NCBI GenBank assembly: GCA_036506735.1
Contig: DASXRG010000038.1
Location: forward strand, 6,856 to 70,855
Source of the DNA: Candidatus Binatia bacterium
Lineage (GTDB): Bacteria; Desulfobacterota; Binatia; UBA9968
Reading direction: 5' to 3'
DNA length: 64,000 bases
Under the pieces are notes generated by a model. The model was not told the DNA's origin. It saw nothing but the letters and a program-made list of their open reading frames with translations, and did no database searches. A program made the translations under genes and the position numbers. Within the stretch, counting starts at the first letter, position 1. Each line of letters starts with the position of its first letter. Of this stretch, positions 1 to 64,000 are shown in pieces.

Positions 1-705
1 TCGGGCAGCCAGACCTTGAAAGACGCGATGAACGAAGCGCTCAGGGATTGGGTGACCCACGTGCGCACGACCTACTATCTCATCGGCTCGGTCGCGGGGC
101 CGCATCCCTATCCGATGATGGTGCGCGATTTTCAATCGGTCATCGGCAAGGAAACGAAGCGGCAGATTCGCGCCGCCGAGGGGCGGCTGCCGGATTATCT
201 CGTCGCCTGCGTCGGCGGCGGCAGCAACTCGATGGGACTTTTCTATCCATTCGTCGGCGATTCCCGCGTTAAGATGGTGGGCGTGGAGGCGGCCGGCTCC
301 GGCTTGAAGAGCGGGCATCACGCCGCCAGCATTCTCGGCGGCGAAGTCGGCGTGCTCCACGGCAGCAAAAGCTACTTGCTGCAAGACCGGAACGGGCAGG
401 TGTGCCAAACCCATTCGATCGCCGCCGGCCTCGACTATCCCGGCGTAGGTCCGGAGCTGAGCTATCTCCGCGAGCGGGGGAGAATCCGTTTCGCGTCCGC
501 GACCGACCGCGAGGCGATTGCCGCGCTCAAAGAATTGGCCGAGGTGGAAGGGATCATCCCGGCGCTGGAGAGCGCGCACGCGATCGCCGGAGTGTTGCGC
601 CTGGCGCCGCGGCTCAAAAAAAACCAGATCGTCGTGGTCAACCTGTCGGGCCGGGGCGATAAGGACATGGGAACGGTGGGAGAATACCTGGGAGTAAAAG
701 TGTAG
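1..705 (+). CDS. trpB: Tryptophan synthase beta chain, C-terminal part (5'-truncated at window edge)
   Basis: Frame 1 is open from base 1. Translation ([27 protein letters not shown]) matches the conserved C-terminal half of PLP-dependent TrpB; trpA follows. Confidence 0.9.
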
Positions 706-780
706 TGAGGAGTGAGCCGTGAGGAGTGAGAAGTGAAAGGTCACGCGGTTTTAGTCGGCTCACTGCTCGCTTTCTCACTG
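705..780. repeat. Heptamer-periodic inverted repeat (GTGAGNN family) between trpB and trpA
   Basis: Left arm GTGAGGA GTGAGCC GTGAGGA GTGAGAA GTGAAAG (705-740); right arm CGGCTCAC TGCTCGC TTTCTCACTG (756-780) is its imperfect complement. Starts on the trpB stop codon. Confidence 0.8.
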
Positions 781-788
781 TTTTTAAG

Positions 789-1622
789 ATGAACCGCATC
801 GACCAAAAATTCGCCGAGCTCAAGAAGCGCCGCGAGGCGGCGTTGATACCGTTCGTGACCGCCGGCGATCCGAAGATCCAGACGACGCTAAAAATTCTGC
901 GCGCGCTGGAAGCGGCCGGCGCCGACGCGATCGAGGTCGGCGTCCCTTTCTCTGACCCGATGGCCGACGGCGCGACGATTCAGCGCGCCTCGGAACGCGC
1001 CCTCAGCGGCGGGACGTCGCTTGCGAACGTCCTCAAGCTCGTCCGCGCGTTTCGCCGCGGGTCGGAAACGCCGGTGATCCTCTTCGGCTATTACAATCCG
1101 TTTTTTCACTATGGCCTCCAAGAGTTCGTGCGCGACGCCGGCGCCGCGGGAGTGGACGGCATTCTGTGCGTCGATCTGCCGCCGGAAGAGAGCGGCGAGC
1201 TGAAGCTCCAGGCGGAGAAAAAAGGGCTGCACATCATTTTTCTGCTCGCGCCGACCAGCGACACGGCAAGAATCAAATTGGTCGCGCGCCGGGGCGGCGG
1301 ATTTATTTATTACGTCTCGGTCACCGGCGTGACCGGGGCGCGCCGCGCGCTGGAGAGCGAGCTGCAGGCACAGGTGGCGCGCATTCGAAAACACACCGCG
1401 CTCCCCATCGGCGTCGGCTTCGGCATCTCGACGCCGGTGCAGGCGGCGCGCATCGCCTCGTTCGCCGACGCCGCGGTCGTCGGCAGCGCCTTGATCGACG
1501 TCATGGAGCGCGCCGGGCGAAACGGCCAGAAAGTCAAAGACGCCGCCGCGTTCGTCGGGCGGCTGAAACGGGCGATGAAGCGCGCCTCACGCCTAACCCC
1601 TCACCCCTCACGTAAGGGGTAA
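789..1622 (+). CDS. trpA: Tryptophan synthase alpha chain
   Basis: MNRIDQKFAELKKRREAALIPFVTAGDP... and GADAIEVGVPFSDPMADG are typical TrpA. I prefer the ATG at 789 over the ORF-track start at 726, which lies inside the repeat hairpin. The last ~12 codons are encoded by the next hairpin. Confidence 0.9.
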   Translation: MNRIDQKFAELKKRREAALIPFVTAGDPKIQTTLKILRALEAAGADAIEVGVPFSDPMADGATIQRASERALSGGTSLANVLKLVRAFRRGSETPVILFGYYNPFFHYGLQEFVRDAGAAGVDGILCVDLPPEESGELKLQAEKKGLHIIFLLAPTSDTARIKLVARRGGGFIYYVSVTGVTGARRALESELQAQVARIRKHTALPIGVGFGISTPVQAARIASFADAAVVGSALIDVMERAGRNGQKVKDAAAFVGRLKRAMKRASRLTPHPSRKG

Positions 1623-1639
1623 AGGGTAAGGGGTTGAAG
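1585..1639. repeat. Heptamer-periodic inverted repeat (CCTCACG / TAAGGGG family)
   Basis: CCTCACGCCTAACCCCTCACCCCTCACG followed directly by TAAGGGGTAAAGGGTAAGGGGTTGAAG. Overlaps the trpA stop (1620-1622) and ends 3 nt before the folC ATG. Confidence 0.8.
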
Positions 1640-1641
1640 AG

Positions 1642-2967
1642 ATGCCGTCCTATTCGGAAACTCTCGACTATATCTTCAACCTCCGCGGCGGCGAGATCGA
1701 CCTCAAGCTCCACCGCGTCGAGCGGACGCTCGCGCTGTTCGACCATCCCGAGCGGCGCTACCCCTCTTTTCACATCGCCGGCACCAACGGCAAAGGCTCG
1801 ACCGCCGCGATGCTGCATCGCATTCTCACCCGCGCCGGTTATCGCGCCGGACTGTATATTTCGCCTCACGTCGTCTCGTTCACCGAGCGCATGCGCGTCG
1901 GCGACGAAGAAATCTCCGAGGATCAAGTCGTGGAGCTGGCCGAGACGATCAAGCGCCGGACCGCCGAGGAGCGCATCCGGCTCACTTTCTTCGAGATTGT
2001 GACCGTGATGGCGTTGATCTTTTTTGCCCGGCGAGAGATCGACGCGGCCGTGGTGGAAGTCGGCTTGGGCGGACGGTTGGACGCGACCAACCTGGTCGTC
2101 CCGCGCGTCTCGGTCATCACCACCATTTCCAAAGACCATGAAGCCTACCTGGGCTCCGATCTTCTCTCGATCGCCGGCGAGAAAGGCGGCATCATCAAGC
2201 CGGGCGTTCCTCTGGTCGGCGGCGCCTTCGATCCTAAAGTAGGAAAGCTGTTCGAAGAAATCACCGCCGCCGGCGGCTCGCAGAGCTATTTTTTGGCGCG
2301 GGATTTTTCCGTTTCGCTGAAGGAGAACGGCCTTTTCGATTATGCGGGGCGGACCTGGAATTTGACCAACCTTTCGGTTGGGCTCGCCGGGCGCCACCAA
2401 AGGACCAATGCTGCTCTCGCGCTGTGCGCTCTCGAGGTAGCACAAGCGGATTTTCCGGTGACCGAAGCGGCGGTGCGCGAAGGTTTGCAGACGGTCGTCT
2501 GGCCCGGCCGTCTCGAAGTGATCCTCAAGCGGCCGACGGTTATCCTCGACGGCGCTCACAACGGCGAGGGCATCAGGACGCTGACCGGCGAGATGCGCGA
2601 CCGTTTGGGCGCAAAAAAGGCCAAAATCGTTTTCGCCGCCATGGCGGATAAGGATTGGCCGCTCATGCTGCGCGAGCTGTCCACGATCGCAAGTGAAATA
2701 ATATTGACCCGGGTGGCCATGGAGCGGAGCGCCGATCCGGCGAAAATGGCCGCCGCCGTCCACGGAATTCCGGTTACGGTCGCGGAAGATTCGCGGCAAG
2801 CCGTGCGCCGGCTGCTCGAAGCGGCCGATCCCGACGATGTCATTGTAGTCGCCGGCTCGCTCTACCTTTTGGGCGAGGTGAGGCCGCTGCTGCTCCAGGC
2901 TGCCGCCTCGGGCGCTCCGGACGCCGGTCCGGCGAGCCATTCTTCTTCGCGCGCAAATCCCCGCTGA
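1642..2967 (+). CDS. folC: Bifunctional folylpolyglutamate synthase / dihydrofolate synthase
   Basis: Mur-ligase P-loop HIAGTNGKGST near the N-terminus, 441 aa, typical FolC length and layout. Confidence 0.85.
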   Translation: MPSYSETLDYIFNLRGGEIDLKLHRVERTLALFDHPERRYPSFHIAGTNGKGSTAAMLHRILTRAGYRAGLYISPHVVSFTERMRVGDEEISEDQVVELAETIKRRTAEERIRLTFFEIVTVMALIFFARREIDAAVVEVGLGGRLDATNLVVPRVSVITTISKDHEAYLGSDLLSIAGEKGGIIKPGVPLVGGAFDPKVGKLFEEITAAGGSQSYFLARDFSVSLKENGLFDYAGRTWNLTNLSVGLAGRHQRTNAALALCALEVAQADFPVTEAAVREGLQTVVWPGRLEVILKRPTVILDGAHNGEGIRTLTGEMRDRLGAKKAKIVFAAMADKDWPLMLRELSTIASEIILTRVAMERSADPAKMAAAVHGIPVTVAEDSRQAVRRLLEAADPDDVIVVAGSLYLLGEVRPLLLQAAASGAPDAGPASHSSSRANPR

Positions 2968-2994
2968 TGGGTTTGTCACGACGGAAAAAAATCC

Positions 2995-3022
2995 TTGCCT
3001 AGTCCTCGGCTCCTGTATATAA
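2995..3022 (+). promoter_or_regulatory. Possible sigma70-type promoter for lptD (TTGCCT, 16 nt, TGtATATAA extended -10)
   Basis: AT-rich TGTATATAA stands out in GC-rich DNA 38 nt upstream of the lptD ATG; TTGCCT lies at 2995-3000. Motif match only. Confidence 0.3.
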
Positions 3023-3059
3023 GTGGGCGGTTAGTTCTTCGCCTCCCGTTTAATCGCCC

Positions 3060-5510
3060 ATGCTTGTCCGACCGACATACGCCGTTCTGGTTTTGCTTCT
3101 AGCTTTCGGGCTGCTTCGCGCCGCGCCGCTGCCGGCTCAGCAGGCCGGGGCGGGCGCGGCCAAGCCTGAAGAGCAAATCAACGTCACCGCCGATTCTCTG
3201 CAGATGAGCGATAAAGGCACCGAGATACAAGGCCAGGGAAACGTCGAGGTCAAGCGGCAGGAGATGACCCTCAAGGCCGATCAAGTTTGGATGAATCGCG
3301 AGACCAACGACATGGAGGCCGCGGGCCATGTGACCATGGACGATCCCGAGTGGAAAATCAAATCGGCGGACCGGCTGCGGTTCAACCTGGGGGCGGAGGT
3401 CGGCACGATCGACAACGGCGACGTATTTCTTGAAAAGGGCCACTTGAGCCTCACCGGCAGACGTATCGAGAAGCTCTCCGGGCAGGCGTATCACATCGAT
3501 GACGGCTTTTTTACCACCTGTCTGTGCGAATCCGGCCCGCCGTCGTGGAAGATATCGGCCGAAGAGATGGACATCTCCCGCGAAGGAACGGGCAAGATCA
3601 GGCGGGCTACGTTTTATATCTTGGACGTGCCGGTATTGTACCTGCCTTACGCGCTCTTTCCGGTAAAATCGGAGCGACAGACCGGTTTTTTATTTCCCGA
3701 GTTCGGCGTTTCGAGCAAAAGCGGGTTTCGCTACATGCAGCCCTTTTACTGGGCGATCTCGAAGAGCAGCGACGCGACGATCACTTTCGATATCGAGACC
3801 CGTGCGCGCGTCGGATTTTTAGGCGAGTACCGGCAGATCTTCAGCCGCGACGCGAACTTCCAGATCGACTTTTCCTATTTGAACGAAGCGTTTCGCGATA
3901 ACCCGGACGCCAGCATCAAGGATCGCACGATCGCCGAGTGCAAACGGTCCAAGTTCGGCGGCGGCGTCGACTGCGACGTGATTCCGCTAAACCGCGGCAG
4001 CATCATCGCCAACCACCGTCAGACCGACTCCTCCGGTTGGACGACTTACAGCGACATCCGTCTGTTCAGCGACGATTTTTTCACCCGAGAACTGGCCCGC
4101 ACCTTGCATTTCACCTACGACCAGGAGCGGGACATCAAGACCAGCCGCTACAGTTTGTCGCGCGCGGGTTTCTTCCGGAGTTGGGGCGAGGCGAACCTCC
4201 GGGGCGAATGGGATTTCTACCAGGATTTTATTCAGGCGGACAAACGGACCCTGCAGCGGACGCCGCAGCTCGCCACCAACGGCCGCAGCGCTCTGTGGAA
4301 TACGCCGCTGGAGTTTCGCTGGCAGGCGGCGGGCGTGAATTATCTGCGGCAAGAGGGCGCCGACGGCCTGCGCTTGGATCTCCGCCCGGAGCTTGTGTTG
4401 CCGTTTCACATGGCGAACTATTTATACGGCTCTTTCAGCGTGGCGCCGCGCGAAACCGCCTATCATCTCTACGATACGAACGACTCCCCGTTGTTGGTGA
4501 CCTGCGCCCTGCCGTTCCCGGCCTTCTGCAACCGGGTGGAGCGTCACTTCGCGCGCAACAGCTCGCGCGAGTTGGTCGAGGTGAACGGCAACGTCGGGAC
4601 TTCCTTTGGGCGAGTTTATTCCTGGGACGGCGCCGACCTGCAAAAGATCAGGCACGTCGTCGAGCCCCAAGTCAGTTACCTGTTTATCTCGCGCAGCCGG
4701 CAGAGCGACATCCCGATCATGGATGGAATCGACCGGGTGAATCATCGCAATATGCTGACTTTCTCTCTGACCAATCGTTTCTGGGGAAAATTTTCCCAGA
4801 GCGGGGCGGCGCTCCCCGAGGATCCCGACGTCGAGCCGGTCGTGGCGCTGACGTCGGGCGATACCAGGGAATTGGGCCGATTAAAGTTCGAGATCAGCTA
4901 CGATATGGAGCACGAGAGAACGGTCGGCGACCGGCTTTCCGATCTGGATATCAGCCTGCGGGTGACGCCCAAGGATTATCTGGCCCTGGCGATCGGCACC
5001 GGAGTCAGTCCCAATTCAGGCCAGTTGAACCAGGCGCAAGCGCTTTTTTCCATCCTGGATCCTCGTCCGATCACCCGGCGCGTTCTCGACGTCGATTTCA
5101 TGCGGCCCAATTCTCTGGATCTGACTTACCGCTTTATCGGAAAAAACGCCGATGCCCCTCTGGCCGAAAACGCCAATCTTTTACTCGTAACCCATTCGCC
5201 GAAATTCTGCATCGGGGGCGACGTCAACTTCGATCCCCGCTGCAAGGTAGAAAAAGAAGTCATGGGATTATTCGGGGTGCGCAGCCTTTTGCACCTGACC
5301 GATCATCTGCTCTTTCTCTACGAGGCCAATTACAATACGAAGAAGGGTGGTTTCACCACGAACCGCGGCGCGGTCAAGCTGCTGTCGCAGTGCGAATGCT
5401 GGACGGTCACGGCTTCGGTCAACCGGACGACCAATCCGGATGAAACCAATTTCAAGTTTAGTTTCGAGCTGCTCGGCTTGAGCTCGCAAGCGAAGCAGAT
5501 TTTCAAATAA
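3060..5510 (+). CDS. lptD: LPS-assembly outer-membrane protein LptD (OstA family)
   Basis: Signal peptide, then an OstA-like N-terminal domain (INVTADSLQMSDKGTEIQGQGNVEVKRQEMTLKADQVWMNRETNDMEAAGHV) and a long beta-barrel-type C-terminal region; 816 aa. Confidence 0.8.
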   Translation: MLVRPTYAVLVLLLAFGLLRAAPLPAQQAGAGAAKPEEQINVTADSLQMSDKGTEIQGQGNVEVKRQEMTLKADQVWMNRETNDMEAAGHVTMDDPEWKIKSADRLRFNLGAEVGTIDNGDVFLEKGHLSLTGRRIEKLSGQAYHIDDGFFTTCLCESGPPSWKISAEEMDISREGTGKIRRATFYILDVPVLYLPYALFPVKSERQTGFLFPEFGVSSKSGFRYMQPFYWAISKSSDATITFDIETRARVGFLGEYRQIFSRDANFQIDFSYLNEAFRDNPDASIKDRTIAECKRSKFGGGVDCDVIPLNRGSIIANHRQTDSSGWTTYSDIRLFSDDFFTRELARTLHFTYDQERDIKTSRYSLSRAGFFRSWGEANLRGEWDFYQDFIQADKRTLQRTPQLATNGRSALWNTPLEFRWQAAGVNYLRQEGADGLRLDLRPELVLPFHMANYLYGSFSVAPRETAYHLYDTNDSPLLVTCALPFPAFCNRVERHFARNSSRELVEVNGNVGTSFGRVYSWDGADLQKIRHVVEPQVSYLFISRSRQSDIPIMDGIDRVNHRNMLTFSLTNRFWGKFSQSGAALPEDPDVEPVVALTSGDTRELGRLKFEISYDMEHERTVGDRLSDLDISLRVTPKDYLALAIGTGVSPNSGQLNQAQALFSILDPRPITRRVLDVDFMRPNSLDLTYRFIGKNADAPLAENANLLLVTHSPKFCIGGDVNFDPRCKVEKEVMGLFGVRSLLHLTDHLLFLYEANYNTKKGGFTTNRGAVKLLSQCECWTVTASVNRTTNPDETNFKFSFELLGLSSQAKQIFK

Positions 5511-5519
5511 GAAATCATC

Positions 5520-5882
5520 GTGCCGATCACCCATCCAACGCGAGTCGATAAACCGTGGGGCTACGAGCTGATCTGGGCGCACACCGACAAATACGTGGGT
5601 AAGATTCTTCACATCAACAAGGGCGAGTCGCTCAGTTACCAGTACCACAAGGTCAAGGACGAAACGATCTATCTGCTGAGCGGCGGCCTCGATCTCGAGA
5701 TCGGCGACGACCAAGGCCGCCGGACGTATCACGTGAAGCCGGGCGAGAGTTATCGCATCAGCGCCGGCACCAAGCATCGCATGACGGCCGTCGCCGATTG
5801 CGACGTGCTGGAGAGTTCCACGCCCGAGCTCGACGACGTGGTCCGGCTCGAAGACCGCTACGGCCGCGCAGGCCGGCCATAA
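5520..5882 (+). CDS. Cupin-domain protein (mannose-6-phosphate isomerase type II-like cupin)
   Basis: KPWGYELIW...GESLSYQYHKVKDETIYLLSG...PGESYRISAGTKHRM is the two-motif cupin signature. GTG start 10 nt after the lptD stop. Confidence 0.6.
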   Translation: MPITHPTRVDKPWGYELIWAHTDKYVGKILHINKGESLSYQYHKVKDETIYLLSGGLDLEIGDDQGRRTYHVKPGESYRISAGTKHRMTAVADCDVLESSTPELDDVVRLEDRYGRAGRP

Positions 5883-5996
5883 AGGTCCATCTCCTTCGTT
5901 GCGCTTCGAAACGTCTCGCTCGACGTACTGAAAAGAGTACGCCTGCGCTCGCCGATTTCTCGCGCGCCTTGTAGCTGGAGCCTTTCTGACCGGCCT
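5870..5996. repeat. ~120-nt structured repeat, copy 1 (core CTCGACGTACTGAAAAGAGTACGCCT)
   Basis: Outer arms GGCCGGCCATAAAGGTCC / GGAGCCTTTCTGACCGGCC and inner hairpin CGTAC-TGAAAAGA-GTACG. Shares CTTCGTTGC, CTCGACGTACTGAAAA, GTACGCCT and CTCGCGC blocks with 7779-7902. Confidence 0.65.
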
Positions 5997-6056
5997 GTCA
6001 AAGTTCCCATACTACTTTCGCGCTTTGAGCGCCCCTTTTCCCTGCCCCGAAGAATC

Positions 6057-6065
6057 TGTTATTAT
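6057..6065 (+). promoter_or_regulatory. Possible extended -10 element (TGtTATTAT) upstream of gspE
   Basis: TGTTATTAT lies 31 nt upstream of the gspE ATG. No convincing -35. Motif match only. Confidence 0.25.
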
Positions 6066-6095
6066 GCGACTACCGTAAGGTGCTTTAGGCAAGCC

Positions 6096-7778
6096 ATGGA
6101 AGGTTACGTCACTTTCGAACAGCGACTGGTCGAGCGCGGGATGATTTCGGCCGACGAGATGGACCGGATCGTCAAGCTGCAACAGGAGCAGCGCGCGCAT
6201 TTTATCCGGCTCGTCGTGGAGCTCGGCTTCGTCTCGGAAGACGATATCTTGCCGGTCCTGAGCGACCATTTTTCCATTCCGGTCGTCTCGCTCAAGGATT
6301 TTCCCGTGATCCCGCTTCCTTTGGAGCCGGTCTCGGACGGGGCCGACTTTTTTAAATCCTGCCGCATGGTGCCGCTCAAAGTGGAGGGCCGCGATCTCCT
6401 GGTCGCCACCACCGACCCGACCGATTTTTCCCGGCTTCACGCGCTGGAAGTGGCGACCGGCCTCAAGGTAAAGCCGGTGTTGGCCAAAGAGAAAGAAATC
6501 ACGGCGCGCATCGAAGCGGTGTTCGGCAACGGCGATTCGAGCGAGCCGTTGACGGGCGCCTCGGGCGCGCGCGAGATCGAAGGCGCCGCCGACCAAGAGG
6601 AGGTCGAGCACCTCCGCGACATGGCGTCGGAGGCGCCGGTCATCCGGTTGGTGAATGCTCTGCTCAGCCGGGCGCTCGAGAGCCGCGCCTCGGATATTCA
6701 CATCGAGCCGTTCGAGAACCAGCTCAAGGTGCGCTATCGAATCGATGGCATTCTGCACGAGATGGATCCGCCGCCGCGCCAGTTGAAGGCCGCGATCATC
6801 TCGCGCTTAAAAATTCTCGCCCAGCTGAACATCGCCGAGCGCCGCCTGCCGCAGGACGGCCGGATCAAGGTCAAGATCGCGGGAAAAGACGTCGACCTGC
6901 GCATCTCGACCATCCCTACGCTCTATGGCGAGAGCGTCGTGACCCGCCTGTTGGAGCGCTCGCAGATTTTTACCAGCCTCGACGAGTCGCTGGGATTTCC
7001 GCCGGACATCTACAAGCACTTCAGCGAGATGATCATCAAGCCGCACGGAATGCTTCTCGTCACCGGGCCCACCGGCAGCGGCAAGAGCACCACGCTCTAC
7101 TGCGCGCTCCAGAAGATCAACGATCCGTCCAAAAAGATCATCACGATCGAAGATCCGGTGGAGTATCAATTAAACGGCGTCAATCAGATCCACGTGAAGC
7201 CGCAGATCGGCCTCACCTTCGCCAACGGGCTGCGCTCGATCGTGCGCCAGGACCCGGACATCATCATGGTGGGAGAGATCCGCGACGCCGAGACCGCGGG
7301 CATCGCGATCCAGGCCGCGCTCACGGGCCATCTGGTGTTTTCCACGCTGCACACCAACGATGCCGCCGGCGCGGTCTCGCGCCTGTTGGAAATGGGCGTA
7401 GAAGATTATCTGCTCGCCTCCGCCCTTTTGGGCGTCCTGGCCCAGAGGCTCGTGCGGCGTCTCTGCATGGATTGCCGCGCGCAGGTGCCGTTTCAAAGCT
7501 CCAGGGTCGAAGAGTTCAGCGCCACGACCGTCTGGGAGCCGATCGGCTGCGAGGCCTGCTCCGGCACCGGTTATCTCGGCCGGGTCGGCATCTTCGAGCT
7601 GCTGCCGGCGACGCCGGAGATCTGCAAGCTGATCGTCCAGCGCTCGGATGCCAACCGGATTCGCGGCATGGCCATCTCCCAGGGCATGCGTTTGCTCAGG
7701 GAAGACGGCTGGCAGAAAGTCCGCGACGGCGTCACAACGCTGGCCGAAGTCTTACGCGTCACCCGCGAAGAAGCCTGA
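6096..7778 (+). CDS. gspE: Type II secretion ATPase GspE
   Basis: N-terminal T2SSE_N-type domain, Walker A GPTGSGKST, Walker B/Asp box, C-terminal tetracysteine CMDC...CEAC; 560 aa. Confidence 0.85.
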   Translation: MEGYVTFEQRLVERGMISADEMDRIVKLQQEQRAHFIRLVVELGFVSEDDILPVLSDHFSIPVVSLKDFPVIPLPLEPVSDGADFFKSCRMVPLKVEGRDLLVATTDPTDFSRLHALEVATGLKVKPVLAKEKEITARIEAVFGNGDSSEPLTGASGAREIEGAADQEEVEHLRDMASEAPVIRLVNALLSRALESRASDIHIEPFENQLKVRYRIDGILHEMDPPPRQLKAAIISRLKILAQLNIAERRLPQDGRIKVKIAGKDVDLRISTIPTLYGESVVTRLLERSQIFTSLDESLGFPPDIYKHFSEMIIKPHGMLLVTGPTGSGKSTTLYCALQKINDPSKKIITIEDPVEYQLNGVNQIHVKPQIGLTFANGLRSIVRQDPDIIMVGEIRDAETAGIAIQAALTGHLVFSTLHTNDAAGAVSRLLEMGVEDYLLASALLGVLAQRLVRRLCMDCRAQVPFQSSRVEEFSATTVWEPIGCEACSGTGYLGRVGIFELLPATPEICKLIVQRSDANRIRGMAISQGMRLLREDGWQKVRDGVTTLAEVLRVTREEA

Positions 7779-7902
7779 GCCACGCCCGATAAGCTGCGCC
7801 TAACTTCGTTGCTCACCTCTCGCCTTCCCTCGACGTACTGAAAACGTACGCCTCGGTTGGCTCAAGGCTCGCGCCTCGTTATGCTTGTTTCTCGGACGTG
7901 GC
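7779..7902. repeat. ~120-nt structured repeat, copy 2 (core CTCGACGTACTGAAAACGTACGCCT)
   Basis: Same orientation and block order as 5870-5996. Outer arms GCCACGCCCGATAAGC / GTTTCTCGGACGTGGC. Starts directly after the gspE stop. Confidence 0.65.
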
Positions 7903-7980
7903 TCCGCTTTGTATGAGAATTTTTTTATCAGCCTGCGGGAAATTTTTTCACAAACTGCTTAATACCGATCGATAAACTTC

Positions 7981-8004
7981 ACCTAACTTCGTTGGCTCAC
8001 GAAT
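7981..8004. repeat. Partial third copy of the 5' block of the structured repeat
   Basis: ACCTAACTTCGTTGGCTCAC closely matches GCCTAACTTCGTTGCTCAC at 7798-7816. Confidence 0.5.
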
Positions 8005-10158
8005 TTACGGCGTGACGTTCACCACGATCGGGGCGCCGGGAGATTTTTTTGGGCCGCAACCTTTGTCCGGGGTGCCGCTCGGCGGCGGATTTGGATCGAA
8101 GCCTCCCGGCAGGATGGGACGGGGGCAGGCGTCGTCGGCGCCGTGCGTGTCGGCGCTGGCGCCGCTCAAAACTTCGTGATGCACCGTCGCGGTGTGGCTG
8201 TAATCACCCGGGGTCGGGTCTTGTTTGCCGGCCGCGGCGCCGGAGCAATTATACGTTACGAGAAAATTGACCGTCATCGTCTGTCCCATGGCGAGAAGCT
8301 TCAATCCGCCGGGAAACAGCGCTGCGTTCTTTACGCCGTTCAGAGCGATCTGTGCCGCGGCGCAGGACTCGCCGTCGTCGTCGACGACGCTCACGCTGAG
8401 ACGCGCCAGACCGCTGGTCGCGCCGTCGCCGAGGTCGGCGGGGAAAATAGTTTCGTTATGTTCGCTTCGATTCTGGATCGTGACCGTGACCGGCAGGGTC
8501 ACCGGACTTCCCCTCGCCTTCTTGGGCACGGTCATCGCCGTGACGGCGAGATCGTGGATGGGCGCGAGTGAGAAGCAACTGATCCAGGTCCCCCAGTTTT
8601 CAGACGCGGCGGAGGTCGCGTATTCATTGGCGGCGCAAAATGCATTGGCGGCATTGGGGTCGACCGTAATGCCGCTGTAATCGCCGGCGCGGCAACCGAG
8701 CGAACCCGTACAGTCGAAGGCGGTATAATTGCGCTCGCCGGCCTTGGCGAGGATCGGCGTCTGCATCGTCCCGGGCGGATCTCCCGCAGATTGTCCCGTC
8801 AGGTACATCGACATAAATTGGTTTTTGGAGGACTGCATGAACGTCATGCCTAGATCCCCGCTGGCGGCGATGGCAATCGAAGGATAGTAGGTGTCGATAC
8901 CGGAGCCGGGACTGATCGTTCCTTGCTGCGTGAGCACAGGCGCTGCGCCCGAGGTGTCGAATTCATACCAGCGCGCGTTCACCGCGCCCGAGAAACCCAC
9001 CGTTTGTGCCGCGACCAGGCGGTCGCCGCGCCACTCTGCGTGCAGGATGCTGGTGTCCCCGGTGTCGATCGTAAAGCCGCCGCCTTTCTGTGTCGCATTG
9101 GGGGCGGCCCCGTAGGCGGCCACGGATAGGTCCGTGTCGCTGAAGGTTGGCGCGGTCAGAATACTCGTCATCTTTACCACGCGGATCTTATTCGGCGCGT
9201 CCGATTCTTCCGCGAGCCACATGGGACCGCCCGGAGAAGAACCGTGCATGGCCGCGGGGATCAAGGTGAAATGGGCCGGTCCGCTACGGTCGGCGTGGAG
9301 CACTGTAGGCGCGGTGGCGGAGTTCGCGTCGAGGACATTGCTCTTGTTTATGACAATGACGCTCACGTGATCGAAGCAGGTGTCGTTGAAATCGAACATG
9401 TTGAACGTAAATACGTGGGCGTCCGCGTTCCAGCCGGTGCGCGTGAAATCCCCTCCGACCGGCGTCGAGAGTCCGCAACCTGCGTTGCTGATCTCGTCCA
9501 GATCGATCGCATGCTTTTCGGCAAAGCCGTCCGTCGGATCGGAACTGTCCGACACCGCGTAGAGCAGCCGCACGGTGTTCACCGGAGTATTGTTGCAGAC
9601 CTCGGGAACGTCCAAGGCGCCGATGTAGAAGCGCTCGGCGCTCTCATCGTAGGCGACGACCGGATCGAAAATGCAATCGCTGAGCGCCGTGGAGCCGAAG
9701 AAGGAGAAAAGCGATTGTTGAGAGAGCTTCGTGCCGGTGGCCCGATCGAAGATGGCCAGAGTGGCATTGACGGCCTCTACGATGTGGTCCGGCCCGGTCG
9801 CCGCAATCGTATCGGGCGGGACCGATCCGCCGCCGTCGATAAAATTCATTCCGGCAAAGCCGCTCGTTACGCTGGGGATGCGCGGCGCCGGCGCGGCGGC
9901 GCCTTGATCTTCGGCATGCGGCGGCCGGCCGCTTTCGAGCGCCTCTCTCTCGGCGTCGGCGCGCATTTTTTTTTCGTGGAATCCTCCACGACGGTGAATG
10001 GGGGCCACTCTCTTTAGTTTTTGATCGGTCGGATGGAGCGCGGCCGGACCGAGCAGCGCAGCCGCCGCGAGGAGACTCAGGCTTAACCCGAAAACAGTCG
10101 TGGTGGGTTTGTGGTGCAGTGGACCGCCCGCGCTAAAATTCGGGCGATAATAACGCAT
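8005..10158 (-). CDS. Secreted Cys-rich protein of unknown family (possible T2SS cargo)
   Basis: 717-aa ORF with a signal-like N-terminus (TTTVFGLSLSLLAAAALLGPAAL), at least 12 cysteines and propeller-like strands (YPSIAIAASGDLGMTF, WYEFDTSG). The C-terminal ~190 aa looks like an Ig/CARDB-type domain. No family recognised with confidence. Confidence 0.6.
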   Translation of the reverse strand: MRYYRPNFSAGGPLHHKPTTTVFGLSLSLLAAAALLGPAALHPTDQKLKRVAPIHRRGGFHEKKMRADAEREALESGRPPHAEDQGAAAPAPRIPSVTSGFAGMNFIDGGGSVPPDTIAATGPDHIVEAVNATLAIFDRATGTKLSQQSLFSFFGSTALSDCIFDPVVAYDESAERFYIGALDVPEVCNNTPVNTVRLLYAVSDSSDPTDGFAEKHAIDLDEISNAGCGLSTPVGGDFTRTGWNADAHVFTFNMFDFNDTCFDHVSVIVINKSNVLDANSATAPTVLHADRSGPAHFTLIPAAMHGSSPGGPMWLAEESDAPNKIRVVKMTSILTAPTFSDTDLSVAAYGAAPNATQKGGGFTIDTGDTSILHAEWRGDRLVAAQTVGFSGAVNARWYEFDTSGAAPVLTQQGTISPGSGIDTYYPSIAIAASGDLGMTFMQSSKNQFMSMYLTGQSAGDPPGTMQTPILAKAGERNYTAFDCTGSLGCRAGDYSGITVDPNAANAFCAANEYATSAASENWGTWISCFSLAPIHDLAVTAMTVPKKARGSPVTLPVTVTIQNRSEHNETIFPADLGDGATSGLARLSVSVVDDDGESCAAAQIALNGVKNAALFPGGLKLLAMGQTMTVNFLVTYNCSGAAAGKQDPTPGDYSHTATVHHEVLSGASADTHGADDACPRPILPGGFDPNPPPSGTPDKGCGPKKSPGAPIVVNVTP

Positions 10159-10209
10159 CGAGCAAATTTATAAAAGGGAAAATACCTGAACCGAGCGTAG
10201 GAATCGTTC

Positions 10210-11271
10210 CTAGCGGGAAAGTTTTTTCGCCAATTCGCTGTCGATGACTTTTTGGAAGGTTGCGATCGGCTGCGCGCCGACAATCAGGCGGCCGTTGATG
10301 AAAAAAGTCGGCGTGCCCAAATCGCCGACTCCGAGACGCGTCCCTTCCTCGACGTCGGCCGCGACCGCGGATTGATGCTTGCCGCTGTCGAAGCACTGGT
10401 CGAAATCTTGACCGTTGAGCTTGGCGTCGCGGGCGTATCGCTTGAGATCCGGCGGACTCAAGCGCGGGGCGCGCTCGAACACCAGATCGTGATATTCCCA
10501 AAACCTTCCTTGCTCCGCCGCGCAGCGCGCCGCTTCGTGCGCCTTCGGCGCGAGCGGATGCAGGCTCGGGATCGGGAAGTCGCGGAAGACCCATCTCACT
10601 TTTCCGGGATTTTGGGCCATGAGCTGTTGCACCGTCGCGACGGCGGCTTGGCAAAACGGGCATTGGAAGTCGGAAAACTCGACGATGGCGACCGGCGCGT
10701 CTTTCGGTCCGCGGCTGAAGCCTTTATTCGGGTCCACCTTGACCGCCGTCGGATCTTCGAGATAGATCTTCACTCCCGCTTTGGCCCGGAGCTCACGGAC
10801 GTACTCGCTGCGCTGCTGGTTTATTTTGAGGTCGCGAAGATATTCCCAGACCTTCAGTTTTAGCTCCGCGTCGTCGCCCTTGACCAGGCGATTACGGTTT
10901 TGCTCGATGAAGTTCGCGACTTCCTGATCGGTGACTTTGGGCGCCTTCGCCGACACTTCTTGCTTCAGCAGCGCCTCCACGGTGAGCCCGCGGCGTTTCG
11001 CCTCCGCGGCCAATAGTTTTTCCGCGATCAGCTCCTCGAGCTTTTCGTCGATCAGCTTGTAGCGGGCCCGCTCGATTTCGGCGAGTTGGGCTTTGAGCCC
11101 TTCGTGGATTTCCTCGAGACTGATGGTCTCCTCGCCCACCTTGGCCGCCGGAGTGCCGCCGGTCGATGATTGGGCGGTTGCCGGGACGCGGGACAAATAT
11201 AAGAATCCCAGGATGAGAAGAACTATGCAGAAATTGCGGCGCAAAATTGCCTCGAACTCAGTGGTTAACAA
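10210..11271 (-). CDS. DsbA-family thiol:disulfide oxidoreductase with SurA-N-like chaperone region
   Basis: Signal peptide; thioredoxin-fold motif FSDFQCPFCQ...RWVFRDFP; helical Lys/Glu-rich N-terminal half. Confidence 0.75.
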   Translation of the reverse strand: MLTTEFEAILRRNFCIVLLILGFLYLSRVPATAQSSTGGTPAAKVGEETISLEEIHEGLKAQLAEIERARYKLIDEKLEELIAEKLLAAEAKRRGLTVEALLKQEVSAKAPKVTDQEVANFIEQNRNRLVKGDDAELKLKVWEYLRDLKINQQRSEYVRELRAKAGVKIYLEDPTAVKVDPNKGFSRGPKDAPVAIVEFSDFQCPFCQAAVATVQQLMAQNPGKVRWVFRDFPIPSLHPLAPKAHEAARCAAEQGRFWEYHDLVFERAPRLSPPDLKRYARDAKLNGQDFDQCFDSGKHQSAVAADVEEGTRLGVGDLGTPTFFINGRLIVGAQPIATFQKVIDSELAKKLSR

Positions 11272-11343
11272 ATCAAAATCGTAGAGTCAATTCAAAGGAT
11301 TTGCGGTTGATTTATCCGCCGCTTTCCCCTACTCTCTAGGGCT

Positions 11344-12567
11344 ATGGCGCTGTTCCAGTATCGCGCCGCGGATTATTCCGGCAAGGTCGTCGAAGGAGTC
11401 ATGGACGCCGACGCCGAGCAAGGTGTCGTCTCGCGACTCCACGACATGGGCTTCGTTCCCTTGCGCATCTCGGCATCGAACGAGGCAGCCGGCAGATCGG
11501 CCCAGCACGCCGTATCGCTCTTCCTGCACCGAAAAGTAAGCGAGAAAGCCCTGCTGCATTTTACTCAGGAGCTCAGCACGCTCCTCGGCGCGGGTCTGCC
11601 TCTCGATCGCAGCCTGTCGGTGCTGGCGAACCTGGTGGAAAGTCAGGAATTCAAAAAGGTCGTCGGGCGGCTTCTGGAAGAGGTGCGCGCCGGCAAATCG
11701 CTCGCCGCCGCGATGGCGGAGCACAGCGACGTATTTCCCAAGCTCTATGTCAACATGATTCGCGCCGGCGAGGCCGGCGGCGTGCTCGACGGCGTCTTGC
11801 GCCATCTTTCAGACTATCTCGAGCGCGCGATAGCCCTGAAAGAGGATCTCAAAGCGGCGCTGACTTACCCCGTGGTTCTCGCCACCGTAGCCGGGCTCTC
11901 GCTGCTGTTTCTCTTCGTTTACGTTATTCCGAAATTCGCGCTCATATTCAAAGATATTCACCAGGCTATTCCCGTGATGGCCAAGGTGCTGATCGGCTTC
12001 AGCGAGTGGGTGGCAGAGTACGGATGGATCGCTTTGATTCTGATCGTCGTAGGCGTTGCGGGCGGATCGTTCTATATCCGTAGCCCGGAAGGCAGGCTTC
12101 AGTGGGACCGCTGGCGTCTCAACGTCTGGCTCGTCGGCCACCTCATGCGCCAACTCGAGGTGGCCCGCTTCGCGCGTACTCTGGGCGCATTGCTGAAGGG
12201 CGGCGTGCCGCTGCTCGATGCCTTGGGCACGGTTCAGGGAGTGGTCGGTAACCGTTTGATCGCGCGCGCTATAGCGCAAGTCCAGAGCCGCGTGCGCGAA
12301 GGCAAGGGCATGGTCGGGCCCCTGACCGAAAGCGGACTTTTTCCGCCGCTCGCTTTGCACATGATCGCCGTAGGCCAGGAAACCGGCCGTCTGGAAGGGA
12401 TGCTGGTGAATGTCGCGGACCACTATGATCAAGAGGTGAAGCGCACCACCAAGCGGCTGACGTCGCTGCTCGAGCCGATTTTGATTGTCGGCATGGGATT
12501 GGTGATCGGAACGGTCGTCATCTCCATGCTGACGGCGATTTTCAGTATCAACGATTTGCCGTATTGA
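11344..12567 (+). CDS. gspF: Type II secretion inner-membrane platform protein GspF
   Basis: 407 aa with two T2SSF repeats (GLPLDRSLSVL..., GVPLLDALGTV...) and three TM segments. Confidence 0.85.
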   Translation: MALFQYRAADYSGKVVEGVMDADAEQGVVSRLHDMGFVPLRISASNEAAGRSAQHAVSLFLHRKVSEKALLHFTQELSTLLGAGLPLDRSLSVLANLVESQEFKKVVGRLLEEVRAGKSLAAAMAEHSDVFPKLYVNMIRAGEAGGVLDGVLRHLSDYLERAIALKEDLKAALTYPVVLATVAGLSLLFLFVYVIPKFALIFKDIHQAIPVMAKVLIGFSEWVAEYGWIALILIVVGVAGGSFYIRSPEGRLQWDRWRLNVWLVGHLMRQLEVARFARTLGALLKGGVPLLDALGTVQGVVGNRLIARAIAQVQSRVREGKGMVGPLTESGLFPPLALHMIAVGQETGRLEGMLVNVADHYDQEVKRTTKRLTSLLEPILIVGMGLVIGTVVISMLTAIFSINDLPY

Positions 12568-12584
12568 GAAAGAAGGGGTCGACA

Positions 12585-13046
12585 ATGATTAAGAGACGAG
12601 AAAAGTTCAACCGTTCGTTGGCGCCGCTGACGCAGCGCGGCGGCTTTACCTTGATCGAGCTGCTCGTTGTCATGGTGATCATCGGTCTCCTTGCTGCACT
12701 GGTGGGCCCGAAACTCCTCGGCCAAAAGGAAAAGGCGGAGGTGGGCGCGGCCAGAGTGCAGATCGAGATGCTGAGCGCCGCATTGGATACGTTCCGCCTC
12801 GACGTCGGACGCTATCCGACGACCGATGAAGGACTGGAGGCTTTGATTCGCAAGCCGGTCAGTGCGGACCGATGGGATGGTCCTTATCTGAGAAAAGACG
12901 CCGTTCCGCTCGATCCTTGGAAGAAGCCGTATATTTATCGGAGTCCGGGCGAGCACGGCGCGTTCGATCTCTTCACGTACGGCGCCGACGGCGCTCCGGG
13001 GGGAGAAGGAAACAATCGTGATGTCGGGAGCTGGGAGACATCGTGA
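12585..13046 (+). CDS. gspG: Major pseudopilin GspG
   Basis: RGGFTLIELLVVMVIIGLLAALV prepilin signature and the GspG core (YPTTDEGLEAL...DPWKKPYIYRSPGEHGAFDLFTYGADGAPGGEG). ATG at 12585 has a GAAGGGG Shine-Dalgarno; a TTG at 12564 is an alternative. Confidence 0.85.
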   Translation: MIKRREKFNRSLAPLTQRGGFTLIELLVVMVIIGLLAALVGPKLLGQKEKAEVGAARVQIEMLSAALDTFRLDVGRYPTTDEGLEALIRKPVSADRWDGPYLRKDAVPLDPWKKPYIYRSPGEHGAFDLFTYGADGAPGGEGNNRDVGSWETS

Positions 13047-13498
13047 TTGCGCGCCTCGCAAAATCCAGGCAGGGCTTTTCCCTCATTGAACTCATGATGG
13101 TCCTTGTGCTTGTCGGGTTGGCGAGTCTGATAACCATTCCGGCCATTGATCGTGGAATCAAAAAGCGCCAGGCCAGGCAGTCGATCCTGGCAATCGCGGC
13201 AGTGGCGCGCGACATGCGCCGGCGGGCCATTGACGAAGGGAAGCTCAAGGAACTTATCATCAGCCCCCGCGAGGACAGCTACTTCGCCTCGGGCACCGAC
13301 ATCTTCCACTTGCCCCAGACGGTCAAAGTCACCGGGATCGCGGGCGGCGAGCCGCTCGGCAATCAGATCACGCGATTTACCTTTTTCCCCAACGGAAGCA
13401 TCGTCGGCGGCGCCATCGAGCTTTCGGATCGCCAACAATATACGTACTTGATACGTCTCGAACCGCTCGTGGGACGCGTCGTGGTGACCCGACAATGA
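13043..13498 (+). CDS. gspH: Minor pseudopilin, GspH-like
   Basis: SRQGFSLIELMMVLVLVGL prepilin motif after a 10-aa leader; 151 aa; GTGA overlap with the gspG stop. Confidence 0.65.
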   Translation: MIARLAKSRQGFSLIELMMVLVLVGLASLITIPAIDRGIKKRQARQSILAIAAVARDMRRRAIDEGKLKELIISPREDSYFASGTDIFHLPQTVKVTGIAGGEPLGNQITRFTFFPNGSIVGGAIELSDRQQYTYLIRLEPLVGRVVVTRQ

Positions 13499-13989
13499 AA
13501 AACGAAAAGCGGAAAACGGAAAGCGGAAATAGGAAATCCGAAAATCCAAAACCTGTCCCTTCGATAAACTCAGGGCAAGCTCTGAGCCAAGCCGAAGGAT
13601 CTAAAATCGAAAGTGGTTTTACCCTTTTGGAAGTCGTCGTCGCCATGGCGATCGTCGGCTTGGGAGTGGTGACTTTGCTCGAAGTTTTTTCGTACGGCCT
13701 CAGGCTGGAAGCCTCCGGCGCGGCCCGGACCGATGCCGTCGTCTACAGCCGCCAGGTGATGGACGAGTTTCTGACCCGCAAGGATTTTGACGGTCGGGGA
13801 GATGCAGGCTCGTTCGGAAAGAACCACCGCTGGCGGGTGGATACCAGTCCCCTGCGCGACGACAGCGACCTCGCGCCGAAGGGCTGGGACGTAACCGAGA
13901 TCACGCTGCGCATGCGCTACCCCGACGGAGAGCGCGACAAACTGGTGGAGATGAAAACTCTCCGGGTGCAAAAAACGAAACGACAATGA
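13495..13989 (+). CDS. gspI: Minor pseudopilin, GspI-like, with 41-aa leader
   Basis: ESGFTLLEVVVAMAIVGLGVV prepilin motif. The only in-frame start is the ATG at 13495 (ATGA overlap with gspH), giving an unusually long leader. Confidence 0.65.
   Translation: MKNEKRKTESGNRKSENPKPVPSINSGQALSQAEGSKIESGFTLLEVVVAMAIVGLGVVTLLEVFSYGLRLEASGAARTDAVVYSRQVMDEFLTRKDFDGRGDAGSFGKNHRWRVDTSPLRDDSDLAPKGWDVTEITLRMRYPDGERDKLVEMKTLRVQKTKRQ
13498..13552. repeat. Tandem degenerate heptamer tract (GGAAARC type) inside the gspI leader codons
   Basis: GAAAAGC GGAAAAC GGAAAGC GGAAATA GGAAATC CGAAAAT CCAAAAC. The same repeat type recurs at 22562-22593. Confidence 0.7.
13540..13605 (+). repeat. 66-nt block duplicated in gspI and gspJ leaders, copy 1
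   Basis: 61/66 identity to 14028-14093. Encodes ENPKPVPSINSGQALSQAEGSK. Contains the hairpin CCTTCG..CTCAG-GGCAAGCT-CTGAG..CGAAGG. Confidence 0.85.
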
Positions 13990-14705
13990 AAAGCGAAAAT
14001 GCTCGGCAGCCGCGGGCGCCCAAAATCGAAAATCCAAAACCTGTCCCTTCAATAAACTCAGGGCAGGCTCTGAGCCAGGCCGAGGGATCCAAATTGGAAT
14101 GCGGCTTCACGTTGATCGAGGTCACGGTCGCGATCACCTTACTGGCGTTGATTATTGCGACGCTTTACGGCTCCTTTCATTTAAGTGAAAAAGCCATGGT
14201 GAAGGCGCAAGCGCGCGCCGAGGAGAGCCAGGGGCTCAGGACGTTTCACAGTTTCCTCGGCGAGTATATCCACTCCGCTTATCCGTATCGGGCGTCGGCG
14301 CGGGATGCCGCCGTATACTTCATCGGCGACGACCGGGGCGTCGAATTCGTCTCCTCGCTCTCAACCGGCCTCGGCGGCCGCGGCATGTCCAAGGTGCGGA
14401 TCTCCGCCGAGCTCGTGGGCAATCGCGGCGCGACGTTGACGTTGGAGGAAGAAATGCCCGTGCGCGTGAGCGACAAGGACAGCGGCAGCGGCGGCTACCG
14501 GAACAGCGTCGTGCTCGCCGAGGGCCTCAAAGGATTGCGCCTAGAATATCTCGATTCCCAATCTCAGGACGAGAACTGGGTCGATGAATGGGACGGCCGG
14601 CAGCGCCGGTCGCTGCCGCGGGCCGTGCGCCTGATCCATCGGGGCGAGCGAGGCGCGGAAATCCGCTGGGTGTTTCCCATTATGATGAGAGTCTTAACAC
14701 CGTGA
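13986..14705 (+). CDS. gspJ: Minor pseudopilin, GspJ-like, with 40-aa leader
   Basis: ECGFTLIEVTVAITLLALII prepilin motif; 239 aa; ATGA overlap with gspI. Confidence 0.6.
   Translation: MKSENARQPRAPKIENPKPVPSINSGQALSQAEGSKLECGFTLIEVTVAITLLALIIATLYGSFHLSEKAMVKAQARAEESQGLRTFHSFLGEYIHSAYPYRASARDAAVYFIGDDRGVEFVSSLSTGLGGRGMSKVRISAELVGNRGATLTLEEEMPVRVSDKDSGSGGYRNSVVLAEGLKGLRLEYLDSQSQDENWVDEWDGRQRRSLPRAVRLIHRGERGAEIRWVFPIMMRVLTP
14028..14093 (+). repeat. 66-nt block duplicated in gspI and gspJ leaders, copy 2
   Basis: See 13540-13605. The five differences (tcg/tca, caa/cag, caa/cag, gaa/gag, tct/tcc) are all third-codon-position and synonymous. Confidence 0.85.
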
Positions 14706-15736
14706 AATCACACTCGGCACTCAGCACTCGGTCCTCAGCACTATCCAATGAGCGCGGCGTGGCGCTGATCGTCGTGCTGTGGATTTTTATCTTTCTCTTC
14801 GTCGTGGCCTTCGATTTTTCCGCGGCGGTGCGCGAGGAGGGAATGGCGGCGCACCGTTATGCCGAAGAAGCGGAGGGCTACTACCTGGCGCTCGCGGGCT
14901 TTCAGCAGGGGATTTATGAGTTGATGAAGCTATCGGCAAAGACGGGACAGGTCGCCGCGCCGCAGGGCAGCGACGTGTTCGAAGGAAATTGGATCAAAGG
15001 GAATCTGGGCGGAGGAATCTACGAGGTCCGGTTCGTCGATGAGTCGGGGAAGATCAACATCAACCGCATCACCGACGACACCCTGCGCCTGGTCTTGGCT
15101 CATCTGGGCGTGGAGGAAAAAAGGCGCAACATTATCGCCGATTCCGTCATGGATTGGCGCGACGAAGACGACCTGCATCGCTTGAACGGCGCGGAGAGCG
15201 ATTATTATCTGACGCTCTCGCCTCCCTATACGGCGCGGAACGGGCCGTTCGATTCCGTCGAGGATTTGCTATGGGTGCGCGGGGTGACGCCGGAGATTTT
15301 CTACGGCCGTGAGGGCGGCGTCGGGCTGCAAGAAGTTTTTACCGTTGACAGCCAGTCGGCGGTCAATCTGCGCACCGCGCCGCCCGCGGTCTGTGTCGCG
15401 CTGCTCGGCGTCTCGTTGGAAAAATGCCAAGCCTTCATCGACCAGAGGGCCAAGCTGTCGGAGAAGACCCTGGGCGATCTGTTGCGGCTTTTAGGGATTG
15501 CCGACGATGATTTGATCCGGCGGCAGGTGACGTTCGCCAATCCGACCGTGATCACGATCGAAGCCAAGGGGTATCAAGCGAACTCGACTACCGAGCGGCA
15601 GGTCAAAGGAGTGGTCCGCATGCTCGGCGGCGACCGGGGTTACGACCTGCTTCGCTGGATCGATCGCGACTCGCCCAAGGGCATCAGGTCAACCGGCTTC
15701 CAATACGAGGAAGGTGATAGCCAACCCGCGTCATGA
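14702..15736 (+). CDS. gspK: Minor pseudopilin GspK
   Basis: ERGVALIVVLWIFIFLFVVAF N-terminal helix and the GspK core (GKININRITDDTLRLVL, helix-hairpin-helix-like region). GTG at 14702 gives a GTGA overlap with gspJ; the ORF-track start at 14588 lies inside gspJ. Confidence 0.7.
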   Translation: MKSHSALSTRSSALSNERGVALIVVLWIFIFLFVVAFDFSAAVREEGMAAHRYAEEAEGYYLALAGFQQGIYELMKLSAKTGQVAAPQGSDVFEGNWIKGNLGGGIYEVRFVDESGKININRITDDTLRLVLAHLGVEEKRRNIIADSVMDWRDEDDLHRLNGAESDYYLTLSPPYTARNGPFDSVEDLLWVRGVTPEIFYGREGGVGLQEVFTVDSQSAVNLRTAPPAVCVALLGVSLEKCQAFIDQRAKLSEKTLGDLLRLLGIADDDLIRRQVTFANPTVITIEAKGYQANSTTERQVKGVVRMLGGDRGYDLLRWIDRDSPKGIRSTGFQYEEGDSQPAS

Positions 15737-17175
15737 GTTATCCCCGCTGGCTTAAAGATCTCTCCCGCGCCGATTTTGTCCGCAGCGTCGGGCTCTACGT
15801 CACGCCGGAGCGCTTCTACCTCGTGCGCATGCGCAAGAACTTGCTGAACCTCGCCGTGCTCGAGGCGCAGTCCCGTGAGATACCGACGGGGGAGGATCCG
15901 GCGGCGCGCAAGCAGGCTCTCGCCGATGCGCTCCGATCTCTGGTTCGGTTCGATCCCGCGAGAGATCCTCTGTACGTCTGTCTGTCGTCGGACCAGGTGA
16001 TCAGCCTCGAGATATCCTTGCCGCAGATCGCCGGCGAAAATCTATCCCAGGTGGTCGAATACGAAATCGAACGACACCTGCCGTTTCGCCGGGAGGAGAT
16101 CTACTACGATTTTCTGCCCATGGGGCTCAAAGGCGATAAGGTCGGCGTGATTCTGTTCGCGGTGCAGAAAAAGATCGTCGATGAAGTCCTCGAAGTGTTT
16201 TCCGCCTTCGGGGCGAAGCCCAAGGGCCTGGAAAGCTCGGCGACGGCGCTGTCCAATTATCTTCTCTTCTGCACCGGAGGGATCGACGGTCCGGCGCTGC
16301 TGCTCGGAGGTCAGAACCACGACTGGGAAATCACCGGTCTCAGCGCCAAAGGCGAAGGCTGGCGCCAGGAAGCCGTGCTGGCTTTCAATCACCGGCTGCC
16401 GCATTCCGACTGGGCCCAAGGGCCGGGCCGGGAGCTTTTTTACGGTTCGTTGCGCGACTCGCCGCGGTTTTTCGGCTGGGGCACGGCGGCGGAATTTTTA
16501 CGCTCCGTCAGCGAAGACGCGGTGCCGTACGAGGATCTGTTCGATTTAGGCAAGGCCAAGTTGGCCAAAGGGAATGAGCTGGCGGCCGATCCGGCTTTTC
16601 TACCGGCGCTCGGCGCCGCGCTGCACGGTCTTCGTGAGGCGACGTTCGCGGTCAATCTGGTTCCCGGAGCAAAAAAGGACAGCCGCGGAAAAGTGCTTTC
16701 GTGGCTGAATACGGCGCTCGCCGTTCTGCTCGTGATCGGGCTCATCGGATGGGGCGTAAGCTATCCGATCAAAGACGAGATCCGGCTGCGCCGGTTCCAG
16801 AAAGAGAACGAGAAAATCGCCCCGGCGGTGGAGGCGCTGCGCCGCGAAGAGACCGAGCTCAACCGTTTGCGTAAAGAGATCGCCTTTTTCTCCGACTTAA
16901 AGGCGCGCCGAGGCATCGTGATGCGCATCCTGGACGAGCTTTCGCGCATCGTCCCGACCAACGCGTACGTTTCCAATCTGCGCTTTCGCGAAGCGACGCT
17001 CGAGCTCCAGGGCAGCGCGGACAACGCGTCGAATTTAGTTCCTCTGCTCGAGCGCTCGCCGGTATTTGAAAATGTCGCCACCAACGCTCCGTCGAGCACG
17101 GATCGCATCGGCAAACAAACGTTTTCCATCAAGGCCGAGATCGAAAAGCCCAAAGCAGGCGGAGCCAAACCATGA
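15733..17175 (+). CDS. gspL: GspL-like assembly protein (PilM-like cytoplasmic domain + TM + PilN-like periplasmic domain)
   Basis: 480 aa, a single TM (WLNTALAVLLVIGLIGWGV) at about two-thirds of the length, coiled-coil and ferredoxin-like C-terminus; ATGA overlap on both sides. Confidence 0.6.
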   Translation: MSYPRWLKDLSRADFVRSVGLYVTPERFYLVRMRKNLLNLAVLEAQSREIPTGEDPAARKQALADALRSLVRFDPARDPLYVCLSSDQVISLEISLPQIAGENLSQVVEYEIERHLPFRREEIYYDFLPMGLKGDKVGVILFAVQKKIVDEVLEVFSAFGAKPKGLESSATALSNYLLFCTGGIDGPALLLGGQNHDWEITGLSAKGEGWRQEAVLAFNHRLPHSDWAQGPGRELFYGSLRDSPRFFGWGTAAEFLRSVSEDAVPYEDLFDLGKAKLAKGNELAADPAFLPALGAALHGLREATFAVNLVPGAKKDSRGKVLSWLNTALAVLLVIGLIGWGVSYPIKDEIRLRRFQKENEKIAPAVEALRREETELNRLRKEIAFFSDLKARRGIVMRILDELSRIVPTNAYVSNLRFREATLELQGSADNASNLVPLLERSPVFENVATNAPSSTDRIGKQTFSIKAEIEKPKAGGAKP

Positions 17176-17885
17176 ATCGCTTCCGGCGCATCTGGCAGCG
17201 CCTTTCCCAGCGCGAAAAGGGTCTCGTTCTGGCGACCCTGGCGATCTTCGGCTTGCTCCTCGGACGTTATTTTATCTGGGCGCCGTTTGTGGACCGCAGA
17301 GAATCGGTCAAAAACCAGCTCGAGCTCCAACCGCAACGCCTGGAAAAAAATCTGCGCTACATCGATCGCAAGCCGGAAATCATGGCGGGGCTCGAAAAGG
17401 CCCGCACCGAGCTCAAGTCGCTCGAACCGATGCTCTTGACGGGAGATACTCCTTCGGTGAGCGCCTCGACCCTTCAGGAGACCGTGCAGGGCTTCGCGTC
17501 GAAGGGCGGCGCCCAGGTCATCTCCACGCGCGTGCTGGGTCCGGAGGCGATGGGCACGTTCACGCGGATTCCGATCCAGTTGGAGGTCACCGGGCAGATC
17601 GATCAGCTGGCCAACCTGATCCAGGGAATCGAATCCTCGCAGCCGAAGCTTTTATTGATCAATGAGATCAACGTTCGCTCCTTTGCGGTCGTCGGCGCTC
17701 CGCCGCGGCGTCCGGACGGTGCGGCGCAGCCGCCGCAAAATCTGCGCGTCAGCCTGATCGTCTCCGGCTTTATCCGCAACCAGTCCGCGGCTCCGTCAAA
17801 GGATGCCGCCTTGGACCGCGGGGTGAGAGCAAAAGAGAAAGAAGACGATGTCCGTGCGCCGAGAAGGCGCTCTGAGGAGGACTAA
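17172..17885 (+). CDS. gspM: GspM / PilO-like assembly protein
   Basis: N-terminal TM (LVLATLAIFGLLLG), coiled coil, then FTRIPIQLEVTGQIDQLANLIQGIESS, typical of GspM/PilO. Confidence 0.5.
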   Translation: MNRFRRIWQRLSQREKGLVLATLAIFGLLLGRYFIWAPFVDRRESVKNQLELQPQRLEKNLRYIDRKPEIMAGLEKARTELKSLEPMLLTGDTPSVSASTLQETVQGFASKGGAQVISTRVLGPEAMGTFTRIPIQLEVTGQIDQLANLIQGIESSQPKLLLINEINVRSFAVVGAPPRRPDGAAQPPQNLRVSLIVSGFIRNQSAAPSKDAALDRGVRAKEKEDDVRAPRRRSEED

Positions 17886-18110
17886 ACGCGCGACCCGCAT
17901 GGAACGAATCCCGAGTTAGCACCGGGATTTGCCGGTTTGCACCCGTGAAATTTACCCTCCGGTAACAGCCCTTTGCAAAATCTGCAATATCCGTTGACCT
18001 CGGGTTTTTTCCGGAGTAGGAATAAGGGGCAAATTTGCCTTGGCCCATGGGAGGGTTGAGTTATTCTTAAGCGGTCTTCGCTTCTGAGCCTTTTACTTCT
18101 CGCCGCTATC

Positions 18111-18848
18111 GTGTTCGTGGACGCGAGCATTTACCGGCTATGGCAGACGGGTCCACGGGATCTGCCGGTCACGGTGAAGCCCAAGCAGCCTCCAGCTCCC
18201 GAGCCGGCAAAAGAATCGGCGCCGGAGCTCCCGACAGCGAACACGCGCGAGGTTATCGCAAAAAACCTCTTCGATCCCGAACGCGGCGCAACCAAAGCAA
18301 ACGAGCAAAAGAATCAAGCCGAAGAGGCGGCCAAGCAGAGAATACGCAACATGACATTGCTCGGCACGGCGATTTTAGGAAACAGCCGATACGCCATCAT
18401 GCAGGAGCCGTCGGCGACGCCGCGCGGCGGGCCCACCAAAGCGCAGCCCAATACGAATACGGGGCAAATGCGGCTCAAACTCGGCGACACGGTGGAAGGA
18501 TTCAGGTTGTCGGAGGTCAGGGACAAGAGCGTGGTTTTTACCAAAGGGGCTACTCGGGTCGAGGTGTCGATCGATTTCTTTAATCCCGGCCCGGAGCCGC
18601 CCCCAACCTCGGCGCCGCCCGCGCCGCGCACGCCGGTTCCGCCGAGACAGACGGTGCCGCCGCGCGCAGTCCCGCGCCCCGCCCCGGGCGCCGAAGGCAG
18701 CCCGCCTCCCGCGCCGCAGTCCAGCGTCGAGCGCGCGCGCAACGCTTTACGAGAACGGCAGCTCCAACCGCCGCAGCAACCGGAAGGGCGGCCGCCGCAG
18801 CGAGTCACACCGACGAACCCAGAGAACGCTCCGGCCGGAAGTCCTTGA
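18111..18848 (+). CDS. GspC / PilP-like protein with Pro-rich C-terminus (start uncertain)
   Basis: MRLKLGDTVEGFRLSEVRDKSVVFTKGATRVEVSI resembles the GspC HR / PilP beta-domain. The in-frame upstream codons 18063-18110 encode a TM helix but contain no canonical start (see findings). Confidence 0.5.
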   Translation: MFVDASIYRLWQTGPRDLPVTVKPKQPPAPEPAKESAPELPTANTREVIAKNLFDPERGATKANEQKNQAEEAAKQRIRNMTLLGTAILGNSRYAIMQEPSATPRGGPTKAQPNTNTGQMRLKLGDTVEGFRLSEVRDKSVVFTKGATRVEVSIDFFNPGPEPPPTSAPPAPRTPVPPRQTVPPRAVPRPAPGAEGSPPPAPQSSVERARNALRERQLQPPQQPEGRPPQRVTPTNPENAPAGSP

Positions 18849-18866
18849 GTGATAAAGGAGGGAAAC

Positions 18867-21386
18867 ATGGCACCGAGAATATCCCGCAAGAACCTTCTGG
18901 TTGCGGTCTTGATATGGTTTATTTTCATCTCCATTCCAGGGCCGGCGGGCAGGTTCGTGCGCGCGCAAGAGCGCGGCGAGCGAGAAACCGCAACCGAGGT
19001 GCAACCTCCTGAGGGCGACGAGTCGGAAGAGAAAGGCGCAGTGGCGCCGACTCCTCAAGCGCCGCAATCTCAACCGGTCCCGCAGACTCCGCCGGCTGGC
19101 CGCGGGCAACCGCCCGTAGCCACGCCCGAGCGGCGCCTGTCGCCCGCGCCGGCGGCTCCGCGCGGCGGCGGCGGGGAGATGGTGTCGCTCAATTTCAACC
19201 GCGCCGACTTGATCGAGGTCATCCATGTGTTGGCGCAGCATTTGCGCCTCACTTACACCATTGATCCCGACGTCAAAGGCACCGTCACGATCAACAGCGC
19301 CGAGCCGCTCAGAAAGGACGATCTGCTGCCGGTGTTCCATCAAATTCTGCGCATGAACGGCGCGGTGGCCGTAAAGAGCGGCGACATTTACCGTATCGCT
19401 CCGATCGAAAAAGGCAAAGGACTGGCGCGCCCCGTGGAATCCGAAAAAGACGGCGGCTATGCGATTCAAGTGGTCCCGGTGCGATTTTTCTCTGTCGCCG
19501 AGATGAAGCGGCTGCTCACGCCATTCGTTACGCCGGGAGGCGACATCTTCGACTACCCGCGCGGCAACTTTCTTATGATCGTCGATCTGCCTTCGAATAT
19601 CCAACGGCTGATGGAGATCCGGGACATGATCGACGTCCAGACTTTTGTCGGCACCAAGACCGAGATCTATCAACCCAAGGTGGCGAGCGCCGACGAGCTG
19701 CAGGCGGAGATGACCAAGGTCATGCAGGCTTATGCTTCTTCGTCCGCGCAGCAGGAGGGATTCGCGGCGCAGTTTCTTTCGATTCCACGGATCAATCAGC
19801 TTTTAGTCATCGCCGACAGCGAGGCCGCATGGACTTACGTCAAGCGCTGGCTCGAACGGCTCGACACCCTGGGCGAAGGCCCGGGACGGAAAATTCACAT
19901 CTATCCGGTGGAAAACGGCAAGGCATCGGAGCTGGCCGATGTGTTGACCCAGGTGTTAGGCATTACCGCCGGCGCGCAAAGGCAGCAGGGGCGGACGCTT
20001 GAGCAGATCCACCGGTCAACGTCGGGCGCATCGCCCCCAACGACGCCAGGTTTGCAGCGGACTCCGGGAATGGTGGGGACACCGTTTGGAGCCTTCGCCG
20101 TCGCGCCGGCGCAGCCCCAACAGCAACAGCCGACGACGCCGCCGCAGGCCACGACGCCGCCCAGACCGCAACAGCAGCAGCCCCCACGGCCGGGAGAGGC
20201 CAGGCCGGGGGACACGAGCCAGATTGACCAAGTTCGGATTGTCGCCGATACGACGACGAATACGCTGATCATCTACGGCAGCGCTCAGGAGTTTCAAAAT
20301 ATCAGAATGATCCTGAAAGAGCTGGACATCCCGCCGCGCCAAGTCGTGCTCGAATGTCTCGTGGCGGAGGTCAAAGCTGGACCCGACAGCAACTCGCTCG
20401 GATTCGATTACCAACTCGTTTTCGGCGGGACCCTTAAAGGAAAAGGGGGAAATACCGGGTTCACCGATGCTTTCACTTCGACGAAGGCTGCGCCCTTTCC
20501 CATCCAACTCGGCGCAACCAAAGGCCTTGCCGCGCTGATCGGCGACGACAGGGTCCGCGGTTTGGTCACCGCGTTGCAGAACGATAGCCGTTCGAAAATC
20601 CTCGCCTCGCCGACGATTCTCGCGACCGACAACCAGGCCGCCCGTATTCAGGTCGGCGACGAAGTCCCGGTCGCGACCGGGACGATATCTTCCGCCCTTA
20701 CGGGCAGCACCGGGGTCACAACCGCGATTCAATCCCGCAACACGGGAAAAATCATGACCATCATCCCGCAGGTCAACTCAAAAGGACTGGTTAATCTCCA
20801 GATCAAAGTCGAAGTGAGCCGGCCGGCCGGCAACGTTACGGTGGGAGATCAGAGTTTCCCCTCTTTCTCCACGCGCGACGTTGAGACCACGGCGGTGGTC
20901 AAGGATGGCGAGGCTCTGGTGATCGGCGGCATCTTCGCCGAGGACCGCGACCGGAGCCGCAGCGGCATCCCGTTTCTCATGGACATCCCGGTGTTCGGCT
21001 GGTTTTTCCGCAAGACGACGGAGACTTTGACCGAGCGGACCGAGCTGATCATCATCATCATGCCGCACGTGATTCGCGACGTTGAAGAATCGCGCAAGGT
21101 CACGGACGAATTCAAGAAAAAACTGTCTACAGTCGCCGGCGAGATCGAGAATATGAGAAGAGGAGGGGCGAAAGAGGATCTCCCGCCGCCGAAAGTGCAG
21201 CCGGTGGTGCCCGACAAAGAATCGAGCGCGGCTCCCGAGCTGGCGCCGGAAGGGCGCGGCGCGAGTGCTCCCGGCGGCAACAACCAAAACGGCGTCATGC
21301 CGGCGGCGGTCAACGTCCAAGCGCCGCCGTCACCAGGCGCATGGAAAACTATCGTGAAGTTCCTCTCGTTCGGCCTGGTGGATTGA
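18867..21386 (+). CDS. gspD: Secretin GspD
   Basis: N0/N1 domains (NFNRADLIEVIHVLAQHLRLTYTIDPDVKGTVTI) and secretin C-domain (GIPFLMDIPVFGWFFRKTTETLTERTELIIIIMPHVI). ATG at 18867 follows AAAGGAGGG; a GTG at 18849 is an alternative. Confidence 0.85.
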   Translation: MAPRISRKNLLVAVLIWFIFISIPGPAGRFVRAQERGERETATEVQPPEGDESEEKGAVAPTPQAPQSQPVPQTPPAGRGQPPVATPERRLSPAPAAPRGGGGEMVSLNFNRADLIEVIHVLAQHLRLTYTIDPDVKGTVTINSAEPLRKDDLLPVFHQILRMNGAVAVKSGDIYRIAPIEKGKGLARPVESEKDGGYAIQVVPVRFFSVAEMKRLLTPFVTPGGDIFDYPRGNFLMIVDLPSNIQRLMEIRDMIDVQTFVGTKTEIYQPKVASADELQAEMTKVMQAYASSSAQQEGFAAQFLSIPRINQLLVIADSEAAWTYVKRWLERLDTLGEGPGRKIHIYPVENGKASELADVLTQVLGITAGAQRQQGRTLEQIHRSTSGASPPTTPGLQRTPGMVGTPFGAFAVAPAQPQQQQPTTPPQATTPPRPQQQQPPRPGEARPGDTSQIDQVRIVADTTTNTLIIYGSAQEFQNIRMILKELDIPPRQVVLECLVAEVKAGPDSNSLGFDYQLVFGGTLKGKGGNTGFTDAFTSTKAAPFPIQLGATKGLAALIGDDRVRGLVTALQNDSRSKILASPTILATDNQAARIQVGDEVPVATGTISSALTGSTGVTTAIQSRNTGKIMTIIPQVNSKGLVNLQIKVEVSRPAGNVTVGDQSFPSFSTRDVETTAVVKDGEALVIGGIFAEDRDRSRSGIPFLMDIPVFGWFFRKTTETLTERTELIIIIMPHVIRDVEESRKVTDEFKKKLSTVAGEIENMRRGGAKEDLPPPKVQPVVPDKESSAAPELAPEGRGASAPGGNNQNGVMPAAVNVQAPPSPGAWKTIVKFLSFGLVD

Positions 21387-21434
21387 CGCGAGCGCCCGCT
21401 CTTGCGCGTGAAGCCGTAGACCTATCCGAATTCG

Positions 21435-21467
21435 ACGGAGAAGCTTGAGTCGGTCAAGCTTCTCCGT
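21435..21467 (+). terminator. Perfect 14-bp stem-loop after gspD (no U-tract)
   Basis: ACGGAGAAGCTTGA-GTCGG-TCAAGCTTCTCCGT, 49 nt downstream of the gspD stop. Confidence 0.5.
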
Positions 21468-21475
21468 CCATCCCT

Positions 21476-22597
21476 ATGTCCCGATCCGAGTTGCTCCATT
21501 TGCTCGAGAGGTTGCTCTCGCTTCCCACCGCGCCGTTTCACGAGCGGTTTGTCAGCTCGTTTCTGCGCGCCGAGCTTAAAGAAGCCGCTCTCGATTTCAC
21601 TTTGGATGAATACGGCAACATCATCGCCGGCTGGGGCGACGAGCCGGCGCTCGCCTGCGTCGCGCACATGGACCATCCGGGGTTTGAGATTACCGACGCT
21701 TCGGGTGGTAGTGCGGAAGCTTCATGGTTCGGCGGCGTGGACGCCAAATATTTTTCCGGCGCGCGGGTGGTGATCTACGATCAAAACTCCGGCGCGGCGC
21801 GCGGCCGCGGCGTCGTCCGGAAAATCACCAGGAACCTCCAGAACAGAGTCGTGAAGATGGCGCTGCGGGTGAAAGGCGGCGCCTTCCCCGGAGACTTCGG
21901 TACTTGGGATCTCACCCCGTTTCGCCGGCAAAAAGAATGGATTCGCACCAAAGGCGCCGACGACCTGGTCGGCTGCGCCGCGATTCTTTCGCTGCTCAAA
22001 CGGGTCAAAGAGCGCGCGAATCGGACCGGAGTGCGCGCGGTGTTCACGCGCGCCGAAGAGCAGGGTTTCATCGGCACCCTGGGGATGATTCGCGCCGGTC
22101 ATTTGCCGCTCACGACCAAAATCATCTCCGTGGAAACCAGCAAGGCGCTGCCGGGCGTGGTCTTGGGCGGCGGCCCGGTGATCCGCCTCGGCGACCGCGC
22201 CAGCATGTTCGATCAGCGCATGGTGTTTTTCATGGACCACGTGGCGCGCGAGCTTAAAAAAAAGGACCGCCGGTTTCGTTACCAGCGACGGGTGATGGAC
22301 GGCGGCACCTGCGAGGCGACGCCCTATCAGCTGAACGGCTATGTCGCCGGCGGCATCGCGATTCCGCTCCATAACTACCACAATCAGGGCAGGACGAAGA
22401 TCGGCGCGGAGGCGGTCCATATCCGCGACGTCGAAGGGGCGATCGAGTTTCTCGTGGAGCTGGCGCTGCGGATGGAACATTTCGCCGCCGCCGCCGAAGC
22501 GGTGCGCGGCAGGATCGAAAGCGGTTGGGACAAGTATGGGATGCGGCTCAAAAACAAAGGTGAAAACGGAAAGCGGAAAGATGAAAACAGGGGATAG
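21476..22597 (+). CDS. M42/M28-like metallopeptidase (aminopeptidase/endoglucanase-like family)
   Basis: Motif series AHMDHPGF, KGADDLVGCAA, RAEEQGFIG, MDGGTCEA, PLHNYHN parallels the metal ligands of M42 peptidases. The C-terminal KNKGENGKRKDENRG is encoded by a GGAAARC heptamer tract (22562-22593). Confidence 0.55.
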   Translation: MSRSELLHLLERLLSLPTAPFHERFVSSFLRAELKEAALDFTLDEYGNIIAGWGDEPALACVAHMDHPGFEITDASGGSAEASWFGGVDAKYFSGARVVIYDQNSGAARGRGVVRKITRNLQNRVVKMALRVKGGAFPGDFGTWDLTPFRRQKEWIRTKGADDLVGCAAILSLLKRVKERANRTGVRAVFTRAEEQGFIGTLGMIRAGHLPLTTKIISVETSKALPGVVLGGGPVIRLGDRASMFDQRMVFFMDHVARELKKKDRRFRYQRRVMDGGTCEATPYQLNGYVAGGIAIPLHNYHNQGRTKIGAEAVHIRDVEGAIEFLVELALRMEHFAAAAEAVRGRIESGWDKYGMRLKNKGENGKRKDENRG

Positions 22598-22664
22598 AGG
22601 AGGCCCACGCCGCGTTTTCATAACGTGGGGCGGTTTGTTATGATGGTTTGAATGCGAGGACAAC

Positions 22665-23579
22665 GTGAATCCAAAACAGCTTACGATTGAGAAAATTCAA
22701 GAAGCGCTGCGGCGGGAAAAATACATCTGCGACCGCTCGCTGGCGACCGTGGTGTATCTGTCGATCTCGATGGGCAAACCGGTTCTACTGGAAGGCGAGG
22801 CGGGGGTCGGCAAGACCGAAGTCGCCAAGGTGCTGGCCGACATCCTGGGCAGCAAGCTGATCCGTCTCCAGTGCTACGAAGGCCTCGACGCCAACACCGC
22901 GCTCTACGAGTGGAACTATCCCAAGCAGATGCTGCGCATCAAATTGGAAGAAGTCGGCCGGCGCGACCGCGCCGCGGTGGAGACGGAGATCTTCAGCGAG
23001 GAATATCTCGTCAAGCGGCCGCTGCTCGAAGCGATCCAGGGCGACGGCGCGACGCCGCCGGTGCTGCTGATCGACGAAATCGACCGCGCCGACATGGAGT
23101 TCGAAGCGTTTTTGCTCGAAGTGCTGTCGGATTTTCAGATCACGATACCCGAGCTGGGCACGATCCGCGCCAAAATGCGGCCCTACGTTTTTTTGACCTC
23201 GAACCGGACGCGGGAGATTCACGACGCGCTCAAGCGGCGCTGCCTGTACCACTGGATCGATTATCCGAGCTTCGAGAAAGAGCACGAGATCATCACGACC
23301 AAGTTTCCGGAAATCCGCGAACGGCTGGCGAACCAGATCTGTTCGTTCATGCAGCAGGTGCGCCAGATGAATTTTTACAAGCGCCCCGGGGTCGCGGAGA
23401 CTCTCGACTGGGCGGCGGCGCTGATCATGCTGAGCCGCGACGAGCTGGATGAGAAGACCGTGCAGGAGACCGTCGGATGCGTCTTCAAGTATCGCGAGGA
23501 CCTGCACCACCTCGAGGAAGAGTTGGCCGGGAAAAAGATCGATCTCGAAGCCAGGGAAAGCGACGCCTATCCGGCTTAG
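22665..23579 (+). CDS. MoxR-family AAA+ ATPase (CoxD-like)
   Basis: Walker A GEAGVGKTE, Walker B LLIDEIDRA, LIRLQCYEGLDANTALYEWNY typical of the CoxD/MoxR subgroup. Confidence 0.8.
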   Translation: MNPKQLTIEKIQEALRREKYICDRSLATVVYLSISMGKPVLLEGEAGVGKTEVAKVLADILGSKLIRLQCYEGLDANTALYEWNYPKQMLRIKLEEVGRRDRAAVETEIFSEEYLVKRPLLEAIQGDGATPPVLLIDEIDRADMEFEAFLLEVLSDFQITIPELGTIRAKMRPYVFLTSNRTREIHDALKRRCLYHWIDYPSFEKEHEIITTKFPEIRERLANQICSFMQQVRQMNFYKRPGVAETLDWAAALIMLSRDELDEKTVQETVGCVFKYREDLHHLEEELAGKKIDLEARESDAYPA

Positions 23580-23582
23580 GCC

Positions 23583-24794
23583 ATGGAAATCTCCGACGAG
23601 CTGATTCTCCAGACGGTGGAACGTTTCGGCGCCCTGCGCGGCCGGGGGACGGTGACGAACGTGCTCGCCTTCGGCCGGATATTGAAAGAGCTTGGGATCA
23701 AGCTCGGGCTCAGCCAGGTCATGGATTCAAGCCGCGCTCTGGAGTACGTGGACGTCGGGTCCAGGGAAGATTTTCGCGCGGTGCTGCGCGCGAACCTGGT
23801 TTCCGACAAAGACGCGCGCGCGCTTTTCGAGCGCGCCTTCGATTTGTTCTGGCGCGCGGGGCCGGTGCAAGAGACTTTGACCGAGACGTCCGATATCCCT
23901 TCGTTTCCATCGGACGACGCAAAAATAGAGCAGGGCCGCGGCGAGAATCTGGAAGAGCTCTTGGAATCGCTCGCCGGCGGCGAAGCCGGCAAAGACGGCG
24001 AGGCGGAGCAGGTTTCCATTCCGACTTATAGCCCGAGCGAGTCGCTCAACAAAAAAGATTTCAGCGACATGGGCATCGAAGAGAGCCGCGCGATCAGCCG
24101 GGCGATCCTGCTGATCGCGACCAAGATCGCGACGCAGGCGAGCCGGCGCAAGAAGCGGGCGACCAAAGGCGACGAGGTGGACCCGCGCTGGACGCTGCGC
24201 AAGAACATTAAATACGGCGGCGAGATCGTCGAGCTGGTCAACCGCAAGAAGAGGATCAAGAAAACGCGCGTCGTGCTCCTCTGCGACGTGAGCGGCTCGA
24301 TGGACTGTTACAGCCGCTTTTTGATCCAGTTCATGTACGGCCTGCAGAACGAGCTGTGGGGCGTGGAGACTTTCGTCTTCAGCACTGCGCTCAGCCGCAT
24401 CACGCATCTGATTCGCACCAAGGAGATCGCCGGCGCGCTGGAGCGAATTTCGCATTCCGTTGTGGGCTGGTCCGGCGGCACCAACATCGGCCGCTCGCTC
24501 GCCGCTTTCAACCGCGATTTCGCGCCCAGCCTGGTGACGCACCGGACCGTCGTCGTCATCATCAGCGACGGCTGGGACCGCGGCGACGTGTCGCTCCTCG
24601 AGCGCGAGATGCAGACGCTCAAGCGCCGCTGCTACAAGATTCTCTGGCTCAATCCCTTGCTGGCGAGCGAAAATTACGAGCCGCTGTGCAAAGGCATGCA
24701 GGCGGCGCTGCCGTATCTCGATCTCTTTTTGTCCGTGCACAATCTCAATAGTTTAGTGACGTTGGGACGGACGCTGCAAAAAATGGTGGCATAG
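23583..24794 (+). CDS. VWA-domain protein (CoxE-like)
   Basis: C-terminal VWA with MIDAS VVLLCDVSGSMD; 403 aa; 3 nt after the MoxR gene. Confidence 0.75.
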   Translation: MEISDELILQTVERFGALRGRGTVTNVLAFGRILKELGIKLGLSQVMDSSRALEYVDVGSREDFRAVLRANLVSDKDARALFERAFDLFWRAGPVQETLTETSDIPSFPSDDAKIEQGRGENLEELLESLAGGEAGKDGEAEQVSIPTYSPSESLNKKDFSDMGIEESRAISRAILLIATKIATQASRRKKRATKGDEVDPRWTLRKNIKYGGEIVELVNRKKRIKKTRVVLLCDVSGSMDCYSRFLIQFMYGLQNELWGVETFVFSTALSRITHLIRTKEIAGALERISHSVVGWSGGTNIGRSLAAFNRDFAPSLVTHRTVVVIISDGWDRGDVSLLEREMQTLKRRCYKILWLNPLLASENYEPLCKGMQAALPYLDLFLSVHNLNSLVTLGRTLQKMVA

Positions 24795-24796
24795 AA

Positions 24797-24838
24797 CCTC
24801 ACCCTAGCCCTCTCCCGTGGGAGAGGGAAGGGAGAGGG
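24797..24838. repeat. Inverted repeat (CCCTCTCCC-GTG-GGGAGAGGG core)
   Basis: CCTCACCCTAGCCCTCTCCC GTG GGAGAGGGAAGGGAGAGGG directly after the VWA stop codon. Confidence 0.75.
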
Positions 24839-24864
24839 AAAACTGATTCAAGGAGGCAAATACG

Positions 24865-25239
24865 ATGGCTGGAGCAGGCATGTGTCATGACGTTGAGGAG
24901 AGCAAAGGTCCAAAAAAGGAAACGATCTACCATCAGGTGAAAGAGTTTCTCGACAAGGGCGAGACGCTCGCGGTCGCGACGATCGTCTCGACCAAAGGCT
25001 CGACGCCCAGAGAAGTCGGCGCGAAAATGGTCGTGACCGCCTGGGGCGAAATCCTTGGCACGATCGGCGGCGGCTGCGGCGAGGCGGACGTCAAGCGCGA
25101 GGCGATCGAGGTGATTCGCACGCGCAAGCCGAGAACCGTCCGCATCGATCTGCTGGACGACATCTCTTCGGACAGCCCGGCGGTTTGCGGCGGGATCATG
25201 AACGTGTTTATCGAGCCGTGGTGGCAGGAAAATAAGTGA
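24865..25239 (+). CDS. XdhC/CoxI-family protein, N-terminal-domain-only
   Basis: LAVATIVSTKGSTPREVGAKMVV...GTIGGGCGEADV is the XdhC_CoxI signature; AAGGAGG Shine-Dalgarno upstream. Confidence 0.7.
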   Translation: MAGAGMCHDVEESKGPKKETIYHQVKEFLDKGETLAVATIVSTKGSTPREVGAKMVVTAWGEILGTIGGGCGEADVKREAIEVIRTRKPRTVRIDLLDDISSDSPAVCGGIMNVFIEPWWQENK

Positions 25240-25324
25240 GTTAGTGAGCAGTGAGCAGTGAGACGTGAGGAGTCCTGAGCGAAAAGTTTTTTCTGCTCAC
25301 TGCTCACTTCTCACGCCTCACTGT
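25236..25324. repeat. Heptamer-periodic inverted repeat (GTGAGNN family)
   Basis: GTGAGTTA GTGAGCA GTGAGCA GTGAGAC GTGAGGA ... CTGCTCAC TGCTCAC TTCTCAC GCCTCACTG. Overlaps the stop codon at 25237-25239. Confidence 0.85.
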
Positions 25325-25346
25325 AAAGGTCGAAAACGGTAACCGG

Positions 25347-26120
25347 ATGACATCGTTAGTTGATGAGCTCATTAGAATCCAAGAGGAGGGCGCGGCCGGC
25401 GTATTGGCCACGGTGATCGAAGCTGAAAACAACGGCGCCGTCGAGCCCGGAGCCAATTCTCTCATCCGCGACGGCAAACCGGCCGCCGGCACGATTCGCG
25501 ACGAAAAACTTCTGGCGGCCATTTTGAAGGAAGCGGACGCCCGTCTCAAAGAGGAGAAATCCAAACTCGTCGCTCTCAAGTCGCCGGATGCCGGCGCCAA
25601 AATCGAAGTCTTCTTCGAGGTCCTTCCGGCGCCGCCGAAGTTGATCGTCGTCGGCGCGGGCCATATCGCCGTGCCGCTGGTCAAATTCGCCAAGCTCCTC
25701 GATTATCACGTGACCGTGCTCGACGATCGCATCCTGTTCGCCAACCGCGAGCGCTTTCCCGGCGCCGACGAGATTCGCACCGGCGAGATGGCGGCCGAGC
25801 TCAAAGCGCTGCCCATCACGCCGTCCACTTACATCATTCTCATCACGCGGGGCCACAAGTACGACGAGCCTTGCCTGCGCGAGATCATTCATAGCCCGGC
25901 CAAATACATCGGCATGATCGGCAGCCGGCGGCGCATCAAGGCGTGCTTTCAGAGATTCCGCGACGAAGAGAAAATCGCCGAAGAGATCATCCAGCGGGTC
26001 TACGCCCCGATCGGCCTCGACATCAATACCGAAACACCCGAGGAAATCGCGCTGTCGATCATGGCCGAGGTCATCAAAGTTCGCCGCGGGGGCGAGGCGC
26101 GGTCGCTGTCGGGCAAATAA
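25347..26120 (+). CDS. XdhC-family molybdenum-cofactor insertion chaperone (N-domain + Rossmann C-domain)
   Basis: LIVVGAGHIAVPL Rossmann motif, YIILITRGHKYDE and YIGMIGSRRR typical of XdhC C-domains. Confidence 0.75.
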   Translation: MTSLVDELIRIQEEGAAGVLATVIEAENNGAVEPGANSLIRDGKPAAGTIRDEKLLAAILKEADARLKEEKSKLVALKSPDAGAKIEVFFEVLPAPPKLIVVGAGHIAVPLVKFAKLLDYHVTVLDDRILFANRERFPGADEIRTGEMAAELKALPITPSTYIILITRGHKYDEPCLREIIHSPAKYIGMIGSRRRIKACFQRFRDEEKIAEEIIQRVYAPIGLDINTETPEEIALSIMAEVIKVRRGGEARSLSGK

Positions 26121-26126
26121 AAAATG

Positions 26127-26201
26127 GCGTTCAAGTGGTTCAAATCGTTCAATTCGTTCAAAATAAAAGATCGGATTGAACGGCTTGAACAACTTTTGAA
26201 C
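26127..26201. repeat. Heptamer-periodic inverted repeat (GTTCAAN family)
   Basis: GCGTTCAAG TGGTTCAAA TCGTTCAAT TCGTTCAAA ... GGATTGAAC GGCTTGAAC AACTTTTGAAC. Confidence 0.85.
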
Positions 26202-26236
26202 ATTGGCGGTCTAGCCGGCAGCAAACGGATACGAGG

Positions 26237-26632
26237 ATGGGCAAAACGTTGACCGGGGTGGTGTTCTCCGACTTGGGCCGGGCCGCCTCGTTCATGGCAT
26301 TGGCTTGGGTACAGGCTTCGCTCAAAGAGAGTCTCGGCTTCGCGCCCTATCCGGGAACGCTGAATGTGAGAGTGGAAACGGATCAAGGGAGAGAGCTATG
26401 GCGCGCCGTACAGAGCCAGGGGAGAGGCATCGAGATCAGCGCGCCGGACGCGGCCTACTGCCAGGCCCGTTGCTTTTTGGTTAGGATTGAAGGTAAACAT
26501 CAAGGCGCGGTGCTTCTTCCGGAAGTCGAAGCCTATCCGGAGGACAAGCTCGAAGTCGTCGCTCCCGTCCGGCTCAAAGACGAGCTTAAGCTCGCGGATG
26601 GGCAGCGGATTACCCTGGAGTTCGTGGATTGA
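26237..26632 (+). CDS. ribK: CTP-dependent (archaeal-type) riboflavin kinase domain protein
   Basis: 131 aa; GVVFSDLGRAASFM...LGFAPYPGTLNVRV resembles the DUF120/RibK cradle-loop barrel signature (G-x-G-x-G...PGTLN). Confidence 0.6.
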   Translation: MGKTLTGVVFSDLGRAASFMALAWVQASLKESLGFAPYPGTLNVRVETDQGRELWRAVQSQGRGIEISAPDAAYCQARCFLVRIEGKHQGAVLLPEVEAYPEDKLEVVAPVRLKDELKLADGQRITLEFVD

Positions 26633-26638
26633 GATTCT

Positions 26639-27283
26639 ATGCGTAGACTGATTGTCGGCATCTCGGGCGCAACCGGGGCGATCTACGGCGTGCGGATGCT
26701 GGAAATTCTATCGAAGATCAAAGACATCGAGACCCATCTGGTGATGACGCGCGCGGCCAAGATGACCATCCAGGTCGAGACGTCTCACTCGGTCAAGGAC
26801 GTCGAGGCGATGGCGGACGTCGTGCACGACGTCGGCAACGTCGGCGCGAGCATCTCGAGCGGCTCGTTTCGCACCGAGGGAATGGTGATCGCGCCTTGCT
26901 CGATGAAGTCGATGGGCGGCATCGCCCACTCGGTCGGCGGCGATCTTTTGGTGCGCGCCGCCGACGTCATTCTCAAAGAAAGAAAAAAGCTGGTGTTGGT
27001 CGCGCGCGAGACGCCGCTTCATCTCGGCCATCTGGAAAGCATGGTGGCGCTCACGCGGATGGGCGCGGTGATTTTTCCTCCGGTGCCGGCTTTTTACCAC
27101 CGCCCCAAGACGCTGGACGATATCATCAACCAGACCGTGACGCGTATTCTCGATCAGTTCGATATCGACGTGACGCTTTTCGAGCGCTGGAGCGACGAGC
27201 AGATGCGCCGCCATCCCGAGGCCAAGCGCGTCGTCTCCGTCGTCGCGCCCAAAGAAGTCAGGCCGGCAAAGAAATCCAAGTGA
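26639..27283 (+). CDS. ubiX: Flavin prenyltransferase UbiX
   Basis: RLIVGISGATGAIYG..., MVIAPCSMKSMGGIA, LVLVARETPLH: typical UbiX/Pad1 flavoprotein motifs. Confidence 0.85.
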   Translation: MRRLIVGISGATGAIYGVRMLEILSKIKDIETHLVMTRAAKMTIQVETSHSVKDVEAMADVVHDVGNVGASISSGSFRTEGMVIAPCSMKSMGGIAHSVGGDLLVRAADVILKERKKLVLVARETPLHLGHLESMVALTRMGAVIFPPVPAFYHRPKTLDDIINQTVTRILDQFDIDVTLFERWSDEQMRRHPEAKRVVSVVAPKEVRPAKKSK

Positions 27284-27301
27284 TCTTCCTTTCGCCCCGC
27301 C

Positions 27302-28348
27302 ATGCCTTCCACCAGGGGTAAGAAATCTCTCTCTCCCACGCAGCTGAGAAAGAAGGAGCATCTCGAGCTCTGTCTCGACACCCCGGCGGTCGCCGGCACG
27401 GCGGGCACGGGTTTGGACCGCTACGCGTTCGTCCATAACGCGCTGCCCGAAATCGACATCGACGAGATCGATCTCACGACGACCTTCCTCGGCAGGCGGC
27501 TCAGGGCGCCGCTCGTGATCTCGTCGATGACCGGCGGCTTTGACCTGGCGCGCAAGGTCAATCGCAACTTGGCGGCCGCGGCACAGCAGCTCGGACTCGC
27601 GATGGGCGTCGGGTCGCAGCGCGTGGCGCTCGAAGAGCCGGGCGCCGCCGATTCCTTCAAGGTGAGAGATCTGGCGCCGGATGTCCTTCTGCTGGGAAAT
27701 CTGGGCGCGGTTCAGCTCAACTACGGCTATGGCGTCGAGCAATGCCGCAAGGCGGTCGCAATGATCGGCGCGGACGGATTGATTCTCCATCTGAACGTGT
27801 TGCAGGAGGCGGTTCAGCCCGAGGGTAACCGGAATTTCAAGGGGCTCGCGCGGCGCATCGCCGAGGTCTGCCGCGCGCTCGACGTGCCGGTGGTCGCCAA
27901 GGAGGTCGGCTTCGGCATCTCGGCGGACGCCGCCTTGCGCTTAAAGCAGGCCGGCGTCGCCGCCATCGACGTGGCCGGTCGCGGCGGGACCTCATGGTAC
28001 GCGGTGGAGGCGAAGCGCGCGGCACGGAAGGGAGCGGCCGTCGAGGGCGCCTTCGTGGACTGGGGCATACCGACCGAGGAGGCTTTGATCGCGGTGCGGA
28101 GCGCGCTGCCGGATATCGAGCTCATCGCCTCCGGCGGCATCCGCAACGGCCTGGACGTGGCCAAGAGCATCGCGCTCGGCGCCAACGTCGCCGCCATCGG
28201 CCAGCCGCTGCTTGCGCCGGCTTTGGAATCGGCCGACAAGGTGATAAAATCACTCGGCAAAGTGATTCACGAGATCAAAGTAGCGATGTTGTGCGTCGGC
28301 GCGGGCGATCTCGCGGCGCTGAGGACGGCGGCGCTCGTCAGGAGATAG
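27302..28348 (+). CDS. fni: Type 2 (FMN-dependent) isopentenyl-diphosphate delta-isomerase
   Basis: KKEHLELCL, RLRAPLVISSMTGG, VVAKEVGFGIS, IASGGIRNGLDVAKSIALGA: TIM-barrel IDI-2 signature. Confidence 0.85.
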   Translation: MPSTRGKKSLSPTQLRKKEHLELCLDTPAVAGTAGTGLDRYAFVHNALPEIDIDEIDLTTTFLGRRLRAPLVISSMTGGFDLARKVNRNLAAAAQQLGLAMGVGSQRVALEEPGAADSFKVRDLAPDVLLLGNLGAVQLNYGYGVEQCRKAVAMIGADGLILHLNVLQEAVQPEGNRNFKGLARRIAEVCRALDVPVVAKEVGFGISADAALRLKQAGVAAIDVAGRGGTSWYAVEAKRAARKGAAVEGAFVDWGIPTEEALIAVRSALPDIELIASGGIRNGLDVAKSIALGANVAAIGQPLLAPALESADKVIKSLGKVIHEIKVAMLCVGAGDLAALRTAALVRR

Positions 28349-28361
28349 TGCTGAGGGCTGA

Positions 28362-28389
28362 GTAGGGGCGGTTCGCGAACCGCCCCTAC
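28362..28389. terminator. Perfect 28-nt palindrome after fni
   Basis: GTAGGGGCGGTTCG|CGAACCGCCCCTAC, preceded by GTGCTGAGGGCTGAG heptamers; 14 nt after the fni stop. No U-tract. Confidence 0.55.
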
Positions 28390-28401
28390 AAGTGTTCTGG
28401 T

Positions 28402-28881
28402 ATGTCAGTCGAACTCAAACAACAGATCCTGGCTTACATGGAAAGCCACAATACGATGACCTTGGCGACGTGCCAAGGCGACGCGCCGTGGGCGGCGACG
28501 GTTTTTTATGCCAGCGACGGTCTGCGGCTCTATTTTTTTTCCGTGCCTGATTCACGGCACTGCCAAAATCTCGCGGTCAATCCGAAAGTCGCCGTCACGG
28601 TCCAGGAGGACTACCGCGACTGGCAGAAGATCAAGGGCATCCAGCTCGAAGGCCGCGTGGCGCAGGTGGATTCTCTGATCGAAAAGGGCAAGGCGATGGC
28701 GGTGTATGCGCGCAAGTATCCCGAGGTCATGAAAATCTTCACCCATGCGGGAAGCGGCGCTTTGTACCAGGCGTTTCTCAAGGTCAGGTTCTATTGCGTG
28801 GCGCCCGAGCGGGTTTTTTATATCGACAACGAGCAGGGTTTTGGAAAAAGGCAGGAACTTATACTCAGGGATGAGGGATGA
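28402..28881 (+). CDS. Pyridoxamine 5'-phosphate oxidase-family FMN-binding protein
   Basis: 159 aa; HNTMTLATCQGDAPWAATVFY...KGIQLEGRV split-barrel pattern. Confidence 0.6.
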   Translation: MSVELKQQILAYMESHNTMTLATCQGDAPWAATVFYASDGLRLYFFSVPDSRHCQNLAVNPKVAVTVQEDYRDWQKIKGIQLEGRVAQVDSLIEKGKAMAVYARKYPEVMKIFTHAGSGALYQAFLKVRFYCVAPERVFYIDNEQGFGKRQELILRDEG

Positions 28882-28950
28882 AGGCGGAGCGATGAATCGA
28901 ACCCGAAAAATAAAATCGAAAATTGGCGGCGCGCGAGGCTAGGAGGCAAA

Positions 28951-29427
28951 ATGTCACAAGTTTTAGGCACGGAACTCACGGAGGAACTGTTTCACCGTCT
29001 CAAAGGCGACGCGATGGCGTCCAAGACCGACAAGGCGATCGTCGTCGTCACCGTCGATGAGACGGGCTGGGCGCATCCGGCCATGCTTTCCTATTATGAA
29101 GTGGTCGCCAAAGACCGCTCCACGATCGATCTCGCGATCGGGAAAAGCAGCACGACGGCGAAAAATCTCCGCCGCACGGGAAAAATCACCCTCTTGATCA
29201 CCGACAGCGACCTCAACTACTATGTCAAGGGAAACGGGCGCGAGATCAAAGAGACAATGGACGGCGTGCCTTTTATGTCGCTGTTTCGGGTGGCCGTGGC
29301 GCATCTCCTGGAAGACCTGGAGCCGGACTCGATCATCACCAGCGGCGTGACCTTCGAGCGGCCGCAGAAAAAAGAAGTCGGCGAGATCGTGGAAAAAATA
29401 TTTCAGGGAGTGCGCCGAGAGCCGTGA
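28951..29427 (+). CDS. PNPOx-like split-barrel protein (weaker match)
   Basis: 158 aa; AIVVVTVDETGWAHPAMLS...GKITLLI pattern; AGGAGG Shine-Dalgarno. Confidence 0.45.
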   Translation: MSQVLGTELTEELFHRLKGDAMASKTDKAIVVVTVDETGWAHPAMLSYYEVVAKDRSTIDLAIGKSSTTAKNLRRTGKITLLITDSDLNYYVKGNGREIKETMDGVPFMSLFRVAVAHLLEDLEPDSIITSGVTFERPQKKEVGEIVEKIFQGVRREP

Positions 29428-30719
29428 AGCTCAAGCGTAAAAAACTTTTGGTCGTGCCGCTTGCCGTGATCACGGTTCTGGGGCTGGCCTACTGGGGGCT
29501 GCGCGACGGCGCCAAGGAATCGCCTTTTGTGACCGCGCCGATTCAAAAGGGTTCCATCACGCAAGTGGTCTCGGCGACCGGCACCTTGCAGGCGGTGGTG
29601 ACGGTGCAGGTGGGCAGCCAGGTTTCGGGAACCATCGAAAAGCTCTACGCCGATTTCAACAGCAACGTAAAAAAAGACCAGGTGGTGGCCCAGCTCAATC
29701 AGGACAAGTTCAAGGCCTCGGTCGACCAGGCGAAGGCGAATGTGCTCGCCGGTCAGGCCAATCTCGTCAAAGCCAGAGTCACGGTCGATGACACGCGACG
29801 AACGTTGGAGCGCAGTAAAGAGCTGCGCCAGCGCAATTTGATCTCGCAAAGCGAGCTGGATACGGCTCAAGCCGCCCATGACGCCGCGGTGGCGCAGTTG
29901 GACGTCAATCAGGCCCAGGTCGCGCAAGCCCAAGCGTCGCTCAACCAGTCCGCCGTCGATCTCAACAACACGACGATCCGTTCCCCGGTCGACGGCATCG
30001 TCATCTCGCGCACGGTCGATGTCGGTCAGACCGTCGCCGCGTCGCTGCAAGCGCCTATCCTGTTCACCATCGCCAATGATTTATCCAAGATGGAGGTGCA
30101 TACCAGCGTGGATGAGGCCGACGTGGGCGGGATCTGGGCGGGACAGTCGGTAACGTTTACCGTGGACGCCTATCCGGCGCGCCGCTTCAAAGGCAAAGTG
30201 TCTCAGGTGCGCAACGCGCCTACGACCGTGCAGAACGTCGTCACTTATGACGCGGTCGTCGGCATCGACAATAGCGAGCTGCTGCTCAAGCCCGGGATGA
30301 CTACGAACGTCGAGTTTCTCGTGAGCCAAAAGACCGACGTCCTCAAGATTCCCAACATGGCGATCCGTTTTCGGCCGCCGTGGGAAAAACAAGAGGGGCA
30401 GGATCTCATCCGCCAGGCGAGCCGCGGCGGCGCGGCCGGCGGCGCCGGGCGCCGCCGCACGCGCGCGGCCTCGACTACGCCCGACAAAAAAGATGGCGGC
30501 CGGACTGTCAAGGTTTATGTTTTGAAAGATCAGGAAGTGGTCCCGGTCGAAGTCCGCGTCGGAATCACCGACGGCTCTTTCACCGAGGTGATCGACGGCG
30601 AGGTCGCCGAAAAGGATCCCGTCGTTCTCAGCATGTCGGAGAGCGCGAAATCCGGCAGCACGCCCGGCAGCGCCAATCCCTTCCAGCCGCAGTCGCGAGG
30701 TTTCGGTTGGTTCAGGTAG
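29424..30719 (+). CDS. Efflux periplasmic adaptor (MacA/HlyD family)
   Basis: N-terminal TM, lipoyl/hairpin motifs (GTLQAVVTVQVGSQVSGTI..., TTIRSPVDGIVISR); 431 aa. Confidence 0.8.
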   Translation: MKLKRKKLLVVPLAVITVLGLAYWGLRDGAKESPFVTAPIQKGSITQVVSATGTLQAVVTVQVGSQVSGTIEKLYADFNSNVKKDQVVAQLNQDKFKASVDQAKANVLAGQANLVKARVTVDDTRRTLERSKELRQRNLISQSELDTAQAAHDAAVAQLDVNQAQVAQAQASLNQSAVDLNNTTIRSPVDGIVISRTVDVGQTVAASLQAPILFTIANDLSKMEVHTSVDEADVGGIWAGQSVTFTVDAYPARRFKGKVSQVRNAPTTVQNVVTYDAVVGIDNSELLLKPGMTTNVEFLVSQKTDVLKIPNMAIRFRPPWEKQEGQDLIRQASRGGAAGGAGRRRTRAASTTPDKKDGGRTVKVYVLKDQEVVPVEVRVGITDGSFTEVIDGEVAEKDPVVLSMSESAKSGSTPGSANPFQPQSRGFGWFR

Positions 30720-31402
30720 ACAGTCTCATTTCCATTCGCAACATCGAGAAGGTCTATCACATGGGGGACATCGAGGTGCCCGCGCTGCGCGGCGTCAACT
30801 TGGATATCCACGCCGGTGAGTTCGTCGCGATCATGGGCGCTTCCGGCTCGGGCAAGTCCACTTTCATGAATATCTTGGGCTGTCTCGACCGGCCGACCCG
30901 CGGGAATTATTTTCTCGAAGGCCAGGAAGTCGGCTCGCTTTCCTCGGACGAGTGGGCGAGCATCCGCAATCGCAAGATCGGCTTCGTATTTCAGGGATTC
31001 AATCTGCTTTCCCGGACCTCGGCGCTGGAAAACGTCGAGCTGCCGATGATGTACAACGGGCTGCACGGCAAGGACAGGCGCCAGCATGCGCTCGAGTCAC
31101 TCGCGCTGGTCAGCTTGGGAGACCGGCTGCACCATATGCCGAACCAGCTCTCCGGCGGGCAGCAGCAAAGGGTCGCGGTCGCGCGCGCGTTGGTGAACCA
31201 TCCGTCGCTGATTTTAGCCGACGAGCCGACCGGAAATCTCGATTCGAAAACCAGCGCCGAGATCATGGAGCTGTTCCAAGCGCTGAACCGCCGGGAGGGT
31301 CTGACGATCGTCCTGGTCACGCACGAAGCCGACGTTGCGGCGTACGCCGAGAGACAGATTCATTTTCGCGACGGCCTGATCACTTCGGATGAGAGGAAGT
31401 GA
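30707..31402 (+). CDS. ABC transporter ATP-binding protein (MacB/LolD family)
   Basis: Walker A GASGSGKST, signature LSGGQQQRVA, Walker B LILADEPT. The conserved ISIRNIEKVY start region requires a start before the first ATG, so I propose the TTG at 30707; the ORF-track start at 30380 lies inside the adaptor gene. Confidence 0.75.
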   Translation: MVQVDSLISIRNIEKVYHMGDIEVPALRGVNLDIHAGEFVAIMGASGSGKSTFMNILGCLDRPTRGNYFLEGQEVGSLSSDEWASIRNRKIGFVFQGFNLLSRTSALENVELPMMYNGLHGKDRRQHALESLALVSLGDRLHHMPNQLSGGQQQRVAVARALVNHPSLILADEPTGNLDSKTSAEIMELFQALNRREGLTIVLVTHEADVAAYAERQIHFRDGLITSDERK

Positions 31403-31479
31403 GGAGTGAGAAGTGAGCCGTGAGCAGATAAAGAAGGGGAATGGGTGGACTGCTCACTACTCACTGCTCACGGCTCACT
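31398..31479. repeat. Heptamer-periodic inverted repeat (GTGAGNN family)
   Basis: AGTGAGG AGTGAGA AGTGAGC CGTGAGCAG ... CTGCTCAC TACTCAC TGCTCAC GGCTCACT. Overlaps the ATPase stop codon. Confidence 0.85.
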
Positions 31480-31485
31480 AAAAAA

Positions 31486-32700
<1,215 letters not shown>

Positions 32701-32708
32701 CGCGCCGG

Positions 32709-33686
32709 CTACTTGAACACGCCTTCTTTTTCCAATTCGCGGAGCGCGCGGAGATCGACGAAGTCTTCGAACTTCGCGGTCTTGGCTTTGGGCTCTTTCT
32801 CGGACAGTTCTTCCAACACGGTTTGAATGCCCGCGACCGTGGGGAACGGCCGCACGTCGAGGACCTTGGCGCTCCGCGTCGCCGCGTATTCCAGAGTCTC
32901 AGGGTCGTTGGTTTTGAGCGCCGCCTGAATTGCGGCTTTGGCGGCGTTGCGGTCGGTCTTCAGCAATCGAATGCCTTCGGAGACGCTCTTGACGAATGCC
33001 TTGACCAGCTTGAAATTGCGCTCGATGACCGGCCCCATCATGTGAAAGGTGAGGAAGGGATACTCGAGGTTCGTATCGGCGAGATCGGCCAGAATGTTGA
33101 ACCCTTGTTTCTTGGCGAGCGGAACGAAGTCGGCCGCCATGATCGTTCCATCGACGCTCCCCGCCATGATCGCGGCCATGCGCGACGAAGAATTTCCGAT
33201 CTGCAGCACGGTCACGTCTTTTTTCGGATCCAGCCCGGCCTCCTTGACCAAGAGATCGGTCATGAAGTGGGACCCCGAGCCGAAGCGGCTCACGGCGACC
33301 TTCTTTCCCTTGAGCTGCTTCAACGCAGTGATCGATGGGTGGCTCAAAAAAACGTGGTTGAAGTGGTTGGCGACCGCCGCGACGATGCGCATATCGGCGC
33401 CGCGGAGCTTCGCCTGCACCGATTCCGAGCCCTGGGAAAAAGCGATGTCGAAGCTGCCTCCGATCAGCCCTTGCCCCAAAAGCGAGCCGCTGCCGACGTA
33501 GACGATGACCGGGTCCAGACCATTTTTCCGAAAGATGCCCTGCCGCTTGGCGATTTCCAGCGTGTACTGGCTGATGCCGGTCCCGCTGTAGCCGACGTTG
33601 AGCTTCTGGAGGTCCTGAGCTTCGGCCGGATGCAACGACACGAACCCGAGCGCCGCCGACAACATCAGAATTCTGATCCGGTTCAT
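32709..33686 (-). CDS. NMT1/THI5-like (SsuA/TauA-type) periplasmic substrate-binding protein
   Basis: Signal peptide MNRIRILMLSAALGFVSLHPAEA; LKGKKVAVSRFGSGSHF pattern. Confidence 0.7.
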   Translation of the reverse strand: MNRIRILMLSAALGFVSLHPAEAQDLQKLNVGYSGTGISQYTLEIAKRQGIFRKNGLDPVIVYVGSGSLLGQGLIGGSFDIAFSQGSESVQAKLRGADMRIVAAVANHFNHVFLSHPSITALKQLKGKKVAVSRFGSGSHFMTDLLVKEAGLDPKKDVTVLQIGNSSSRMAAIMAGSVDGTIMAADFVPLAKKQGFNILADLADTNLEYPFLTFHMMGPVIERNFKLVKAFVKSVSEGIRLLKTDRNAAKAAIQAALKTNDPETLEYAATRSAKVLDVRPFPTVAGIQTVLEELSEKEPKAKTAKFEDFVDLRALRELEKEGVFK

Positions 33687-33766
33687 GACCCCTCCTGAAG
33701 AGCGCGCGTTTGAATCGAACCGGAGCTTAGCAGATGGCGGCGGCTTGTCAATTGTGAAACTCTTCG

Positions 33767-33870
33767 TTAAACCAGCTCGAAATCGATTTCGCTCCGAAAC
33801 GCGTTGATGCGCGCGACTTTGACGCGCACGGCGTCGCCCAAGCGGAATTTTCGCCCGTGGCGCAGGCCTT
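33767..33870 (-). pseudogene. Displaced original 3' end of rnr (34 codons + TAA)
   Basis: Reverse translation ends ...VRVKVARINAFRSEIDFELV*, a near copy of the rnr C-terminus at 35897-36000 (...VRVRVARINAFRSEIDFELG*). Confidence 0.8.
33821..33870. repeat. 50-bp perfect direct repeat, left copy (att-like)
   Basis: GACGCGCACGGCGTCGCCCAAGCGGAATTTTCGCCCGTGGCGCAGGCCTT, identical to 35951-36000, offset exactly 2130 bp. Confidence 0.95.
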
Positions 33871-34088
33871 AGCTCAATAATTTTTGACGTGCATTTCGGG
33901 TATTTCTTCGGTAAAATTTCACTTCTACACAGCTATCACATTGTACCCGATGTCTTTTGAAAGAAAAAAAGTTCATGGGAGTCATGTGACTTAAGTTCAC
34001 GAGGCATAAATCTTACTAAATCTATTGCGGTGAACGAGATCAGAACATGAACACTCAACCTTGAGTCGAGTCCAACCGATAGGAAGAG

Positions 34089-35087
34089 TTGATGACTAAA
34101 GTCTCAAGCTTCACGGTGGGCGAGATCTACACGAATGACCAGATTCGTTTCTCGCTTGACGTCGAGAATCTTGGAGGCATTCGACCAGCGCTCGGCCCTG
34201 ATCGGAACGTAAGACACGTCGCTGTACTGACGGCTGCCGAAGATTCTGGAAGACTAAGATCGGAGAACCCGTATTATGATCGCATCGAGGGCGATGTTCT
34301 GACCTATACCGCGCAAGGTCGTGAAGGCGATCAAGAACTTACGGGACGGAACAAGCGGCTCATCGAGCAATACACAGTTCCGACGCCATTGTTTGGTTTC
34401 GTCAATCTTGGGAGACAGACGTATCGATTCCTCGGCCTACTGGAACTACTTCGCCATTACCAAGAGAGGCAAGCAGACAAGAGGGGGAACATCCGCAGAG
34501 TCTGGTCGTTTGATTTTCGTATTTATGGCTCTCCACGTGTGGTTCCCATCAGTGAAGCGAAGACCCTGACTGCTGCGCTGCTCGCACAATCTCGTCAGAA
34601 CAATCCGCTTGTAACTTTGGACCGAGAAGTTGCTAGTACCCCTGTGGTCGATTTGCCTTCGGGCATCAGATCGGCAGGAGAGATTGAGAGTGTTCGGATG
34701 AGACTTTTCCAAATTGCGCCGCTTGAATTCGAGCACTTTGTCAAGCTGGTCATGGAGAGGAGTGGTTTTGTAGAGGTTGCAGTTACCAGGGCCAGTGGTG
34801 ATGGCGGAATAGACGTGAACGCTTATGTGGAAAATGGAAATGACTTCTTTGCGGGTACCCACGTCCAAGCTCAAGTAAAGCGGTGGCGTCATGCAGTGGG
34901 CAGTCCAGACATAAACAGCTTTAGGGGGGCATTGAGCACGACCGCTAAGGGAGTGTTCGTGACTACTAACGCTTTCACAAGAGCCGCCGTGACTGAGGCA
35001 AGCCATGCGAACAAGCCATCGATCAGTCTGATTGACGGACCACGGCTCTCTGCCATTTTGTTGCGCCTGAACTTGGCCCCACAGTGA
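34089..35087 (+). CDS. Putative modification-dependent (type IV) restriction endonuclease: SRA/YDG-like N-domain + Mrr-type PD-(D/E)xK C-domain
   Basis: C-terminus: FEHFVKLVMERSGF...ASGDGGIDVNAY...AQVKRW...VFVTTNAFT is the Mrr_cat pattern. N-terminus: VGEIY...GGIRPA...YDRIEGDVLTYTAQGREGDQELTGRNKRL...PLFGFV...YRFLGLLEL parallels SRA-domain motifs. TTG at 34089 or ATG at 34092. Confidence 0.6.
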   Translation: MMTKVSSFTVGEIYTNDQIRFSLDVENLGGIRPALGPDRNVRHVAVLTAAEDSGRLRSENPYYDRIEGDVLTYTAQGREGDQELTGRNKRLIEQYTVPTPLFGFVNLGRQTYRFLGLLELLRHYQERQADKRGNIRRVWSFDFRIYGSPRVVPISEAKTLTAALLAQSRQNNPLVTLDREVASTPVVDLPSGIRSAGEIESVRMRLFQIAPLEFEHFVKLVMERSGFVEVAVTRASGDGGIDVNAYVENGNDFFAGTHVQAQVKRWRHAVGSPDINSFRGALSTTAKGVFVTTNAFTRAAVTEASHANKPSISLIDGPRLSAILLRLNLAPQ

Positions 35088-35108
35088 AAAAACCTAGGAG
35101 GATAACCT

Positions 35109-35417
35109 ATGCTTGCTTTAGCCATCCCTATGGATACCGACTCCCGAGGAAATACGATTGTTGAGACGAATGCGGGGAATGAATTAAAGGCACGGCGATG
35201 GCCACAAGATTGCGAGTTTCAATTAGTGGCCTTCGGCCCAGCCAGCACCACTTGCCAAATAGTGTGGCCCGCGCAACTTGCTGAAGACATTGCCACGGCG
35301 TTACAACAGGTGGATCGCCTAGGCAATTCCCGGGGAGTAAAGCCTGACTGGTACCGAAGACTTCATCACTATTCTAAGGGAATCGAACTGCGGCGGCGTC
35401 AACGTTCGCAGCGTTAG
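35109..35417 (+). CDS. Hypothetical protein (102 aa), islet-borne
   Basis: Strong Shine-Dalgarno (CTAGGAGGATAACCT-ATG), 21 nt after the nuclease stop. No recognisable motif. Confidence 0.5.
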   Translation: MLALAIPMDTDSRGNTIVETNAGNELKARRWPQDCEFQLVAFGPASTTCQIVWPAQLAEDIATALQQVDRLGNSRGVKPDWYRRLHHYSKGIELRRRQRSQR

Positions 35418-35514
35418 TGCAGAAAGATGATCGTAAAATCTCATTGCTCGGCCAAATGTTGGTGGATATTCATCTTGACTTTCGGATGGTGTTGAGGCAG
35501 GAAAGTGAGGCGGT

Positions 35515-35862
35515 ATGGCGAAAAGAAATTCCAGACGGCAGTCTCCGAACATTGGTCAGCGGTTCACTTCTCTGGAAAGGCTTGTTCGGACCGGGTTTCG
35601 CCAGACAAATGCCGGATTTCGAAGCTTTCAGAAACATACGGATACAAAGTTTAGAGCTGTCCATTTTGATCTTCGGAATCTCCGCAGAGAAATGAATGGG
35701 CGGTTCGCCACGGTCGACGACCGGATCGATCGGCTGGCAAGCCACGTTGATGGCTTCATGAAACTGCACGAGACCATGGACATCGAGATGAGAGTCATGA
35801 AAGAGCAAATGAACCGTTTTGAACAAAGGCTGAAGCGTTTAGAAGCGGCGCAGGCGAGTTAG
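35515..35862 (+). CDS. Hypothetical coiled-coil protein (115 aa), islet-borne
   Basis: GAGG 5 nt upstream of the ATG; heptad-like C-terminal half (DDRIDRLASHVDGFMKLHETMDIEMRVMKEQMNRFEQRLKRLEAAQ). Preferred over the overlapping 35417-35695 ORF. Confidence 0.45.
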   Translation: MAKRNSRRQSPNIGQRFTSLERLVRTGFRQTNAGFRSFQKHTDTKFRAVHFDLRNLRREMNGRFATVDDRIDRLASHVDGFMKLHETMDIEMRVMKEQMNRFEQRLKRLEAAQAS

Positions 35863-35896
35863 CCTAGTCCGAGTGCGAACCTTTCTCTAATTCCGT

Positions 35897-38086
35897 CTAC
35901 CCCAGTTCAAAATCTATCTCGCTCCGGAACGCGTTGATGCGCGCCACGCGGACGCGCACGGCGTCGCCCAAGCGGAATTTTCGCCCGTGGCGCAGGCCTT
36001 TGATGAGATATTCTTTCTCGTAATACTGGTACACGTCGTCTGTGAGAGACGATAGCTTCACGAGCCCTTCGATGAAGTAATTCTCCAGCTCGACAAAAAA
36101 TCCAAAGTTCGTAAGGCTCACGATGAAGCCGTTAAATTCCTGGCCGATCTTGTCCATCATGAACTGCGCCTTCTTGAGATCGACCATCTCACGCTCCGCG
36201 TCCATGGCGATTCTCTCGCGCTCGGAGGTGTGCTTGCCGGCCTCCTCGAGATAGCGGTCGAGCTCTTCCTTTTCCTTGGCTTTCAGTTTTTTCCCGCGCA
36301 ACACTTCCTCCAACGCGCGATGAACGGTCAGATCGGGATAGCGCCTTATCGGGGAGGTGAAATGGGTATAGCAGGTCGAGGCGAGGCCGAAGTGGCCAAT
36401 GTTCTCCGGCGCGTAGTGCGCCTGCTTCATCGCGCGGAGCACGACCCGATTGACGACTCTTTCCTCCGGTTTGCCGCGACAGGCCGCGAGCAGTTTTTGC
36501 AGCTCCTTCGGAGTCATCCGTTCTCGCTTGAGCGGCAGCCGATATCCCAGACTTAAAAGAAACGGCGCGATTTCCTCGAGCGCTTCGTGCTCCGGCCCCT
36601 CGTGCACCCGGTACAGCAGCGGAAAATCTTTTTCTTTCAAGTGGCGCGCGACCGCCTCGTTGGCGGCGATCATAAACTCTTCGATGATCCGGTGCGCGAT
36701 GTTGCGCTCGGCGCGCACGATGTTCTCGGGCTTTCCCTGGAGGTCCAGAATGATTTCCGCTTCGGGCAGATCGAAATCCAAACTGCCGCGCGCCTTGCGC
36801 TGCTCCCAGAGGAGCAAGGCCAGCTCCTCCATCAGCTTGAAACCGTCCACCCGATCGCGGTAGCGCTCCAGACACTCGGGGTCTCGGTCGACGAGGATGC
36901 GGCGCACGTACGTGTAAGTCATGCGCGCGTGGCTGCAAATGACGGAATTGAAAAAACGGCTCTTGATCACTTCGCCGCGGTGGTTGATCTCGATCAGCGC
37001 GGTTTTCGTCAGCCGGTCCTGTTTCGGATTGAGACTACAGATTCCGTTCGAAAGCTCTTCGGGCAGCATGGGCAGCGCGCGGTCGGGAAAATAGACGCTG
37101 GTCGCCCGCTCGTAAGCGTCTTGATCGAGCGCCGCGCCCGGCTTCACGTAGTAAGCGACGTCGGCGATCGAAACGTAAAGGTGGTAGACGCCGTCTTTCT
37201 TTTCGACGATGACGGCGTCGTCGAAGTCGCGCGCCGTTTCGCCGTCGATCGTGACGATCGGACGGGAGCGCAGATCGACGCGCGAGGCGATCTCCTTGGG
37301 ATCGATCGCCTGGGGAATTTCGGTGGCTTCGCGCCGCGCCTCCGGTGAAAAAACGGCCGGCAGATTGTATCTAAAAACAAGCGCCCGGGCCTGAATGTCG
37401 GGGTCTTCGGAATTGCCCAGTGTTTCGACAAGATCGGCCTCGGTGGAAGAATAGCCGGTGCCGTAGCGGGAGATCTCGGCGGCGATCACGGCGCCTTTTT
37501 CCGGCCGGGGACCGCCGGCCGCAAGCGGGATGGCCGGGGCGACGCGCAAGTCCATCGGAATGAGATAGCCTTTGCCGTCGTGCTCCTCGTACGTGCCAAT
37601 GAGCCGCTTCTGGCCGCGCTCTAAAATCTGCACGACGTGGGTCTCGTCGCCGCCTCTTTTGCGGTCGACGCGGACCATGACGCGGTCGCCGTGCATGAGC
37701 CGGCGCATCTCGCGCCGGCTCAAATAGAGATCGTCCTTGCCGCGCTCGTCGAGGATCAGAAAGCCGTAGCCGTCCGGATGGGCGTGGACTCTGCCGGTCG
37801 CGCAGTTTTGCCCGTCCGGCAGCGCGTAATGGTTTTTTTTCAGCCGGACGATTTTTCCCTCTTTGGCGAGCGCTCGGAGACTGCCGACGATTTCGTTCAA
37901 GTCGTCGCGGGCGGCGCCGATTCCCTTGAGGATCTCCGCCGGCGTCAGGCGCCGCCGCGGCCGGGAAGAGAAAAGGGAAAGAACTTTCCGTTCGATGTTT
38001 GGATCGGCTGCCATCGATTTCAGTATGACGGATAAAACACGGGGGATGAAGGGATCGGCGCGCTCATTCTTCGTCCGCGAGCTCAC
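35897..38086 (-). CDS. rnr: Ribonuclease R
   Basis: HTH/CSD N-terminal region, RNB catalytic domain (TIDGETARDFDDAV, SIADVAYYV, YFPDRALPMLP, HFGLASTCYTHFTSPIRRYPDL) and C-terminal S1 domain. An alternative start at 38014 (MAADPN) would remove the overlap with the upstream gene. Confidence 0.9.
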   Translation of the reverse strand: MSSRTKNERADPFIPRVLSVILKSMAADPNIERKVLSLFSSRPRRRLTPAEILKGIGAARDDLNEIVGSLRALAKEGKIVRLKKNHYALPDGQNCATGRVHAHPDGYGFLILDERGKDDLYLSRREMRRLMHGDRVMVRVDRKRGGDETHVVQILERGQKRLIGTYEEHDGKGYLIPMDLRVAPAIPLAAGGPRPEKGAVIAAEISRYGTGYSSTEADLVETLGNSEDPDIQARALVFRYNLPAVFSPEARREATEIPQAIDPKEIASRVDLRSRPIVTIDGETARDFDDAVIVEKKDGVYHLYVSIADVAYYVKPGAALDQDAYERATSVYFPDRALPMLPEELSNGICSLNPKQDRLTKTALIEINHRGEVIKSRFFNSVICSHARMTYTYVRRILVDRDPECLERYRDRVDGFKLMEELALLLWEQRKARGSLDFDLPEAEIILDLQGKPENIVRAERNIAHRIIEEFMIAANEAVARHLKEKDFPLLYRVHEGPEHEALEEIAPFLLSLGYRLPLKRERMTPKELQKLLAACRGKPEERVVNRVVLRAMKQAHYAPENIGHFGLASTCYTHFTSPIRRYPDLTVHRALEEVLRGKKLKAKEKEELDRYLEEAGKHTSERERIAMDAEREMVDLKKAQFMMDKIGQEFNGFIVSLTNFGFFVELENYFIEGLVKLSSLTDDVYQYYEKEYLIKGLRHGRKFRLGDAVRVRVARINAFRSEIDFELG
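35951..36000. repeat. 50-bp perfect direct repeat, right copy (inside rnr)
   Basis: Identical to 33821-33870. Confidence 0.95.
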
Positions 38087-38324
38087 GCATCAGCCAGTCG
38101 TCGCCGACATCGGCCGGCCGCGGGATCTCGGTCAGCTGAATTTCATGCCGGAGCGAGGCCATGAGAGAGCGGCCGACGGCGAGGAAATCCTCGACGATCA
38201 GCACGACGATGACGGCTTTCTTGCGGTCGATGGTGCGAATGATGCCGATGCCTTCGTAAGATTCGATGATGAATTTGACGTAGGCGATGTCTTCGGTGCG
38301 GAGCTCGAAATAGATTTCGTGCAT
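38064..38324 (-). CDS. DUF4911-like small protein
   Basis: MHEIYFELRTEDIAYVKFIIESYEGIGIIRTID... matches the pattern I recall for DUF4911. ATG at 38324; the longer ORF-track start lies in the hairpin. Confidence 0.5.
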   Translation of the reverse strand: MHEIYFELRTEDIAYVKFIIESYEGIGIIRTIDRKKAVIVVLIVEDFLAVGRSLMASLRHEIQLTEIPRPADVGDDWLMRELADEE

Positions 38325-38331
38325 ATTTTTT

Positions 38332-38387
38332 GCGTAAAGGGTTAAGGGTAAGGGGATCGCCTGACGCCTCACGCCTTACCTTTCACG
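38332..38387. repeat. Heptamer-periodic inverted repeat (TAAGGGG family)
   Basis: GCGTAAAGGGTTAAGGGTAAGGGG-ATCGCCTGA-CGCCTCACGCCTTACCTTTCACG. Confidence 0.85.
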
Positions 38388-38394
38388 TTCCGCG

Positions 38395-41028
38395 CTAGAG
38401 GCCTTTCTGGGCGCGCTCGCGCCGATTCTTCTTTCTGGGCTGTTTTTCTCCCTCGCCGGATGGCGTGTCGATCTTCTGCTGCGCGCCTTTCTCGACGGGC
38501 TCAGCCAATTTTTGCAGGTCCGGTTTTGCCTGGACGTGGGGCAAGGTGCCTTCGAGATGGAAGGGCACCGCGAGCCTGCCTTGGTCGTCGACCATCGTGC
38601 GGACGTTTTTGTATTCCTGCATCAGCTCCCGGGTGAATTGCGGCGACATGACAAGCGTAGCGTCCCAGGTCATTTTTTTGTCCAGGCCGACCGAGCCTTC
38701 GGCGCGGACGCTGTAATGGGGAGCCGAGAGCAGGAGGTCGTTGCTGTAAATCTTTCCCTGTTTGATCGTGAAGGTTGCGGTGAGAGAATCGAAGGGCGTG
38801 TCCTTTCTTTGGGCCAGCGCGATAAAGCCGGCAGGGATGCGCACTTTGGACATTCCCGGCAGCTCGGGGACCTTCGCGAACACGAGCTGCATCAAATTAA
38901 AATCCTTGAGGGACCCGTTCCTGAGTTGCGTCTCTCCTTCGCCGTCGAGACTCTCGGGCAGGGCCGAAATGTTTTTGCTCTCCGCTCTGAGCTTCGCTTT
39001 GACGTTGAGCTTGCCGTCGATATGGTCCTTGAAGCGCGGAAATTTCTGGGACAACAGGGCGTTCACGTCCATCGACTCGATATTGGGATCGAGAGCCAGC
39101 CGCAGCGAATTTTCCGCGCCGGTCTGCCATGATCCGCTAAGGCGGAGGCTGCCGCCCAGCGCCTGGAATGACAAATTCTTAAAGCCGACGGCCGCCGGGC
39201 TCCACGCGACGTCGCCGCGCAAATTGCGGTAAGGGACTTCCTGCAGGACGCCTTCGGGAGAGGAGAGGGTGCCGCGGACGACGGGCTTGCCGTCTTGGAT
39301 CCGCAGCTCGCCGGTGCTCGTCACCGATTTCATCTCGTCGGTCTTGGAGACTACCGCCGCCATCAGGTCGCCGGGGGCCAACTTGGCGGCGCGGAGCGTA
39401 TAGTGCAGGGACGGCCGGAAAAGGTCCGGGACCGCGCCCTCGAGCGCTACGTCGGAAGAGCCAGCGCGCAGCGCGAGCTGCTCCACGCGCGCGTCTCTGC
39501 CGCGAAAGACGATCCGTCCGGTCGTCCGCTCTACTCCGCGGCCGCTTTTTTTGTCCTTCACCTGAACGTCCTGCAGATCGACGCTGCCGCGCACTTCGAG
39601 GCCGTCCTCGGAAGCGAGATTCTTTTTCACCGCGAGGTCCCAGCGCAAATTTCCGCCCACGTTGTAGCCCGAGAGCGGCAGAAGCAATTTTTCCCACCCG
39701 GCGAGATTCACCCCATCGGCGCTGACCTCGACCGTGAGGCGCGGCTCGGCCACGTCCTCCAGCGCGCCCGAGAATTTCAGTTTCGAGTTATGGATCGCGA
39801 GCGCCGATTCTTGAAAGACGAACCGATCCCTTTGGCGCTCGATTTTCAACTCGACGTCGACCGGAACGCCTTTGGCCTTCTTGAACCAATTGCCGTAGAG
39901 GATTTCGCTGCGTTCGGCCTTGATCCTGGCATGCATTTTCAAATCGTCCAGGCGGCCTTGCGCGCCGGCCGCGACGCTCACCGGCCCTTCGAACAGCAGC
40001 GACGCGGGCAAGGTCTGGCGGAAGAAAGGAATGGTTTTGAGCTGCTCGAGGGCGAGCGGGTCGATGACGATCTGCGCCTTGATCACGCCGTTTTCCCACG
40101 CGCCGGTCTGAGAAAAATCCAGCTCGCCTTTGACCGTCGTGTTGTTTTCCGTCGCGCCGAAGAGCGGTCCGGTCAGGTTCAGCTCGGTGAAGCGCGGCCG
40201 CGCCACCGTGCCCAGCAATTTGGTTTCGATCGCGAGCGGTCCGGTCGCGTCCAGGTGGCGCACGAAGGGCGTTCTGAGCGCGGGGATCGCGCGCGTCAAT
40301 CGCGGCAGCAGCAGGGAATCGCAGCGCAGTTGCAGGTCGAGCGGTATCTGGCTCCAGGTTCGATCCGGCGCCCACGGTCCCACCTGCCCGTCGACGCTCA
40401 GATTGCGCCCCTGGCCTTCGAGGACGCTGGAAGTGAGGTTCACTTTGGCCGTCCCGGTCCGGCCGACGCCTCTTACGTCGAGATCCACTTTGCGCAGGCG
40501 AACTTCGGCCGGCTCTCTGGAAGAGCGGTCGATATAGTCGACGCTGCCGTTTTTTACGTTGACGCCGGTGATCAGGAATGCCGGCGCGCCCGGCCCTTTT
40601 TTCTTCCGGGGCTCGGCCGGCGGCGGTGATTTTTTCTCCCGGCTCGCCAGCGTCTCGATGTTCAGCGCGCCGGTCTCGTTCTTGATGATCTGGATTTCCG
40701 GCTCGTCGAGGACGAATCGGTCGATCTGAAGCTTGCCGGCCAGAAGCGGCAGCCAGCGCAGCTGCATCTTCAACTCTTTGGTTTGTATGAACGGCGTCGC
40801 GGCAAAGCGCGGATCTTCGGCGATGCGAAGGTCCTTGGCCGATACTCCCGGGCCGCCCCAGAAGCTCACCTTCAGCTCGCCAAAGGTCACCGCCCGGCCG
40901 AGCGATTTCTGCAGGTCTTCCTGGATGCGCGCGCGATTTCTGCCGACGACCGCGTTCAGCGAAACGCCTAAAATGAGCAGGAGAGAAGCGAGGACGAGGA
41001 AAACGATCGGGACGACTTTGCGACTCAT
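38395..41028 (-). CDS. AsmA-family outer-membrane biogenesis protein
   Basis: N-terminal anchor MSRKVVPIVFLVLASLLLILGV, then AsmA-type repeats (VTFGELKVSFWGGPGVSAKDLRI...IDRFVLDEPEIQII). ATG at 41028 avoids overlap with the thiolase gene. Confidence 0.75.
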   Translation of the reverse strand: MSRKVVPIVFLVLASLLLILGVSLNAVVGRNRARIQEDLQKSLGRAVTFGELKVSFWGGPGVSAKDLRIAEDPRFAATPFIQTKELKMQLRWLPLLAGKLQIDRFVLDEPEIQIIKNETGALNIETLASREKKSPPPAEPRKKKGPGAPAFLITGVNVKNGSVDYIDRSSREPAEVRLRKVDLDVRGVGRTGTAKVNLTSSVLEGQGRNLSVDGQVGPWAPDRTWSQIPLDLQLRCDSLLLPRLTRAIPALRTPFVRHLDATGPLAIETKLLGTVARPRFTELNLTGPLFGATENNTTVKGELDFSQTGAWENGVIKAQIVIDPLALEQLKTIPFFRQTLPASLLFEGPVSVAAGAQGRLDDLKMHARIKAERSEILYGNWFKKAKGVPVDVELKIERQRDRFVFQESALAIHNSKLKFSGALEDVAEPRLTVEVSADGVNLAGWEKLLLPLSGYNVGGNLRWDLAVKKNLASEDGLEVRGSVDLQDVQVKDKKSGRGVERTTGRIVFRGRDARVEQLALRAGSSDVALEGAVPDLFRPSLHYTLRAAKLAPGDLMAAVVSKTDEMKSVTSTGELRIQDGKPVVRGTLSSPEGVLQEVPYRNLRGDVAWSPAAVGFKNLSFQALGGSLRLSGSWQTGAENSLRLALDPNIESMDVNALLSQKFPRFKDHIDGKLNVKAKLRAESKNISALPESLDGEGETQLRNGSLKDFNLMQLVFAKVPELPGMSKVRIPAGFIALAQRKDTPFDSLTATFTIKQGKIYSNDLLLSAPHYSVRAEGSVGLDKKMTWDATLVMSPQFTRELMQEYKNVRTMVDDQGRLAVPFHLEGTLPHVQAKPDLQKLAEPVEKGAQQKIDTPSGEGEKQPRKKNRRERAQKGL

Positions 41029-41060
41029 TTTGGGACCGGGGCGGGACGAACGCGGCCGGC

Positions 41061-42263
41061 TTAAACAATGCTCTCGACGATCGTCGCGATGCCCTGGCCG
41101 ACGCCGATGCACATGGTCGCCAGTCCGTAACGGCTGCCGCGCCGCTTCATTTCATGAACCAGGGTCGTCATGATGCGCGCGCCGCTGCAGCCCAGCGGGT
41201 GACCGAGAGCGATCGCCCCGCCGTTGACGTTGACTTTATTCATATCCAGGCCGAGCTCGCGCACGTCGGCGAGGACCTGCGAGGCGAACGCTTCGTTGAT
41301 TTCGACCAGATCGATCTGGTCGATCGTGAGCCCGGCCCGCTTTAAGACTTTCAGCGTCGCCGGCACGGGGCCCATGCCGAAATAGGCCGGATCGACGCCG
41401 GCGACCGCGGAGGCGACGATGCGCGCCAGCGGCCTCAGCCCCAGCGCCCGAGCCTTCTCCGCGCTCGCGACGAGGAGCGCCGCGGCGCCGTCGGAGATCT
41501 GCGATGAATTTCCCGCCGTGACGCTGCCGTTTTTCCTGAACAGCGCCGGCAGGGCCGCGAGCTTTTCCATCGAGGTGTCGGCCCGCGGGCCTTCGTCTTT
41601 GTCGTGGACGACGGGATCGCCGCGTCTTTGCGGCACCGCGATCGGGACGATCTCGTCCTTGAACCGGCCGCTTTCGGCCGTGCGGAGCGCGCGCCGGTGG
41701 CTTTCGAGCGCGCAGGCGTCCTGGTCCTTGCGGCTCACCTGATATTTCTCCGCGACGTTTTCCGCGGATTCGCCGTTGCTGATCAGCGGGTAGAGCTCGC
41801 CCAGACGGAGATTGGGAAAACGCCAGCCCAACGTGCTGTCGTAGACCGTGACGTTTCCCTGCTGGAACGGCACCGCGCTCTTGCCCATCACCCACGGCGA
41901 GCGCGTCATGCTCTCCACGCCGCCGGCGATGAACAGGTCGCCGTGGTCCATCTCGATCGCCCGCCCCGCCTGGTTGACCGCTTCGAGGCCGGAGCCGCAC
42001 AGGCGGTTGACCGTCGCGCCGGGAACCGTCATCGGCAAGCCGGCCAGCAGCGCGGCGTTGCGCGCGACGTTGCGCGAGTCTTCGCCCGCCTGGTTGGTGC
42101 AGCCGAAATAAACGTCTTCGACCTCGTCGCCTTTGACGCCGGTGCGCTGCACCAGCTTGTTGATGATATGGGCGGCCAAGTCGTCGGTGCGGACGTCTTT
42201 GAGAATGCCGCCGTGGCGCCCCATCGGAGTGCGCACGGCTTCAAGGATAAAAGCTTCTTTCAT
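41061..42263 (-). CDS. Acetyl-CoA C-acetyltransferase (thiolase II)
   Basis: [12 protein letters not shown] (active-site Cys), [18 protein letters not shown] and [12 protein letters not shown] motifs. Confidence 0.9.
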
Positions 42264-42278
42264 AGTATCCGAAGTCCG

Positions 42279-43004
42279 TCACTTGTATTCGTAGAACCCT
42301 TTTCCGGCGCTCTCGCCCAGCCAACCCGCGCGGACCATTTTATTCAGCAGCGGCGCCGGGCGGTAACGGTCGTCGCCGGTCTCGCGTTGAAGCCCTTCCA
42401 GGACCGCGAGGACTTCATCGAGCCCAATTCGATCCGCCCAACGAAGCGGCCCCGACGGATAGTTGACGCCGAGCCGCATCGCCGTGTCGATCTCTTCCGC
42501 CTGAGCCACGCCTTCGTCCAAGCTGCGCGCCGCCTCGTTGATGATAAGGCTCACGACGCGCGGGAAGATCAACCCGGGCGCGTCTTTCACTCGGACCGCC
42601 TCTTTACCGAGCGCGCGGAAGAAGTTTTCCGCCTCGATCAGGGCGTGTTCCCCAGTTTTTAGCCCGGAAGCTAATTCTATCACTTTTTTTTCTTTAAGGG
42701 GATAGAACGTGGCGAAGCCGACGACGCGCTCGGGCCGCGTCGTCCACGAGGCGATGCGCGTCGTGGAGGAGCCCAGGCACGAGGTCAGGATGACCGAGGA
42801 CGGAGATTGCGCGTCGAGCCGCTCGATGATTTGTTTCTTCGCCGCGTCGTCTGCGGCGCAGGTCTCGATGACCAGCGGGGCCGAGACGGCCGCGGTGTAG
42901 GCGTCGGAATAAATCTTTGCCTCCACGCCGCCGGCTGCGCACAGCTCGACGGTCTCCCGGGCCAGACGATTCTTGCCGATGACGGCGACGCTATTTTTCG
43001 CCAT
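42279..43004 (-). CDS. 3-hydroxyacyl-CoA dehydrogenase paralog with degenerate NAD-binding motif
   Basis: C-terminal half ([24 protein letters not shown]...[25 protein letters not shown]) is HAD-like. The N-terminus [10 protein letters not shown] lacks GxGxxG. ATG at 43004. Confidence 0.6.
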
Positions 43005-43857
43005 AGGTGTAAAAGCCCCGGCCGGTTTTGCGCCCGAGATTTCCCGATTCGACCAGGCGCCGTTGAATCGGGCTCGGACGAAATCTCGGATCGTGGAAGA
43101 AAGACTCATAGAGCGAGGTCGTCGCCGCGAAATTGATGTCGTTGCCGATCAGATCCATCAATTCGAAAGGCCCCATGGGGAATCCGCCGGCGCCTTTCAT
43201 AACGCGGTCGATCGTCTCGACGGTTGCGCCGCCGTCCTCCAGGATGCGCAGCGCTTCGTTGTAGAACGCGCGCGCGACTCGGTTGACGATAAATCCCGGC
43301 GTGTCCTTGGCCCGGACCGGCGTCTTTTTCATCGCGCGAACAAGCTCCGTCGCCCGTTCCATGCTGGCGCCGCTGGTGCGCTCGCCCTGAACGACCTCGA
43401 CGAGCGCCATGAGCGGCGGCGGATTGAAAAAATGGGTGCCGAGCACGCGCTCGGGCTTTTGCGTCGCGCCGGCGATCGCGGTGACGGAGAAAGAGGAGGT
43501 ATTGGTCGCGAGCAAGGTCTCCGGCCCGCAGACTTCGTCCAGCTTTTTGAAGATCTCCCGCTTGAGCTCGAGCTTTTCCGGGGCGGCCTCGATGATCAGG
43601 CCAAAACCTGCGAAGTCCTCCAGCTTCAGCGTTGAGGAAAGCCGGCCGATGATTTTGCCCTCTTGCTCCGCGGTGAGCTTGCCGCGCTCTTTGCTCCGCT
43701 GAAGAAAATTGCGGATCCTGCCGAGCCCTTTATCGATAAACTCTTGCGAGACGTCGTAGACGAGAGTTTCGAATCCAGCCTGCGCGGCGACTTGAGCGAT
43801 GCCGCCGCCCATAGTTCCGGCGCCAAGCACGCCGATCTTCGAGTTCGAGCTGGCCAT
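42991..43857 (-). CDS. hbd: 3-hydroxybutyryl-CoA dehydrogenase
   Basis: [15 protein letters not shown] Rossmann motif, [16 protein letters not shown] and [14 protein letters not shown] motifs. Confidence 0.85.
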
Positions 43858-43871
43858 GATTTAGAAGAAAT

Positions 43872-44651
43872 TTATTTGCCGGTGAAAACGGGCGTCCGTT
43901 TCTCCAGGAACGCGCGCACGCCTTCGTCGTAATCGGCGCTCTTGCCCGCGATCTCCTGGAGATAGGCTTCGTATTCGAGCTGGGTCGCCAGGTCGTGCAT
44001 GATGGCGCGATTGACCGCCCGCTTGATCAGCCCGATGCTGCGCGGCCCGTGCGCCACTTTTTCCGCGATCTCGCGGGCGGTGCCGGCGAGCTTGTCGGCC
44101 GGCACCACTTTGGCCACCAGGCCGATGCGGAGCGCCTCCTCGGCGTCCACCGGCTCGGCGAGCAGGAGAAGCTCCATCGCTTTGCTGAGGCCGACGAGAC
44201 GCGGCAGAATGATGCTGCCGCCGCAGTCGGGCGCCAATCCCACCCGGGCAAAGGCCTGGATAAATTGCGCCGCTTCGGACGCGACGCGGAGATCGCAGGC
44301 GAGAGCGAGATTGCAGCCGGCGCCCGCGGCGACGCCGTTGACCGCGGCGAGCGAAATTTTTTCCGTTCTTCTCAAGCGCAAAATGATCGGATTGTATCTT
44401 TCCCTGAGCGAAGCGCCGAGCGAGCCTTTCTTTTCCGGCGTGCGGCCTTTCAGGTCCTGCCCCGCGCAAAAGGCGCGTCCCGCGCCGGTCAGCACGATCG
44501 ATCGAATGCTCTTATCCTCGTCCGCGTCCTTCAAGGCTTGATGAATCTCGCCGTTCATTTGAATCGTAAAAGCGTTCATCGCCTCGGGCCGGTTCAACGT
44601 GATCGTCGCGACGCCGTTTTGCTTGCCGTAGATGATGTTCTCGAAGCTCAC
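43872..44651 (-). CDS. Enoyl-CoA hydratase/isomerase (crotonase family)
   Basis: ITLNRPEAMNA, VLTGAGRAFCAGQDL and AAVNGVAAGAGCNLALACD oxyanion-hole motifs. Confidence 0.85.
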   Translation of the reverse strand: MSFENIIYGKQNGVATITLNRPEAMNAFTIQMNGEIHQALKDADEDKSIRSIVLTGAGRAFCAGQDLKGRTPEKKGSLGASLRERYNPIILRLRRTEKISLAAVNGVAAGAGCNLALACDLRVASEAAQFIQAFARVGLAPDCGGSIILPRLVGLSKAMELLLLAEPVDAEEALRIGLVAKVVPADKLAGTAREIAEKVAHGPRSIGLIKRAVNRAIMHDLATQLEYEAYLQEIAGKSADYDEGVRAFLEKRTPVFTGK

Positions 44652-44664
44652 GTCTTCTCCTGAT

Positions 44665-45438
<774 letters not shown>

Positions 45439-45490
45439 AATTAGGAGAGCTATACACTAAAAACCTAGAGGTATAAAGGCTTTACGGAGT

Positions 45491-45519
45491 TTGACAGCCT
45501 CGGCTCGGTTTGCGAATAT
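45491..45519 (+). promoter_or_regulatory. Sigma70-type promoter for the TetR gene (TTGACA-17 nt-GAATAT), nearly leaderless
   Basis: Perfect -35 hexamer at 45491-45496, 17-nt spacer, GAATAT at 45514-45519. The ATG is only 9 nt after the -10, implying a leaderless or very short 5' UTR. Confidence 0.4.
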
Positions 45520-45528
45520 GTTCCGATC

Positions 45529-46209
45529 ATGGCCAACCGGACCGAGCCTTCCACGCGCCACTACGACGAGAAATTGCAAGAGCTCCTCAAGTGCGCCGCG
45601 AAAATCTTCGCCGAGAAGGGTTTTCATCGCACTTCGATCCGCGACATCGCCCGGGCGAGCGGCATGAGTCTCGCCGGCCTCTATTATTACTTCCGCACCA
45701 AAGAAGAATTGCTGTATCTCATTCAAGAGCGTTGCTTCTTGACTTTGCTGCAGAGGTGGGAGACAACAGGCGACCCGAAAACGGATGTCCGGGGAAGGAT
45801 CCGCGCGTTCGCCGAAAATCACCTCAGCTTTTTTTTCCACAACACGTTCGAGATGAAGGTCATGGCGCACGAGGATGAATCGCTGACGGGCGAATTCGAG
45901 GAAAAAATCCTGATCCTCAAGCGCCGCTACGTGAAAATCTTGATGGATCTCGTCGCCGAGCTGCAGGGGCCGGAGCGCGGCAAGGAGGTGGATCTGAGAA
46001 CCGCCACGTTCGCGCTCTTCGGCATGATGAACTGGATTTATACCTGGTATCATCCCAAGCGCGATCTGCCGCTCCCGGAGTTGATCGAGCAGATGATGCG
46101 CATCTATTTTTTCGGCGCTCTCAAGGCCGGGAAGGTCGAAGAGCCGTGGTTCGCTTCGTCCGCCAAGACCGGAAAAGGGGCGTTTTCCCTCTGGCAGAAC
46201 GTGCCCTAA
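45529..46209 (+). CDS. TetR/AcrR-family transcriptional regulator (divergent from the acyl-CoA operon)
   Basis: N-terminal HTH AAKIFAEKGFHRTSIRDIARASGMSLAGLYYYFRTKEELL. Confidence 0.8.
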   Translation: MANRTEPSTRHYDEKLQELLKCAAKIFAEKGFHRTSIRDIARASGMSLAGLYYYFRTKEELLYLIQERCFLTLLQRWETTGDPKTDVRGRIRAFAENHLSFFFHNTFEMKVMAHEDESLTGEFEEKILILKRRYVKILMDLVAELQGPERGKEVDLRTATFALFGMMNWIYTWYHPKRDLPLPELIEQMMRIYFFGALKAGKVEEPWFASSAKTGKGAFSLWQNVP

Positions 46210-46247
46210 CCTGCGCCGATGAACTGCCGCACAATTTCGTAGGAACC

Positions 46248-46778
46248 ATGATGATCTCGGTTGGATCGAAGGCGCCCGATTTCGCGCTCAAAGGCATCTA
46301 TCAGGGACGCATCGCCGACTATTCGCTCAAATCTTACCCGGGAAAGTGGCTGGTCCTCTTCTTTTACCCGGCGGATTTTACCTTTATCTGTCCCACCGAA
46401 GTCACCGGGTTCAGCAAAATGGCGCATGAGTTCCGCGCGGAGGAGGCGGAAATTTTGGGCATCAGCGTCGATTCGCTCGAAACGCATCGCGCTTGGGCGG
46501 AGGAGCTCGGCGGCGTGGATTATCCGCTGCTCAGCGATGAGCAAAAAAAAATGAGCCGCGCTTACGGGGTTTTGGAAGAAAAAGAGGGAGTGAGCATTCG
46601 GGCCACCTTCATCGTCAATCCGGCGAGAGAAATCAGCTACTTTGTGGCGAGCCACATGAACGTCGGGCGCAGCGTCGAGGAAACGCTGCGCGTTCTCAAA
46701 GCGCTCTGCACCGGGAAACTGTGCCCGGCCGAATGGCAGCCGGGAGAAACCACCGGCGAGCTGCGGCTTAAATACTAA
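46248..46778 (+). CDS. Peroxiredoxin (AhpC/Prx1-type)
   Basis: KWLVLFFYPADFTFICPTE peroxidatic-Cys motif. I prefer the ATG at 46248 over the ORF-track start that overlaps the TetR gene. Confidence 0.85.
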   Translation: MMISVGSKAPDFALKGIYQGRIADYSLKSYPGKWLVLFFYPADFTFICPTEVTGFSKMAHEFRAEEAEILGISVDSLETHRAWAEELGGVDYPLLSDEQKKMSRAYGVLEEKEGVSIRATFIVNPAREISYFVASHMNVGRSVEETLRVLKALCTGKLCPAEWQPGETTGELRLKY

Positions 46779-46787
46779 ATGCAGACT

Positions 46788-46852
46788 CGTTAGGGGTAAG
46801 GCGTAAAGCGTGAGGCGATTTGCTCCTAACCCCTTACGCCTAACGATTCACG
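46788..46852. repeat. Heptamer-periodic inverted repeat (TAAGGGG family)
   Basis: CGTTAGGGGTAAGGCGTAAAGCGTGAGGCG ... CTCCTAACCCCTTACGCCTAACGATTCACG. Confidence 0.85.
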
Positions 46853-46857
46853 AAAAT

Positions 46858-47589
46858 ATGGGCCTCGACGAAATCCGGCAGAAGCGAGCGCTGGTCGAGA
46901 GCCGGTCGCGCATCCGCGAGTTTGTCTTCGGCATTCAGGACGGGCTCATCAGCACGGTGGGCCTGTTAGCAGGTGTTCAAGGCGCGACGGAAAACAACCT
47001 CGTCGTGGTTATCACCGGTCTCACTTCGATGTTCGCCGGCGCCGTCTCGATGGCGACGGGTTCGTATCTCTCATCCACCGCGCAGAAGCAGATTTTCGAC
47101 AAGGAGCTGCGCGAAGCGGAAGCGCTGGCGGAGCGAGAGCCCTATCTTGCCGCTGAAGGTTTGCTCAACGCGCTGAGTCAGGAGGGCCTGAAAAAAGAAC
47201 AGAGCTATCGCCTCGTCAAGCTCCTCGCCCAGGAAGAGAGAGTTTTCCTCAGAACGTTTCAAGAAAAAGTTTTCGGTCTGGGAACGGCCGAGATCAACCG
47301 CCCATTTCAGGCCGCGCTGGTGATGGGACTCTCTTTTGTCGTGGGATCGATCATTCCCTTGCTGCCGTATCTCCTGCTGACGGGGATGAACGCGCTCTAT
47401 TGGTCCATCGCGCTCGCGGCAATGACGCTTTTCTCCGTCGGCGTCTTTAAGGGATATCTTGCCGCCCGGCCGCTTTTTTCTTCCGGCGTGGAGTTCTTTT
47501 TCATCGCCGTCGGCGCGGCTCTGCTCGGCTACCTTATCGGTCTTGTGGTGCAATATTTCTTTCCGGGCGTGGCGGTTCCGGTAGGCTGA
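46858..47589 (+). CDS. VIT1/CCC1-family iron/manganese transporter
   Basis: REFVFGIQDGLISTVGLLAGV and GAVSMATGSYLS motifs plus C-terminal TM bundle. ATG at 46858 lies just after the hairpin. Confidence 0.75.
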   Translation: MGLDEIRQKRALVESRSRIREFVFGIQDGLISTVGLLAGVQGATENNLVVVITGLTSMFAGAVSMATGSYLSSTAQKQIFDKELREAEALAEREPYLAAEGLLNALSQEGLKKEQSYRLVKLLAQEERVFLRTFQEKVFGLGTAEINRPFQAALVMGLSFVVGSIIPLLPYLLLTGMNALYWSIALAAMTLFSVGVFKGYLAARPLFSSGVEFFFIAVGAALLGYLIGLVVQYFFPGVAVPVG

Positions 47590-48511
47590 GCGCCGGCGTG
47601 TATCCGTCGACCAGGCTGCGCAACAAGGTCAGGTTCTCGATATCTTCCTTCAAATCCGGACCCTTCGGCGTCTCCAAGCACATCGGGAAACCCCAGAAAC
47701 GCTGATCGTTCAGCAGCAGCCGAAACCCCTCGACGCCGATGTGGCCCTTGCCGATGTGCTCGTGGCGGTCCACGCGCGAATGAAATTCTTTTTTCGAATC
47801 GTTCAAGTGAAAAGCCGCCAGCAGTTCGAGGCCGATTGTTTCGTCGAATTCTCCGAACGTTCTCTCGTAGCCGTCGCGCGTCCGGATATCGTAGCCGGCG
47901 GCGAAGGCGTGCTCGGTGTCGAAGCAGACGCGCAGGCGATCATTTTCTTTCGTGGCGTGGATGATGTCGCGGATTTGCTCGAAGCGGTAGCCGAGACAGC
48001 TTCCTTGTCCGGCGGTGATCTCCAGAGCGATTCGAACTTTGAATCCGGGACAGGCCGTGTGGATCTCGTCGAGCGAGCGGGCGATGATTTTGATCCCCTC
48101 CTCCTCGCCCGCGCCGACGTGAGCGCCGGGATGAGCGATCAAGTACGAGATGGACAAAGTCTCGCAGCGCTCCATCTCGTCGATGAAGGCCCGGATCGAT
48201 TTTTTTCTCAGGGTCTCATCGGGAGTGCCGAGGTTGAGCAGATACGAATCGTGCGCCACGACCGTGGCGATGCCGGTCTCTTTTCGATTCTGTTCGAAGC
48301 CCTGTATTTCTTCTTTACTGTACGGCTGGGCGGCCCATTGGCGCGACGACTTGGTAAAGATCTGCATGGCGTCGCAGCCGGCTTTCTTCCCGTGGAGGAA
48401 CGCGTTGCCCACGCCGCCGGCGATGGACATATGGGCGCCCAATAGCGGACCTCTCTTTCCATTTTTAGGTACAGGTTTCATCTTCTTTGATTGCCCCGCA
48501 TCGTTGGTCAT
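47534..48511 (-). CDS. nfo: Endonuclease IV (AP endonuclease, Nfo)
   Basis: LLGAHMSIAGG, AMQIFTKSSRQW, LIAHPGAH, LEITAGQG, CFDTEHAFAAGYD, HLNDSK, DRHEHIGKGHIG: complete Nfo metal-ligand series. The start may be the internal ATG at 48481. The 3' end overlaps the convergent VIT1 gene by 56 nt. Confidence 0.8.
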   Translation of the reverse strand: MTNDAGQSKKMKPVPKNGKRGPLLGAHMSIAGGVGNAFLHGKKAGCDAMQIFTKSSRQWAAQPYSKEEIQGFEQNRKETGIATVVAHDSYLLNLGTPDETLRKKSIRAFIDEMERCETLSISYLIAHPGAHVGAGEEEGIKIIARSLDEIHTACPGFKVRIALEITAGQGSCLGYRFEQIRDIIHATKENDRLRVCFDTEHAFAAGYDIRTRDGYERTFGEFDETIGLELLAAFHLNDSKKEFHSRVDRHEHIGKGHIGVEGFRLLLNDQRFWGFPMCLETPKGPDLKEDIENLTLLRSLVDGYTPALSLPEPPRPERNIAPQDR

Positions 48512-48519
48512 CGACTCGT

Positions 48520-48593
48520 CGTTAGGCGTGAGGGGTGAGGCGTGAAATGAGAATTTTTCCGATCGCCTATCGCCTCACCCCTTACCCCTCACG
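48520..48593. repeat. Heptamer-periodic inverted repeat (GTGAGGG/TAAGGGG family)
   Basis: CGTTAGGCGTGAGGGGTGAGGCGTGAAATGAG ... CGCCTATCGCCTCACCCCTTACCCCTCACG. Confidence 0.85.
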
Positions 48594-50205
48594 TTTCTCC
48601 TGAGAAGTGCCTCTTTTCCACGAGCGGCAGCGAGATGCTGCCGGCGCTCAGCAGCCGGTCGTGGAATTTACCCAAATCGAAGCGCGCGCCGAGCTTCTCC
48701 TGCTGCGCCGCGCGCAGGCGGTTGATGATCGACCAGCCGAGCGCGTAGCCCATTGGAATCGAAGGCGACTGGCTGTACCAGTTGAGATCGCCCTCGGCCT
48801 GCGGGCGGGGGAAGTGGAGCTCCCGGACCATGATATCCGCCGCCTCATCGTACGTCATCCTCCCGGTCTGCGTCTTTACGTCGATGATGATCCGGAGGGC
48901 GCGCCACAGACGGTCTTTCAGCATCACAAAGCGGTGCTCCTCGGTTTTCAAAAAGCCCTGCTCTTGCATGAGCTGCTCGCAGTAAAGCGCCCAGCCCTCG
49001 TAGAAGACCGACGACTCGTTCATCAAGCGCGGCAAGGTGCAGGCGGCGGGAATCGAGTTGGCGACGGTAAACTGCAGATGGTGGCCGGGATAGCTTTCAT
49101 GCACCGAGGTATTTTCAAGTCCGGTCCAGTTGTGCTCCCTCAGCAAGTCGTCGTCGTCGACCGGCGTGACGTAGTAGTAGCCGATCTGCTCGGGATCTTT
49201 CGGTGACGGCGAGAGATAAGCCGCAAAAGGGACTTCGTGGCGCTGGAACTCCGGCGTGTGGACGACGCGGAGTTGCTCGCGGGGCGGAAAGGAGACGAGT
49301 CGTTTTTCGCGCACGAAATCCCGCGCCGCCTCCATCGCTTTCTGATAAACCGCCAGCAGCTCGCTCGCCGCCGGGTGATCTTCCTGAATTTTCCGCGCCA
49401 CTTCCTCGATGCTTTTCCCCGGCGCGATCGTCTCGGCCGCCGCCGCCAGCTCTTTCTTGGTCTCGGCAAAGAGCTTTTCACCGAGAGCGAGCAGGCTCTC
49501 GGCGTCCTGGCTGAGAAAGTGGCGCTTCTTGAGCAGCAGGTGATAATGCTCCGGACCGACGGCATAGACGCCGCGGCTGCGCGGGAGAAGATCACGGGCG
49601 AGAAAATCCTGAAAGACACGCGTCGCGCCTTTCGCTTTGTCGACGGCCGCCTGGAAGCGTTGCGGCTCCTTGAGCGCATTCTTTACTCTCGGGATATTTC
49701 CCAGATTGTCGAGGAAAGACAGGCCGCCCTGCGCCGACTCGATCGCCATCTCGGTCCAGAGCCGCGGCGGGTTCGCCTCCGGGCGACTCAGATTGGCGAT
49801 GCCCTGCTCGATTATTTTCGGCGAGCTTCCGAGCCGCGCGAGAAGATTTCCGATCACGTCGTTGGTCGGCCGGACGGTCAGGATATAAAAGTGCGAAGTC
49901 GAGAGATAGAGATCGGGCAGCTTGAGGCGATAGTCTTCTTTGTTGAATTCGTAGTTGTCGATCGTGAGCCGGCCTTCGAGCAGCGCGTAGTCGAGGGTAT
50001 CATCCGGGTTCAAGCCCTTGATGGAGACTTGTTTCAAGCGCTGCAGCGAATCTGCCGCAAAGCTTTTTTCCTCCCGGTACGCCTCGTCCGTATAGTCTTT
50101 CAGCCGGTGGTCGTATCCCTCGATCCCGTAATGAATCGCCTCGGTGGGATGCAGCTCGAAGTAGCGCTTAAAAAACTCCGCGCAGAACTCGGCGAAGGAA
50201 GCCAT
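48589..50205 (-). CDS. DUF885-family protein (metallopeptidase-like fold)
   Basis: 538 aa; HESYPGHHLQ motif and the overall pattern I associate with DUF885. Confidence 0.7.
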   Translation of the reverse strand: MASFAEFCAEFFKRYFELHPTEAIHYGIEGYDHRLKDYTDEAYREEKSFAADSLQRLKQVSIKGLNPDDTLDYALLEGRLTIDNYEFNKEDYRLKLPDLYLSTSHFYILTVRPTNDVIGNLLARLGSSPKIIEQGIANLSRPEANPPRLWTEMAIESAQGGLSFLDNLGNIPRVKNALKEPQRFQAAVDKAKGATRVFQDFLARDLLPRSRGVYAVGPEHYHLLLKKRHFLSQDAESLLALGEKLFAETKKELAAAAETIAPGKSIEEVARKIQEDHPAASELLAVYQKAMEAARDFVREKRLVSFPPREQLRVVHTPEFQRHEVPFAAYLSPSPKDPEQIGYYYVTPVDDDDLLREHNWTGLENTSVHESYPGHHLQFTVANSIPAACTLPRLMNESSVFYEGWALYCEQLMQEQGFLKTEEHRFVMLKDRLWRALRIIIDVKTQTGRMTYDEAADIMVRELHFPRPQAEGDLNWYSQSPSIPMGYALGWSIINRLRAAQQEKLGARFDLGKFHDRLLSAGSISLPLVEKRHFSGET

Positions 50206-50284
50206 TCATGTGACTTAGCACGATAACTCCGCCGGCGCAATTTTCCGTCTTGTAATTCCTTGGGCAGCGACGGAATATTGGTCG

Positions 50285-52438
50285 ATGGCCCGGCCCGCAT
50301 CCTCTAAGCAGCGGCAATCGCCCGCTCCGAGCGCCTTCAAAACTGGCGCGGCGACACTTTCATGGGGTCCGCAGCTCATCGGCTGGATCGCACTGGCCGG
50401 CTGCGTCGCCGCTCTCACGATCTTCAAGCTGGGAAACAACGACATCTGGATCCATCTCAAGACCGGCGAGTATGTGCTGCAAACCGGCTGGGTGCCTGTC
50501 ACCGACCCTTATTCCTTCACCGCGGCAGACCACGCCTACGTGGCCCACGAGTGGCTCGCGGCCGTGCTCTTCTACCTCGTCTACGCGCCTTTCGGCGTAG
50601 TCGGTCTGACCGTTTTCAAGGCGCTCGTCGTAGCCGCCGCGTGTGTCTTGCTCTACGGCGCCGCCCGCACCGCCGGCGCGCGCCTCTCGGTGATGCTGCC
50701 CGCTTTCGGCCTGCTTCTTTACATCGCCGGCGCGCGCTATATCGAGCGGCCGCACATCTTCGCTTACCTGATGGCGGCGATCTATCTCTGGCTCTTCTTC
50801 CGCTACCGCGACGGGGACCGGAATCGCCGCTGGCTTTACCTGATCGTTCCGGCGGACGTCGCGTGGACAAACCTGCACGGCAGCTTTGTCCAGGGCCTCG
50901 CGATGCTGGCGGTCTTCGCTCTCGGCGAAGGTCTCGCCTACGCTCGTGCCCGGATGCTGAGCGCGAACCGCGAGCAGACACTTCCCGCACGCGATCTAAT
51001 TGTCCTCGCCGCGCTCGTGCCGGTTTGCGTCGCGGCCTCGCTGCTCAACCCCTACGGCTTCAGAATGCTGACGTTTCCCTTCGAACTAACTGGGCTCGAG
51101 CTGTTCATGCAGAGCGTCTACGAGTGGAAGCCGCCTTACGACTCCGCCTACAACAGCTCGACCATGTTTGTCCTTTACCTCGTCTGGGTTGGGGCACTCT
51201 GGACGAGCTTTTTCATCCGCTACCGTGACCGGCGCCCGCTGGCATGGCTCCGCGCCGGCAACGCGCTCCTCCTCGGCGCGCTCGCTCTCGTCTACGCGCT
51301 CTTCGCCGTCTTCTGGTTCGAGAACCCGGCGGTGCACTGGAATCCGGCGGCTCTCGCCCGGCTGCTGTACGCGCTCCTCGGGCTATTTTTTTTCTTCATC
51401 GTCTTGAATCATCGCTCGGTGGACTTCACCCACGGCGGGCTCGTAGCTTTTTTCTACCTCCTCAGCCTGCGGCACAACCGGGCGGTGACGGATGCGGTCA
51501 TGGCCACGTTTGTCACCTTGGCCGTCTCGGCCTCGGCGCTGGGCGAGGGCGCGCTCCGCGATACACGCGTGGACCGATCCAATCCGCTTGCCGTCTTCAT
51601 CGGCGCCGCGATTCTGCTCGCGGTCGCGGCGCACGTCTCGCTCGTTGGTTACTACTTCGCCTTTCGGGGCAAGCCGCGCGAGCAGGGCTTCGGCATCGGC
51701 CCCGAAATGCCGACCTGCGCCGTCGACTTCATCGAGCGCGCCCGCATCTCGGGCAACGCGTTCGTCTCATACTCCGAGGCGGCGCAGCTCATCCACCGGA
51801 TGTATCCCGCGGTGAAGGTCAATATGGACTCGCGCAACGACGTGTACGGGGAGGCGCTCTATCGCGAGTATCTGGCCGCCCTTGCGAGCCCGGAGGCCAT
51901 GCAGGCGTATTTGCGGCGCTATCCAGTGGATTTCTTCCTGTTGTCGTATTACCCGCGAGTGCCGAAGATTTTCGCGGCGCTCGAATCGCGCGGCGAATGG
52001 GCGCCGGTGTACTACGACGACGCCTGGTCTGTGCTGGTTCGGCAGAAACCGGAGAACGATGGGCTGATTCAGCGGGAAGGGTTCCGGATTCTGCGCCCGT
52101 ATCCGCTCGTCCCGCAGGAGATCGACGGCAGCAACGCGACGCAACTCTTCGGCGAGGCCGAGCGGGCAATACGGAATTGCCCCAGCGCGGTCCTCGGCTA
52201 CTTTATGAAAGGCGACGCGCTGCGCGCCCTCGGCCGACGGGAGGAGGCGGTCGGTGCTACCCGCGAGGTGCTCGCGCGGGACCCGGAAAACGTTTTTGCC
52301 TATGCCCGCCTGGCCGAGGACTATGCAGCCATCGGAAAGCGCGCTGAGGCGATCGAGATGCTCGAGACGGCGGTCCGGTTAAATCCGAAGTTCACAAGAG
52401 CGCGCGAGTTTCTTGCAGAGCTCCGCCGGCGCCGCTGA
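50285..52438 (+). CDS. Polytopic membrane protein with C-terminal TPR domain (GT-C-like?)
   Basis: At least 10 hydrophobic segments in the first ~430 aa; C-terminal TPR-like helices (GDALRALGRREEAVGATREVLARDPENVFAYARLAEDYAAIGKRAEAIEMLETAVRLNP). Confidence 0.55.
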   Translation: MARPASSKQRQSPAPSAFKTGAATLSWGPQLIGWIALAGCVAALTIFKLGNNDIWIHLKTGEYVLQTGWVPVTDPYSFTAADHAYVAHEWLAAVLFYLVYAPFGVVGLTVFKALVVAAACVLLYGAARTAGARLSVMLPAFGLLLYIAGARYIERPHIFAYLMAAIYLWLFFRYRDGDRNRRWLYLIVPADVAWTNLHGSFVQGLAMLAVFALGEGLAYARARMLSANREQTLPARDLIVLAALVPVCVAASLLNPYGFRMLTFPFELTGLELFMQSVYEWKPPYDSAYNSSTMFVLYLVWVGALWTSFFIRYRDRRPLAWLRAGNALLLGALALVYALFAVFWFENPAVHWNPAALARLLYALLGLFFFFIVLNHRSVDFTHGGLVAFFYLLSLRHNRAVTDAVMATFVTLAVSASALGEGALRDTRVDRSNPLAVFIGAAILLAVAAHVSLVGYYFAFRGKPREQGFGIGPEMPTCAVDFIERARISGNAFVSYSEAAQLIHRMYPAVKVNMDSRNDVYGEALYREYLAALASPEAMQAYLRRYPVDFFLLSYYPRVPKIFAALESRGEWAPVYYDDAWSVLVRQKPENDGLIQREGFRILRPYPLVPQEIDGSNATQLFGEAERAIRNCPSAVLGYFMKGDALRALGRREEAVGATREVLARDPENVFAYARLAEDYAAIGKRAEAIEMLETAVRLNPKFTRAREFLAELRRRR

Positions 52439-52446
52439 TTTACGCT

Positions 52447-53394
52447 CTAGTTTCCTACAGGTGCGAACAGATCCTTCAATTTCGGCCGCCGGGAGATATA
52501 TCCCTGCTCTTCGGCGTACTGAAGAAACTTCTCGAGGACAATTTGATTTTGCGGCGTCAGGCCGTGCTGGAAGGGCTCCTTGCCGAAAGCTTCTTCTTCC
52601 TCTTCGATAACCAGAACGGCGCTGGGCAGCGCGAGACGCTTGGGATATTCATAAGACTTGCGGCAGATTTTTTCCGCTTCGACGAACGCGTTGACCAGGC
52701 TGTTAACGATCCACGGTTGTTCAGCGACGAGAGATTCCCGCAGCACGACCGTGTGCGTGATCGGGAAGATTTTCGTCCGGCCGAAATATTCCGTGATCTC
52801 GCTGCGGGGATTTTTGAACACGCGGCGGATGCGCGGATCGCCGGCCCTGAAAGAGGCCGGGACGTTCGGCGCGATCAGAGCGTCGATCGCGCCGTCCAGC
52901 AGAAGCGACTCCACGTTCCGTTCCCGAACCGCGATGCGCACTCCGTCGGGCGGCTGAAATCCCGCGCCTTCCGGCTCGGAGGTGAACCAGAGCATCTCTT
53001 CCGGACGCACGCCGTAAAATTCCTTGATAATTCCCCTGGCCCACAGCCCGACGGTGAGCCGGTACTGATCCATGCCGACTTTCTTGCCCCGCAAATCTTC
53101 CGGCGCGCGAATGCCCGAAGACGGCGAGCAAAAGACGTATGGGTGGATGAACATGCGCATGGGAAAAACCGGCAGCGCGATGACCGGCTCGCCGCGGCAC
53201 CTCGCCATCGCGTACCAGGAGAGCGACATTTCCGCGATATCGAATTCCTCGTAGACGGGACGGAGACACGCTTCTCCCGGCACCGCCGGACAGGGCTTCA
53301 ATCTGATTCCATCCGCTGTCACTGCGCCGGAGAGTATCGGGCTGGTCCGGTGATAATCCGCCAGCATCAAGGTCAGATTCAGATCGTGAGGCAT
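52447..53394 (-). CDS. PhtD-like (4,5-dihydroxyphthalate decarboxylase family) periplasmic-binding-fold protein without signal peptide
   Basis: LTLMLADYHRTSPILSG...FDIAEMSLSWY...LPVFPMRMFIHPYVF...LRGKKVGM pattern that I recall from proteins annotated PhtD. Family call is from memory. Confidence 0.5.
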   Translation of the reverse strand: MPHDLNLTLMLADYHRTSPILSGAVTADGIRLKPCPAVPGEACLRPVYEEFDIAEMSLSWYAMARCRGEPVIALPVFPMRMFIHPYVFCSPSSGIRAPEDLRGKKVGMDQYRLTVGLWARGIIKEFYGVRPEEMLWFTSEPEGAGFQPPDGVRIAVRERNVESLLLDGAIDALIAPNVPASFRAGDPRIRRVFKNPRSEITEYFGRTKIFPITHTVVLRESLVAEQPWIVNSLVNAFVEAEKICRKSYEYPKRLALPSAVLVIEEEEEAFGKEPFQHGLTPQNQIVLEKFLQYAEEQGYISRRPKLKDLFAPVGN

Positions 53395-53402
53395 CCATCC
53401 TC

Positions 53403-54371
53403 CTAACGTCCCTGGCCGAGCGCCTTGGCCGCGAAAGTTCCGATAAAAAATTTCTCCGCGCCGCCGATCTTCCTGGCGTCCGCCTCCAGTCTGGCCGCGG
53501 CGACGATACTGTCGATCTCTTCTTTCGTGATGGAGATCGAATAGAGGTCGGCGAAGTGCTCGACGACCTTTCTGACGGTCGCGGGATCGCCGTAAGATTT
53601 TTTCTTCAAGACCGTGGCGATGACTCTCTCCGGGTCGGTCTTGACGAGATCCATGCCGCGCTTCATCGCCTTGAGTAAAGACACGGCGCCTTCAGGATCG
53701 GTCTCCGCTTTGCGCCGGCTGGAAAGAATGACCACAAAGGGGAATCCCGTCACGACCTTGCCGATGTCGAACAGCACCGGAAAGCCTTTGCGCTCGAGCT
53801 CCAGCTTTTCCATGAAAGAAAACGGCGAGGCCTGAATCCTTCCCGCTTCCAATGCCTGCGCGCGTGCCGGACTGTTGCCGACGCCGTAAAGAACCTTGTA
53901 ATCCCGGTCGCGCACGAGTCCTTTTTTCGCGAGCCCTTCCACGGAAGCGAACTCCGCGATTCCGCCGGCGCCGGTGACGCCGACGACCTTGCCCTTGAGA
54001 TCATTGGCCGTCGATATCCCTTTAGCGCCGATCAGACTGTAGTCGATGTAGGGCTGCATTCCTCCCACGATGGTGAGGGGGGCGCCTTGCGCGATCGCCC
54101 GCACGGAAGGGACCGAGCCGGCCAGAGTATAATCCACGTCGCCGCCGATCAGCGCGGCGATCGCCGTGGGTCCGCCGATGATGAAGACCGGTTTGATCTC
54201 CAGCCCCTCGGCGGCAAAGAAGCCCAGCTCCATGCCGATCACCAGCGGCAACGTGCTGCTCAACGTCGGCGTCTGGTAGGCGAAGGTGACCGGTTTGGCC
54301 TCGAGTGCTTCGGGCGCGGCAAGGAGGACGATGAGCCAAGCGAAAAAGCAGCCGCGCAGAATCCTCTTCAC
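53403..54371 (-). CDS. NMT1-like ABC substrate-binding protein
   Basis: Signal peptide CFFAWLIVLLAAPEALEA; LKGKVVGVTGAGG pattern. Confidence 0.65.
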   Translation of the reverse strand: MKRILRGCFFAWLIVLLAAPEALEAKPVTFAYQTPTLSSTLPLVIGMELGFFAAEGLEIKPVFIIGGPTAIAALIGGDVDYTLAGSVPSVRAIAQGAPLTIVGGMQPYIDYSLIGAKGISTANDLKGKVVGVTGAGGIAEFASVEGLAKKGLVRDRDYKVLYGVGNSPARAQALEAGRIQASPFSFMEKLELERKGFPVLFDIGKVVTGFPFVVILSSRRKAETDPEGAVSLLKAMKRGMDLVKTDPERVIATVLKKKSYGDPATVRKVVEHFADLYSISITKEEIDSIVAAARLEADARKIGGAEKFFIGTFAAKALGQGR

Positions 54372-54397
54372 TTCGCTCTCCTCGTTGCACCGCTCGT

Positions 54398-55324
54398 CTA
54401 CGCCAGCGGCGCCAGGCCCGACGCCGCGACCGCTTTGCGGATTCCCTCGACGTGTTCCGGGCGGAGCGGCTGAAACGGCGGCCGCACGGTCGAGCGCGGG
54501 AAGCGCCCGCGCGCCGTCAGCGCCTCTTTCTCGACCACCCAGTGCTGCATGAGCGGCTGCTTGTAATAAATCGCGTTCGACAGCGGCCGGATCTGATTAA
54601 AGAGCGCGGTCGCTTGTTGCATCTGGCCGGAATGGGCCAGCTCGAAGAGCTTGGTGATGAATTCGGGCGCGACGTTGGAAAACGAGCTGACCGCGCCGTC
54701 GCAAGTCGCAAACCGGATCAGGAAAAGGCTGCCGTGCGCGACGAGGAAATTGATCTTGCGCGGAAAGTCCTGAAACGCGACCCAGGCTTCCTCGTAATCG
54801 AAGGACGAATCTTTGATCGCGACCACCTGCGGCACTTTCTCGGCGATCTTCTGCAGAACTTCGACCGAGTACATCAAGCCGGTCTTGGCGCCATAGCGGA
54901 AGACGATCATCGGCAGGTCCACCTTCGAGGCCAGCTCCTCGAAGCACGGCACGATCAGCTCGGGACGATCGACCGCCCCGAACGCGAAATGCGGGATCGG
55001 CATGACCAGCAGCCCATCGGCGCCGGCGGCCTTGGCGTCGCGCGCGCATTCGACCAGCTCGCGCGTGCTGAGGCCGGTGCAGCCGACGACCATCGGCATA
55101 TGGCCCGGAATTTCGGCGCGCGCGAGCTCGGCGACGCGGATTCTCTCCTTCGGCGTCAACGATTCGAGCTCGCCGGCGTGGCCGCTGATGACCAGGCCGC
55201 CGATGTCGTGTGTGATGAGCCAGCGGAGGTGGCTGCGGTAGGCCTCTTCGTCGATGCTCGTGTCCGGGAACATCGGCAGGTTCGCCGCCGGCAAAACTTT
55301 TCTGAACTCTTTGAATCCAGCCAT
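54398..55324 (-). CDS. Dihydrodipicolinate synthase/N-acetylneuraminate lyase-family (class I aldolase) protein
   Basis: GGLVISGHAGE, VVGCTG, VAIKDSS (Schiff-base Lys) layout typical of the DapA family. Confidence 0.75.
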   Translation of the reverse strand: MAGFKEFRKVLPAANLPMFPDTSIDEEAYRSHLRWLITHDIGGLVISGHAGELESLTPKERIRVAELARAEIPGHMPMVVGCTGLSTRELVECARDAKAAGADGLLVMPIPHFAFGAVDRPELIVPCFEELASKVDLPMIVFRYGAKTGLMYSVEVLQKIAEKVPQVVAIKDSSFDYEEAWVAFQDFPRKINFLVAHGSLFLIRFATCDGAVSSFSNVAPEFITKLFELAHSGQMQQATALFNQIRPLSNAIYYKQPLMQHWVVEKEALTARGRFPRSTVRPPFQPLRPEHVEGIRKAVAASGLAPLA

Positions 55325-55336
55325 GGGTGTCTCCTC

Positions 55337-56320
55337 TTATGATTTCAGTCCTTCCACAAACTGCTCGCGTTTGAGCCGGTCGACCAGCGTTCCGTCGATA
55401 AATTCTTTCGGATCGCGGCGCGCGGCGTCCGGAAACTCGTTGCCGAAGTTTTCCAGGATCAGACGCGTCCCCTCGACCGTCGGCGCGGCGTAGTCGGGCA
55501 GCAGCGAGACGACGAAGTCGTATTCCATCCTGATGAGCTGGGGATCGTTCATCCTCATGTATTTGGCGATGATCCGCTCGCTTTCCGGCCGGTGGCGCTT
55601 CATGGTCCAGATCGCTTCGGTGAGCGACTTGAGATAGCGGTAGGCGACGTCGCGATTGGGGCCGAGCCAGGCTTCGTCGACGACGACGGAGGTCCAGGGG
55701 AAAGGAATGCCCATCTGCTGCGCGGTAGCGAGTACGCGAAAACCGAGCGCCCGGGCCTGCTCGGTCGCTGCGGCGCCCAGGAACGTGTACTGAATTTTGC
55801 CGACTTTGAACGCGGCGAGGCGGCTCGCGTCGCCGCCGAGCTGCAAGAGCTTCAGGTCTTTTTCCACGCTGAGGCCGGCCTTGCGAAAAAGATAACGAAA
55901 ACCCTGATCGGTCGAAGAGCCGAAGCGGGAAATTCCTCCTACCTTACCCTTCAACTCGGGGATCGCCTTGATCTCGGGCAGGGTCACCAGGTTTGCCGCC
56001 AGGAAAGGCAGCGGGTTGGCGAGGATCAACAGCTTGATTCCTCTCAAGCGCGCTTCGATCGAAACCGGCCCGCCGCCCGCGACCTGGATGCTGCCGCCGA
56101 CCAGCGCCGCGATATTCATCGAGCCGCTGTTGATGTAGAGCAGGTCCACGTCGAGACCGTGCTTCCGATACAAGCCGGCGTCCTGGGCGACCCACAAGTA
56201 CGATTGGCTCGCGTTCAGCGCCGAGTAGGCGACGCGGAATCGGTCGGCGGCGAACCCGCGGGCGGGAAGAGAGATCGCCAATAAGACGGCGAGTCCAAAC
56301 AACCTGTTACGACGCCTCAA
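55337..56320 (-). CDS. NMT1-like ABC substrate-binding protein
   Basis: Signal peptide LFGLAVLLAISLPARGFAA; LKGKVGGISRFGSSTD pattern. Confidence 0.65.
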   Translation of the reverse strand: MRRRNRLFGLAVLLAISLPARGFAADRFRVAYSALNASQSYLWVAQDAGLYRKHGLDVDLLYINSGSMNIAALVGGSIQVAGGGPVSIEARLRGIKLLILANPLPFLAANLVTLPEIKAIPELKGKVGGISRFGSSTDQGFRYLFRKAGLSVEKDLKLLQLGGDASRLAAFKVGKIQYTFLGAAATEQARALGFRVLATAQQMGIPFPWTSVVVDEAWLGPNRDVAYRYLKSLTEAIWTMKRHRPESERIIAKYMRMNDPQLIRMEYDFVVSLLPDYAAPTVEGTRLILENFGNEFPDAARRDPKEFIDGTLVDRLKREQFVEGLKS

Positions 56321-56371
56321 TTGAAGCCCTCCAAACTTGGCGCTGCCGCAGCCGATCGGTCCACCGCAGCG

Positions 56372-57565
56372 CTAGGACCACAGTCTCGTAAAGCGCTCGC
56401 CGAACTGGCGCGCAATCTCGCGCGATTCGATGACCACGCTGAGATCGTCGTACAGGAAGTAAGAGCCCGCCGACCAGTTGTGGCTGCCGACGATCACGCG
56501 CTCTCCGTCGACGATCACGAACTTCGAGTGCAGCAGCTTGTCCGCGGGATCGAAGCGGCAGGCGACGCCGGCCTGGTCAAAAAGCTGCTTGGCGGGCGCA
56601 TTGATGATCGCCGAACGATAAGGATCTTCCTCACGGTCCTGGTCCATCAGCACCCGCACTTCGACGCCGCGACCGTGCGCGGCGATCAGCGAGTCGATCA
56701 GCGCGCGGGTCGGGTGTTGCGGCGACGCGCACGCGATGTGAAACATGCAAACCTCGATCGTGGCCCGCGCGTCGTCGAAAAGCGCGGGCAGAGCGCGGTA
56801 GTATTCGATCCCGGAAAGGACGCCCATCCATTCGGCCTCGGTCTCGGGCGGCGTCAGCGGCGTCGGCACTTGGCGGATGCGCTGCGCCCGTGCCGCCGGG
56901 TGCGGGTCTTGAGCCGTCTCCGCCGCCAGCATATCGAGCGCCGCGGCCAGCCGTTGCCGCGCGCCGTCGCCCGGCTGTCGACCGACCAGGGTGGCCACGT
57001 CACGCGCGAAATCGCCGGAGGCGCGCGGGTATTCCGGCAGCGTCTCGCCCGGACCGTCGAACCAAACCGCCCGTGCAATCTGGTCGCGCCGCTGCGCGCC
57101 GATTCCTTTCACCCGGTCATCGAAGTCGTCCAGCGAAGCGAACCGGCCGTGCGCGGTGCGCTCGTCGACGACCCGCCGGCAGACGGTTGCATCCAACCCG
57201 AGCGCGGCCAATTGCTCGACCGGCGCGCGGTTGAGCCGCACGCGCTCGACGCGCTCGATCACCGAGCCGAGCTTGGGGATCGCCGAGCGGTGCTCCATTT
57301 GCCCCGGCGGCACCGGAGAAGCGGCCGCCTGCGCCATAAGGTGGCGCGTCGCTTCGTGCAGCCACTGCCGCGCGATCGCGGTACATTCGGCGGCCGACCT
57401 CGGCTCCTCGCACAGCGGCAGCCCGCCGACATGTTTGAGGACGCGAGCGACCACCGGCCGGAGTCCGGTCAAATCCACGCTTGCCTCCACTCCGGCCGCG
57501 TCGCCGAGTTGCCGCAGCAGATCGTCGGTCGCGAGCGCTTCCCACTCGAATTTGTACATGGTCAT
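56372..57565 (-). CDS. PLD-superfamily (single HKD) protein with N-terminal region and helix-hairpin-helix DNA-binding-like segment
   Basis: C-terminal HSKFVIVDGERVIVGSHNWS (HxK-x4-D-x6-GSxN). Central LNRAPVEQLAALGLDATVCRRVVDERTAHGRFASLDDFDDRVKGIGAQRRDQI resembles ComEA-type HhH. ATG at 57565 gives an ATGA overlap with the upstream PLD gene. Confidence 0.7.
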   Translation of the reverse strand: MTMYKFEWEALATDDLLRQLGDAAGVEASVDLTGLRPVVARVLKHVGGLPLCEEPRSAAECTAIARQWLHEATRHLMAQAAASPVPPGQMEHRSAIPKLGSVIERVERVRLNRAPVEQLAALGLDATVCRRVVDERTAHGRFASLDDFDDRVKGIGAQRRDQIARAVWFDGPGETLPEYPRASGDFARDVATLVGRQPGDGARQRLAAALDMLAAETAQDPHPAARAQRIRQVPTPLTPPETEAEWMGVLSGIEYYRALPALFDDARATIEVCMFHIACASPQHPTRALIDSLIAAHGRGVEVRVLMDQDREEDPYRSAIINAPAKQLFDQAGVACRFDPADKLLHSKFVIVDGERVIVGSHNWSAGSYFLYDDLSVVIESREIARQFGERFTRLWS

Positions 57566-58077
57566 TTCACGAACGCCCGGCTCCATTGCTGCTGGAAGAG
57601 CGCCGCGACGTGGGCGGCGAAATCGGGCGAGAGCACGAGCACGCTGTCCTGCGTTTGATCGCCGAAGGCGCCGGCGGACCAGTTGTGCGACCCGGTGAGC
57701 ACGTAGTCGTCGGCGACGACGAACTTCGCGTGGCTGCCGCGCACTTTATGGCTCGTCAGCCAGCGGCAGGGAATATCAAGCTGTAAGGCCCGGGCGCGGG
57801 CCAAATCCGCCGTCTGGGCGATGCCGAAGTTGTCGCGCGAGCCGCCGAGCAGGAGCCGGACGTCCACGCCGCGCCAGCGCGCTGCGGCCAGGTCCTCGAG
57901 CAATTCGTCCACGATCAACTCGGAATCGCTGAGCGGCAACGGATCGACGATGAACAGGCTGCACAGCAACGAGCGCTCGGCCGCCGCCACGAGCGCGCGC
58001 ACCTCCGAGTGATACGCGCCGTCGGAGACCAGGCGCACGCGCGGCCGGAGCACCCCGGTCGGAATCGGCGCCGTCAC
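57562..58077 (-). CDS. Small PLD-superfamily (single HKD, Nuc-like size) protein
   Basis: 171 aa; HAKFVVADDYVLTGSHNWS; GTGA overlap with the upstream gene. Confidence 0.7.
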   Translation of the reverse strand: MTAPIPTGVLRPRVRLVSDGAYHSEVRALVAAAERSLLCSLFIVDPLPLSDSELIVDELLEDLAAARWRGVDVRLLLGGSRDNFGIAQTADLARARALQLDIPCRWLTSHKVRGSHAKFVVADDYVLTGSHNWSAGAFGDQTQDSVLVLSPDFAAHVAALFQQQWSRAFVK

Positions 58078-58379
58078 AAACTATCTCCGAGCCCAGCGTG
58101 CTTGAGCGCGAGCCGCGCCACGGTGCGCGCGAAGCGGAGGGCGTCGTCGTGATGCTGCAGCCGGTCATAGGCCGCCGCGGCGCGCCCGGTAAGCGCGGCG
58201 AGAAGTCCCATCTGCCGCGCGTCCTTGCGATCGATCGCCCCCGACATGGCTTCGACGAGCCTGAGCGCCGAGCGCTCGCCGAGCTGCAATAACTCGAAAC
58301 GCCGCGCGTGCCGCTCGTACATTTCATGGCGCTTGAGCGCGGCGAACTCTTTGTCGGTGAGCGCGGTGAAGTCGGCCAT
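58074..58379 (-). CDS. Hypothetical all-helical protein (101 aa)
   Basis: ORF bracketed by 1-nt and 4-nt junctions with its neighbours. No motif recognised. Confidence 0.45.
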   Translation of the reverse strand: MADFTALTDKEFAALKRHEMYERHARRFELLQLGERSALRLVEAMSGAIDRKDARQMGLLAALTGRAAAAYDRLQHHDDALRFARTVARLALKHAGLGDSL

Positions 58380-58380
58380 T

Positions 58381-58932
58381 TCACTCCTCCTCGGGCAGGC
58401 TCCAATCGCTCGGCAGCGGCGGATCCGAACTTTCGACTTCGCGCTCGAGCGCGTCGGCGCCGAATTGATTGAGAACGTCTTGAATCGGCGACTCGCCGAT
58501 CTTGCCCTTGCCCTTGCATTGGTCCTTGACCGCCTTGAGGAAGGCCGCGGCGAAGGCCTGGGCCATCTGCTCGCGCTCTTCTTTGCTTGTCTCCCATTCC
58601 GCGTCGGTGTCCGGGTCGAACTCCTCGTCGAGCTGATCGTGCAGCCCGTGCATCAACTCGTGCGACGCCGAACTGTACGCGTAGTCGAAGCCGTCGGTGG
58701 TGCTCCCGGGATGGTTCTCGAAGAGGTCGGGGTCGAGGTAGAGCGTGTCGGTGTTGCCGTCCCACTCGGCGCGGTGGCCGGGATTATGCGGCGGCGCCTC
58801 GCGCTTGATCTGAAAATTGTCGTTTATCCCGAGGCGCCGCGCCAAATCCCTGAGGTTCTGCTCGGTGTCATGAAAGCGCTTATCTGCCGTGAAGCTATTC
58901 CAGTTTTCCAATTGCTCGCAAAGACCCGCCAT
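58381..58932 (-). CDS. Hypothetical acidic protein with HExxH motif (putative Zn-metallopeptidase)
   Basis: SSASHELMHGLHDQL in a 183-aa ORF with an acidic C-terminal tail (SDWSLPEEE). First gene of the four-gene operon. Confidence 0.5.
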   Translation of the reverse strand: MAGLCEQLENWNSFTADKRFHDTEQNLRDLARRLGINDNFQIKREAPPHNPGHRAEWDGNTDTLYLDPDLFENHPGSTTDGFDYAYSSASHELMHGLHDQLDEEFDPDTDAEWETSKEEREQMAQAFAAAFLKAVKDQCKGKGKIGESPIQDVLNQFGADALEREVESSDPPLPSDWSLPEEE

Positions 58933-59074
58933 GACGCGCCTCCTCGCCGGCCCGGTCGCGCGGGCCGTGCGCGATCATCGAACGCGTGAGGCTTAATACA
59001 ACGGTGCCGCGTTTGCAAGTCGAGGTTGTATTCCAAGGAGCGGCTATTTTATAAACAATCAGGAGGAAAGGGCT

Positions 59075-59485
59075 ATGGCGAACCGCTGGCTTTTCAAAAC
59101 GGAACCGACTGCGTATTCGTTTCAACAATTAGACAAAGACAAGCGTACGGTGTGGGACGGCGTGAAGAACAACCTCGCGCTCAAGCATCTGAGCAAGATC
59201 AAGCATGGGGATTCGATTTTCATCTACCACACCGGCGACGAGAAGGCCGTGGTCGGGGTCGCCAAAGCGCTGAGCGAGGCGTATCCGGACCCGGCGCAGA
59301 AAGACCCCAAGCTGCGCGTCGTCGAAATCGAGGCGGAAAAAGCGCTGCCGCGACCGGTCGCGCTGGCGGAAATAAAATCCAACCCGAAGTTGCAAAGCTT
59401 CGACCTGGCGCGTCTGCCGCGCCTATCGGTGATGCCGGTGAGCGACGAACAATGGAAGATCATCGAAGAGCTGTCACGCCGGTAA
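59075..59485 (+). CDS. EVE (PUA-like) domain protein
   Basis: MANRWLFKTEPTAYSFQQL...VWDGVKNNLALKHLSKIKHGDSIFIYHTG...VVGVAKA is the canonical EVE/DUF55 N-terminal pattern; AGGAGGA Shine-Dalgarno. Confidence 0.75.
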   Translation: MANRWLFKTEPTAYSFQQLDKDKRTVWDGVKNNLALKHLSKIKHGDSIFIYHTGDEKAVVGVAKALSEAYPDPAQKDPKLRVVEIEAEKALPRPVALAEIKSNPKLQSFDLARLPRLSVMPVSDEQWKIIEELSRR

Positions 59486-59663
59486 TCACCGGAAGTGGAT
59501 TACGCTCCGGCTGATTCCGTCAAGCCTCAAAACACGTAAAAATTTCCCTCCCCGCCTACTTTTTTACGGGCGCGATCCCCGCTGATCGCCGATAAGTTCT
59601 TTAATTTACCTGACTATTTGTTGGCATGGCCGTTGCTCTGGCTTCTCCTTGGCTGGAGGCAAT

Positions 59664-60065
59664 ATGGAAACGCTACGGAGCAACCCCGCTTGGAAAATGG
59701 CCATCATCATGCTGATCGCCTTGACCTGCCTTTTTATCTTTCTGGTCGCCTTGGCCTCCTCCCAGGCCGGTGATAGCGCTCAGGCTGCCCGCGACAAAGC
59801 CATGTTGACAGCTTTGGCCGCCGCCCAGGCTATCCCTTCCGAAAGCGAGGACGGGCACAAATTCCTGAATGATTTTGTGCTGGTTCCGGGGAGCGCCGTT
59901 CTGGTCGACGATCACCACGTTCTGGCGTTGTACAAAAATGAGGGAAAGGATTTTTATGCGGTGCTTTTGTTCAGCGTCGATTGCGATCGAACGGGCTGCA
60001 CTCCCAACCAGCTTCTCGCCTTCTCGATAGTCGATAGCGACGGTCAGGATATCCAGGTCGCATAA
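59664..60065 (+). CDS. Hypothetical membrane-anchored protein
   Basis: N-terminal TM (WKMAIIMLIALTCLFIFLVALA); GGAGG upstream of the ATG at 59664. No family recognised. Confidence 0.4.
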   Translation: METLRSNPAWKMAIIMLIALTCLFIFLVALASSQAGDSAQAARDKAMLTALAAAQAIPSESEDGHKFLNDFVLVPGSAVLVDDHHVLALYKNEGKDFYAVLLFSVDCDRTGCTPNQLLAFSIVDSDGQDIQVA

Positions 60066-60163
60066 CATCGAAGTGAACAAGTCGAGGAGCACGTCGTCAT
60101 ACATATATATGAGGTCGGTTAGGTCAGAGTAGGACATCCGGCATCGGCAAAAGGAGGTGGAAG

Positions 60164-60514
60164 ATGGAAGCAGGTAAGGCAAGGACATCCCTCGGAGCGA
60201 CGGTCAAGATTTCGCATCAACATTGGCTGCGCGGGCTTGAGCAGGGAATGGTGATCGGTTACCGGCCGCGCGCGCAAAAAAATTGGCTGGTCAAATTCGA
60301 CGAAAGGTATCCCGGCGGCGGAATCGACGGGGATAAGCTGTACTTCAACGAAAGCGAATTCATAGAAATCCGTGACCCGGACGCGTCTCTCGAAACGCCC
60401 ACGTTGGCCTCAAATGAATTTCTCATCTCTGCGCCCGGGCTGGGTGAAAAACCGGCCGTGGCGTCAAACGAGTTTGTCATCTCCGCGGCCAACGGCCACG
60501 ACATCCGACAATAA
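60164..60514 (+). CDS. Hypothetical protein (116 aa) with internal ASNEF[LV]ISA duplication
   Basis: Strong Shine-Dalgarno (AAAGGAGGTGGAAG-ATG). The nine-residue motif is repeated at 60407-60433 and 60461-60487. Confidence 0.45.
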   Translation: MEAGKARTSLGATVKISHQHWLRGLEQGMVIGYRPRAQKNWLVKFDERYPGGGIDGDKLYFNESEFIEIRDPDASLETPTLASNEFLISAPGLGEKPAVASNEFVISAANGHDIRQ

Positions 60515-60662
60515 GCCAAATTTCTTTTTCCGCTCGCAACCTGCCACCCAGCGCCGTCTCCCGTGAGACGGCGCTCCTCTCTCAGCCGCTGTCGCCCTCT
60601 CGAACTTGAAGAAATCGGTTGTTCTAGGGTAGCGTACCCGAACAATCTTCTGAGGAGGGTGT

Positions 60663-62087
60663 ATGCCATTCGCAGAGCTTCGCCGGCTGGGATTTCTTAT
60701 TGTGTTGTTCGCCGCGCCGGCCTGGGCACAGACGCGCCCGGTGGTGATCCAGGGCGGGACTCTCATCGACGGCAGCGGACGGCAGCCGCTCTACGACGCG
60801 GCGATCGTCTTCCAAGAGGGCCGCATCCGCGACGTCGGCGAGAGAGGGAAGGTCTCAGTGCCGCAAGGCGCAGAGGTCATCGACGCCAAGGGCAAGACGA
60901 TTTTGCCGGGGCTGATCGACGGCCATTGCCACCTGCGCGACTGGATGGGCGAGCTTTATCTCCACTTCGGCATCACGACGTGCCCGACGATCTCCAACAA
61001 TCCGACCGAATGGGTGATCGCCCAGAGAGAGGGCGTGCGCAACGGCACAATCCGCGGGCCGCGCGTCTGGGCCTCGGGCAACGTCATCGACGGACCGCCG
61101 CCCGAGGGATTGAGCGGGCTCCGGCGCCAGCGCATGAGCGTCTTCGTCGAGACCGAGGACGAGGCGCGCAAAGCGGTTCGCGGGGGGGTGGAAAAAGGCG
61201 TGGACGGCTTCAAGCTGTTCGAGCGGCTGCAGCCGAAAATCGCCAAAGCCGCGACGGAGGAAGCGCACCGCCTGGGCAAGCCGGTCCTCGCGCATACGCT
61301 CGATATTTTTGCCGCGGCCGACGCCGGTTACCAATCCGTCGAGCACTCGTGGTCCGTGCTCTTCACCTCGATTCAGGATCCCAAGAAAAAATCCGATCTC
61401 GACATCGCGCGCATCATGGGAAAAATCAGCACCGCGGAAGCCCACGTTCACATGGAGCCGGCGCAGTTCGACAAGATCATCCAGGCGATGGTGGCGAAAA
61501 ACGTCCACTGGAGCCCGACGTGGGGCACGACGTTTCGCCCGCTCTCGCCGCGCACGGCACAAATGCGCGAGCGTGAGCTGGCGCTGCTAAAAAATCCGGA
61601 TCTCCGTTATCTCCCTGCTTATCTTCCCAAGGATAGCCAGCGACTCTACTCGCTTTACGAGGACGCGTCGCTGGAAAAACGGGCGCAGCTTCTCGCCGGC
61701 TATAAGATGGTCCAGGATTTCGCCCGGCGCTTCGTCGCCGCGGGCGGCAAAATTCATCTCGGCTCCGATCCGGGCTACATCCTGGCGGGCTACGCGCTCC
61801 ACGTTGAGCTTCAGCTCGCGGTCGAAGCCGGCCTCACCCCGCTCCAGGCGATTCGGGGCGCGAGCCTGAACGTCGCCGAGGCATGGGGCAAACAGAAAGA
61901 CTACGGCAGCGTCGAGAACGGCAAGGTCGCCGACCTCGTGATCGTCGACGGCGATCCGCTGAAAGACATCGCGGCGACCCAGCGGGTGGAGAAATTTTTC
62001 ATGGACGGCAGGCCGGTCGACCTCTCGTTCCACCCGGACTACAAGAATCCGATTCCACGGCCGATTCCGGATCGGCCGGGGGAATAA
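60663..62087 (+). CDS. Secreted amidohydrolase-family metallohydrolase
   Basis: Signal peptide; GLIDGHCHL metal motif, VLAHT, HLGSD and C-terminal VADLVIVDGDPL typical of the amidohydrolase superfamily. Confidence 0.8.
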   Translation: MPFAELRRLGFLIVLFAAPAWAQTRPVVIQGGTLIDGSGRQPLYDAAIVFQEGRIRDVGERGKVSVPQGAEVIDAKGKTILPGLIDGHCHLRDWMGELYLHFGITTCPTISNNPTEWVIAQREGVRNGTIRGPRVWASGNVIDGPPPEGLSGLRRQRMSVFVETEDEARKAVRGGVEKGVDGFKLFERLQPKIAKAATEEAHRLGKPVLAHTLDIFAAADAGYQSVEHSWSVLFTSIQDPKKKSDLDIARIMGKISTAEAHVHMEPAQFDKIIQAMVAKNVHWSPTWGTTFRPLSPRTAQMRERELALLKNPDLRYLPAYLPKDSQRLYSLYEDASLEKRAQLLAGYKMVQDFARRFVAAGGKIHLGSDPGYILAGYALHVELQLAVEAGLTPLQAIRGASLNVAEAWGKQKDYGSVENGKVADLVIVDGDPLKDIAATQRVEKFFMDGRPVDLSFHPDYKNPIPRPIPDRPGE

Positions 62088-62090
62088 GAA

Positions 62091-62164
62091 AGGCGGAGGG
62101 ATGAAGGCTGAAAAAAATACAAAAGAGAGTTTCTTTTTCATCCCTCATCCCTCATCCTTCATCC
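62091..62164. repeat. Heptamer-periodic inverted repeat (GGATGAG / CATCCCT family)
   Basis: AGGCGGAGGGATGAAGGCTGAA ... TTCATCCCT CATCCCT CATCCTT CATCC. Confidence 0.75.
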
Positions 62165-63153
62165 TTGTCATGTTTGCCGCGACGTTTTTTGTCTCCTCCA
62201 TTTGGGCACAAGAACCCAAAACATTGACGGTCGTCTCCTATCCCGCCCGGCCGCCGAAACTTTCTCTCTGGCTCGCGCTGGAAGAAAAGCTTTTCGCCAA
62301 ATACGGCCTGAACGTCGCCGTGAAAGAATTGGACTCGAGCGATGAGCTGCTGCGCGCGCTCGGGAAACGAGAAGGGGATATCTACGCCGCGACCGCGACC
62401 CACGTCATCTCCGGCATCGGCGACGGCGCCGATTTGGTTTTTATCGCCAACACCGGCTACAGCGTGCTCAAGCTCCTGGCGCGTCCCGAGATCAGCCGTC
62501 CGGAAGAGCTCAAGGGCAAGAAGGTCGGCACCGGCGAGGCCGGCAGCAACCAGGACCGGATCACGCGCCAGACGCTCTTGCGTCTGGGGCTGAATCCCGA
62601 CAAAGACGTGACCCTGGTTTCTTTCGGCAGCCGGAGCGTCACCCGCTTGAACGCGCTGCTCGAGGGCAAGATCGACGCGACGACCAGCAACGAGGACAAT
62701 ATTTACGATCTCGAACGCAGGGGCGGTCTCGGCAAGGTCCGCGTTTTGGCCGACAACGACAGCCTCAAGCTCTACATCGGCGCGGGGGTGGACTTCGCGG
62801 TCTCGCGCGCGCTGCTCGGGCGCGCGCGGGAAAAGGTCAAGAATTTTCTCCGGGCGCTGTGCGAATCGATCGCGCTGGGCAAAAAGTCGCGCGCGGCGGC
62901 GGATCGCGTGTACACCAAGTATCTCCAAGTCAAAGATCCGGCGATGCTGGATTTCATGTACCGTACTTACGTGCAAGGCGCGATTCCCGAGCGGCCGTAT
63001 CCGAAGTCGGAAGTCATCGCGCTGGGCCTGGAGGAATTCGGCGCCAAGCCCGGAGTCAAAGGGAAAAGAGCGGAAGAGCTGATCGACGTCAGTTTACTGA
63101 AAGAGCTGGAGCAGGAAGGTTTCTTCGACCGGCTGTACGGAGCCGCCAGGTAA
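62101..63153 (+). CDS. NMT1-like ABC substrate-binding protein
   Basis: LKGKKVGTGEAGSNQD pattern and overall similarity to the other SBPs in the window. The start is uncertain: 62101 lies inside the hairpin, and the alternative ATG is at 62170. Confidence 0.6.
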   Translation: MKAEKNTKESFFFIPHPSSFILVMFAATFFVSSIWAQEPKTLTVVSYPARPPKLSLWLALEEKLFAKYGLNVAVKELDSSDELLRALGKREGDIYAATATHVISGIGDGADLVFIANTGYSVLKLLARPEISRPEELKGKKVGTGEAGSNQDRITRQTLLRLGLNPDKDVTLVSFGSRSVTRLNALLEGKIDATTSNEDNIYDLERRGGLGKVRVLADNDSLKLYIGAGVDFAVSRALLGRAREKVKNFLRALCESIALGKKSRAAADRVYTKYLQVKDPAMLDFMYRTYVQGAIPERPYPKSEVIALGLEEFGAKPGVKGKRAEELIDVSLLKELEQEGFFDRLYGAAR

Positions 63154-63168
63154 TCGCAAGATTCCGCC

Positions 63169-64000
63169 ATGTCTGAAGTTCGCATTCTGCTCCTTAAACC
63201 GGGCGGGAAAAGCCCTTCGCCGACGGACCAGTCCTTGGGCGCGTCTCTGGCGGCCACGTACGGGCGGCTTGATGTCAGCCTGGAAGTCGAAACATTTCGC
63301 CCCAAAGACCTGAACGATTTGGCCGCGGCGGTCAGGCGCTGGAAGGGAAGGATCGACGGCGTCGTCGCGACGACCAACGTTCCCGAATCGACGAGACTGG
63401 GAGAGGTTTCCGAAGAGCTTAAATTTCTTTGCTTCGTCTCCAACAACAATCCGGCGGTCTGGCAACATCGCCGGACGATTTTTCACATCGGCGTGCCGAC
63501 GCGCCTGACCTCCGCCGCCGTCGCCGACCAGCTGCTCAACCAAGTGGGAACGAAACGCATCTATCTGTTCCACGACGAGACCGAATTCCAAAGGCGCGTA
63601 TCCGACAACACGGGTGCCTTTCTGACGGACCTGGGCGCGGAAGTCCGCGCCGGCGCCGCGACGCGCGTCGATTGGCTCGACGACGTCCGCTCGTGGACGC
63701 CCGAGCTGATCTACCTCGTGCTTTCGGACGAAGCGCGCGCATTGACATTGGTCCGGAAACTGCGCGGCGTTTTTCCTCGGCTGCCGCTGCTTCTCGGGCG
63801 CTCGCTGCTGCGCCGGAGCTTCATCGATGCGGTGGGAAAAGATACTGAAGCGTTGCTTTTCGTCGACATGTTTCAGCGCGGCGCGCCGCGGACGGGGGAG
63901 GAGGCGGCGTTTGCAAAGGCGCTCGCCGACGCCGGCGTTTCGATTCCGACTGCAAATCACGGCTTCGGCTGGGACGCGATGATCCTCTGCGCCGGCGCGC
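63169..64000 (+). CDS. Type-1 periplasmic-binding-fold (LivK-like) protein, 3'-truncated at window edge
   Basis: Open frame from the ATG at 63169 to the end of the window; it is absent from the ORF track because it has no stop. Translation MSEVRILLLKPGG...IYLFHDETEFQRRVSDNTGAFLTDLGAEV... resembles the alternating beta-alpha pattern of LivK-type proteins. No signal peptide. Confidence 0.45.
   Translation, partial: MSEVRILLLKPGGKSPSPTDQSLGASLAATYGRLDVSLEVETFRPKDLNDLAAAVRRWKGRIDGVVATTNVPESTRLGEVSEELKFLCFVSNNNPAVWQHRRTIFHIGVPTRLTSAAVADQLLNQVGTKRIYLFHDETEFQRRVSDNTGAFLTDLGAEVRAGAATRVDWLDDVRSWTPELIYLVLSDEARALTLVRKLRGVFPRLPLLLGRSLLRRSFIDAVGKDTEALLFVDMFQRGAPRTGEEAAFAKALADAGVSIPTANHGFGWDAMILCAGA

Follow-up and report, generated by a model that had tools for sequence, protein, structure and literature searches.

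A rare, horizontally transferred four-gene operon pairing two single-HKD PLD-family proteins with two fast-evolving partners: a candidate conflict module

Four adjacent genes on the minus strand of a Candidatus Binatia bacterium contig, here termed A, B, C, and D, form an operon that is real, rare, and moving between distant microbes. The cassette occupies 2.56 kb (56372-58932) of the window, the stretch of 64,000 nucleotides that was analyzed, as established by reading its ORFs and sequence. It matches no described system, and the function put forward here is a predicted one. Our preferred but tentative reading, with somewhat less than even odds of being correct, is that of a horizontally mobile conflict module in which C and D would form a hetero-oligomeric DNA nuclease that is held in check by A and B.

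Operon layout, distribution, and genomic surroundings

The four ORFs lie where an initial sequence-only reading had placed them, namely, A at 58932-58381, B at 58379-58074, C at 58077-57562, and D at 57565-56372, and the junctions that it had described are all present. The stop codon of A (TGA, 58383-58381) is followed after one base by the ATG of B at 58379 (TGAaATG), the GTG start of C at 58077 overlaps the TGA of B at 58076-58074 (GTGA), and the ATG of D at 57565 overlaps the TGA of C at 57564-57562 (ATGA). In the mechanical ORF list, D reaches further, to an in-frame upstream ATG at 57586. A start at 57565, or possibly 57559, is favored by the deposited protein of 397 amino acids (P0001) and by the N-termini of the homologs. 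None of the four proteins was found to have a signal peptide-like N-terminus on direct reading of their sequences.

The proposal that the four genes belong together, made from a single locus, holds across genomes: the A-B-C-D order recurs in approximately 39 loci, which come from at least 10 bacterial phyla and one archaeon. In all 27 related loci that could be measured, the same order is accompanied by junction offsets of -23 to +23 nt, and the four-gene arrangement is therefore not due to chance. A is separated from a divergent gene encoding an EVE-domain protein by an intergenic region of 142 bp (58933..59074) that is presumed to be the promoter region. It contains a perfect 8-nt inverted repeat (58995-59002 and 59025-59032), which alone is not significant since around 0.2 such repeats are estimated to occur by chance. 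A consensus scan for promoters and terminators returned nothing beyond the shuffled expectation, and no sigma-70-like promoter was found upstream of A. A repeat search around the cassette detected no flanking repeats that could represent insertion scars; the sole long direct repeat was the paralogous DNA coding for the HKD motifs of C and D. The EVE protein was considered as a fifth component and rejected, because it does not recur at the other loci.

The cassette was found in about 32 of 185,579 species (approximately 0.02%), and cultured carriers are Nonomuraea roseola, Phycicoccus avicenniae, a Saccharothrix sp., and a Mycetocola sp. The tree of D does not follow taxonomy, in that the archaeal copy clusters with that of Nonomuraea and the two copies from Gemmatimonadota fall into different clades. 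The GC content of the cassette is 0.668 as compared to a mean of 0.604 for the window, which places it among the top 1.3% of equal-sized segments. No phage record and no IMG/VR contig matched the cassette, and it was not found on plasmids, among which two records gave generic PLD matches covering 35% of D. Some copies, such as those at loci L031 and L035, appear decayed.

The flanking genes are wholly different between cassette loci. In the window the neighbors encode NMT1-like binding proteins, a DHDPS-family enzyme, the EVE protein, and an amidohydrolase. In Rhodophyticola, the cassette lies in opposite orientation between rsmA and pdxA and therefore interrupts the lptD-surA-pdxA-rsmA cluster, a conserved cluster known from Escherichia coli. 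Among the ORFs located up to four genes away from 29 cassettes, 198 in total, there were isolated PADLOC matches only (RT/DRT, PDC-S09, LmuA, SspH, a type II REase, and an SNase), and most neighbors are metabolic or housekeeping genes. Genes for OLD-like proteins, RT, and RM are present near three metagenomic copies, and the association of the cassette with defense islands appears weak.

The paired single-HKD proteins C and D

Gene C (57562..58077, minus strand) encodes a PLD-family protein of 171 amino acids, which is about the size of Nuc, and gene D (56372..57565, minus strand) a protein of 397 amino acids, composed of an N-terminal domain (residues 1-106), a ComEA-type (HhH)2 segment (residues 107-165), a helical linker, and a single-HKD PLD domain (residues 262-396). 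Assignment to the PLD/HKD superfamily was based on the pattern HxK(x)4D(x)5-6G(S/G)xN together with the Pfam gathering score, and both proteins pass: PLDc_2 matches C with an E value of 4e-16 (59.5 bits) and D with 7e-26 (91 bits), the gathering score being 27. The HKD motifs are HAKFVVADDYVLTGSHNW in C (residues 116-133/134; 57679..57732, minus strand), which is conserved across orthologs, and HSKFVIVDGERVIVGSHNW in D (residues 346-364/365; 56474..56530, minus strand), conserved across homologs. Two different single-HKD PLD proteins are thus encoded side by side, as had been claimed, with each of the quoted motifs present and intact. In C, the spacing between the Asp and the Gly is one residue shorter than in D. 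Residues H116, K118, D123, G129, S130, H131, N132, and W133 of C are at least 90% conserved in 32 orthologs, and H346, S347, K348, D353, G360, S361, H362, N363, and W364 of D are invariant in 39 homologs. With all HKD residues kept, both proteins look active. Other conserved residues differ between the two, being GGSR in C and DxDRxxDPYxS in D.

The call of a ComEA-like helix-hairpin-helix segment in D (57071..57247, minus strand) survived profile searches, in which HHH_3 was matched with an E value of 8.6e-8 and 32.6 bits as compared to a gathering score of 27. PF12836 is a precomputed match in nearly all full-length D homologs, N112, R136, R151, and G154 are invariant across homologs, and the AlphaFold model of D (pLDDT 86.7) has helices at residues 116-163 in this region. 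This (HhH)2 module is shared with the competence DNA receptor ComEA, with which D has nothing else in common: the ComEA model TIGR01259 scored 26.4 bits against a cutoff of 152, aligning with the HhH part only, and D, in contrast to ComEA, possesses neither a membrane anchor nor a signal-like N-terminus. Some databases label D homologs "ComE-like." The N-terminal domain of D is an orphan, for which no PDB homolog was found apart from a spurious match to uS7 (E=0.04); it has no internal homology to A.

By fold and by sequence, C and D come closest to the nuclease branch of the PLD superfamily, and nuclease activity is predicted for them. Their nearest relatives are DrmC, MkoB, NucT, Zucchini, Nuc, and PLD3/4, and cardiolipin and phosphatidylserine synthases, grouping with which would have counted against the initial reading, are more distant; Zucchini/PLD6, Nuc, NucT, and PLD3/4 are among the top 12 PDB matches of D in Foldseek. 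Nuc of pKM101, NucT of Helicobacter pylori, and Zucchini (PLD6), which are the best fold matches of the D PLD domain, resemble C and D in having one HKD per domain of around 150-170 amino acids. They assemble two half-sites into a metal-independent active site as homodimers of a single gene product, whereas the cassette encodes two paralogs. Furthermore, Nuc and NucT are secreted or periplasmic proteins, whereas the N-termini of the cassette proteins are not signal-like, and D has additional N-terminal and HhH domains. The NCBIfam NucT models scored 13-30 bits against cutoffs of 211-351, with PRK13912 giving the best value (30.1 against 211).

The best named matches in PADLOC and NCBIfam are Mokosh MkoB (1e-13) and DISARM DrmC (7e-12; DISARM_DrmC_I, 3e-12), and C alone matched MkoB with 1.3e-13 and DrmC with 4e-7 in PADLOC. 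DrmC and MkoB/MkoC are PLD nuclease effectors of anti-phage systems. However, the NCBIfam model DISARM_DrmC_I scored 46.7 bits for C and 41.3 bits for D, below its equivalog cutoff of 133, and the Mokosh matches are limited to the PLD regions (residues 338-442 of 610 in MkoB and 994-1125 of 1136 in MkoC). The DISARM partners DrmA, DrmB (DUF1998), and a DrmMI/MII methyltransferase are absent from the window and the related loci, an MkoA-type helicase is absent from the cassette, the window, and the related loci, and neither A nor B is related to a component of either system. Another relevant comparison is that with BfiI and END-type nucleases, which like D combine a PLD nuclease domain and a DNA-binding module in one chain. 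In these single-gene homodimers, the PLD domain is N-terminal and is followed by a B3-like or EndoIII-like binding domain, whereas in D the PLD domain is C-terminal, the binding module is a ComEA-type (HhH)2, and the gene is linked to a second PLD gene and two accessory genes. END nucleases were reported to possess a sensor of the HhH superfamily, namely, an inactive EndoIII (PMC12191111).

C is located directly upstream of D in every related locus for which upstream sequence is available, no D-family gene without C was found, the two genes overlap in 26 of the 27 measurable loci, and the pairwise identity matrices of both proteins correlate (Spearman 0.59). All four observations argue against the alternative of two independent homodimeric nucleases, co-expressed but acting separately, of which C would be free and Nuc-like and D tethered to DNA. 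The same applies to their differing noncatalytic conserved residues, as are also seen in the halves of single-chain two-HKD enzymes. To our knowledge, every characterized single-HKD nuclease (Nuc, NucT, BfiI, and Zucchini) is a homodimer, and each of the two proteins has a complete half-site, so that independent homodimers, while rather unlikely, deserve to be taken seriously. A different matter is whether C and D could be lipid-directed enzymes of phospholipid synthesis or remodeling. This would agree with weak NCBIfam cardiolipin synthase matches (1e-6 for D) and with a phosphatidylserine synthase at rank 41 of the Foldseek matches of D, but is very improbable given that C and D have a single HKD per chain and no transmembrane segment, that the best synthase score is 27.9 bits against a cutoff of 290, that nuclease-type PLDs come first by sequence and by fold, and that D homologs across the family carry the (HhH)2 DNA-binding segment. 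Distant relatives in Verrucomicrobia consist of a triple-HKD and a single-HKD protein, corresponding to four half-sites, which is an even total and agrees with the proposed pairing.

The accessory proteins A and B

Gene A (58381..58932, minus strand) encodes an acidic protein of 183 amino acids with a pI of 4.39, and gene B (58074..58379, minus strand) a basic protein of 101 amino acids with a pI of 9.7; the median pI is 4.05 in the A family and 10.35 in the B family. Word-indexed searches with A and B retrieved nothing beyond the query proteins, and homologs of both were recovered by iterative profile HMMs on the related cassette loci. The median pairwise identity amounts to 17-18% for A and B, as compared to 41% for C and 36% for D, and the evolutionary rate of A and B is around twice that of C and D.

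As initially read, A carries an HELMH motif at residues 91-95 (58648..58662, minus strand), which is a putative zinc-binding and catalytic motif. The resemblance to ImmA/IrrE- or SprT-type proteases that had been noted at the same time extends to a small zincin-like fold, for which matches are weak, but not to membership in these families. The AlphaFold model of A (pLDDT 80.7), based on an alignment of 8 sequences from an exhaustive search, places a long helix after three strands; that search detected no more than 8 relatives among 1.84 billion representative proteins. ImmA/IrrE (M78), CapP, SprT-like proteins, proabylysin, projannalysin, and selecase have in common with A an HExxH helix that follows a small beta-sheet, but all models match A below threshold, and searches of PADLOC, NCBIfam, Pfam, and PHROGs gave weak zincin-type matches only. 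Pfam M78 scored 18.2 bits, under its gathering score of 22, and was matched by just 1 of 19 A homologs, three homologs had weak SprT-like Pfam matches, and CapP was the best PADLOC match for either A or B (E=0.0075). The A family profile had proabylysin as its best PDB match (E=0.04), and the fold matches of the model, none of which had an E value below 0.01, were phage IrrE-N-like or SprT-like proteins (0.01-0.1) and the minigluzincins selecase and projannalysin (approximately 0.4).

All 19 HExxH-type homologs retain H91, E92, and H95, and a third metal ligand is not obvious in the alignment, where the downstream Glu is not invariant and C139 is. The motif is absent from 11 further A homologs, which together form one clade, and proteolysis therefore cannot be the general mechanism, the motif being dispensable in this large clade. 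In a third clade, the position of A is taken by an unrelated acidic protein of around 80 amino acids. This fast-evolving, variable A slot thus holds three different acidic proteins, each linked to one clade of D, and the HExxH protein is an inconstant part of the cassette. At its C-terminus, A has the aromatic motif DWSLPEEE (58384..58407, minus strand; family consensus GDWxLPPE), which follows an acidic linker modeled as disordered; residues 164-182 have pLDDT values below 50. W177, L179, and P180 are invariant in the A4 alignment, and motif variants in the HExxH clade include GDWNLP, GDFNLPS, PSYPW, and LPPINWG. In structure papers from 2013-2014, minigluzincin zymogens were reportedly found to be blocked by a C-terminal tail, which makes the conserved C-terminal peptide of A suggestive.

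For B, no homolog outside the cassette was detected, and there was no match in Pfam, PADLOC, NCBIfam, or PHROGs. A Pfam scan of 22 B homologs found nothing, with a single match to HTH families at an E value of 0.027, and no internal homology to D was found. Comparison of the B profile with the PDB returned only designed helical proteins, and B may thus be helical. ImmA/IrrE and CapP have an HTH repressor partner, whereas none was detected by Pfam in the cassette. The idea that A and B are a protease-repressor pair like CapP/CapH or ImmA/ImmR was found to be unsupported, as the profile and Pfam scans of B revealed nothing.

Proposed function and significance

The initial statement that no described system has this combination of genes also stands. 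A and B have no significant match in PADLOC, NCBIfam, Pfam, or PHROGs, and a literature search found no paper describing the cassette; papers on END nucleases and BREX were considered as possible descriptions and discarded, since the architectures differ. In PADLOC-DB v2.0.0, no system matched: C and D hit generic PLD models only, and A and B had no match below E=0.0075. Effectors of the PLD/HKD nuclease type are encountered repeatedly, namely, in DISARM, Mokosh, Dpd, variants of BREX, and type IIS/IV restriction.

We propose that the cassette is a self-contained, horizontally transferred module of either the anti-invader defense or the addiction type. Its effector would be a cytoplasmic, metal-independent PLD/HKD nuclease with DNA as the probable substrate, made of two nonidentical single-HKD subunits. 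C would heterodimerize with the PLD domain of D, and the active site would be a composite of one His-Lys-Asn half-site from each, whereas in Nuc, BfiI, and Zucchini such a site is formed by two identical subunits. Through its (HhH)2 segment, D would keep the enzyme bound to the DNA backbone in a sequence-nonspecific manner. The acidic A and the basic B, translated first by means of the coupled or overlapping start and stop codons, may act as fast-evolving regulators or neutralizers that prevent nuclease activity until a trigger is perceived. In the subtype present in the window, A would be a small zincin-like protein and perhaps a sensor protease that is self-inhibited in a zymogen-like manner, because a conserved aromatic peptide is located at the end of its disordered acidic tail; the exchangeability of the A slot is as expected of a swappable sensor or neutralizer. 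A more specific version, in which the cassette is an undescribed immune or abortive system with the first obligate heterodimeric HKD nuclease, whose two subunits would share one asymmetric active site and which would be tethered to DNA by (HhH)2 and gated by an exchangeable acidic partner (in the subtype of the window, a tail-autoinhibited mini-zincin as trigger sensor), is possible but doubtful.

The conflict function that we infer has to be weighed against two other roles. The cassette could be a toxin-antitoxin-like addiction module without a dedicated anti-phage role that persists since its loss is lethal, with C/D as the toxin and A and/or B as labile neutralizers encoded upstream. The genes of the putative neutralizers do precede those of the nuclease and are tightly coupled to them, A is an acidic and B a basic protein, horizontal transfer has shaped a patchy distribution, insertion has occurred among housekeeping genes instead of defense islands, and there are decayed-looking copies such as L031 and L035. 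However, four genes with two separate catalytic subunits are elaborate for a toxin-antitoxin pair, neither A nor B shows a detectable DNA-binding fold known from antitoxins, and no copy was found on a plasmid, where addiction modules are usually common; we regard this role, taken by itself, as unlikely. It also overlaps with the preferred explanation, because many toxin-antitoxin modules act as abortive-infection systems. Still less probable is a DNA repair or processing module, for example for DNA-protein cross-links, in which a SprT/Wss1-like zincin A would trim the adduct and an HhH-tethered, TDP1-like C/D would remove the peptide-DNA phosphodiester. TDP1 is a member of the PLD superfamily, HhH is a binding module of the DNA repair type, SprT-like proteins appear among the Pfam and fold matches of the A family, and the neighbors are mostly housekeeping genes. 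Yet the 50 best fold matches of D do not include TDP1, the HExxH motif is lost in one clade and the entire protein replaced in another, and a repair role is hard to reconcile with occurrence in approximately 0.02% of species, rampant transfer, and the low identities of A and B.

The mobile conflict module that we favor would be of interest for several reasons. If true, a strictly co-inherited pair of divergent half-sites would amount to an asymmetric two-HKD enzyme that is naturally split into two chains, and the C/D pair would then be a tractable system in which to study the contributions of the individual half-sites to catalysis and strand choice. Direct tests are feasible, because the cassette is compact, self-contained, and present in cultured strains. 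Furthermore, A and B, for which no homologs are found outside the cassette, could reveal a new way to silence a nonspecific cytoplasmic nuclease.

A conserved four-gene cassette

The cassette consists of four ORFs on the minus strand, namely, gene A (58932-58381; 183 aa), gene B (58379-58074; 101 aa), gene C (58077-57562; 171 aa, with a GTG start), and gene D (57565-56372; 397 aa). Both the operon and its junctions match exactly what a sequence-only reading had described. In the order A/B, B/C, and C/D, these junctions read gagTGAaATGgcc, tttGTGAcgg, and gtgaaATGAcc, with a spacer of one base between A and B and an overlap of four bases at each of the other two. A mechanical ORF list places the start of D further upstream, at an ATG at 57586; a start at 57565, or possibly 57559, is favored by the deposited D protein P0001 (397 aa, 100% identical to D, from a "Candidatus Binatia bacterium" MAG) and by the N termini of 38 homologs.

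Among 5.8 billion protein clusters, D has approximately 44 full-length relatives with 32 to 50% identity, and a scan of 185,579 species, with one genome per species, revealed about 32 full-length loci. The hosts belong to the Gemmatimonadota, Chloroflexota, Desulfobacterota, Planctomycetota, Alpha-, Beta-, and Gammaproteobacteria, Bacteroidota, Cyanobacteria, and Actinomycetota (Nonomuraea, Mycetocola, Saccharothrix, and Phycicoccus; the Nonomuraea and Phycicoccus copies come from cultured strains), and include one Methanotrichaceae archaeon. The proposed unit depended on synteny of the four genes in other genomes, and their order is indeed kept across phyla with tight junctions: offsets ranged from -23 to +23 nt in 27 of 27 loci, with an overlap between C and D at all but one. 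A C ortholog directly precedes D in every locus with upstream sequence, iterative profile searches recovered homologs of A and B in most loci, and the B slot usually holds an ORF of about 100 aa where the B profile finds no match. This four-gene set was also found in eight more metagenomic contexts. The copies at loci L035 (6729-9198) and L031 (7693-8754) seem broken, with B, C, and D fragmented into several ORFs, which could be due to pseudogenization or MAG assembly errors.

The genes flanking the cassette are different at every locus, and the D tree departs from taxonomy. In Rhodophyticola sp. (loci L001/L002, 6689-9215), the cassette is located between rsmA and pdxA in the opposite orientation, splitting the conserved lptD-surA-pdxA-rsmA cluster, which is uninterrupted in E. 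coli; the approximately 8 kb of flank on either side yielded no integrase or transposase call. The GC content of the window cassette is 0.668 versus 0.604 for the window, above that of 98.7% of equal-sized windows. Searches of phage genomes, IMG/VR contigs, and plasmids yielded no cassette.

The two PLD proteins

C and D both match the Pfam family PLDc_2 (4e-16 and 7e-26, respectively). The HKD residues of D (H346, K348, D353, G360, S361, and N363) are invariant in 39 homologs, and those of C (H116, K118, D123, G129, S130, and N132) are at least 90% conserved in 32 orthologs, the Asp-to-Gly spacing being one residue shorter in C. Outside the motif, the conserved positions differ between the families, namely, GGSR 78-81 in C and D308/D310/D314/S318/N322 in D. 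The HKD-encoding DNA of D (56465-56530) and C (57670-57732) is 70 to 84% identical over about 65 nt and was detected as a direct repeat, which is a trace of paralogy between the two genes.

The helix-hairpin-helix segment noticed by eye in D was recovered by Pfam as HHH_3 at residues 107-165 (32.6 bits versus a gathering score of 27). D also comprises a helical linker and an orphan N-terminal domain (aa 1-106) for which no relative was detectable. The best fold matches of its AlphaFold model (pLDDT 86.7) are Zucchini/PLD6, Nuc, NucT, and PLD3/4, and lipid synthases rank far lower than nucleases, in keeping with the earlier suggestion of DNA rather than phospholipid as the substrate. None of the four proteins has a signal-peptide-like N terminus, as read from the sequences. 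Taken together, motifs, fold, helix-hairpin-helix segment, and N termini suggest a PLD nuclease that would act in the cytoplasm and be tethered to DNA. In view of the strict co-occurrence, the gene overlap, and the complementary conservation of C and D, we infer that a C:D hetero-oligomer is the most economical reading. In distant C/D relatives from Verrucomicrobia (loci L055, 331-3074, and L060, 97-1893), the first of two consecutive proteins (598 aa) has three HKD motifs and the second (316 aa) a single one; the number of half-sites (four) is therefore even there too, and pairing between chains would again be needed.

Functionally, the cassette is most like the single-HKD nucleases Nuc, NucT, BfiI, and Zucchini, and also like the PLD effectors of DISARM and Mokosh, but it belongs to none of them. 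The best named sequence matches of the PLD proteins were MkoB and DrmC, all far under the family cut-offs; scores fell well short of every curated model of these known systems, and all of their partner genes are absent. No description of the four-gene combination was found in the open-access papers searched, in agreement with the initial impression that it corresponds to no described system.

The small proteins A and B

The sequences of A and B diverge far more rapidly than those of C and D: the median pairwise identity is 17 to 18% for the two small proteins, against 41% for C and 36% for D. Word-based searches with A and B returned only the query proteins themselves, and an exhaustive HMMER search among 1.84 billion representative proteins identified just 8 relatives of A. 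The A protein of the window is acidic (pI 4.39) and carries the HExxH motif HELMH at residues 91-95. Invariant in its subtype are W11, R19, H91, E92, H95, R120, C139, and a C-terminal GDWxLP(P)E peptide; the C-terminal tail is disordered in the model. The best PDB match of the A profile was proabylysin (E = 0.04), and the best matches of the model, also weak, were selecase, projannalysin, and proabylysin among PDB folds (E~0.4) and IrrE-N-like, SprT-like, and PolyVal metallopeptidases among viral folds (E of 0.01 to 0.1). Pfam matches of 19 A homologs were spread over nine zincin families, with none above threshold. The predicted fold of A resembles that of a small zincin and, because the matches scatter and none reaches threshold, its initial description as ImmA/IrrE- or SprT-type without an assignable family was fair.

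The HExxH motif is lost in 11 A homologs that correspond to one D clade and end in Lys/Glu-rich or poly-acidic helices. A third type of A-slot protein (related loci L025, 6884-7132, and L088, 4171-4410) is acidic, has about 80 aa, and contains conserved Cys residues and a CWSDTLGTDWDCMNRDT motif. It has no relationship to the zincin-like A and accompanies a D clade of its own. Acidity (median pI 4.05), rather than proteolysis, is what the A-slot proteins have in common. The B protein has a basic pI, 9.7 in the window, with a family median of 10.35; no relative was found in Pfam, PADLOC, NCBIfam, PHROG, or PDB, and no HTH was detectable.

Genomic setting and possible function

The surroundings of the window cassette are a metabolic neighborhood and not a defense island: three paralogous genes for NMT1/THI5-like periplasmic binding proteins (53403-54371, 55337-56320, and 62101-63153) lie around it, with genes for a DHDPS-family enzyme and an amidohydrolase among them. 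On the plus strand, divergent from A and separated from it by 142 intergenic bp, lies a gene for a stand-alone 136-aa EVE-domain protein (59075-59485; Pfam EVE, 5e-39). EVE/PUA-like domains recognize modified bases in some restriction systems; EVE did not recur beside the cassette at other loci. Upstream of A, a perfect 8-nt inverted repeat (58995-59002/59025-59032; AATACAAC, 22 nt, GTTGTATT) could be an operator, although chance alone would give about 0.2 such repeats in this region. The stretch from about 58800 to 60600 is low in GC (0.54 to 0.58 versus a window mean of 0.60); this stretch and the GC-rich cassette make up a patch of unusual composition amid metabolic genes. Two orphan ORFs within the stretch, at 59649-60065 (138 aa) and 60164-60514 (116 aa), had no Pfam or PHROG match.

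PADLOC was applied to 198 ORFs located no more than four genes away from one of 29 cassettes. Apart from obvious false positives, such as a mad2 match that is RsmA, the matches were isolated (one RT/DRT, PDC-S09, LmuA, SspH, Csa3-like protein, type II REase, and SNase), so that by raw neighbor counts the association with defense islands is at most modest. Some metagenomic copies adjoin an OLD-like ATPase-TOPRIM gene, an RT+HRDC pair, or PemK and an RM system. An additional nuclease accompanies some cassettes: at L088, a staphylococcal nuclease (SNase) gene (6457-6816) lies immediately 3' of D, and at the related locus L036 (6246-7162), where the A-slot protein is divergent, an SNase-like ORF lies directly upstream, as does an ORF whose product has a JAB/MPN-like HSHP motif.

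A function in conflict is what the extreme patchiness across species and the horizontal transfer point to, as do the compact, autonomous architecture and the fast-evolving, exchangeable accessory genes. The effector class, which is well established in restriction and defense (PMC12839542, PMC12191111), points in the same direction. A TA-like addiction module would explain the observations about as well, and the two readings are not mutually exclusive. Repair of DNA-protein crosslinks by a zincin and a TDP1-like PLD is an appealing idea in principle, but this explanation is undercut because the zincin is lost in one clade and replaced in another, the cassette is rare, and TDP1 is not among the top fold matches.

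It is highly probable, in our view, that the four genes work as one unit built around a PLD nuclease. The full mechanism, in which a mobile conflict module would employ a hetero-oligomeric DNA nuclease of C and D restrained by A and B, is proposed tentatively, with slightly less than even confidence. The cassette is real, conserved, and uncharacterized, and we file it as a putative PLD-nuclease-based mobile conflict module. The combination of a paired half-site nuclease with putative orphan regulators is unusual and easily testable.
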